Origin: Chiloscyllium plagiosum
Lineage: Eukaryota
Length of the DNA: 50,000 nucleotides
Assembly: GCF_004010195.1 (NCBI RefSeq)
Contig: NW_025214745.1
Coordinates: 1-50,000 of the forward strand
Direction of reading: 5' to 3'
The notes beneath the pieces were generated by a model, which did not search any database, was not told where the DNA came from, and saw only the letters and a list, made by a program, of their open reading frames with translations. The position numbers were made by a program, and so were the translations under genes. Each line of letters starts with the position of its first letter. The stretch's first letter is position 1. Positions 1 to 50,000 of the stretch are shown in pieces.

Positions 1-540
1 ATGCAGTTAGTGATATATTGGTAGCACTATCAGTGGAGTAATCTAGGACATATGAGGAGTTAAAGAAAACTATTGTAGGCATGTATGAGCTTTTGCCAGA
101 AGCCGACTGACAACGATTTAGCAATCTGAAGCCTGGTCAAACCTGTATTACGTTTGAAATGATCAAAAAAGTAATTTCTAAAGAAGAAAAGGGGACTTAA
201 AGTAGAGCAAAGGTACGACTCTCTTAGAGAGACAATATTTTTGGAGGAGTCCAAAAATTCACTTCTTGAAGTAAAGAGAAGTCATGTCGAATAGCAGAGA
301 GTGGAAACGGCAAGATTAGAGTCTGTAATGGCTGATGCATACGTCTTGATTCCAATATTCATTTCAATCTATGAGGAAAAAGAATCAGGGAAAAGTGAAA
401 TCCACACGTATTCAGGGAAACGTACGACTTGGTGAGGATCAGAAAGATAACATATTACAGGAGAAAAGGAAATCGTGGAAGGGATAAGAGAAGTTAAAAC
501 AAGGTCTGATGGTTTCACTGAGATTAAGAAGGCCGCGTGA
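1..540 (+). mobile_element. Gypsy (Gmr1-like) LTR retrotransposon gag capsid / SCAN-like remnant, disrupted
   Basis: Translation from 51 gives YEELKKTIVGMYELLPEA, later YDSLRETIFLEESKNSLLEVKRSHVE*QRVETARLESVMADAYVLI. This resembles the YExxKxAILxAYELVPEAYRQRFR...LREIILLEEFKxSLP...AAxMADDY gag motif set. In-frame stops present; 3' boundary uncertain. Confidence 0.7.
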
Positions 541-559
541 AATCAAAGGTTATACTCTC

Positions 560-1015
560 TAATCCATACAGCAAACCCATAACTATCTTCTGTGCTCTTT
601 CTAAACCATTTACATTCTTCCTGTAATGTAACACACTGAATTAAACTCAGTACTCCCAGTATGGCCTGACCAAAATCTGATAAATCTGCAAGACATCACC
701 GTGACTTTTGCATTCATTCCCTAACCAAGAAAGGTAAGCATGCCATAAGCCTTACTTACTACCCTATCGACTTGTGCGACCAAATTTAGGAAACAGTGGA
801 AATGAAGCATAGGTTCCATCTGCACATTAATGCTGTTCAGGGTTTTGCCATCAACTACATACTTCTCCTCAAGATTTAACCTGCCTAAGATCAACACCTT
901 GAATGTACCTCTACGAAACACAATTTGACATTTCTCTGCCCAAATCCACAACTGAATTATATCCCGATGCATCCTTTGGTGGTTTTCTAAAATATGCACA
1001 ATTCCACCGATATTT
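560..1015 (-). mobile_element. CR1 LINE ORF2 fragment (degenerate)
   Basis: Minus-strand VAQVDRVVSKAYGMLTFLG matches the CR1 ORF2 C-terminal motif also seen at about 42840 (SQVDRIVKKAFG). Confidence 0.75.
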
Positions 1016-2280
1016 TTAATTTTTACAACTTATTAACCCATCCATCTTGACGGGACAACTTGCTTGGAGGCATGCGAGCGCCAGTGCAGAGTGATGATCG
1101 ACAAGGTGGCTGGACATTAGAAAGACTGCGATGATCGGGTTTCGGTAAGAATAGAACACGAGTCAGAGTAAAGGCGTAATCGAGTCTCATGCCCATACTT
1201 TTCCCCATTCAATGAAATCTAACTTCAGTTTAAATTCACGACCTAACTCCAAATGGTGTGTTTCTTTCCGTGGAAAGCGAGCCTATTTTGTGCGTGTCTA
1301 TTGTTTTACCCAAGTATTCAAAACTATGTTCTCATCTCCATGTATTTTGGAGAAACAGAAAACATTGAATCGGACATGGCCAGTGGGCCGATTGCTCCTT
1401 TTCCGCCATTCACTCTGAGAACTCGTGATCATCCAACTCAGGTAATTGTTGCAGCACGTTTTCTCTGCTTCGTTTACCCCTTTAGTCGGAAGAATAAGAT
1501 TTATCTCCATTTTGAAAACAGTCCATGTTTTGACGTAAACAGTTTCTCGTGCCTCTGCATTCCACAGGCACGTCATTTACTGGGTAAAGATATTTCTTCT
1601 CAACTCAGTCCCATCTGTTTCATATCCCAGACTGTGCGCCTCTGTTTGATTTCCTGGCGATCCTTCTGCTTTTAACTTGGCCAGTTGGAATGTTGTGGTT
1701 TCTATTTGATTTCACATCATTTTTCGAAACGCCAGTAAATACACACGTAACCAATTCAAACTTTATTCATCCATCAGTCCTAATATCGCAGGAGTCAACC
1801 GACGAAATCATTATTTTGGCTGCTCCGTGGCCAGGGCTTTACTCATCAGAAGGAAACAAAGAATACACGCAGAAATGCAGCTGCTGTGCTTCCATTTCTG
1901 CTCCCTCTGTGTTTTGCTTACCCGCTCTCCCCACTTTTCCATCGTTACAAAATTGATCAATTCAGTTCCAACAAAAGCTTAACTGAACTCAAAATGTCAA
2001 CGGATTCCCTTGTCATAGATGGCGTGAGGTTTCGTAAGATTTGCAATGACCTTCTTTTTCTCTTTCAGATCTCCAGCTTCTGCAATATTTTTATTTTTAT
2101 TTTGAATGCCAATGATTAAACGCATTTTGTTGCGAAGAAGATAGACAACCAGTCATGGTCAATGAGAAATGGTTTCCGTATGCGGTCTAATACCACAGGA
2201 TTAAATCATTTACCTTCTGTAAATGTGAAAACGTAAGGTAATCCTGCGAAGATAGATTATCAAAAGTGTTTAATTATTAG

Positions 2281-3151
2281 TTAAACATGCTTAAATAGAT
2301 GTTTCAGTGCATTCGTCAACTGCTGTCTGCATTTTGTTTCAGTCGCGGCATAAATTGTTGTATTTGTGCAGCAACAGAGGCGCTGCAGCATGAAGCCCAA
2401 TTCCTGCACAAAATCCTGAACAGAGAGACTGATAGCCCAAACTGCTGAACTGCCATAATAGTGAAAAAAAATGTGAAGAATGACCATAAGATGATGAATT
2501 TGGCAAAGAAAAGAAAGAGGAGGGCCATGGATTTTCTTCGACTGCCCACCTCTTCGTCTCTCAGAGCCACTGTACCGCTGGTAATCCATCGTTTCCTGCG
2601 TCCTCTGCTGGTCACTAAAATGTATCTCACCATCAAACTGTTAAGCACGAATATCAGGACAAATGAAACACATGGATTTCGGGTGTTATGAATCAACTTG
2701 ATTGCTCTAAAGACTGGAGACAACTGATCCTCCAAAGTTACCAAACAAAACCACGGCATGTTGGGCCTACGAAACCAACGCTTACATATAATATACTAGA
2801 ATATAATGTCGGAACAACTGATCGCTGTTCCTGTTCCAGAAACTACAGCCGCCGTTTTCTCACTGTAATATCGACATTAGACCTTCTGGTTAAAAAAAAC
2901 ACCCGCAAATCAATCAAAAGTGAAAGTGACAGTGAACCAGATAGAACAGTCAGTGGCTGCATAAAAAATGACATTACACACATGCAGCGACATAATAGAA
3001 TAATTTGAGTGAAGGTGCGGAATATGTCGCAATATCATTTCACGAAGAGTAAGTGTTAGATCCGAGATGGTCATAGACAGCAGGGAATGAGTGATGCATT
3101 CAGACACACCACATTTCCTATGAGGCAGAATGAAAATTGTCATTAAATTAA
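2281..3151 (-). pseudogene. GPR139/GPR142-like class A GPCR pseudogene, main coding exon
   Basis: Colinear 7TM motifs across three ORF pieces: VNLMTIFILPHRKCGVSECIT (TM1-ICL1); YAATDCSIWFTVTFTFD* (TM3, stop in place of the Arg of the DRx motif, 2910-2912); NPCVSFVLIFVLNSLMVRYIL (TM5); DEEVGSRRKSMALLF (TM6); GFMLQRLCCCTNTTIYAATETKCRQQL (TM7/helix 8). Premature stop and frameshifts. Confidence 0.85.
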
Positions 3152-3789
3152 CGATGAGGAGGACAGTAAAACGCATTAGTTATGACCCAAACGATACGAT
3201 TCCGGATAGATTTTCTGAGTATTTTCTTATTCAGTCTCTTTGACCTTAATTACTTAAAGAAATGGTCTGAACGATTTTAAAACATGAAACACAGAACAGC
3301 GGGAACATTAATTCCTCAAAGGAATGCACATGCATGCAGGAGAACAATATGCGAAAATGTCATCGACTAGATCACCAGTAATTCAACACCCATGACCTCT
3401 TTACAGTTACTAATGTCGACGATGGGGCAGTCAGAAAATCTGGCGAGGTTCCCTGAAGGTGGGAATTTCAGAGACACGAGTGGTGGGACAGTTACGAATT
3501 CTGGATGCCAGATTTAACAATGGAGAATGGAGTCACATTTATTCTGAGATTGACTAGGGTGCCAGGCATGAGAGTGGATAATGAAATTACAACAGTACTG
3601 GGAGTGCTAGGGTAGTGTAGAGGTACAACGGAGTTGGATGGAGGCAGAGAGTATGGAGTGTCAAGAGAACACATCATTGAGTGTCAGAAAAGTTCAGGTA
3701 GATAAGAAGATTTTGCACTGGCATACAGTTCAGGACTAAAGTTTTGGAATTCATGTGAGATTGTAAGGTTCAGTTTCACACGTTTGCGC

Positions 3790-5820
3790 AGGAGGTATCT
3801 TCATCAGTGAGCCTCCAGGGAAGGGCTCGTGTCATGTCCCGCTTTCGATTTATGTGTTTGGTTTCTTTGGCTGTTTGGTGATATCATTTTCCTTTCCTGT
3901 TCTCAGAGCATGGTAAATGGAGTCCACATCGATGAGTTTTTTGACAGAGTTCCAGTTGGAATGCCATGATTGTGGGCGGCACGGTGGCACAGTGGTTAGC
4001 ACTGCTGCCTCACAGCGCCAGAGACCCGGGTTCAATTCCCGCCTAAGGCGACTGACTGTGTGGAGTTTGCACATTCTCCCCGTGTCTGTGTGGGTTTCCT
4101 CCGGGTGCTCCGGTTTCCTCCCACAGTCACAAAGATGTGCAGGTTAGGTGAATTGGCCATGCTAAATTGTCCGTAGTGTTAGGTAAGGGGTAAATCGGGG
4201 CAGTGTGGACTTGTTGGGATGAAGGGCCTGTTTCCACACTGTAAGTAATCTAATCTAATCTAAGTTCTGGCAATTCTAGCGCATGTCAATCTTTGGCTTG
4301 TCTGACGATGGATGCGTTGTCCCAGTCAAAATGGTGTTCTTCCTCATCTGTATGTAAGGATATTAGTGATACTGGGTCATGTGTTTTTATGGATAGTTGA
4401 CGTTTATATATCATTGTGGCTACTTTTCTGCTTCGTTGTACAACGTAGTGTTTGTTCCACTCCTTGCAAGTTATTGTGCTTACAGTCTTATCGTATACAT
4501 CAAGTTCATTAACTGCTGGTTAAGTGTGCTGTTGGGTTTGTGTGCTAAAATGATGCCAAGGTGTACGAGTAGTCTGGAAGTCATTTCCGAGATGTCTTTG
4601 ATGGGGGGAAAGTGGCTAGGCGTTCAAGTGTTTGGATATTTTGCTCAGTATTTGGTTCGTGTCTTTTTTCCCTTTGGTGTCAAAGCTTTTTTTTTAAATT
4701 CCCCACTGACTGTTCTCCTGTGACACCTCGGAATGGCAGTTTGTTGTTGTTTTTGTAAATGTTATGGCAATAGGAATATTATTGATGGCTTTGAAGTTTT
4801 CCACTAATTTATTTCGGTTAGTGATGACAAAGGTATCATCCACATAGCAGAACCAAAGTTTGGGTTGGATGGTTGGGAAAGCTATTTGTTTGACACTCTG
4901 TATTACTGATTCCGCGAGGAACCCTGATATCAGTGATCCCATTGATATTCCGTTGATTTACATGTGGCACTTGTTATTGAAAGTGATGTGGGAGATGAGG
5001 CATAGGTCTATTAGTTTGAGGATGTTATCTTTGCTGGTGAAGATGACGGTGTCTGGTATTTGTGTCTTTATTTCATATCACAGGGTAGTCAGTGTTTCTT
5101 TGCTCAGGATGATGATGATGGATGTAAACGTGGCTTTTGCATGAAAGGAGATCATTATTTCATCTTCTTATTCTTGGTGTCTTTAATGGCGTTCAGGAAT
5201 TCTTGGGTGGATAAAATGGAGCGGCGTGTGTCCTATAATACGTGTTTTAGCATGTCGTGGAGTTCCTTGGCTAGTGTGTACGTTGTTGATTACTGTCGTC
5301 AGACCATGGGTCTGAGAGGGGCTCTTGTTTTCAGAATATTGGGTTGTCTGTAAAAGTCTGGCGTGTTGAATCATTCTGGTTCCTTTTTTTATTGGAACTC
5401 TACCTTATTTAATTCTCCTGATTTCGTAAGTCTGTGCTTCTGTTATCTCCTTGTCAGCATGGGTCTATTGCCACCAGTTGGTAGGTGTTCGTATCTGCAA
5501 TATTGCGTTCACTTTTTCATCGCCTGATTAATTTAAAACTACTATCCAGCGTCCATTCTCTGTGGATAGCATTAAGATATTTATGTTTTATTTGAGTCAT
5601 TTTATTGCTTTCCTTTCTTGTGGATTGGGTGTGCTTTCTTCCATTGCCTTGCTTAATGCTGATACAACTGTCTATCTGATGGTTTGCTGAATTTCCTGCG
5701 TGAATTCCTGGTCTTTCAGTGTTGCTTTTAACGCTGCTTAGAAAGCCTTCTTTTTTCGCGAATGTGAAGTCGAAATTTTATCCTTTTACTAAGGCGGCCT
5801 TTTCAGTGTCTGGCAGGACT
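3790..5820 (-). mobile_element. Penelope-like retroelement (RT + GIY-YIG + 3' end), degenerate, interrupted by a SINE
   Basis: Minus-strand MGSLISGFLAE...PKLWFCYVDDTFVI (PLE RT); HFDWDNASI-type endonuclease tail near 4300-4340; 3' terminal sequence at 3790-3970 homologous to 6780-6960. Confidence 0.85.
3974..4263 (+). mobile_element. tRNA-derived SINE (HE1/V-SINE-like)
   Basis: 5' GGGCGGCACGGTGGCACAGTGGTTAGC (A box), GGTTCAATTCC (B box), central GTGGGTTTCCTCCGGGTGCTCCGGTTTCCTCCCACA core, CR1-like tail ending (AATCT)3; near-identical copies elsewhere in the window. Confidence 0.93.
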
Positions 5821-5839
5821 TGTTAATGCTGCTCAGAAC

Positions 5840-7035
5840 GAATTGTCCTCACTTCACTTTCAATAACAACACCTACACGCAAATGAAAGAAACACCAACG
5901 ATATCACCAATATCAGAGTTCCTAGCAAACGCGGTAATATGGAGACTTTAACAAACAGCTCTCCTAACCATGCTACCCAAACTTTGGTTCCCTTACAAAG
6001 ATGACATCTTTGTCATCACTAAACAAAACAATTTAAAAGAAACCTTCATGACGATCAATAATATCATTACGAGCATAAAAGTCAGAAAGGAGGAAAAAAC
6101 AACAACAAATTGATATTCTCAGATGTTACTGTACAGCAAACAGTCAATGGAGAACTGGAAACCAGCGTCTACAGGGAAACGACACATAGGGACCAGATAC
6201 TCAACTACAGAATCAATCATTCCTACGCCCACATACGAAGCTGCATTAGAGCATGAGGTCAACGTGCCACCACATACTGCAGCACGAGGAAGTACAAAAA
6301 GCAGAAGAAAAGATCCGATAATGCATTTTCAAGAAGAACGGGTATACAATAAGCACAGACCGCCATTTTCTCAGCAACAAACACAAACAAGCTGATAATA
6401 GGAGTCCAGAAACCATAGCCATTTTACGCTACATCACAGTCATCTCTGAAATGATTGCAAATTACTCACACCTCTTGGCATCATGATAGCCCACAAGCCC
6501 AACTCACTTAAACATCACCTAATGAGCATAAAAGACACTCGACAGACAACAAACGAAACTACCCTCATTTACAAAATACCTTGCAAGGACTGTTGTAAAC
6601 ACGACATTGGAGAAAAAGACGGAAAACTCGGCAACGGGGCACATGATAATCAGATAGACACAAAAAAGACGTGACCCACTATCGCTAGTGTCTTTACATA
6701 CAGACAAGGAAGGACCTTGTCTGGGACAACATGTCCATATCAGGCAAGCTAAACAGAGGCACGCACGAAAATTCCTGGAATCATGGCATGTTGACACTAG
6801 CCCTATCAACAAACACATCGATATGGATCCCATCCACCATCACTCGAGAAAATGAACCGGAAATGACATCACCAAACATCCGAAGAAACGGAGACGCATA
6901 AATAGTCAGCAGGACATAACATCAACACTTCCTCAGATGCTTACTGATGATGTCACCTTTGAACGTTGCAGCTCAGCAAGCAAACTCACATCCAAAACTT
7001 CAACTTGAGCTATAAATCTTTTCAAAGGTCGCTGA
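5840..7035 (+). mobile_element. Penelope-like retroelement, 5'-truncated, degenerate
   Basis: HFTFNNNTYTQ...SPISEFLA, PKLWFPYKDDIFVI (RT); IYKIPCKDCCKHDIGE (GIY-YIG-like, ORF 6483-6674); terminal region homologous to 3790-3970. Confidence 0.85.
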
Positions 7036-7329
7036 AAGTTTGGAATATTGCAACTTGAAGGGACTAACATGACACAAACCAACATCAATTTAATTGGATA
7101 ATATGTTCCCCGATTTGAAAGGCCTCAATACGCACTGTTCACGATGACGATCACCACCAATTTAACTGAAGCTGATAGAAAATGCTGGGGAAATTAGTTA
7201 CAATATCTCAGTGCCATTCAAAGTTTTAGATACAAATGCAGATCCATTGCGTGCAACTAGCATCTGAAAAGAACTGAGATCAGTTTATGGAGGATCATTA
7301 TTTGAACAGGCTCACGCGTTAACACGACG

Positions 7330-7548
7330 AGAAATTGAGGACTGCAGATGCTGGAGTTCAAAGTCGAGAGGAGGGTGCTGGAAAGAACAGTGGGTCAAGC
7401 CACAACTGAAGAGAAGGAGAATCGACGTTTCGGGCAAGAGCCCTTCATCAGGAGTCCGCATGAAGGACTTGTGATCGAAACTTCGATTCTCATTCTCCTT
7501 GGATGCTGCCTCGCCTGCTGTGCTCTTCTAGCATCCCGCTCTTGACTG
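7330..7548. mobile_element. Short palindromic non-autonomous PLE-terminus-derived element (MER6-like)
   Basis: Imperfect inverted arms centred near 7455: GAGAATCGACGTTTCG...CCTTCAT versus ATGAAGG...CGAAACTTCGATTCTC. Same family as 32924-33147. Confidence 0.75.
7418..7457 (-). ncRNA. Minimal type I hammerhead ribozyme motif
   Basis: Minus strand reads ggacuc CUGAUGA A GGGC UCUU GCCC GAAA C GUC gauucu: intact core, 4-bp stem II, stem I with one mismatch, stem III reduced to the palindrome ACGU. Confidence 0.65.
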
Positions 7549-8019
7549 ACGGTTTAACACTGACATTTCCAGTGAGACAAAGTGAGTGAGCAATGGATCT
7601 AAATTAACACACAATTTATTTCAAAATGAGTATAACTTAAAATATTAATGTGTGCCATCGCAAACGGCCATGAATTGCTCACTTTGGGATTTCCTCTGCA
7701 TTTGACCTTCTCCAGATCTGAGGTGCGGTTTGCAGCAAAAAATCTTCCAAGCATTAACAAAACGCAGAACTGAGATTAATAGTTGTCTAATGTTATCCGC
7801 TTTTCACATAAGAAAGGGAAGGACAGCATGAGGTTTCCAATGGTATGGAATGCGCTTCTGAAGACATGTGAAAGCTTGGTAATAATTCTTAAATCTTGGC
7901 CCACCACTGTTGAAGGAACTGAACCTCTATTAACAAAGTACATAGAATATTTCCGTACAGTACAAGCACTTCAGACCTTGATGCTGAGCCGAAGTTTTAT
8001 TCTACGTTAAGATCAAACT

Positions 8020-8770
8020 AGCCAATGTACCATTCATTTTAGTAACATCTAAGTGCCTATCCAAGAGTCACTTATATGTCGCTAATGTGTCAGATTCTAC
8101 TACCACCACTGGCAGTGCCTTCCACGCACCCACAATTCTCTATGTAAAGAATCAACATCTGACATTTCCCTTAAACCTTCCTCCAATCACTTTAAAATTA
8201 TGTGCATTTCTGATAGCCGTTTATTCTCTGGCAAAAAATATCTCTGACTATTTAATCTTTCTCTAACTCTCAACATCTTGTATACCTCTGTCACGTCGCC
8301 TCTTGCCATTCTTCCGTCCAATGAGAAAATCTTTAATCCTTCAACCTTTCCTCGTAAGATATGTCGTCCAATCCAGGCAACATCCTGGTAAATTTCCTTT
8401 GCATTCTCTGTAGAACATAAAGCATTACAGCGCAGTACAGCCCTTTCGCCTGTGGAGCCAGTCTGAAGCCCATCTATTCTACACAATTCCGTTTACATCC
8501 ATATGTGCATACAATGACCATTTAAATACCTGTAAATTTGGCGAGTCTATTATTGTTGCAGGCAGTATGTTTCACGCCACTAATACACTCTGAGTAAAGA
8601 CTCTACTTCTGACAGCTATCCTATATCTATCCCCCCTCAATTTATCGCTATACCCCGTCATGCTGGCCATCATCATCCGAGGAATGTCCACTCTATCTAA
8701 CTCTCTGATTATCTGAAATGTCACGATTAAGTTGTCTCTCAACATTCGTCGTTCAAAAGAAAATAGTGGA
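8020..8770 (-). mobile_element. CR1 LINE 3' fragments (two pieces)
   Basis: LKIFSLDGRMARGDVTEVYKML and LFSFERRMLRDNLIVTFQII match the CR1 LFSLExRRLRGDLIEVYKI motif. Confidence 0.8.
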
Positions 8771-9444
8771 ACGAGAGTCTGACATACTACGAACATTCAA
8801 ACGACTGTTGGATTGGTACATTCGAAGAGCAGGGTACGTGGATTAGTGTGATTTTAGAGTACGATAAAAGACGGGCACAAAATCCAGGACCGAATGGCCA
8901 GTACTCTGCTGGACTGTTCTGTGCACTGTGCAAACAACCACTCTTTCACATAGGCATCACCCCATAAACAAGCCCCTTGGAAATGCAATTCGGAAATACG
9001 TTTGTTTTTTCCTTCCCAGGTTTTGTTTCTCTCCTGGACAGGGAGAAAGAAACATTCGAAGAAACAGTCTCTGCCTCGTGATTTATAAGAGGAAGTCACT
9101 CTGTCTGAGATTTCTCGCGAACAAGATATCTCAATTATCAGCTCCAGGAGTGAGCAAAATAATCGACCCTGTGAAATCAAATGTATTTGATCTGTGTGAG
9201 CCTTGTAAAGCTCACACATGACTCCTTTATCTTACTGAAAAACAAAGCAACCAGGGAGAAGTCACAGCTGTTTAACTCACTGCATGTCAAAAGAGATATT
9301 TCGGCACGAATATGACAAGACTCCCCGGCAAGAGATATGATTGAGCGCTTCCTATGGGGACTGTATATTCACAATATTGCAAGCAGTCAAGACGAGAATA
9401 TGCACCAATGAAGCATGATCCAGAAGTATGAGTGAGCTTGTTAC

Positions 9445-9532
9445 CGGGATTACCAGAAAAACAAACAAACAATATTATCTTTCAAACGTTCAACATTTAC
9501 GATGTACTGTTTGAAGAAAAGTTCTTGAACAT
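9445..9532 (-). pseudogene. Candidate decayed first coding exon of the GPCR pseudogene
   Basis: ATG at 9532 reads MFKNFSSNSTS*MLNV*KIILFVCFSGNP plus G|GTAAC (phase-1 donor), which would join G|TT (Val) to the exon starting at 3151. Confidence 0.4.
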
Positions 9533-9539
9533 ACTTGAC

Positions 9540-10300
9540 AAATTCCATCCCATCTAATCTCTTTACGTTATGGCAGTCCCAGTCTACGTTATGAAAGTTA
9601 AATCCGCGAGTTTGAAAACTCTACTGAACCTTTAAGTCTCCCTGCTCTATCTGCATAATTGTTCCTCTCATCTGGGTTGACTATTTGGGGGCCTATAGCA
9701 AAACCCCAATAAGGATATCATCCCCTTGGCATTTCATAGCTCCACTCAGAAAGACTCACTGGTTGATTCTTCAATTACTTCATCTCTGACTCCTGCTCTG
9801 ATACTTAATCAAAAATGCACCTCCTTTTCTTTTTCCACCACCTTTGTTCGCTTAAAGCACATATACCCTGTCGAATTTAGCTGCCAGCCCTGTTTCCATA
9901 ATAATTGCAATATCCGTGCCCCACATACCTATTCACGTCCCGAGTACATCGGGCTTGTCTGTCAGACTTCCTGCATTGAAACAGAGGTACGTTAATCCAA
10001 AGGCGTTCCTTGCACTCTGTCATATTACAACCTGACATGTCTCTTTACTGTTTCTGACAAATGGATCTCCTTTCAGGCTTGCATTTGCCTTCATGCTGCT
10101 GAAGATTCCATTCGCTGCCAATCCAGTTAAAACCACCCCTTTTATCACGAGCAAATTTGACAGCCCCGACCGTGGTCTCCCTGAAATTCAGACGCATTCC
10201 ATCCCTTTTGAATAGGTTACCTGAGCCCTAGGAAATATCCCAATGATCTAAAATTCTGAATTGCTGCCCTTTGCACCAAATTTTTTATTCACGCGCTCAT
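9540..10300 (-). mobile_element. Old CR1 LINE fragment (endonuclease-side region)
   Basis: Similar to the degenerate CR1 block at about 18000-18700 (e.g. CCCAGTCTACGTTATGAAAGTTAAATC versus GTTTATATCTGGATAATTTAAGTT); no long ORF. Confidence 0.5.
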
Positions 10301-10604
10301 TGCATATCCTCCTCTTTTTCCCCTCAATGACATGTGGCACTGATGTAATCGAGAGATTACCACTGATGAGGCATTTCGTTTTTGCTTTTTCCGAGCTCTC
10401 TTCAATTGTTTCGCAGGTAAGTGCTCCGTATCCCTTCTTGATGGCTTTATTAATCTCACCTACTACCTCCAGATCCTGGGGGCATGTGCACCAATAACCC
10501 TCTGTTCATCTCTGCTTCTCAGGGTCATCATCTCTTCCATTCCTTCTTTACCCTCTCCAATTACTCTCGCAATTATGCAGATTAAATTCATTGTTCGCTT
10601 TGTG

Positions 10605-11350
10605 AAAAGATTCTAAACATAAGAGGGGATGTCTTGCTACAATTGTACCGGGCTTTGTTAAGAGCACACCCGGTGGACTGTGTGAATTATTGGTCTCAAT
10701 ATCATAGGAGCGACTTTCTCACTTTCGAGGGAGTGCAACAGAAATCTACCAGAATAATTCCTGGAATGGCACTTGTTGACATGTGGAGACATACTTGGTT
10801 GCATTGGAATGTAACAAAGTGCAGAAATGCTGGATAACCTCTGTCAGTATCGATAATCCTTGGCGAGCAAGCAGAGTTCACAGATTTAGTCAGAACAAGG
10901 TGAGTTGACTCGAAACATTAACTCTGTTTTTTCTGCACAAATACTGCCAGAATCTTGAGTTTCCACTGCCATTCCTTTGTCATTCCAGATCTTCCGAACC
11001 AGCAGTTTGTTCATTTATTTAGGTTAGGCCGATAATTACTGGAGAATGGGAGAATCGGTGTGAGTGGCTTCTAAACGTCAAAGAAGACAAGATAAGGTAA
11101 AGTGAGCGAAAGCTGTTCCTGATGACTGAGTATTCTAGAAGTAGGTTCACGGTTTAACCTTAGTTTATGAGTAAGGGAGAGTGTATACGCTAAGACTACA
11201 ACGGAGCTGAATTCACACAGAATGGATCGAACGGCCATTTTTGTGTTTAAATCTCTGTGATGCTATGACCCGCTCCAATCAGCATCCTTCCTCTGCCATC
11301 CTATTCAGATATTGGCTCGGGAGAGAAAGAAAGCAAGGGTTAAAGCAACA
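10605..11350 (+). mobile_element. CR1 3' fragment interrupted by a PLE-terminus-like short element (about 10815-11015)
   Basis: LQLYRALLRAHPVDCVNYWS matches CR1 LxLYKxLVRPHLEYCVQFWSP; internal GACTCGAAACATTAACTCTG is a PLE-terminal-like motif. Confidence 0.6.
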
Positions 11351-11874
11351 TGTGCCTGCAGCCTCAGTCGTGGAAGAATTTAGTGAAGGTCAGCTGAGAG
11401 TGAGCATTACCTCGAAGGAATACCAGCTCACTGTAATTTCAACTCAACCTTTTTATTTCTGGTTATTATTCAATGAATAATCCCATTTTAAATCAAGATG
11501 ATGTTAGAATTATCAATTGCAAGACGTACAGCTACCCAGATATTCGATACAACACTTGATGAAAAATAACTCATCAATGCAAAAACCCTTTTTAACTTCG
11601 TCAACAACCTTACACAAGAGTACAACTTGTGGGAAACGTTCCAAGACTACTGAGTAGTATCACGTCCCTCACACAAAAGGCAGAGGTGTGAGTCACCGTT
11701 TTCTTTGACCCCGGTAAAGTTATTCATCATGGAATTAAAAACGACAGTAGTTTCATGAATGCAAATTGGTTGTATAAGGGGGAACTGAGAATAATGACGC
11801 AAAGCCACAAGTCACAATCAAAGGGTATGCGACGGAGATGAAGAGAAATGTCTTCGTCCAGGGACTGCTGAACG

Positions 11875-12187
11875 TAGATTACATTACAGTGTGGAAACAG
11901 GACTTTCAGCCCAACAAGTCCACACCGACCCGCCGAAGGGCAACCCACCCAGACCCATTCCCCTACATTTACGCCTTACCTAACGCTACGGGCAATTTAG
12001 CATGGCGAATTCACCTGACCTGTACATCTCTGGACTGTGGGAGAAAACCGGAGCACCCGGCAGAAACTCACGCAGACATGGGGAGAATGTGCAAACTCCA
12101 AACTGTCAGTCGCCTGAGGCGGGAATTGAACCTGGGTCTCAGGCGCTGTGAGGCAGCAGTGCTAACCACTGTGCCACCGTGCCGCCC
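11875..12187 (-). mobile_element. tRNA-derived SINE (HE1/V-SINE-like)
   Basis: Full-length reverse complement of the SINE at 3974-4263. Confidence 0.93.
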
Positions 12188-13419
12188 ACTGCCGCCCACG
12201 GTTGTGTGACTAACTGTGCAATTCTTGTTTGGAAGCTCTCTGGACAGATATTGAAGATGGCCAGTGTTCAGGAGGGAGTGGTGAGGCGCTGTAGCATTGT
12301 GTCTGAATTCAGGTTATTTTCAAAGTCATTTCTAACAGATTTTCTGACTGCAAGATGGTGTGATCTGAACACGAATTAGCTGTTCACTACTGTCCCTGAA
12401 TTTTGTAATATAGTTAGGTGCACACTCTGGTAATTTAATTATTGTTCATATAAATTGTTTTCACCTGAAACATAATCATGTTTGTTGCCAGATAGTCAAT
12501 ATAGCGCTCAGCATTGATGTTGGATCCTGTGGCTGCGAGACTGCTCTGCAGAATGTTAGAAGGGAATCCATGAAATGGAAACATATAATTGACCACATTA
12601 TCACCAATCCGCACTGCTTCAGATATACGATTCTAAATAATATAGCGGTAATAGTTGCCACTACACAGTCCTTGTGGGGAGGAAGGGCCATGGCCTCATA
12701 CTCAATGGGAAAGACCTTCAGCAGATCGTGGAACTACCAAATGCGTCTTTGAGGTGCAGTGGGCCATCAATAACAGCAGAATCATACAGTCTACAACTCA
12801 ATGAAGAGTGAAGAAGGACATGCTGGGAGCAGTACCAGAGATCTGAGTTTCTGTTCAGTTGACCGCTTGTCAAGTATTGATACGTGGGGTTTGTTGCTGC
12901 AAGGAGTTATTTCTGTTGTAACGGTTTAATTTTGGAGTTCCATCAAGTTAAAGACACAGAAGGAATTTAAATTCAGAACTGTGCATGAGGCATTTATAGC
13001 TACCCACATCCAATCTGGCACGAAGTCTCACAATGAGATCAGGAAGATACCAGGCTCTCTCTCTTGCCTGAACAGGGTCAGCTGCTCTCACCTATCCTGG
13101 AACCGAGCTCCCAAATCCAATCAGGAAGATGGCAGACTCTCTCCCAAGCCTGTGGCCATTCAGTTCCTGGTATATATTCCATTATGTAGTTCCACTGTCA
13201 GAAGAGGGACGTTCTAGGCTTGATAGTGGGCCTATGCATTTGCAGATCAACAGCGATTTTCTTTTAAAGGCCACAGCCAACCAGGTAAATCCCAGATTCT
13301 TTCCTCTGAGCCTACAAATTGCCAATCTCTGTAATATGCTTAATGTTCTACAATCCGACCGACGTCTGTAAAACCTCCTGTTTCTGTATACATTCCTACT
13401 TCTGTAATATAGGCCAAAC

Positions 13420-14130
13420 CCCACAAAGATTCCCAGTCACGAAAATCTCTCCGCCTCATTGAGTAGGTCACAAATATACCGGTGAATTGAATTTTGGAAG
13501 AGATAGCAGACGACTTTCTGGGTGGAAGAGAATTAAATTGAGAGCTTCCGGAAACAGAAACCCAACATTGCATTGGAACTGCAGGAGAATTATAAGTGAG
13601 GTTCTACTGAAAAGAATAATACTTCTATTGGGGGATTTTATCAAGATAGCTGAGGGTTGCAGCAGCAGGAAAAAGGTTTTGGAGACAGACAAACTGTCGG
13701 TACTCATGGAAGTTATAGATATATTGGGGAGTCTTACATTTGGTAGAAATTTTAGAGACAGGGAGGGCTTGAGGTATTTGCACAGACAGGGAGTGATGTG
13801 GAGGTTGGAGAAATAGGAAACTGTAACGGGGCAGACGATGGTTAGAGGATCGGGAGCAATGTAGGGACTAGAGCAAGTTACACATCTGGTTATGCATTCA
13901 AAGGGAAAACTGTAGAACCCGGAGGAAGTCAAAGCGATGTGCAGAGTTGCAGGTGCTGGAGAAAGTTGTAGATATAATGAACACTGTAGTGGCTGGAGGA
14001 GGTTATGGAGATAATAAGATTTGTCAGGGCTGGAGCGAGTTAGTGAGATTGCTGGTGGTGATGTGGACTGGAAGAAATTACAAACTTTGGAATCTTTCTG
14101 TGGATCGGGGAAGTTAAAGAGAAGAGGGGA
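13420..14130. repeat. Degenerate ~36-bp minisatellite (GGCTGGAGGAGGTTACAGAGATAGGGAGG-like)
   Basis: Recurring TGGAGGAGGTTAnnGAGATA motif, e.g. 13994 and 14031; purine-rich plus strand; same unit as 20640-22300. Confidence 0.6.
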
Positions 14131-14339
14131 GCAGTGAGGACTTGAGAATTGAAACATAGTGACTGCTGGTGATTCCAGAGAAAGAAAGTTGAAATGGCCT
14201 GCATGAGTAATTGAGATAAGGAGGGGTGCATTGGTTGATGACCGTTGTCTATATAGAAACATATTGTCAACGATCAATGAGATTACTGACAGGGGACAAT
14301 ATTGGAGTTTCAGGACTCTGAAAGTCATCACACCGAACC

Positions 14340-15850
14340 ACACAGACGTTACGGCAGAGAATGGTGTTATTTGACCCATCATGTTTGCACCAGCTCTTCA
14401 AATGAACGCATGATTGAGTGTTGATCTCCTGCTTCCCCCCATAGCATTGCACATTAGTATTAATCACAATAATTATCAAATCCCCTCCTGAATGCTTTTT
14501 CCATTGAACATGGATCGACATCACATCCAAGTGTTCTCTAACTGCTTGTCGTGTAAACAAATTCTGACCTACATCAATATTGCTTCTTTCGTACATCACA
14601 TTAAATCTGTGCCTTTTCATTTTTGTTCCCTTTATGCGTGGGAGCAGACTTGTCCGGTGTACATTCGTCAGCATGTCTATGAGTTTTAAAAAATCCATGA
14701 GATCTCCTCTTCGCCACCTTCTTTCCAACGATTTCAGTCTGACTTCATAACTGAAGTTTCTTATCCATGAAACCATTCTCGTAAATCACTTCATCGTCCT
14801 TTCCAACGTGATCACATATGTCCTATCATGTGACAAACAGAAATGTGTACAATACTCCAGTTGAGGTCTAACATGCGTTTGATACAACTTCAACCTCCTT
14901 GCTCTTGTACTCTACCTCAATCCTTATAATACGAGGAATACTCCATGCTTTACTTATGTTTAATGTCCTGTCAAATTTAATAATCTGTGCAAAAATATAA
15001 ATTAGTCCTTCCCTTCAATACTCCTTCAGATTTTACAACATATTTTGTGTTGTCTATTAATGTTCTTGCCAGCAAACTGCATTGTCTCTTGCTTTTCTAC
15101 GTCGACCTTCATGTATTATCTCCCCACTCACTCGAGCAGCTTGTCCATTTCTTTACGGAATTCTCCAATTTCCTTCAGCCCTGTGTCTACTGTAAACTTT
15201 GAAGTGGTTCGCTGCACACCAGCCCTACATCATTCATACGTATCAAAAAGAATGAGGGGAACAAAACTGACTCCTGTAGAACTTCACCGAAAGTCGTCCT
15301 CCAGCCTGAAAAAAAAAATTCTGAAATTCCTCCTGGTTTCCTATCAGTCAGTCGTTGTTTTTATCCATACTGATGCAGTCATTTATATTCCAAGAATGAA
15401 CGAATGCATAAATGAATTTACTGTCATACATATCAAGGAAAATACAGTGATTTCCTTAAGCTCTGTGTCTACTTTAAACTTTGAAGTGGTTCGCTGCACA
15501 CCAGCCCTACATCATTCATACGTATCAAAAAGAATGAGGGTAACAAAACTGACTCCTGCAGAACTTCACCGAAAGTCGTCCTCCAGCCTGAAAAATAAAT
15601 TCTGAAAATTCCTCCTGGTTTCCTATCAGTCAGTCGTTGTTTTTATCCCTACTGATGCAGTCATTTATATTCCAAGAATGAACGAATGCATAAATGAAAT
15701 TACTGCCATACATATCAAGGAAAATACAGTGAAACGTGCTTCGTAGCCCAATCCATACACATTTTCCTCCTCGATATTGTACTTTACCAGTGACTGTTTG
15801 TCGTTTGCTCTTTCTTCACAGTTTCAATCCTCTTTCCAGTGTTCAACCAG
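14340..15850 (-). mobile_element. Old CR1 LINE ORF2 3' half containing a tandem duplication
   Basis: FSYEVRLKSLERRWRRGDLMDFLK; AACATGCGTTT/CAATACTCCAGTTGAGGTCTAAC corresponds to VRPQLEYC on the minus strand. Confidence 0.7.
15169..15732. repeat. Tandem duplication, 2 x 282 bp
   Basis: 15169-15450 and 15451-15732 are near-identical (TTTCCTTnAGC...GAAAATACAGTGA). Confidence 0.95.
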
Positions 15851-15927
15851 CCTTACTTCATCTTTTACCACGCTCATTATGAGGAACCCACAGCGGAATC
15901 TCGGACAGATCTGCGTTGGCTTTCGTG

Positions 15928-17480
15928 GAGTCAGAGTCATAGAGATGTACAGCAACTTGTCCATACCGACCAGATATCCCAACTCAATCTCATCCCACCT
16001 GCCAGCAGCCAGCCTATATATCCCTGCAAAGTGTTTCTATTCATATACCCATCCAGATGCCTTTTAAATGTTGCAATTGTACGAGCCTCTACCAGTTCCT
16101 CTCGCAGCTCATTCCATACACGTACCCCCCACTGCAGGAAAACATTGCCCCTTATGTCTCTTTTACATCTATCCCCTCCCACCCTAAAACGATGACCTCT
16201 AGTACAATATCTCCAGCCCACTCCAGAGAAGAGACATTGTCTATTTATCCTATCCATGCCGCTCATGATTGTATAACCATCTAGAAGGTCTCCCCTCAGC
16301 ATCCAACGTACCAGGGAAATCAGCCCCAGCCTATTCAACCTTTCGCTGTAGCTCAAATCCTACAACCCTGGCAACATAGTTGCAAATCTTTTCTGACCCC
16401 ATTCAACTTTTAAAACACCTTTCGGATAGGAAGGAGACCAGAATTGAATGCAATGTTCCAAAGCTGGCCTAACCAGTGTTCTTTCGAGCCGCAATATGAC
16501 CTCCCAACTCTGGCCCTCAATATTCTGACCAGTAAAGGAAAGCATACCAAACGCCTTCTTCACTATCCTTTCTACCTGCTCACTCCAATTTCAAAGAGCT
16601 ATGAATCTGCACTCCAAGGTCTCGTTGTTCAGCAATACTCCCGAGGACCTTACCATTATGTGTATAAGTCCTGCTAAGATTTGCTTTCTCAAAATGGAGC
16701 ACCTCGCATTTATCTAACTAAACGTCATCTGCCTCTTCTCAGCCCATTGGCTCATCTGATCAAGATCCCGTTTTATTCTGAGGTAACCTTCTTTGCTATA
16801 CATTACACCTCCAATTTTGGACTCATCTACAAACTTACTAACGTCCCCCTCTTATGCTCACGTTGAAAAAATTATATAGATGATGAAATGTAGTGGACCC
16901 AGCACTGAGCGGCACGGTGGCACAGTGGTTAGCACTGCTGCCTCACAGCGCCAGAGATCCGGGTTCAATTCCAGACTCAGGCGACTGACTGTGTGGAGTT
17001 TGCACGTTCTCTCCGTGTCTGCGTGGGTTTCCTCCGGGTGCTCCGGTTTCCTCCCACAGTCCAAAGATGTGCAGGTTAGGTGAATTGGCCATGCTAAATT
17101 GCCCGTAGTGTTAGGTAAGGGGTAAATGTAGGGGTATGGGTGGGTTGCGCTTTGGCGGGGCGGTGTGGACTTGTTGGGCCGAAGGGCCTGTTTCCACACT
17201 GAAAGTAATCTGAACCTTGTGGCACTCCACTGGTCACAGGTCTCCAGTCTGAAATACAACTTTCCACCACCACCTTCTGACTGCTACCTTTGAGCCAGTT
17301 CTCTATCCAAATGGCTAGTTCTCCTTGAATTCCATGACATCGAAACTTGTGAGCAAATCACCGAACTGTGGGGAAACTTGGAGAACGCCTTACTGAAGTC
17401 CATATACATCATGTCCGCCACTCTGCCCTCATAAATCCGCTTTGTTCTTTTTTGTAAAAAAGTTAATCGGTTTCCCTTAA
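15928..17480 (-). mobile_element. Younger 5'-truncated CR1 LINE (RT to 3' tail), interrupted by a SINE
   Basis: YMDFSKAFSKFPH, SVLGPLHFIIYI, KKAFGMLSF...LVRPALEHCIQFWSP, SYSERLNRLGL...RGDL, and a CTCTATGACTCT-type tail at about 15930. Confidence 0.9.
16907..17211 (+). mobile_element. tRNA-derived SINE (HE1/V-SINE-like)
   Basis: Full-length copy that splits the CR1 GVPQG/SVLGP motif. Confidence 0.93.
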
Positions 17481-17649
17481 TTCTCCCCGGACTACCACCT
17501 CTACTCTGAAACTTCAGCATTCCTCCTGGTCCACAATTCGATTCCCTCGTTGACACCGATTCTATTGTAATCTTCAACGTCATCCAGGAAGCGTTGGGTA
17601 TCATTATCCTGCATTTTGTATTTGAGGAATTATTCCTGGACTAACCAAA

Positions 17650-19420
17650 ACCATATCTTCTTTGCAGGGAGCCCATTGTTCAGTTTTTCACTTTGTGGAC
17701 AACCAGGTGTTCCAGTCTGAAATTCCTGCTTCATTCTTGTACCATTAAAGCTGCTTCCTGTCTATTGACTTTTCTTGCAGTCAGCTAACGCATATCATTG
17801 TCTACCATCATCCTGTAATTTAACCTCAAATGAGTGCTGTGTTCTGGAATGTTTGTAATTGACACAGGATCCAGTTACCACATCTCTTTTACAATGACCA
17901 GGTCCAACCATGCATTCTTTCTAGGGCTGAACGCATACTCCTACTCCATGCAATCCAATGCAAACTTGCACCTCACTGCCTTGTCATTAGCAGTATGTTA
18001 GTTTATATCTGGATAATTTAAGTTTCTCAATATGACTGCTGTTAGTGTTACCATCGCGCTCAATTTTCCCTGAAAATTAATTATCTCCATCATTTCCACT
18101 AGTCGGTGGCCTTTCAGACGTTACTCACAGTGTAAATGCATACTTATTGTCCTGCAGTTTTCGATAAATTCATATTATCTTGGAGGGATCACCTTTCGCT
18201 CGGAGCAAACTACTGACTCTGTCCAAAAGCAATAATTCTACCCTTCATCATTCTTTTTTTTTTCTGTTGCTTCGGAAAACTTTATACACAGCAATATTTA
18301 ACACCGAGTCCTACCATTCCTTGAGCTAACTCTTGATAACACTGACATCATCAGATTACCACACACTAAACTACATCTGTGGGTTCCCGAACTCCATGAA
18401 TCCAATCGATGGAGAGTAACTACAATTTGGACTTACTTTCTTATTCCATCGGCCATTGTTACACCTAGTGTTGTAGATTAGTACCAGCTGCATCTCCAAG
18501 TATTGTGAAAATCCCGGTCGTCTCCACTACTATGCACTTCCGGTTCCCATACCTTAACCAAGTTAGTTTAAAAATCTCCCAAATACCCCACGAGGAAATC
18601 AGTCCCAACTCTGTCATTAGCGAACCTGCCCAGCTTCTGAAGTTGCTGTATTTCCTAAAACCCATCCCAAATACCCCAGGAATCTGAAATCTCTCCTGCT
18701 GCATTATCTTTCCACCTTTGATTCATTTAACATTCCTAGTTCTTTACTGCCTTGTACACAGCAATCGGAGTATTGCACGATTGCTATTTTTGAGGTCTTG
18801 CTTCCTCAACATCCACCATCTTCCCGAAATTCGATTCCCATCTTATCCTTCCTACCCATTTCATTCCTACCAACATGAACATGAGCTTCAGCTGCTCACT
18901 GTCCCCCAGACTAATAAACTGCAGATGCAGTGATATTCTTGACTCCACCATGGCAGAGTTACATTGCCAGCCAGAGAAGCGCTTGCATCTTCATCAACTT
19001 AATCAAACCCCTTCGAGTATCGACATTCCTTCCTTCTCTCTCCCGTCCTGTATAATCAGGTTGCTTCTGGTTGCGCAAACATTGCTCGGCCTGCGCTCCC
19101 CTGAGCAGCCTGCGGATGCATGAGCTATCAAACTGGAAATCTGATTTGTGAGTGACTCCTGAGGATTTTTGTGTCCGTTGACTGGTTCTGCTGGACTTAC
19201 TGATCACATCATCCCTTCCATATTCCTATCTGTTATCTCGGCAGTGTGGTCCACTCTCTGGATGAGCTATCCACCTAACGCTCAGTGTCACAGGTGCACC
19301 ATAAAATCTCATCGTGGTTTGAGCTCCAAATTCTGGTGTTCGTCCAAGTCGCCAGCAGCGGCTATGAATTACCAATGAAACAGAACGCATTTTCCATGTG
19401 ACTGACCTGTAATACAATGT
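17650..19420 (-). mobile_element. Very old CR1-like 5'/endonuclease region
   Basis: Residual similarity to CR1 endonuclease coding (ACCAGGTCCAA, minus-strand LDLV, about 17900); heavily decayed. Confidence 0.4.
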
Positions 19421-19576
19421 TGTCCTCGACTTATGTCATAACATTAAGATTCTTAGCCGTATGCAACGGTAGTTTACAGAACTTATATTGCTTTGTTGAC
19501 TCGAATTTTACTTCAGTCCTGGTAAAACTGAGTTAAACCATTTTTTCAGAAGAGATAAATCTAAAGTGGCTCGCGA

Positions 19577-19894
19577 GGGCGGCACGGTGGCACAGTGGTT
19601 AGCACTGATGCCTCACAGTACCAGAGACCTGGGTTCATTTCCCGTATCAGGTGACTGAATCTGTGGCGTTGGCACATTCTCCCCGTGCTAGTGTGGGTTT
19701 CCTCGGGTTGCTCCGGTTTCCTCCCACAGTCCAAAAATGTGTAGGTTAGGTGAATTGGCCACACTAAATTGCCTGTAGTGTTAGGTGAACGGGTAAATGT
19801 CGGGGAATGGGTCAGGATGGGTTGCGGTTCGGCAGGTTGGTGTGGACTTGTTTGGCCGAAGGGCCTGTTTCCACACTGTAAGTAAATAATCTAA
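19577..19894 (+). mobile_element. tRNA-derived SINE (HE1/V-SINE-like)
   Basis: Full-length, somewhat more diverged copy. Confidence 0.92.
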
Positions 19895-20027
19895 ATTTAG
19901 TGACAGTCACTATGAAGAGATTTTCCGAAAATGAACTTTCAGGTTTTTGTTTTCTGTGATGTCCCTCGTGTTTCCTTCAACCTCAGTGCAAGCAACCCTC
20001 AGCAACAGGAAGACTTGTCTTTGATTA

Positions 20028-20380
20028 CCAGGTACGTGAAATCCGCCAGCTCGAACTCCACTCTGCTCCCTCACAAGGCCACCGTCTTTGTCACTCCCAG
20101 GTACGCGTAGCTCTCCGGCTCTCACTGCACTCTGCCCCCGCAAAGTGTCACCATCTCAGTGACTCTCAGTTACGTGTAATCCACCAGCTCCAACTTCGCT
20201 CTGCTCCCTTACAGTCTTCCCGCATCTGTGGCTCCCAGGTCCGTGTACTCCTCAAGTTCCCACTCCACTCTGCTCACACACATATTTTCTGTCGCTGTGA
20301 CTCCCAGGTATGATAAGGCCTCAACCTTCAGTGCTAACTCAGATCCTCCCACTTTGCTGTTGCAATATTTCCCAGGTCTG
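20028..20380. repeat. 69-bp tandem repeat, about 5 diverged units
   Basis: YCAGGT/TCAGTT anchors at 20028, 20097, 20166, 20235, 20304 (exact 69 spacing) and 20372; shared CACTCTGCTC core. Confidence 0.85.
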
Positions 20381-20639
20381 TGTTAATGTCAAACCTTCGC
20401 TCAAGTTGCTCCCTCAGATGTTCAGTCAGTGCTGATTTGGAGACTCCTGCTCTGCTGCTTCACCAACTCCAAGTATTCGGCGACCTCGATCCTCCTTGGC
20501 GATTTAGTTTCTCCCACTCAGTGCTGGTCGCCCTTGGGACTCCCAGGTAACGGTGGACCTCAAGCACAGCTGACAGTTACAAAATCCCAATCCGCACTTC
20601 TGCCTCAAAGGATCGCTTGTGTCCCGAGACGACAGTAGA

Positions 20640-22300
20640 CAAGCGGAGGTGAATTAGACGGCATAGAGGGTATTACAGTGATTGAGAGCCCTGTAGAGGA
20701 CGGTACGATGTATATGAAAGGGGAGGGAGAGCTGCAGGGCATGACGGACTTTACTGGAAGGTGTAAGCGGAACTGCCAGAACTGAATAGACAAGGGAAGC
20801 AGATGATAGATTCTTCCTGTTTAAAGTGTTCACTCGAGTTGAAGCTCTGTAAGGTATAAACGGCTTGTGGTAAGATGGTTAAGAAATATGAATACCTGAA
20901 CAAAGGGAAAAATGACAGACATTGAGTTGGAGGTACTAGAGTCTTTGGATGTCACACTTAAGCGACTTGTAGTGACTCGAGGGTGTAAAGTTTTATGAAG
21001 CACTGCAGAAGCTGCAGTTGTTCAAGAAACCTCTGTTCCAGAAGATGTGCAAGTAAGGGAGGATTGTCAGGGCTGGATGAGACACATGGTGAGTTGTCGG
21101 GATTTGAGGAGTTAATACAGGCAGAAAAGCGTAGTAAGTCTCTGAATTATTTTATTTGCTCTCGTACACAGTCCAGCGGCTGCATCCTTAAGTATTTAGG
21201 GAGGCGATAATATATTGCAATTGGCTGTGGTAGCGTTGAAGGGATGGTTGAATCGCAGAAGTTGACTGAGACAGGGAGGTTTGGAGGGGATGCAGCATTT
21301 ACAGAGAGAGGGAAATTTTAAGGACAGAAACAAAAAACACAGCGGGCAAGTTGCAGAGTTACACAGAAAGAGAGAGAGATTGAGGTACTGGGAGGATTTG
21401 GGTAGTGGAGGAGCAAACAGATTTTGGAGTTTTATTCCATCTGGAGAGGTTTACAGATTTTACGAAGGAGGTGCAGCACCTGTGGGAGGTTCGAGACACA
21501 GTGGTCCACAGAATATGAAGGGACGGCAGCAGGCCTTACAGATGGGGAGTGATATAAGAGTTGAAGGTATGTACAGACACAGGGAGTGTTGCAAGGAACG
21601 GAGGAGTTTACAGATGGAAGGAGCGCTACAGAGGCTGGTGCAGGTTGCAAAGACAGGAAGTTCTGATGAACTAAAAAATAATCAGACAAGGAAGTTTGAA
21701 GGAGCTGAAGGTAAGAGAGACAGAAAATCTTAGGAACAGTTCTCAGTTTGTGGCTTAATGTAACAGAGGCAGGGTCGCTACACGAATTGGACGAGCACAG
21801 AAAGTTAGAGATGCTTTGGGGTATAATGCTACAGAGATAGAGAGTGCTATTGCAACCAAAGAAAGTTAGAAAGATATGGAAGGTGTTGGGCTGGAGGAGG
21901 AAACATATTGGGAGGATTTTAGGGATTGTAGGATAAGCAGTAATCTCTGTCTGGGGAAGTTGCATTGTGAGGAGATTGTGTTGGTTTAACAAATAGGGAG
22001 TGTAGTGGGGTGTGAAGGGAGTCATGGAGACAGAATGTTACATAGAGGTGCAGGTGTATGCCATTCAGTATCACGAATCTTCCCAAAGTCCAATAAAATC
22101 ACGACTGTTCATCTAACGTCCTAACCGGTTCCTGCTTTCACACCATTACTTTTGACATTGTCATGACTGGAAAAAGTTAAATGACAGGTGGTTTGGAATA
22201 ACTGGAGGAGGTAATAACTATAGGGAGGGTTGCAGTGGTGGAGGAGGCTACAGAGATTGGGAGGGAGGGAGTGACTGGAGGAGGTGACACAGATAGAGAG
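20640..22300. repeat. Degenerate ~36-bp minisatellite
   Basis: TGGAGGAGG at 22203, 22239, 22276; many TTACAGAGA/GGAGGAG echoes across the block. Confidence 0.7.
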
Positions 22301-23769
22301 AGCTGTCATGTACAATCAAAATGAAAGACATAGGGTGGCTTATTCAGACAAAACGTTGTGAAGACGTGAGGGGAGGTTTTTTTTGCGATAGAAGTGGTAG
22401 GAATCTGTAGCATGCTATCATGGGTAGTTGTGGAGGCATAGACGACAGGGGCTTTGAAGTGGTTTTTAGATAAGCACAAGACTCTACAAGTATTGAAGGG
22501 AAACAGAACAAAAGGATGCAGACGGGATTAATTAAATTTGGAGTCGTGTTCAGCACAACATCTTGGTCCTGTTCCTGTGCAGTATTGTTTCTTTCTCTAC
22601 GTAACTATTTTAACAATATCCATTAAGGAAGGATCTGAATCTATAGCAGACTCTGGCCTCTCAGGGATGAAAGACAGAGAAAAGGCCCTGGTTGAGGGGT
22701 GAGTGAGAAGGCAATAGCGTGTGTAAGAGGGAGCACCAAGAATAAATGCAAGCGTTTGTGAGGGATGCCACGTATATGAGTGGAATAAACTGGTGGCACA
22801 TACCTTAGGGACTTGCAGGTATGAGACCCTCGTTTAAAAATGACTCGAAGCAAAATAAACTATCACATAGGTTTAAAATTCTCATTGATGATGGTACCGC
22901 AGTTTAGACAATGGCAGAGACGTTATCATGAAAGACCGGGATGAACAGAGCAATGGAATCACATGAATTCAGATCCACATTTAAGGGGATCATACCAAAC
23001 CTGACCCATAAATCAGATAAGTACTAAATTTTAGATGATGTTCAATAATATTCATCTCTGAATCAATTTCATCGTAATTCGATCTAAACTCTATGGCTGG
23101 ATCTTGTAGCTGAAAAGATAGCACAGAACTGGAATCAGAAAGAAACTTCACTTGTCATATCTTCCGCTTCTCTGTACAATGAGATGACCAAAGAAATATG
23201 TTGAGAGATATTCAGATGAAACAAATATATCGCTTGGATTGTGTGCTAAACATCCACCTGTTAAAGTAGTTTCTAATATAGATCGCCATCAGTTCATGAT
23301 GGGAATTTACACAATGATTTGAGGTTTCAAGTATATTAATGGCAAGGTTATGTTGTGGAGAAGGGCTGAGAGATTTGATAGATGCATCCAATTTTAGGAT
23401 GTCATTCTGTCCTCCAGTTTTGTTCTTCCAAAGATTATTTTGGTAGCAGGGTTGTAATGCAGGAAAGAGAAAATTATTCATGAATCAAAGCAATCTTCTG
23501 TAACAATTTAATTGAATGGCAGGGTAACTATCTAGTATTTCGCGTGGTGATGAATGCCCTCTCTACTCACCACAGTCGAGGGTGGCGCATTCCAGTAACA
23601 GCTTTACCTCCGTGCTCAATGGGAGAGATGAGCTTTTACAGACGGTAAGGCTGCTAGAGCTGGAGGGAGGGATTGAGACCAAGACCGTTAATAATGCCAT
23701 TCAGTGACACCGAGCAGCTTGAAAAATAACTTATAAGGAAATGATTTGCAGGTCCGAGGTGAATCACGC

Positions 23770-23840
23770 CCATATTGGCCAGCGAACTGGACGCATGCGC
23801 GGGTTGGGCGGTGACGTCATAGTACAGGGCGGGGCCTGAT
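23770..23840. promoter_or_regulatory. Compact housekeeping-type promoter motif cluster
   Basis: Reverse CCAAT (ATTGG 23774), NRF1-like ACGCATGCGC (23791-23800), GC box GGGCGG (23806), perfect CRE TGACGTCA (23812-23819), GC box GGGCGGGG (23827); locally CpG-rich. Confidence 0.65.
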
Positions 23841-23988
23841 GCTGATTCTTGCAGCTGCTGAAAATCTGAGACCAAACAGAAAGAGCCGATGATATTCAGC
23901 AGGTCATGCTGTATATGTGGTCAGAGAAACAGTTAACAAGTTCAGTCCAGCGAGCAACTTCTACAGAACCCTTTCGCGGGTTGTGCAG

Positions 23989-24285
23989 TGTCCCGGGCGA
24001 TAGCTTTACAGAAGCTTCATCCACAGGTGGCATTTATAACAAACAGCAGTCTAATCCTCGGGTTCATCTGCAGGTGGCATTTTTAATCAACCTGTTCAGA
24101 CGTTGCAGGTATGAGACCCTCGTTTGAAAATGACTCGAAGCAAAATAAACTATCACATAGATTTAAAAGCTGTCCCGGGCGATAGCTTTGCAGAAGCTTC
24201 ATCCACAGGTGGCATTTATAACAAACAGCAGTCTAATCCTCGGGTTCATCTGCAGGTGGCATTTTTAATCAACCTGTTCAGACGT
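23989..24285. repeat. 115-bp direct repeat flanking a 66-bp copy of 22813-22878
   Basis: 23989-24103 matches 24171-24285 (1 mismatch seen); the intervening 24103-24168 matches 22813-22878 (2 mismatches seen). Confidence 0.95.
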
Positions 24286-24299
24286 GTTATGTCAGACTT

Positions 24300-25050
24300 G
24301 TAAAGCATTTGGGACTTGAGAATCCAGGACTTCTTAGTTAGCGTGGAGTTACTCAGTGTGGAGTCCGTTTCGTCAATAACTTTCCCTTCAGAAGTGGGAA
24401 TGTCCGTTAACGATTGTGCAACATTCAGCAACATGTTCAGTTGCTCAGATACTGAAGCAGCACATATCCAAATGTCCAGATTGTAAGTTTGCTCGCTGAG
24501 CCAGTCGGATTATTCTCATTGAGAGCAAATTTACTATCTGTCCTCAACCTGAGCTGAAAACTTTTCTTAAAAGTCACACATCCAAATGTAGCAAGACATG
24601 GAGAGCATATAAAATCTGCACAAGTGGCAAGTAACTGTCATATGACGTATGTGAATTGTAATGACCATCTTCAGCAAGAGACAATCTGAGTATCCTTTGT
24701 TGATATTCAATGGCAACATCATTGTTGAATCCTCCAAGAGCAGCATCCTCGGGGTTTACTGTTGGCTAGAAACGGAACAAGAACAAACACACAAATAAAG
24801 TTGATGCAAGATCAGGGCAGCGTTTGAAAATCTCTCAGTGCTCAACTTACTCCCTGACTGCCCACCATCTACCACATGTAAGCCAGTTGAGATATGGAAT
24901 ACCCACCACTTTCCTGCTTGAATACTTCTTCAAAAACGCAATAGGCTTGTCAACACCTGGGACAAAACAGCACTTTTGATTGCTCACAACCTTCACCATT
25001 CATTTTCTATAGCACTGATATACAGTAGTAGCAAATGGTATCATCTCCTG
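24300..25050 (+). mobile_element. Degenerate LINE RT 3' fragment (same family as 39243-39590 and 28380-28710)
   Basis: TCAGAAGTGGGAATGTCCGTTAACGATTG matches TCAGAAGTGGGGATGTTGAACAATGATTG at about 39395; contains a short PLE-terminal remnant at about 24480-24575. Confidence 0.6.
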
Positions 25051-25429
25051 TGTGACATCCTGATGGACAGGAAGATTGTGCTGTTCATCATTTCGCGAGG
25101 TCGATCCCACCAAATGTTGACACCTCAGGGCACCCAATGCCACGGAGAAGCTGTGAACAACAGCCTTATTTATTCAGGAATGTCGTTAATTTGCTTTTGG
25201 TAGTGCTTTTTGCATCTCCCAATATGATTGCATCAATTGTTTTGAAGGGAAATTGCAATAGAGGAAAGATGTCTGTCTGAAATTGGATTTGTTTGTTCTG
25301 AGATCTTCCCTCAGAGGAAAACGATAATATTTGGAAATCATTTGACAGAATAATAAACTGAAAGAATTGAAGATGAGTGAATCAAATTAAACGTGATATA
25401 AAGATCCAACAGTGTCACTAAATTCATCA

Positions 25430-26600
25430 GAACATGAACGGAACATGTTTATCTGCTACGTCTGTGGGAAGAAGATTTCAAATACCAGTGTGAGTGAAAA
25501 AGCGCCAACACACACACATACATAGGCACACACCTATCAACTTCTCTCTCTCTCACACACACACAGACACAAACCAGACACACATAAACACACACACACA
25601 CACACACACAAACACACGTGTGCGTGTTACAGTGAACTGACTGCAGGAATAATTAACATTATACAAATAGCGTTCTAAAAAAATCCAAAGATATTGAAGT
25701 CATACTTATTTTCCGTTAATGGGCAAAGAGTCGATAGATCATCCAAACTGGACATATCTGAGCAGAATGGCAACATGGCCATATCCGGATTGCAGGAATG
25801 ATTACAACTACCCAGGCCAGCTGGAAGCTCATCGACGCAGACATTCTGCGGAGAGAGTGTTCACCTGCTCCGCGTGTGGGAAGGGATTTAATCTGTCATC
25901 TAGCTTCGTGTAACACCCGTGGCTTTACACTGACAAGGGGCCTTTTCCCTGAGTGTGGGGCAACACTGGAAGATCTTTGAAAGTTTTAATTCCGAAGGTT
26001 TAATGTCAACACCAAATTATTCACGTGTGGGAGATGTCATTCATGTGTTCCATGGAAAGGAATGTATTCACCTGAGGATCCAACCGAATGTCACACAAAC
26101 GTCTCCAACACAGGGAGATAAGCTTTGTCTGCTCTGTTTGAAAAGGGATAAGCTTCACCGTCCAGCCAAAAGTCACATAGTCGAGTTGACACTGGAGAGA
26201 GACTACACGTCTACACTGTGTGTGACAAGGGATTTAGCAAGTCAGCAAAGCTTCAAATACAAAAGCGTGGCAATGCGTGTGAGAGACCGTTCACCAGCAC
26301 TGAGTGTGTAAAAAGATTCACTTGGTCATGTGTACTCAATTAGCACAAACAGATTCACACAAGGGAGAAACATTTTACCTGCTCCTTGTGTTGGAAGGGG
26401 TTCACTCAGTTCTCCAATCTCATCAGATATGGGCTTGCCAACACCAATGAGAGGAAGTTAAATGCCTTGAATATGAGAAGAGCTTTAGGAGTAGCAACGG
26501 TTTGATGAAACACCAACAAACACATTGTGTGGAGAGGCCGTTCATCTGCAATGCGTGGATCAAGGGATTCAATGATTCATCCACAAATGTGACACTTTCT
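25430..26600 (+). pseudogene. C2H2 zinc-finger array pseudogene
   Basis: HRRRHSAERVFTCSACGKGFN, HKQIHTREKHFTCSLCWKGF, HQQTHCVERPFICNA; multiple stops and frameshifts; (CA)n expansion inside. Confidence 0.85.
25508..25617. repeat. Interrupted (CA)n/(CT)n microsatellite
   Basis: Directly visible. Confidence 0.9.
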
Positions 26601-27173
26601 TGAGGGGAAATCACTTTAGATTAGGTGGCTGGTTTGATAATTTTGAGAGCAGTGTGATACCAACAACATGGCTTCATTCCCATTAACGGTTTGATGGTAC
26701 CATAAAGGAATGTCCTTCTGAACCTCTTCCTGCGCCTGCGTTCTGGTGGCCTTCTGGTAAAATCAACCCCAGTCACTTCCCTCTGTGACGAAGAGACCAA
26801 CCCTTATGGTCTGAATATTATAGCGATTCATGCAGTTCAGTTCCATGCTGTTCTTGTATCCTCAACTGAACTATTTTTTATTATTTCAGGAGTGGTTTAT
26901 CTCTGTAGATGTACAAATCTCTTCAATTGAACTGGTGTTTAATTGTTCAGGGATCGATTACATGAAATGCATTGCTTTTCTTCCCGTGATTTCTGTCCGA
27001 TTAGAGAGAACATTTAGTATTCCATGTACTTCCATGTTCTTGGGCCGTTTCTTCATTGTTAAGGTTGGATTTGTATTTACAAATTAATTTTCACACATTC
27101 AGGATTTCAGAATGTGAGTCACAGCAACTGAAGTCCCTGTGAAGTGCAGTCACTGATGCAGGATATACAGTAA

Positions 27174-28205
27174 TTAAACTGTGCCGATGCACATTGGGAA
27201 CACATTCCTCCAGTGAGAACACGTGAATGCTACCTCGTAAGTGCGAACACGTTGTTGGGACTTCAGTTTATTGGAACTGGTAAAGCACTTCACACACTCT
27301 GGACATTTAAGAAATTTCTTGTCAGTGTGAATCCGTTGGTGTATCAGTAGGATGGAGGAATTCAATGCACCACTTCCCAAATTCGGAACATATAACTGAC
27401 CTCTCGCTAAGGTGAATTCGCTGGTGCTTCAGCAAGCTTGATAAGTGAGAGAATACATTCACACATTCAGTGCAGGTGAATGGCCTCACTCAATGCGAAC
27501 TCGCTTGCATTTCAGCAGGTTGCTGGAATCAATTTCTTCAAAAAACACAGCAGAATGGTCTCTCCTCAGTGTGAACTCGCTGTTGTCTGAGCAGACTGAA
27601 TGACTAAGTGAACCAGTTCCCACTTTGAGAGCAGGCGAACGACATTGCCCCAGTGAGTTTGCAGATGTCAAGTCAGATCAGATGTCATCCTAACCCCATT
27701 CCCACTGCGAGAGCACTTGAATGGTTTCTCAGCAATGTGAACACATTGATTGTACATAAGTTCCTGGGAACGTTTAAAGCATTTCCCAAACTCTGGATAA
27801 TTAAGTGTTCTCTCCATCGACTGAAGCCACTGGTGTATCAGCAGGTTAGATAACTGAGCAAATACCTTCCCACTCTGAACAGCTGAATGGCTTTTCCCCA
27901 GTTTTGTTGCACTGCTGGATTTTCAGGGCAGACAAGTGATTGAATCCTTTCCACAGTCACTACATTAACACAGTTTCTATCCAGGGTCCCTCCATTTATG
28001 TCTCGACAGGATGCCAGATGATTGGTGGAACGCCAGCCCACAGGCAGAACACGTTAATGATTTCACTCCACAGTGAGTGTTGCTTTCTCCTTTCATTATC
28101 AATGGTCGATGAGGTTCAGGCTTCTTTCAACAGAGCAAATCCATGAGATTGTGATATGGTGCTTCGTTTCAGCTTTCCAACTGCAAATCCTGCTCTTAAA
28201 TACTT
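27174..28205 (-). pseudogene. C2H2 zinc-finger array pseudogene
   Basis: HQRIHTDKKFLKCPECVKCFTSSNKLKSQQRVRT; repeated HTxExPFxC linkers (plus-strand GAATGGTCTCTCCTCAGTGTGAAC, GAATGGCTTTTCCCCAGT); candidate acceptor TGTTTTAATTCCAG at 28206-28219. Confidence 0.85.
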
Positions 28206-29294
28206 CTGGAATTAAAACAGAAACACCTCAGTAAAATAGAACTCTTAATAACACCAACGCATATCATAATCATTCTTCTTCGGACGTTGGCATTCCAGCC
28301 AAGGTCATCATTTATTGCTGATTCCGAATTTGTGTGGAGTAGGTGAAGGTGAACTGCCTCCTTGAACAACTGTTGCCCATGTGCTGTCACCAGACCCAAA
28401 TAAAAAGGGAGGGAAATCCAGATCTTTGACCAGTCACACTACAGCATTGACAGACTAATTCCAGGACAGCATAGTAAGTGTTTGGTGGTGGGGGATGTTT
28501 CCTATATGTCTGCTGCAGTTTTCCATTTTTTATGCAAGTGTTACTGTGTAAGGAGCCTTGGTGAATTTCTGCTGTGCATTCTATAGATGGTACAGACTTA
28601 ATGTCTGAGTGTTTCGTGGTGGAGGGAGTGGGTATTTGTCGTTGTTGCGTCAGTCGTGTGGCGCCGATCCATTTGGCTGCTCTGTTCTGGATGTTGCTGA
28701 GCTTTTCGGAATTGTTGGAACTGCACGCAGTCGTCCTCAAGCGGTTTATGACTGAAACATCTCTTGCTACTCGGATTCTGCCTTATCTGCTGTATTTCAC
28801 CTGCGCCATGCTTTTTCAACACTGCACTCATCCAGGGCAAGCATGGACTATCCTATCCTCTTTCTTACTTCTATCTTGTACGTGGATAAATGTTATATGA
28901 GGAAAGAACACAAAGTTGAGAAGGACAGTTGGACAAAGGAGCGGATAACGATCTTGTTAGAAGAATGAATAGCTGTTAGGAGAGATTTTTAGAGACGAGC
29001 CAAAGGCCGTGTGTAACGACAGACTATGTGGTAAACAAGCTTCAAATCGTCAACACGCGTGTTACTTGCTGTAGCAATTCCGGATTTTGACGTGTACTTT
29101 TGTCCACAGTGTTTATATGACTGTGTATCGTCAGTTTCTCATGGAGACTGGGATTTTTACAGCAATGAAAGAGGCCTTTTGGCCCATCTTGCGAATGTCA
29201 GTCTTGAAACACCTGCACACTTTCACCTATTTTACAGAACTTGATCTGTAGCCTTATGCGCTGTGGTCCTTCATGTGATCTTTATTTAAATATT

Positions 29295-29470
29295 CCATCA
29301 CCTCCAACGAAATGCCATCACCATACACACATTTCTCTCCCCTCCCTTGTCCGCCAACTGCATGGACCATTCCCTCCGGGACTCCCCTGTTCATTCTGCA
29401 TTCACTATCAGCAGCTCCCCCAACAGCCTCATAGAATCTTCCCCTGCAATCGCTGAAGATGTGACACAAG
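29295..29470 (+). mobile_element. PLE fragment (pre-endonuclease linker)
   Basis: GACCATTCCCTCCGGGACTCCC...TTCCCCTGCAATCGC matches 49535-49620. Confidence 0.65.
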
Positions 29471-29489
29471 CATATATAGAACTCGGGGC

Positions 29490-31560
29490 AGGAGCAGGCT
29501 GCCCGGGCTTTCAGCTTGCATTGCCATTCAAGAAGGTCATAGCTGGCCTGCCAGTGGGCTCAGATTCACTTGCCCGCCCTCTCATCGTTTTCCTTAATTC
29601 ATTTATTGTTCAACAAATAATATCGACTTTAGCTTTAAAAACATATACTGATTTAGAGATAACTGCTTCGCTGGAAATGAATTCCAGAGATTAACAACGC
29701 TCTAGGTTAATAATAACCTTCGCAATTCAGTCCTAAATGTGCTCCCTCGAAATTTCAGGCTGTGTCTGCTTGTTATAGATTCACCTGGCAGTGGTAAACT
29801 CTTCTCTATTTCTATTTTATATATTCCCTTCATCATTTTATATGTTTCCATAAGACACCCCCTCGATCGTCTGCACTCCTATGAATATCATTTCAGTCTA
29901 CACGGTCTCTCCTCACAAGCCAACACCTTGAACTTCAGAAAAAATCTAGTTAACCTCCTCTGGATCCCCTCCATTTCCACGACATGCCTTCTCAAGTAAG
30001 GAGACCAAAAGTGCAGACATTACTCCAGGTGACGTCTCACCAACACTTGTGCAGCTGCAATATAACGCTCTGATCTTAAACTCAATCCCTTTATCAGTGA
30101 AAGACATTATTCCATTTGCTTCCGAATTACTTGTTGCCCCCTCAGACCAAACTTCTGTGGTTCATGCACAAGGACACCTACATTCCTCTGCATGGCAGCA
30201 TGCTGCAACTTTTTACCAGTCAAGTAATCACCATTTTATTTTACAGTTACTCCGAGCAAAATGCATGTCTTAACATTTGTTAACATTGTATTCCATCTGC
30301 CAGACCTTTGTCCACTCACTCAATTTATCTATGCTCCCCTGCTAGGTTTCACAGTCTCTGCACACTTAGCTCTGCCAGTCCTCTTCGTTCCATCTGCAAA
30401 GTGTATCATCCTATATGTAGTCTCCAACTCCAAGTCATCTATATAAATTGTAAATGATTGCGGCCCCAACACAGATCGCTGACGGACAACAGTAGTCAAT
30501 AATTTACAGCCAGATTAGTACTCATGTATCCGCACCCGTTGCTTCCAGTTAGTCAAACAATCCGCTATCTATGCTAATACTCGACCGCCAAACACCGAGC
30601 GTCTTTATCTTATGCAGCAGCCGCTTGTGTGGCACCTTATTGAAGTCCATTTGGAAACCTAGAATTTCCACATTCACTTGTTTCCTGTTATCAGCCATGC
30701 CCGTATTTTCTTCACAGAATTCGAAAAGATTTGTCAATCATTAACTGCCCTTTATGAACCCATGCTGCGTCTGTAAAATATCTATCTATGTCCTTGTTGT
30801 TTCTTCTTTGATAACAATCTCAAACCTCTTCCCCACTGTAGATGTAAAGCTAAATGATCCATAAATCCGCATTCTTTGTCTACCTCCATTGTAACCAGCA
30901 GTGCCATATCAGCTGTTTCCCAGTCTGCTGGGACTGCACCAGAATCCAGCGAATTTCGGAAAATTACCTCCATTACACCCGCTATTTCTCCTGACATCCC
31001 TTTTGGTGCCCTGGGATGCATTCCATCAGGAGAATTATGCATTCTTAGTTCTGAGAGCTTGCTCAACAGTAGCCCTTTGATTTTAATGATTGTGTCTAAC
31101 TGCTCACATCTCTGCGTCTCTTTGTTAATTACTGGCATGGTATTTGCGTTTTCCCCTCTGAGGATTGATATGAAATGTCTGTTGCATGCCTGGTCTCTTT
31201 CATCATATCCCATAACTCAATGTCTCTGCTCATCCATTGGAGTACCAACGTTTAGTTTGGCCACTCGGTTTCACTTTCGACATTTATGGAAACAAATGTG
31301 AGCTGCCTTAATGATCAGTGCGAGTGTTTTCTCATGTTCTTTCTTACTGCTCTGTACACCTCTTTTTGTGGCTTTTTGTTGATCTTAGTAGTTTTCCCAA
31401 TCTTCCCGTTATATGTGGGTTTCGGCCATTTTGTAAGACTTCGCTTTCAATCTCCTTTTTTGACCTTTGACATCCAGGGCACATTCTATTCTCACAGTCC
31501 TTCCTTTCAACTGGAACATACTTTTGCTGAGCACTTTGAAAAAAAATATTAGAAGTCCTT
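29490..31560 (-). mobile_element. CR1 LINE ORF2 fragment (degenerate)
   Basis: SPDGMHPRAPK...VPADWETA, TNLFEF...GFQMDFNKVPHKRLL. Confidence 0.85.
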
Positions 31561-31614
31561 TACTGCTCGTCATTGTCACACCAGTTTCCAATTTATGTGA
31601 GCCAGGTTCCTCCC

Positions 31615-32920
31615 TGCAAGGGTGGTTGACGTTTGGAATGAAGCCCAAGGAAGTAATGAATGCAGGCACAATTACAACATTTTTAAAAAGATATTTACAT
31701 AAGTATGTGAAAAGGAAACATTTGGACGGATGTGGATCAGAAACTGTCAGGTGGTACAAGTTTAGTTTGGGATTATATTTGGCGTGGGCTGGTTAGACTG
31801 AAGGATCTGTTTGCATGCTGTCTGACTATGTAATGAGTCGACTGGAGAAGGAGCAAAACATGAACTCTTGGGAAATAAGGGAGAACAAGTGACTGAACTG
31901 ATAACATGGGAACACTTTGAGACTCGTTATTGTACTTCTGTCCGTTTCGGAACAGTTATGGAAAAAATAATAAGCCTTTCGTAACATTTCGAGTTATTAA
32001 TTGAAGTAAGATAGATATTAATGGCACGAGGCAAGCACTTTTAAAGGTTAATTCGAATAGACTGTTCAGAGGTAAGCGAACATATGATAAGCAGGAGGTT
32101 TTCAAATATGTGATAACAAGAGTTCAAACTCGTTATGTTAAAGTGAAAGGTAAGACTGGTATGATTAGAGAACAATGAATGAATAACATATTGAGGCACC
32201 AATGTAGCTTGGAAAAGAACCGTCTGTTAGAAATAGACAGTTGGTTTGAAATGAATTTCTTGAACAGTATCAGAAGTGCAGGAACTTCCTTCAGAAGGAG
32301 ATGAGGAAGCCAAAGAGGGGACGGTGAAAAATCCTGCCCTGCCCTCGGCGAAAGATAATCTAAAGATATTCTACAAGCACATATCGAGCAAGGGATCAAC
32401 TGGAGATAGAGTTGGGCACGTAAAGGTTCAATGCGGTCATTTTTGTGTTGAAGCTCAGGAGGTAGGAGACGTATTAAATCAATACTTTGCCTCAGTGTTC
32501 ATATGGACAAATCTATCCCAAATGTTCACTCACTATGTGTTAAGCTGAACATTCAGTTTTCCCAAAGTATTTGAGCAAGAGCCAAAGAAACTGAGACAAG
32601 GTGATGTTCCTAGTGGCTGGATTGACTGTCCGCTTTGGTCGTTCCATGCTAAGTTTAGAATCTGCGCATTCCCAGGACTGAATGGATTACGTTACGAGGA
32701 GGGACTGGATAGGCTGGGACCTCTTTCACTGCAATGTGTGATGTTGAGGGTTGACTTTACAGAGCTTTATAACGCCATGAGTGGAATAGTGAACTTGAAC
32801 AATAATAGTTAGAGGAGGCAAAAACTAGCGGGTATATTTTCTTAACGTGAAAGGAGAAAGAATTAAAAGGGAACAAAGGGACAACCTTTTCAAACGGAGG
32901 GTGGTTTGTATGTGGAATGA
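31615..32920 (+). mobile_element. Several CR1 fragments
   Basis: AGTITTFLKRYLHKY (3' end) and KDNLKIFYKHI...LNQYFASVF. Confidence 0.75.
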
Positions 32921-32923
32921 ACC

Positions 32924-33147
32924 AGGAGAAAGCGAGGACTGGAGAAGCTGGAGATCAGAGTCATGTGCGTGGGGCTAGGGAAGCACATCAGGGCAGGCAG
33001 CAACTGACGGCATCGGCCCTCCTTCAGGATGAAGGTTTATGCTGGAACCGTCGATATTCCTGCTTCTTGGATGCTGCCTCACCTACTGGGCTTTTCCGGC
33101 ACGACACTGACTCAGATCTGCAGCATCTGCCGTCCTCACTTTCTCCT
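32924..33147. mobile_element. Short palindromic element with long terminal inverted repeats (MER6-like/PLE-derived)
   Basis: AGGAGAAAGCGAGGACTGGAGAAGCTGGAGATC ... GATCTGCAGCATCTGCCGTCCTCACTTTCTCCT; flanked by ACC on both sides. Confidence 0.8.
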
Positions 33148-33812
33148 ACCATCGAGACTGAGAGGTGGGACTGGAGGACCTAGGTGAGGTGCTGGTCCTT
33201 CAACAAATCAGAGAGAATGAAGAGCAGGACAGGAGAACTGAGGTGGAGTTGCTGCTCCTCCATCAGAGCGAACGAGGGGCAAGACTGGAGGACGAAGCTG
33301 GAGTGACTGGTCCTCCTACCAATCTGGAATACTGAGTCGGGTGGACATGAAACGCTGACGAATCAGGAAATGAAGTCGGCTCGAGCCCGACTCTCCACTG
33401 AGCTACCTGGGAGGGTCGTGAGAGCTAGAACATTGTTTCAGATGGAGGGTTTATTGTTAGGTTTTCTCAGGAAGAAGCAACAGTGTACCCACGGTACCAA
33501 TAAATAGGAGAATTAGACTACAGCACCCGTGAAAAGGTAGAATTGGGCGAGGGCATCAGTAAATTGAAGAATTGGGGTCGTGGTATGAGTAAGTGGGAAA
33601 ATTGTTGGGCATCATTAAATGGGAGATTTTGTACACAACACGATTATATTTGAAATTTTGTGAGTGGACCAGTATATTAGAGAATTGGAGCAGAGTATGT
33701 CCAAATAGGAGAATAGGTTCAGGATATTAATAAAAAGGAGAATTTGGGAGAAGATTTTCTAACTCGGGTGCTCGTTGTTGTGGTTTTGTTCGCCCAGCTG
33801 GGAATTTGTGTT

Positions 33813-33852
33813 GCAGACATTTCGTCGCCCGTCTAGGTGACATCCTCAGTGC
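33813..33852 (-). ncRNA. Minimal type I hammerhead ribozyme motif in PLE terminus
   Basis: gca CUGAGGA U GUC-accuagacgggc-GAC GAAA U GUC ugc: core intact, stem I GCA/UGC, stem II closed by GUC/GAC. Confidence 0.6.
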
Positions 33853-34560
33853 TTGGGAGCCTCCTGTGAAGCGCTTCTGTGATGTTTCCTCCAGCATTTA
33901 TTGTGATTTGTATCTGCCGCTTCCAGTTGTCAGTTCCAGCTGTCCGCTGCAGTGGCCGGTATATGTGGTCCAGGTCGATGTGCTTGTTGATTAAATCTGT
34001 GGATCAGTGCCATGCCTCTAGGAATTCCCTGGCTGTTCTCTGTTTGGCTTGTCCTATAATAGTACTGTTGTCCCAGTCGAACTCATGTTGCTTGTCATCT
34101 GAGTATGGCTACTTAGGATAGCTGGTCATGTCGTTTCTGACTGTCAGTTCAGAAATTTTTTTGATGTATGGTAGTGTGGCTAGTCCTTTGGGTTGTGACA
34201 TGTCCTCATTCCGTTGTCTTTCCCTTAGGCATCTGTTGATGAAATTGCGGGGGCATCCGTTTTTGGTGAATTCATTGTATAGGTGTTCTTCTTCCTCTTA
34301 TTGCAGTTCTGGTGTACTGCAGTGTGTTGTGTCTGTTTTGAAAAATGTCTTGATGCAACTTCTTTACATAGGACAAACAGGAAGACAGCTAAGGATCCGC
34401 ATCCGTGAACACCAACTCGCCACGAAACGACCTGACAAGCTATCCTTAGTATCCACACACGCAGATGACAAGCAACATGAGTTCGACTGGGACAACACGA
34501 CTATTATAGGACAAGCCAAACAGATCAGCCAGGGAATTCCTAGAGGCTTGGTACTCATCC

Positions 34561-34660
34561 GACGGACCCGGAGGGTCCCGTCTTTGCGTGTTCTTTTGGA
34601 AGGAGAGACTCACACTGGCAACTATGATTAGACGCAGAACCCTCCGGGTCCGTCTTAACA
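34561..34660. mobile_element. 100-bp insertion with 16-bp perfect inverted repeats and 10-11-bp target duplication
   Basis: GACGGACCCGGAGGGT (34561-34576) / ACCCTCCGGGTCCGTC (34639-34654); GTACTCATCC at 34551-34560 and 34661-34670; absent from the mirror arm. Confidence 0.85.
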
Positions 34661-34818
34661 GTACTCATCCGCAGATTCACTCAATAGGCACATCGACCTG
34701 GAACCAATATACCGGCCACTGCAGCGGACAGCTGGAACTGACAACCGGAAGCGGCAGATACAAATCACAATAAATGCCGGAGGAAACATCACAGAAGCGC
34801 TTCACAGGAGGCTCCCAA

Positions 34819-34858
34819 GCACTGAGTATGTCAGCTGGACAGGGGACGAAACGTCTGC
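34819..34858 (+). ncRNA. Hammerhead motif, mirror copy with core mutation
   Basis: gca CUGAGUA U GUC...GAC GAAA C GUC ugc; G8 replaced by U, probably inactive. Confidence 0.5.
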
Positions 34859-36469
34859 AACACAAATTCCCAGCTCGGCGAACAGAACCACAACAAAAAG
34901 GAGAATGTTGCAAGCAATAACACATGCGGTATAGCCAGCACTAAGTGAAATCTAAATCAAATCAGCAGGGTACCAATACATGGAAGAAGTGTATCAGGAA
35001 ACAACTAATTGAAAATAATTGATGCAGAGGCATCAATTATTGGAGAATTCGGGAAGGTGCCAGTAAATTCGAAGTAGGGGAACTGGGACAGGAAAATACT
35101 GAATGGAAGAGTTGGTGCCAGTTCCAGAAATTAGAACACAGAAAATTACAGGCTCTTCTCCCCTCGATATTGCACGAAAACGTGGAACTAAATTAAGCCG
35201 TCTCTAACCCACACTATTTCAATTTCTTCCACATGTTTTATCCAATTTATGGGTAAATTGGTAAATGGGAGAGTTATTATGGAGCAGCTGAGGCCTACAT
35301 CGAGTGACAGAGTTGTGGAACACTGAAACAGACCCTTAAGTCCAACATCAGCCATGTCTGAATTTAAGAATTCTGGCAGCTGACCACTAATTTGGAGGAT
35401 CTTTTCGAGCAACTACTGAAGGGAGGAATTTGAAGAGTTTGAAGCAGGATAACAGATAGTGAGAGTATTGATGCAGAAAGCAGTAAACGGGAGAATTGCT
35501 GCAGGACAATACTGGATGGGCGAAATAGACTCAAGAGTGACTTGCCAGCGAATCGGTGGAATTCTCCACTTATGGGGTGCTCAACTCTAATTCGCCCATC
35601 CAGGATTCACACCCTCAGGAATGCATCTCAGACAATAAATTCCTTCTTCACTTCTGAACCTCTGACAAGGAAATATCCTCTTCTGCTGGAGCCCTCATGA
35701 TCAATAGTGCAGAAGTATCTTATTGTCAGAGGTTCGTTCCTAAGATTATGCCTCAATTTCAGATAACATGTGCTGAGGCAGTGCCTGTCTGTCATTAGGT
35801 CAGATGTGAAGAAATGCTACGCGACTAAAGGATCAGTACTGAAATAGTGCAACACTGTCAGCGGATCAATTCTGAAGCAGAAGCTGATGGATAGAGATTC
35901 AGTCCTGTGCCAGTGGCCTGTTGTCAGACAGTTACTGGTGAGGGAATGCCTCATTGTTAGATGTTCAGTCCTGACGGTGTGACTCGACATAAGGGACATT
36001 GAGAATTTGTGTCACAATTACAAAGTCTGTATTGGGTTTGGAGTGCTTTATTAGCAGTGGCTCAAGAGAATGAGAGTGCCTTTATGTCAGAAAATCGTTC
36101 CTGAATGTGTTCCGCTTTGCCATAGGATTCGATCAGAGGCTGTACCTCAATGTAAAACGTCAGAACTGAGGGAGAGCTATATGATGAGAAGGTGAGGACT
36201 GACGTATTGAAGCTCTATTAGGGGGACAGATTTTCGGGAATGTTTTATTACCTGAGTATCAATACTGATATAATGCCTTCTGAGAAGGAGTCAGAAGTGA
36301 GGGAGTACCACCCTTTCAAACATCAGTCCAGAGGTACTGCTGCACCACCAGAGTGTTAGTTCTGTGGGAAGATGTCATTATCAGATGGTCAGTTCTGAGG
36401 CAGTGCCTAATTTCAAACAGTTCAGATCGGAGGGAGTGCCACAGAATTGGAATATTCTCCTAAGCTAGT

Positions 36470-36990
36470 ACTTCCATTGAATGCTTCTCTGCAAAACGTT
36501 TCAACTGATTTTATCATTCAATTTTTCGCTGCATTTAGTGGTGCCATGGCCTAATTCTGCAGTTTAGTTCCACCATGTACCAATTCTGCCAGTTACAGAA
36601 GTCAGACCCCAATTCTTCCAATGTCTGATGCACTGCTCCAAATTCTCCCAATTAGATGTGTCCTGGCACAATTCTTTCATTTAGTAGTTCCGTGTAGTGA
36701 ATCTCCCGCTGCAAGATTCCTAAATTTTGGTGTGCTGAGTACCAATTCATCCATTTACTGTTGCTTGAAGTCTTCCCTTTAATACTTCCCTGCAACAGTG
36801 CTCTAATTTTTGGACACTTGCCGAAAATTTCCCATTTGCTTTCAACATGCAACATTTTTTTTCCAATTTACTGAAGCCTCGGCTTTCTTCTACAATTTAG
36901 AGGCGATCTACTCCAATGCTCTAATTTAGTGGCACAATGCACCATATCTTCCGTTTACTGATACCCTGTACCAATTCTCCCAATTTATGG
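36470..36990 (-). repeat. Inverted block of the ~29-bp satellite
   Basis: CCAATTCTCCCAATTTA-type motifs, reverse complement of the 33490-35530 unit. Confidence 0.7.
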
Positions 36991-38784
36991 AGAGCCACAT
37001 GATTAGAGGTTCAGGAAAGTCAGAAGGTCAGAATTGTGGGATGACATTACTGTCAGAAAGTAAGTACTGAAGGCACGCACATGACCAATACTGAGACAGT
37101 GCTTCATTGTGAGAGTTCCCAAATTGTGGAAGTGCAAAACGATGCGAGATTCAGTATTAAGGTATGAAGCACAATCAGATTGTCAGTCCCATAAAGTGAC
37201 CTCTGAAAATGAGATATTGCAACTGAACTGACACAATGACTTATGCAAATTCATAGAACAAATTATCCAAATGTGTGGCAATCCCTCAGAACTAATCCTG
37301 TGATAATGTCGTCCTCCCTAAGTACTGAGTCCCAGGCAATGAGGGACTCCATCCAGACTGAGGCGAAAGCAACCAGACCCTCCTGTCGCACACCTCAGCT
37401 GTCAACAATGAGGCGCTCAATCAGTATTGAACCGCCCCCGACATCATGAGGCTCTCCCTTAGTACTGACCGTCTGACAATAGCGTGCTTCCTCAGTGTGA
37501 CCCTCTAAAAATGGGCACTTATTCAGATCTGAACCTGAATATGTGGCACATCCTTGATTTTGACCCATTCCAATGATGCACTGTCTCAGAATTGTCCCTC
37601 TCGCAAGTGACGAATACCTCAATCCTGAAGCTCTGAAATGAATCCCTCTCTCAGGATGTTCTGGAAGTGCAGCGCTTGCTGAGTTATGGGCACTTCACAG
37701 CACTTCACTAACTCAGGGCAATGAGGCACTGTTTCAGTATTGTCTGTCTGCGAATGAGGCAGTCCTTCAAACTTACACTTTCAAACTGCTGATATATCTA
37801 ATTGTGGACCTTGTAATCAATATCACTCTTGAAATTCTATCTCCTTTGTAATGACACACTGCCTCAGTATCGACTGTCAGGCAATAATGCACTCCCAAAG
37901 TTCTGAAAGTCTAACAGTGCTGCAAAACCTCAGGACTGATCCACTGATCGAGCTGGAATGCCTCAATACTGCCTGAGCATTGACCTTCGAACAATAATGC
38001 ACTCCAATAGTTTAAGCATGTGCAGTCCTGCAACACATTATTACCTACCCTCTGTTGGTGCTGCAATACCTGAGCAGTGACCCATTGAACTTTAGATCTG
38101 ACCCACCGACAAAATGCCATTCGATCAGTATTGTCCCTCTGATGCTGTAGACTTTCCTCAGTATTGGCACTTTGATAATGACGGCCTTCCTCAGTAGACT
38201 GTCTGACAGTTCCACGCTGCTGCAGTATTTACCCTATAAAGGTGTGACACGACTACACTCCTGACCAAATTAAAATGAGGCATCGGTTTAGTTTGGTACT
38301 CTGATAATGGTACACTCCCTCTTTGCTGAAGACTCTCCCTCAGAATAACGGAGCAATTGCTCAAGACTGATCTTCCAGCAATGACTACTGCCTCAGCACT
38401 GACCCTCTGACAATGACACACAACCCCACTTCTGAACCCACACACAGAGGCCTTTCATCAAATCGAGCCAGTGACAATGATGCATTCCCTCAGTTCTGAT
38501 TCTGTGGCAGCACTGCAATACCTCAGTGCTGAGCCTTTAAATGAGCATCACTCCCTAAATTCTGACCCCAATACAATGAGGCACTACCTCAGAAGAGACG
38601 TGTTAAGAATGAACACACCCCCAGGATTAAATGTCTAATTACAAGGCGTTCATTTTGTACATAACTCCTGATAGAACCGCAATACTGTACTACTGACCAT
38701 ATAATGTTGCTGCATAATTTCAGTTCTGACTCCAATATACAATGAGGCACCGGGTCAATACACTCAGAGCTGACAAAGATCAGC

Positions 38785-39082
38785 CCAGTGACCCAGCGTT
38801 TAGCACTTCTGTCTCATAGCAAAAGGAATCCGCGTTCGATTCCAGCACCAGGCGATTGTCTGTGTGGAACTGCACATTCTGCCCGTGTCTGCGTGGGTTT
38901 ATTCCCCGAAAGATGTGCAGGCTCGATGAATTGACCCTGCAAAATTGTCTCAACTGTAGGCTATTAGTCAGAGATAAATTTAGCTAATGGGAATTTGGCT
39001 GTTTGGCTTTCTCTTCAGAGGGTCGGCATGGAATTGGTGGGCTGAAGGAGCGGTTTCCACGCTGTAGGGATTCTAATTCTAA
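38785..39082 (+). mobile_element. Older degenerate tRNA-derived SINE
   Basis: GTTTAGCACTTCTGTCTCA, GTTCGATTCC, CACATTCTGCCCGTGTCTGCGTGGGTTT, tail ATTCTAATTCTAA. Confidence 0.8.
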
Positions 39083-39242
39083 TGTGGCACTCACTGAAAT
39101 CTGACCGTCATAAGATGATCATTGTCTGAGTATTTACCCTCTGCCAGTGATGCCGTCCCTCAGTGCTGAAACTCTGCCAAAGAGGCACCACCTGAGGACC
39201 GGCCTTCGACGTTGCTCCAAGACCTTTGAACCGACCCACTTT

Positions 39243-39590
39243 TAGAGTTATGACTGGCACAAGCGGCGATTGGTGTGGGAGTAGAGGGCCAGTCATCTCA
39301 GCGCCAGGACATCTTTGCAGACACCCTTCAGGGTAGTGTCGTCAGCCCAACATTCTTCAGCTGCTTCATCAATGACCTTCCCTCTGCCATCCAGTCAGAA
39401 GTGGGGATGTTGAACAATGATTGCACAATGTTCAGTATCATTTGCGACTCCTCAGATATTGATGCACTCTGTTTTCAAATGCATTAAGATCTGGACAACA
39501 TGCAGACTTGGGTCGACGAGGTGCAATTAGTATTTTGGCCACACAAATACCACAAAATGACATAACCGGTAAGAGACCCTCTAACCACTG
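39243..39590 (+). mobile_element. LINE RT fragment (CR1 group)
   Basis: LQGSVVSPTFFSCFINDLPSAIQSEVGMLNNDCTMF. Confidence 0.75.
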
Positions 39591-39609
39591 CCCCTTTTGT
39601 TTGTTTATT

Positions 39610-40618
39610 CTGGATCACGTTGACACGAGGAGGGACGTTATGTTCGGTAGGCTAAAAGAGATTAAGATGGACAAATTCCCCAGAACAGATGGGATCCAAC
39701 CCAGGTTACTGAGAGAGGCGAGGGAGAGAAAATACCTGGGGCTGTGACAGATATCTGTGCAGCATACTGAAACACAGGTGAAGTACTGGAGGATTGGAGG
39801 CTTGTTTATGTTGCCCTCCTGCACAAGAGGGGTAGAAGTGATAATACTGGACTGTACAGACCAGTGATGCTGATGTCAGTGGTGGGAAAGTTGCTGGACA
39901 AGGTACTGAGGGTCAAAATATATCTTTATTGGAAAAAGAATGGGCTTATCAATGATAGGCAACATTGTTTTATACGGGGGAGATCGTTTCTTAACAACTT
40001 AGTAGAGTTCTTTGACAAAGTGACTGACTTGACAGATGAGCGAAGGGCTGTAGGTGTCATATGCATGGACTTTATTAAGGCATTCAATAAGCTTCCCCAG
40101 GGTAAAATAATGGAGATAGTGAAGTCACGGGGTATGAACGGTGTTCTAGCTAGGCTGATAAAGAACAGATTGAGCAGCAGAAGACAAAGAGTCGTAGGTG
40201 AAGGGAGTTTCTCAAATTGAAGAAACCTGACCACTGGTGTTCCACAGGGATCAGTACTGGGGCCACTGTTGTTTGAGATATCCATAAATGATCTGGAAGA
40301 GAGCATTGTTGGCCTGATCCGTAAGTTTGCAGATGACACGAAGATTAGTGGATTAGCAGAAAGCATAGCGAATTGCTAAAGGATACAGGAGAATATGGAT
40401 AAACTGAAGAGTCGGGCGGACAAGTGGCAGGTGGAGTACAATCCAGGCAAATGTGAGGTGATGCATTCTGGGAATTTTACTTCTAAAGTGAACTGTACTG
40501 TAATATGTTGAGCCTTCGGAAATGTTGAGAGAGTTCTGGTAGTTCTGGTCCATGTTACCTTGAACGTGACTGCACAGGTAGATAGATCTTTCAAGAAAAC
40601 ATATGGCATGCTTGCCTA
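39610..40618 (+). mobile_element. CR1 LINE RT fragment
   Basis: SVVGKLL, CMDFIKAFNKLP, GVPQGSVLGPLLF, FADDTK. Confidence 0.9.
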
Positions 40619-41429
40619 AGACCCTATAGATACCACCTCGCGGGAAGCGATGCCTTGAACAGATAATGCAGAATAAATAAGGGAAAGTTTTTTTTTTACT
40701 AAAAGCGCTGGTAGTCCTGTTTCGAAAGCGGGCAGGTTGGTAGTGGATGATGAAAAGTAAAATAGTAGAGAATAGTCATACAGTTAAATTGTTACTAGAC
40801 TGTTGAATGTTTTAGACCAGTCCTGCATGATAACGAGACTGTACTTTCGGAAATGAACAAAGGATATGTTGAACGAAGACTCTGACTGAGAGAGAAAGAG
40901 AGACTTTTACGGCTGAGCTCTTGGCTGTTCGCAGCAATGATCGGAATGATAGAGAGAGGGAGAGTGATAGCAGCTGTAATTTTCAGAACGTTTCTGTGCG
41001 TGTGAGAGAGAGCCTGTATAGTTCAATCATCGTGGTCTGTTTTGTATGCATAATTATGTGTTGGTAGTTAAATGTTTGTGTTTTGTTTCCCTGGAGCTCG
41101 AGATCCAGAGTTATTTTGATTTTATTTTGCATTGTGAGAATTTAAGATAGAATTTTTTTAAGAGACAGAGTTTTCAAGAAACTGTTAGTGATTGGTGCAT
41201 TCGGCAGATGCAGTGTTAGACTGCTTGAGGGTGAACAAACGAGAATAGGATTTCTGTATTAACAAGCTGCAGGAGAAGACGTTTAGGAATTGATATATTG
41301 GCAAGGCACAATTCTAAGTTAAAATGTTAGGGATTGCTTATAGTGTTGACGAAGTCGTACCAGACCTGAATGGCATGAGGAGGTGATTTGTGAGAGCAGA
41401 GATAATACATTAGCTAGACTGAAATATAT

Positions 41430-44211
41430 GTTAGTTTGGATAAAGGGACTGCAGTTGAGATACTGAGCAAGATACTTTCAGCAGCACGAAAATGATATTG
41501 TAAGAATTTTTGAGAAAAGGGAAGAAAGAACTGTGGATTTATTGACTAAATGACCAAAAGAATGTACCTTCGATATACGTTTGTGCAATGAGATGGGAGG
41601 GCTAATTAAGACCTACAAGCCGAAAGGTAAATCTAAAAATAGGAACCAAAAGAGTGTTCAGGAGATGGAAATACTGAAAATGTTCAGGAAGGAGGGCGAT
41701 GAATTCAATGTAGCTTGTCAGTCACCCGTGGTGACTAGCAAAGCTGCAAAAAGAACAAGCTGAGCAGTTACAGGAAACAGTAAAGCAGCAATCAGTCCCA
41801 CTTTATACCCCGATGTGGAGGATTTCAATAGACCTCCTCCCTACTCGAATGAAGAGGCATTGAAGCAGTGTCAACTAATAAAGGGAACAGTAGAAACAGA
41901 GGGACAGGTAGAATGGGACGGAAGTGCGGAAGACAAAAATGAACTGAGGGAAAGAAGAGAAAGAGCGAAAAGGTACAGGCAGTGGCAAACAGAAGCTAGA
42001 CAACGAGAGAAAGAAAAGCTGAAACATGAGATTAGTGTGCTGCGTGGGCTCAGAGAACAAAACGCAATTGAGGAATACTCATGGCGATATGAAAAGGGGC
42101 TGAAGAGAAAAGAATTGAAGATGATGCAGAGGAAGCAGAAAGCGATGATGAGAGACAAGGAAGAAAACGCCCCAGTTCCGAAAGAATGGGAGGAATTGGA
42201 AGTAGCTTCGGCCTCAGAGCCCGAGGGGCAATTATTGAGAAGTAGTACAGGTAAAGGGAAAAAAGGGCCAACAGGGAAGGATGCTACAATTCCTTATAAA
42301 AGAGTGGAGAAACCGACAATGCATTCGTTGGGGAAATCAGAATCTGGAACGGCTGACGAATGTTCTGCCCAGTTTACACGTGGGAGCAGGAAAGTGGTTC
42401 GGGGCTTTTGAAGATGAAACCACAGGGCGATTGCTGGCTACAGGAGACTTGAAGGCACTGCTGGTGAATTTGGTAGGTCTCCCGAACTTAAAGGAAATAA
42501 TAGTCTGAGCCCGTTTGAAGAAAGCGGCAGGTAATTTATTGATAGATGGGGTCGTGATTGATCGAGTGAGACAGAATGTTTGGCAGGCCTTAAGAGACTG
42601 TTCTCCACTTAAGACGGATTGCCAGGCTTTGAGAGGGGATCCACTGGTAGAAAGGGAAAACACGATTGCTGACATTGAGAAGCAAATAATAACGTGCAGG
42701 CTGGAAACAGAGTCAGGCATAGAAACTAATCAGTTGCTGACCACAATGCTCCAGACTTATACATATAATAGTAAGGTCTTCGGGAGGTTTGCTGAACAAA
42801 GAGACCTTGGACTGCAGGTTCATAGCTCCTTGAAAGTGAAGTCGCAGGTAGATAGGATAGTGAAGAAGGCGTTTGGTATTCTTCCCTTTATTGGTCAGAG
42901 TATTGTGTACAGATTTTGGGAGGTCATGTTGCGGTTGTACAGGACATTGGTTAGGCCACAGTTGGAATATTGCCCGCAATTCTCGTCTCCTTTCTATCGG
43001 AAAGATTGTGTGAAACGTGAAAGGGTCATAAGAGATTTACGAGGATGTTGCCAAGGTTGGAGTATATGAGCTATAGGGAGAGGTTGAACAGCCTGGGACT
43101 GTTTTCCCTGGAGTGTCGGAGGCTGAGGGATGACCTTGCAGAGGTTTACAAAATTATGAGGGGCATGGATAGGTTAAACAGACGAAGTCTTTTCCCTGGG
43201 GTCGGGGAGTCCAGACCAGAGGGTATAGGTTCAGGGTGAGAGGGGAAAGATATAAAAGAGACCTATTGATCAACTTGTTCACACAGAGGGAGGTACGTGT
43301 ATGGAATGAGCTGCCAGAGGGTGTGGTGCAGGCTGGTACAATTGCAACATTTAAGAGGCATTTGGATGTGGATGTGAATAAGAAGGGTTTGGAGGGATAT
43401 GGGGCGGGTGGTGGCAAGTGGAAAAAGATTGTGTTGGGATATCTGGTCGGCATAGACGGGTTGAACCGAAGGGTCTGTTTCCATGCTGTCCATCTCTCTG
43501 ACTCTATGACTCTAAATTCTATCATTGAGGCAATGCCCTCCCAATTCAGGTCAAGACTGCAGGAAGTGGTGGCTCTGACATCATCAATGAGCCATCAGGA
43601 AGTTAGAAGTCATGTAGCTCATGCAGTTGAATGGTTTCGAAAAAAACAAAGACAACCCCTCTGAATGGCAGTAGGAGGTGCAAGTGAAGCAGGCGCAAAG
43701 CAGCTCGAAGTGCTTAAAAAGAAAGAAAAAGAGAAGGCTAAAAAGGTGCTGCCAGTAAGAACCGAAACAGTAATCAACACTGGTGTGAAGCAGGTGCCCA
43801 CGCAACGGGTGTCCTGTCAAGTAGCCAGACAGGGGCCAGAAAGTCATATGCCAGGAATGGACGTTTTTAGGGAAGCTTTTCCGCAGGTGATGTATCCAGG
43901 GCAGGGCAGATCTAAACAACAACTGAATCAGAACTGCGATCTCCAAGGTTAGAGACGTTTGAATGGAGGACGTAGGTGCACGATAAATAATCAGGCTCAA
44001 GGTGTGTGGGGTGGTGGGGAGCGGGCGAGGGTGTTCGGCAAAAATGATGTGCTGAGGAGGCCTTCAACCGGGCGACTTTAGCAGGAATTGCCCTTATTGG
44101 GCAAGGCCCTCTCTGCCCGACAGCGGGCCTAGACGGCGGGAATCTCCAGTGCCTACTTCCCAGATGCCTGAAAGACCAGCTGAACCTATTAACCCACACG
44201 GGATGTGCTAG
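41430..44211 (+). pseudogene. gag: ERV gag
   Basis: *PKECTFD (WPxxGTF matrix-like, about 41551), LYP and PPPY late-domain-like motifs (about 41800-41845), decayed zinc knuckle C*GGLQPGDFSRNC (44050), ending at TAG 44209-44211. Start approximate. Confidence 0.75.
42752..43513 (+). mobile_element. 5'-truncated CR1 LINE inserted in gag
   Basis: EQRDLGLQVHSSLKV...LVRPQLEYC...RRLRDDL, tail CTCTGACTCTATGACTCTA; gag reads LLTTML before and NSIIEAMP after. Confidence 0.92.
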
Positions 44212-47200
44212 GGATGCCCTGAAATCCTGGATGGAAAGGGGCGCTACTGGGCAGGAGCATGGGAGGCTGATCAAGAACCAGTAATTCAGGTTAATATGCA
44301 AGGGCGGCAGACGCCGGTCATGATAGATACTGGAGCTACGTGCAGTTGTGTCCAGCCACTATCTGCCTCTTACCTTCCCATGTCAAGTAAATTTGTTTCA
44401 ACAATAGGGTTCTCAGCGAAATTACAGTTAACTCGATTTACAGCTCCAGTAGGATTAGACATGCAACGTAGGGAGATCGTTTGCCAATGTTAGTGTGTAA
44501 AGATGCAACAACTAACTTGTTAGGTAGGGTTGCTTTACTACAGTTAAAAGTAAGATTGGAATGCAAACAGCAAGGCTTGGCCGTAGAAAAGGCCAATACA
44601 CAATCAGTGATGCAAGAAGTAAAATATGTTTATGTTTATTGGATCGGGGATATCGCAAGTGATACTCAACACATTTGGTGAATGTGGGAAGCAGAAGTAT
44701 TGACGATGTTGACTCATGCAAGACAACTCAACTCTGAGCTACACTTTACAGTGATATTTGATGAGTCTCAGAATGAAGTGATAGATAGTCAGTGGCAGTG
44801 GGAGGTCACCACTCCACAACATTTGAGAAGTGAAGCAATTGTATTAGGGGAGCAGGGAGTGATTCTGCAAATAGAGAGAAATGCTTTCCTGGAAAAGTGG
44901 TATGGCCCGTGCCAGGCGCCGCACCGCATGTAACCTTACTGGTGAATAAGGGATATCAATCTAAAGACTTCAGATCTATAGCCAGGGATGTAGAAACAGT
45001 TAAGGAATGGCATATTGTCACGATAGGGATTTGGGATACCGGGAATAGCAGCTATATTAACATCCTCGCATGCTGCAACCTGACAGGGAATCCGAAGGAA
45101 GTCACAATAACACCCCAGCGGAGCGTGCCAGTGACAGCGGAGGAAGATGATTAATATGGTAATGAGTAATAGGAAATATTTCTTGCCACTTTGTGAGAAT
45201 GAAATCAGCTAGCCCAGTGGAAATAGGTTGAAAATAGGAGCTATTCTGCCTAGGAGACCGCAGTATCCTTTAAAACCAGAGGCAGCAGAGAGAATGCCAA
45301 CAACAGTATAAAGATTGCTGAAGGCATGGGTACTTAGAAAATTGTAGTACCTGCATATTCCTTTGTTACCAGTTTTAATGGCAGACTGGTCTAAATGGAA
45401 ACTTGTACATGATTTAAGAGCAGTAAATGAGGTAGTGGAGGATTGTCCACCAGTTGTTCCGAATCCGCACACCCTGCTAACTAATGTTCCCCCACAGGCA
45501 GCTTGGTTCTCGGTAGTATATTTATGTCCTGCTTTTATTTAGCATTCCCCTAGCACAGCTCAGTCGGCATCTGTTTGCTTTTGCATAAAAAGGTCGGCAT
45601 TACACTTATACAATAATGCCCCAGGGTTTTAACCGTACACCGCAAGTATTCAACAAAGGTAAAAATCAGAGTAGAAAGTATGTTGATACACTATGTTGAT
45701 GATTTGCTTGACTGTTCAGATAGTCAGGAACAGTGTGAGCGAGATACCCTTTTAATCTTGAAAAAAAAAACTGTCGGCGGGTGGGGGGGTGGTGGGCGGG
45801 GGGAGGGTGCATAAGGTCTCGATGAAAAAACCTGCAGATTTTGAAAAGAACAATTCGAGTATTTCGGGAGGCCGGTTGCGAAGGGCACAAAGGCAATTGC
45901 AACAAGTCATATTGAAGCAAATGTTAAAATTCCTGGGCCAGAGACAGGACGGCAAACGATAACATTTCTGGGCATGACAGGATTTAGCTCAGATTGGATT
46001 GAGGAGTATGCTGAGATTACAGAACCCTTAAGGAATAGGATGCCGGAGGTCGGACATTCATGTTTACGGGATGCTTTGCAGTGGAATGAAGATTCAATGA
46101 CATTTTTCAATATCCTTAAACGTTTTCACCTTTATGCGTCAAACAGGTGAACTTATGCAGGAGGCGTGTCAGGCAGGACCAGACCCAGTATAGGACAATC
46201 GAATTGGAATCTTGCTCACAGCCGTGTTCAGCTCAGTTGAGTGAAGGTAAGGCATTGATGGCGGCCTGTGAAAGCTGACAGTTATACTGATTCGGCTTAT
46301 GCACATGGTGTATGCCACCTATTTTTGGCAGTGAGGACGCAAGGAGGCTTTAAGACGAAAAACAGGGATCCCATACAACACTGCCAGCAGTTTCTAGAGT
46401 TGACGACGGCAATGATGAAGCTAAAGGCATGAGCTACCATTAAGTGCTAAACAAACAGAAAAGTAGTGATATGGTGAATATGGGTCATCAGACAGCGGAT
46501 GAAGTGGGTAAGTTAGCTTCGAGTAGTTCTTCATCTATTATTGCGCCTCAGATGTAGATCGACCCAGAAGCGACGACAAATGACCTTATTGAAATACAGA
46601 GGAGGGCTACCCTGGCTGAGCAAACCCTATGGAAGCAGAGGCGTGTAAGGCAGAATCAAGAAGGTTTATGGACAACAGAGGAAGGTTTATTGGAAGCGCC
46701 CACATCTTTGTTGACAATTCTTACATCAAAGGCGCATGGATTAGATCTCTTCGCACGAGGGGAAGTGCTGAGAAAGATAAAGCGCAATGGTTTCTGCCTA
46801 CTATACCTGCAGGTTCCAGTGGACGACGTATTGCCACAATATGATGTGTGTGAACACAGAACAATATTAGGAAGGGGAGAACGACACCTTTAGGAAAAAT
46901 ACCAGTGTCTGAATGGCCATTTAAGCATTCAGTAATTGACTGCGTGGACATGATAAAGAGGTTGAGGGTGAAAAGGTTCATGTTCGTGGCAAATGATAGG
47001 CTTAGCAGATGGGTAGACGCTGTCTCTTCCAAAATGCAGGAGCTGCGACAGTATTGAAATTTCTGACGAATGAATTTATCCCAAAGTTTAGTATACCGTC
47101 CGAAAACAGTTCCGAAAATGGGTCTGCCTTCATTCACAAAGTAGGTAAGCTGGTATTGCAGTCTTTGAGAATCAAGAAGAGGTTTGGGTGCTTGTATCAC

Positions 47201-47690
47201 CCACAGCCACACGGAGTGGTGGAAATAATTAATGGGATATTGAAAGCCTAATTAAATGAGATCTGCGCAAGCACCAAGCTTAATTGAGTTGATTGAATGC
47301 TTCTGGTGCTAATGATTTATCGCAAGCAGACTAATCACGTGACCAATGTAATACCACATAAGATGCTCACAGGTAGGACTATGTCAGTGCCCAAGTGGAG
47401 AGGCCACTACAAAGGGCCTAGTTTGGAGCAGATAAGCTTAGAACTTAAGCACGAAATGCAGTAGCTAACTGTATACATGAGACTAACCATATTCAGGAAA
47501 CACAAATGGAACAAGGACCTCTCAACAAGGAAAACTCTATTAGCCCGGGGACTGGGTGTAAGTGCGGGTTTTGCAAAGATGCTTGAATTAGCCGAGGAGA
47601 CAGTGACATTTCATGCTGACTAAGACATCACCTACCCCCATCCAAGTGGAAGGACGACACACATGAAACCAACTTAATCATTGTACTCAA
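44212..47690 (+). pseudogene. pol: ERV pro-pol (protease, putative 2H domain, RT, partial RNase H, integrase)
   Basis: MIDTGATCS (protease); QYPLKPEA, LVHDLRAVN, VPNPHTLL, MPQGF, YVDD at 45692-45703 (RT); YTDSAYAHG (RNase H, about 46284); IDCVDM, SENGSAF, YHPQPHGVVEIINGILK (integrase). Many stops, frameshifts and deletions. Confidence 0.9.
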
Positions 47691-47799
47691 GCTCTCCCAT
47701 CAGCACAAGCTAACTATACCACTGAGGTAACTGGTGCTGCAGCTGAGGAACGTGGACACGGGCAGAGCACACAGGAGGCTCCTACATCTCAGCAGGGTT

Positions 47800-49330
47800 C
47801 CAGGCAAGGTGCACATGAAGTTCTTGGGTATACTGATCATTCCACAAATGATAGCGATGGCGATGTGGAGCATAGCTCGTCTCCTGGCAGCTGAGATGGG
47901 GAAAAGATGAGGGACGACCTAATAACCCCCTCTCTGATACAAGGCTTGCACACTCAAAATTGGAAACCATTAACTTGTCAAACCTCGACTGGAATGCCAG
48001 GGTCACTCAGGCTGGGAGACAAAGACGTATTAGAAGTGCAGATCTTGTTGCACTAATATGTGTACATGCCCGTGAAAGTCACTGGTATCAATGGACAAAC
48101 GTCACGGCCTTAATTTTGGCTGGACAGGACTGTTTCTTGTGTACTAATGCGACCCCCTCGGACTATGTTGTCCGTATGCCCTATACCTCGACCACCTGTA
48201 CTTAATGGCATTTGCATTGACGAACTCTTAACCTGGATGATTCATCAACTTACATGCAATCCCATTGCCCCTTTTGGTGCCTCCTAATACAGGCCTCGAC
48301 GATGTTGTGGGCAGGCAGCAACTCCAACGATGGTGTAGCTATAGTACGCCGGGGTCCAACAGTAAGACTAATTACACGTTCCCCATGGCTGCTTTCAGGA
48401 CATGGGAACGGTTGAGATTTCAGTGCTTCAATAAAAATTGTTCGACACCAGTCGGCTATTTTAGGTCTTTGAGAGACTATGATTGATCTCGAGGTGGACA
48501 CCACATTTGGGACTCTCATAAATTCAAAATGCATCCAACTAGCAGATACTTGGTTGCTGTGTGGTAAGAAATGAAGTGGCAGCTGTGCCCAGGAAATGCT
48601 CCTACACTACGTAGTTATATCACAACACGCACAGTTTGACTCTACGTCACAGTCAGATTTGTGCTGAACTATGTGAAGGTGTCTCCCTGATTCAACGACT
48701 CGGATTGATAGCATGGGACCGCCAAGAGGTATTCCTAATGAATTTAAGGCCTTCAATGAGATTGCAGCAGGATGAGAGGCTCTTATCACAGTTAAATGGG
48801 TTAGGAAGAATGCAGAATGGATTAATTATATTTATTACAATCAGCAGAGATTTATCAATTATACTGACAGTGCCGCGGTGGCCTTGGCAGAACAAATTGG
48901 TTGCCACTACCAAAATGACACGGCAAAACAGACAGGCTTGACATTGGATACTGATGGAAAAAGGCCGGGTTAGTGTCATGTTTGGGGAGTATTGCTGTAC
49001 CTTTATACATAGCAACACTAGCCCTGGGCGACATTTACTAAATCAAGCAAAACTAAACAATCTAAGACAGGACGTAAAAGATAACGTGGGGTTTTGGTCA
49101 GCAGGCATTTGTTTGGTTGAATAATGTATTAGGACCTCGGGGAGTAGGATTTGTCAAGATTGATGTTATTATAGGTGCGGTTTTACTTGTTGTCATCTTC
49201 GTCTTTTGTTGTGGCTTACCTCTTATTAAGTCTTCTTTTAGATTGCATCACTACACAGAAAGTTGTGCTCATTTTAGTTACCCCAGAAGTACTTCCTATT
49301 CTGATAGAGCCCCACTGCTCCGCTATTATG
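47800..49330 (+). pseudogene. env: ERV env (gamma-type)
   Basis: WYQWTNVTA...DCFLC (CxxC), WLLCG, IDSMGPPRGIPNEFKAFNEIAAG, WINYIYYNQQRFINYT, immunosuppressive-like QNRQA*HWILMEKG, SVMFGEYCC (decayed CX6CC), TM VIIGAVLLVVIFVFCC. Confidence 0.88.
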
Positions 49331-49464
49331 ATCTGACAACTGCCACGGTGCAACGAATATGTCCACGAGGGGCCATGGATGACACTGCTGAAAATTGTGT
49401 GGGTCCGAGATTGTGAAGAATCTTGGGATTTTAATTTTCTATTCTGGTAAATGGGGGAAAGGTT

Positions 49465-50000
49465 CCACTACCTCCAAATAGACCCCATCACCAAGGATAT
49501 ATTTCCCTCCCCTCTCCTATCAGCGTTCCGGAAAGACCACTCCCTCTGCGACTCCCTCGTCAGGTCGACACCCCCCACCAACCGAATCTCCACTCCCTGC
49601 ACCTTCCCCTGCAACCGCAAGAAATGCAAAACTTGCGCACACACCTCCCCCTCACTTCCCTCCAAAGCCCCAAAAGATCCTTCCATATCCGTCGCAAATT
49701 CACCTGCACCTCCACACATCATTTGCTGCATCCGCTGCACCCGATGTGGCCTCCTATACATTGGGGAGGCAGGCCGCCTACTTGTGGAACGTTTCAGAGA
49801 ACACGTTTGGGACACCCGCACAAACCAATCAAAGCGACCCGTGGTTGAACACTTTAACTCCCCCTCCCACTTCGCCAAGGACATGCAGGTCCTTAGCCTT
49901 CTCCATCGCCAGACCATGGCAACACGACGCCTGAAGGAAGAGCACCTAATCTTCCACCTCAGAACCCTCCAACCACAAGGGATGAATGCAGATCTCTCCA
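49465..50000 (+). mobile_element. Penelope-like element, Cys-rich linker + GIY-YIG endonuclease (runs off window)
   Basis: FPCNRKKCKTCAH...FTCTSTHIICCIRCTRCGLLYIGEAGRLLVERFREH...VVEHFN. Confidence 0.9.

Follow-up and report, generated by a model that had tools for sequence, protein, structure and literature searches.

2H phosphoesterase domains have been described in fish retroviruses, among them walleye dermal sarcoma virus (in a passage of PMC9503650, citing Mazumder 2002), and the epsilon-like endogenous retroviruses (ERVs) of ray-finned fishes sometimes encode a CNPase (in a passage of PMC4977317, citing Basta 2009). A retroviral 2H domain is hence not new, having been noted in both of these groups, and the two sources bear out what the original prediction for the locus analyzed here had said about the occurrence of these domains in retroviruses of fishes. 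Among viral 2H enzymes, coronavirus NS2, avian poxvirus PDE, and phage Acb1 are aimed at immune messengers (passages of PMC11410667, bioRxiv 10.1101/2025.08.21.671373, and PMC13577500). These passages contain no word starting with "retrovir" or "Retroviridae," so that, judging from this part of the viral 2H papers, the retroviral branch looks overlooked. The literature searched, mostly open-access main text, yielded no experiment on the function of a 2H domain from a retrovirus and no report from a cartilaginous fish, and the supplementary 2H lists of PMC11410667 and bioRxiv 10.1101/2025.08.21.671373 could include a retroviral entry; the first half of a paper on elephant-shark ERVs (PMC4422223) mentions no such domain.

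The locus described here lies in a stretch of 50,000 nucleotides of Chiloscyllium plagiosum DNA, the whole of which was analyzed and is called the window below. It is an old and broken ERV copy in which the segment between protease and reverse transcriptase (RT) is, on the evidence of a predicted structure and of homology, very probably what is left of a CNPase-type 2H phosphoesterase, a module of about 170 residues in the Pol of an ancestral fish retrovirus that has since decayed. Walleye dermal sarcoma virus and the ERVs of ray-finned fishes are likewise fish retroviruses with a 2H phosphoesterase, which is called CNPase there. The published 2H-bearing viruses come from bony fishes, whereas the relatives named here are stingray ERVs and the copy in the window is broken. 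The domain of the walleye virus presumably occupies the same position in Pol.

Layout of the Provirus

The features of the provirus, all on the forward (+) strand, are the following.

41550..44200, +, gag-like region, broken; recognized by position and composition, with its label taken from position
44263..44600, +, retroviral aspartyl protease, with DTG at 44326 and a frame break near 44480 (Pfam RVP, E 3.2e-4)
44610..45150, +, module of Pol, about 540 nt in three pieces, very probably a CNPase-type 2H phosphoesterase in decay, by homology to stingray ERV proteins
44742..44750, +, first H-x-T motif, LHFTVIF (His codon at 44742, Thr at 44748-44750), aligning with the first motif of the stingray protein P0006
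44927..44935, +, second H-x-T motif, PHVTLLV (His codon at 44927, Thr at 44933-44935)
45196..46147, +, RT, 58-61% identical by tblastn to the relatives P0006 and P0004, with YVDD at 45692
46558..47460, +, integrase remnants, with a weak Pfam rve match (E 0.16) at 47006-47248
47876..49413, +, putative env-like remnants, labeled from position and motifs; close to their end, a hydrophobic stretch resembles an anchor

These features follow the order gag-pro-pol-env, the protease being identified by Pfam, the RT by tblastn, the integrase by a weak match, and gag and env by position only. The RT is broken by stops and frame breaks and gives a weak match to Pfam RVT_1 (E 0.2), and its similarity to the relatives begins, by tblastn, at 45196-45225. 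No gag family was found by the Pfam scan of the gag region at its cut-off, and none of the three env-like pieces scanned matched Pfam. A flanking pair of direct repeats that could correspond to LTRs was not found in the window, although old insertions and the end of the window may hide one.

Several other elements lie in and around the provirus. Within the gag-like region there is a dispersed-repeat fragment (42754-43463), 79% identical to 15953-16670 on the opposite strand, whose translation we take to resemble the end of a CR1/L2-type LINE. Only about 400 nt (46150-46500) separate the last RT piece from the integrase pieces, and this short gap, together with what we assume to be a short RNase H-like motif near 46285, suggests that the connection/RNase H region has been partly deleted. 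The open stretches at 49451-49999 (-) and 34122-34631 (+) presumably resemble the terminal part of Penelope-like retroelements, with its GIY-YIG endonuclease; the first of these borders the env-like remnants at their end, where it may stand in place of the 3' LTR. Elsewhere in the window there are a short tandem array of four copies at 69-nt spacing (20018-20310), a 282-nt duplication (15168-15731), and a 115-nt repeat at 182-nt spacing (23989-24285).

Motifs and Breaks in the Module

Both motifs are located exactly where the original prediction had placed them (44742 and 44927). The two His codons are 185 nt (61.7 codons) apart and in different forward frames, which corresponds to one net frame break between the motifs, placed at about 44903-44924 by tblastn with an uninterrupted relative. 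The earlier description of some 62 codons with one frameshift in between therefore holds for the interval itself, but it overlooked an in-frame stop inside the module (44679-44681), the frame break in the protease, and a further stop at 45152. It is evident from the stop at 44679 and the frame break between the motifs that the copy is dead, as had been claimed; it is a pseudogene and makes no enzyme.

By itself the motif pair is weak evidence and could be due to chance, since six-frame translation of the window contains 148 instances of the loose pattern H-x-[T/S]-hydrophobic, or 0.0015 per codon. A stricter pattern, chosen post hoc, occurs three times in the window, with two of the occurrences in the module. 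The main support for the 2H assignment comes from the relatives and not from this pair.

Relatives in Stingray

Protein searches retrieved three uninterrupted relatives, P0001, P0006, and P0007, all of them proteins of the stingray Hypanus sabinus (P0001 was one of 62 candidates, and the three together were 3 of the 95 in a second search). Protease, module, and the start of RT are in a single frame in P0001 and P0007, and so are module and RT in P0006. In the module, the window shares 39-47% identity with the stingray ERV proteins, and this part is less conserved (about 45%) than the protease (about 55%; against P0001, 41/72 and 18/34 residues identical) and the RT pieces (57-77%). P0007 is labeled at its source as "E3 ubiquitin-protein ligase Siah1 isoform X1," although its content is that of a retroviral protease, a 2H module, and the start of RT, which makes a mis-annotation likely.

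Conservation of the catalytic positions, a check proposed with the original prediction, turned out to be partial. Both histidines are kept in the three full-length relatives, at a spacing of 61 residues in P0001 and P0006 and of 54 in P0007, but the full H-x-T pair is found in only one of the three (P0006), a Thr having been lost in each of P0001 and P0007, and the fragment P0005 is without the second His. Five matches were obtained in a search of a representative library, namely P0001, the fragments P0004 and P0005, and P0002 and P0003, the last two of which, being repeat proteins, were discarded as spurious. A separate search for long Pol relatives retained none of its 95 candidates, which is weak evidence, as the method itself cautions, and scans of viral and metagenome contigs with the relatives as queries recovered no loci.

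Predicted Fold

The ESM Atlas model of P0006 (mean pLDDT 0.66) has chordate CNPase as its best structural match, with residues 6-170 aligned at a TM of 0.80 over 165 residues. It is followed by tRNA-ligase cyclic phosphodiesterases (TM 0.66-0.69) and LigT/2'-5' ligase clusters (TM 0.52-0.59), one of which has AKAP7_NLS in 14% of its members. Among the ten matches listed for this model, nine are 2H-labeled, cyclic-phosphodiesterase-like, or similarly sized viral proteins without a name; the tenth is a PolyA-polymerase cluster with no family over the aligned part. Using features instead of structures, P0006 scored 0.95 against tRNA-ligase cyclic phosphodiesterase clusters, and P0001 found the same families at 0.82-0.83, a value that we use as a lead only. 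The Atlas structure and feature searches count as one source, with both query and targets being predictions. The 2H fold would thus be that of the predicted structure of a relative, P0006, carried to the copy in the window by homology (39-47% identity). In this form the 2H assignment of the original prediction is supported by the model and can be sharpened to the CNPase type.

Vertebrate CNPase (PF05881) resembles P0006 in this fold and in having two H-x-T motifs; unlike it, the module is without an N-terminal kinase-like domain, is embedded in Pol, and is too diverged for the Pfam profile. Indeed, Pfam CNPase did not match P0001, P0006, or P0007 at E <= 10, nor the window pieces at E <= 1, so that we term the module CNPase-like by fold and do not file it as a member of the family. 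The tRNA-ligase cyclic phosphodiesterase domain (PF08302), to which the top feature match belongs, occurs in proteins that differ from the module in their ligase or kinase partner domains.

No family library assigned a 2H family at its cut-off. PHROGs and NCBIfam placed none of six proteins in a 2H family, the window pieces alone had no 2H family match in Pfam, the PDB sequence search returned none for the motif-2 piece, and that of P0001 contained only proteases among the best 60 of 223 rows. The best PDB sequence matches of the P0006 module were seven chains of aprataxin, a protein of a different fold (E 0.044-0.5), which we set aside as chance matches, 2H being the fold indicated by the structure search. 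Our own AlphaFold models were uninformative, with a pLDDT of 29.8 for P0001 alone and of 33.4 for a five-row alignment headed by P0006. Foldseek with the latter against viral and PDB libraries gave nothing at E <= 0.001, a result counted neither way, and a row for walleye Gag-Pol at E 4e-3 was discounted since it rests on this uninformative model.

Similarity to Phage Acb1

The phage protein Acb1/gp57B (PF23474) has an H-x-T pair in register with that of P0006. A tblastn search of P0006 against 50,697 phage records matched two records, both of them the Acb1/gp57B gene of a single phage, at E 5e-3, and in the alignment (29% identity over 143 columns) both motifs are in register. Motif 1, through P0006, aligns with His44/Thr46 of phage Acb1, and motif 2 aligns with His113/Thr115, the spacing of the histidines being 61 in P0001 and P0006 as against 69 in T4 Acb1; Acb1 is absent among the structure matches listed above. 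The phage gp57B genes (L001:283-747 and L006:58-516) are annotated as "RNA ligase" in RefSeq, and L001 is an Acb1 by Pfam (E 5e-55). Searched with the motif-1 piece of the window, the phages gave ten records at E 2-9, which is chance.

The Pfam Acb1 profile matched P0006 with E 0.14 and 12.4 bits, below the cut-off of 27. We also built an Acb1 profile from nine other Acb1 proteins, excluding the one matched by tblastn. When the 673 six-frame pieces of the window were ranked with this profile, the motif-1 piece came first and the motif-2 piece third. A read-through of the window bridged with X scored 8.4 bits. One in 1000 shuffled sequences did as well, as did 20 in 1000 when the motifs were kept in place; for the score of P0006 the corresponding counts were 0 and 2 in 1000. 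With hhalign, the probability of a match to Acb1 was 55 for the relatives and only 3 and 5 for the window pieces.

State of the Copy and Its Family

The ERV belongs to a multi-copy family, as in two DNA runs with the same species label 303 of 364 and 307 of 359 aligned reads were <90% alike to this copy. The module stop and the frame break are absent from many of those reads. Among the best-supported 40 of 286 read differences, one affects the middle residue of motif 1 but both His and both Thr codons are spared, a sparing that, coming from these 40, is suggestive only. From about 2 in 100 of one RNA run, a single read aligned, which does not speak for expression.

Proposed Role and Alternatives

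The role that we regard as the most likely one, and as somewhat probable in our analysis, is that of a virion enzyme, released by the protease, which would act on RNA ends or nucleotides by opening their 2',3'-cyclic phosphates. The retrovirus would have acquired the module from its host, as the catalytic domain encoded by a CNPase-like gene. In retroviruses in general, the products of pol are packaged as part of Gag-Pol and released by the protease, and the position of the module suggests that it may likewise have been packed into virions within Gag-Pol and then freed by the viral protease. Its two H-x-T motifs would, by the chemistry of the family, have converted 2',3'-cyclic phosphates to 2'-phosphates, either at RNA 3' ends or in 2',3'-cyclic nucleotides. 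In this way RNA ends left by metal-independent host nucleases could have been healed, e.g., with a free 3'-OH restored near the reverse-transcription complex, or else the activity may have served to clear cyclic-nucleotide breakdown products. Such hydrolysis to 2'-phosphates is the activity listed first for the 2H family (in a passage of PMC5283653), and, within the part of PMC9503650 that deals with viral 2H domains, RNA-end processing is proposed for some of them and 2-5A breakdown for others.

The same 2H fold might instead have been re-aimed at immune second messengers, either 2-5A (OAS-RNase L) or cGAMP (cGAS-STING), toward which the original prediction leaned and which we consider unlikely. 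The only sequence-level 2H matches are to Acb1, and the DNA that retroviruses produce in the cytoplasm is open to sensing by cGAS, both of which count in favor of this possibility. Viral 2H enzymes have also been re-aimed at such messengers repeatedly and independently (passages of PMC11410667, bioRxiv 10.1101/2025.08.21.671373, and PMC13577500), and OAS is listed for elephant shark (in part of PMC6307210). However, the Acb1 match is weak, covers the shared core, and comes from a search that covered the phage collection only, no Acb1 cluster appears among the ten structure matches listed, and the P0006 model ranks CNPase (0.80) far above the LigT/AKAP7-bearing clusters (0.52-0.59), so that antagonism of this kind is not favored by the predicted fold. 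Moreover, some teleosts appear to be without OAS (a passage of PMC2852836), yet the domain is reported from viruses of ray-finned fishes (a passage of PMC4977317). A broader version of this idea, in which fish retroviruses, those of cartilaginous fishes included, captured CNPase as a virion-delivered antagonist of cGAMP/2-5A immunity or of host CNP, is in our view comparably doubtful; if true, it would be a retroviral antagonist of a kind that, in the literature surveyed, has been shown only for other virus families.

It is still less likely that the module was mainly non-catalytic, serving to bind RNA within Pol or, as a decoy, to compete with the host CNP that restricts retroviral assembly by binding Gag. 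In humans, interferon induces CNP, which prevents the assembly of HIV-1 through Gag binding (in a passage of PMC3832489, citing Wilson 2012), and the loss of Thr in two of the three full-length relatives and of His in one fragment would fit such a role, but those relatives are decaying genomic copies, each of which has lost a different residue. Besides, with no more than 39-47% identity between them, the window copy and P0006 still have both complete motifs in common, a retention suggesting that catalysis was under selection. Finally, a non-2H spacer with motifs arising by chance, for which one could cite the frequency of the loose motif (148 in six frames), the lack of a Pfam 2H family at cut-off, and the weak aprataxin match, is very improbable and largely refuted for the relative by the TM of 0.80 to CNPase over 165 residues, the feature score of 0.95, and the independent in-register match to Acb1.

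Significance

The analysis adds evidence that viruses of cartilaginous fishes carry the module too, and that its predicted fold would be closest to host CNPase and not to the known immune-evasion phosphodiesterases. An old broken copy is a poor entry point, and the question of the substrate is beyond what this copy can answer. The substrate would distinguish a retrovirus that heals RNA ends from one that destroys immune messengers, and the activity of the module might also illuminate the role of CNPase itself.
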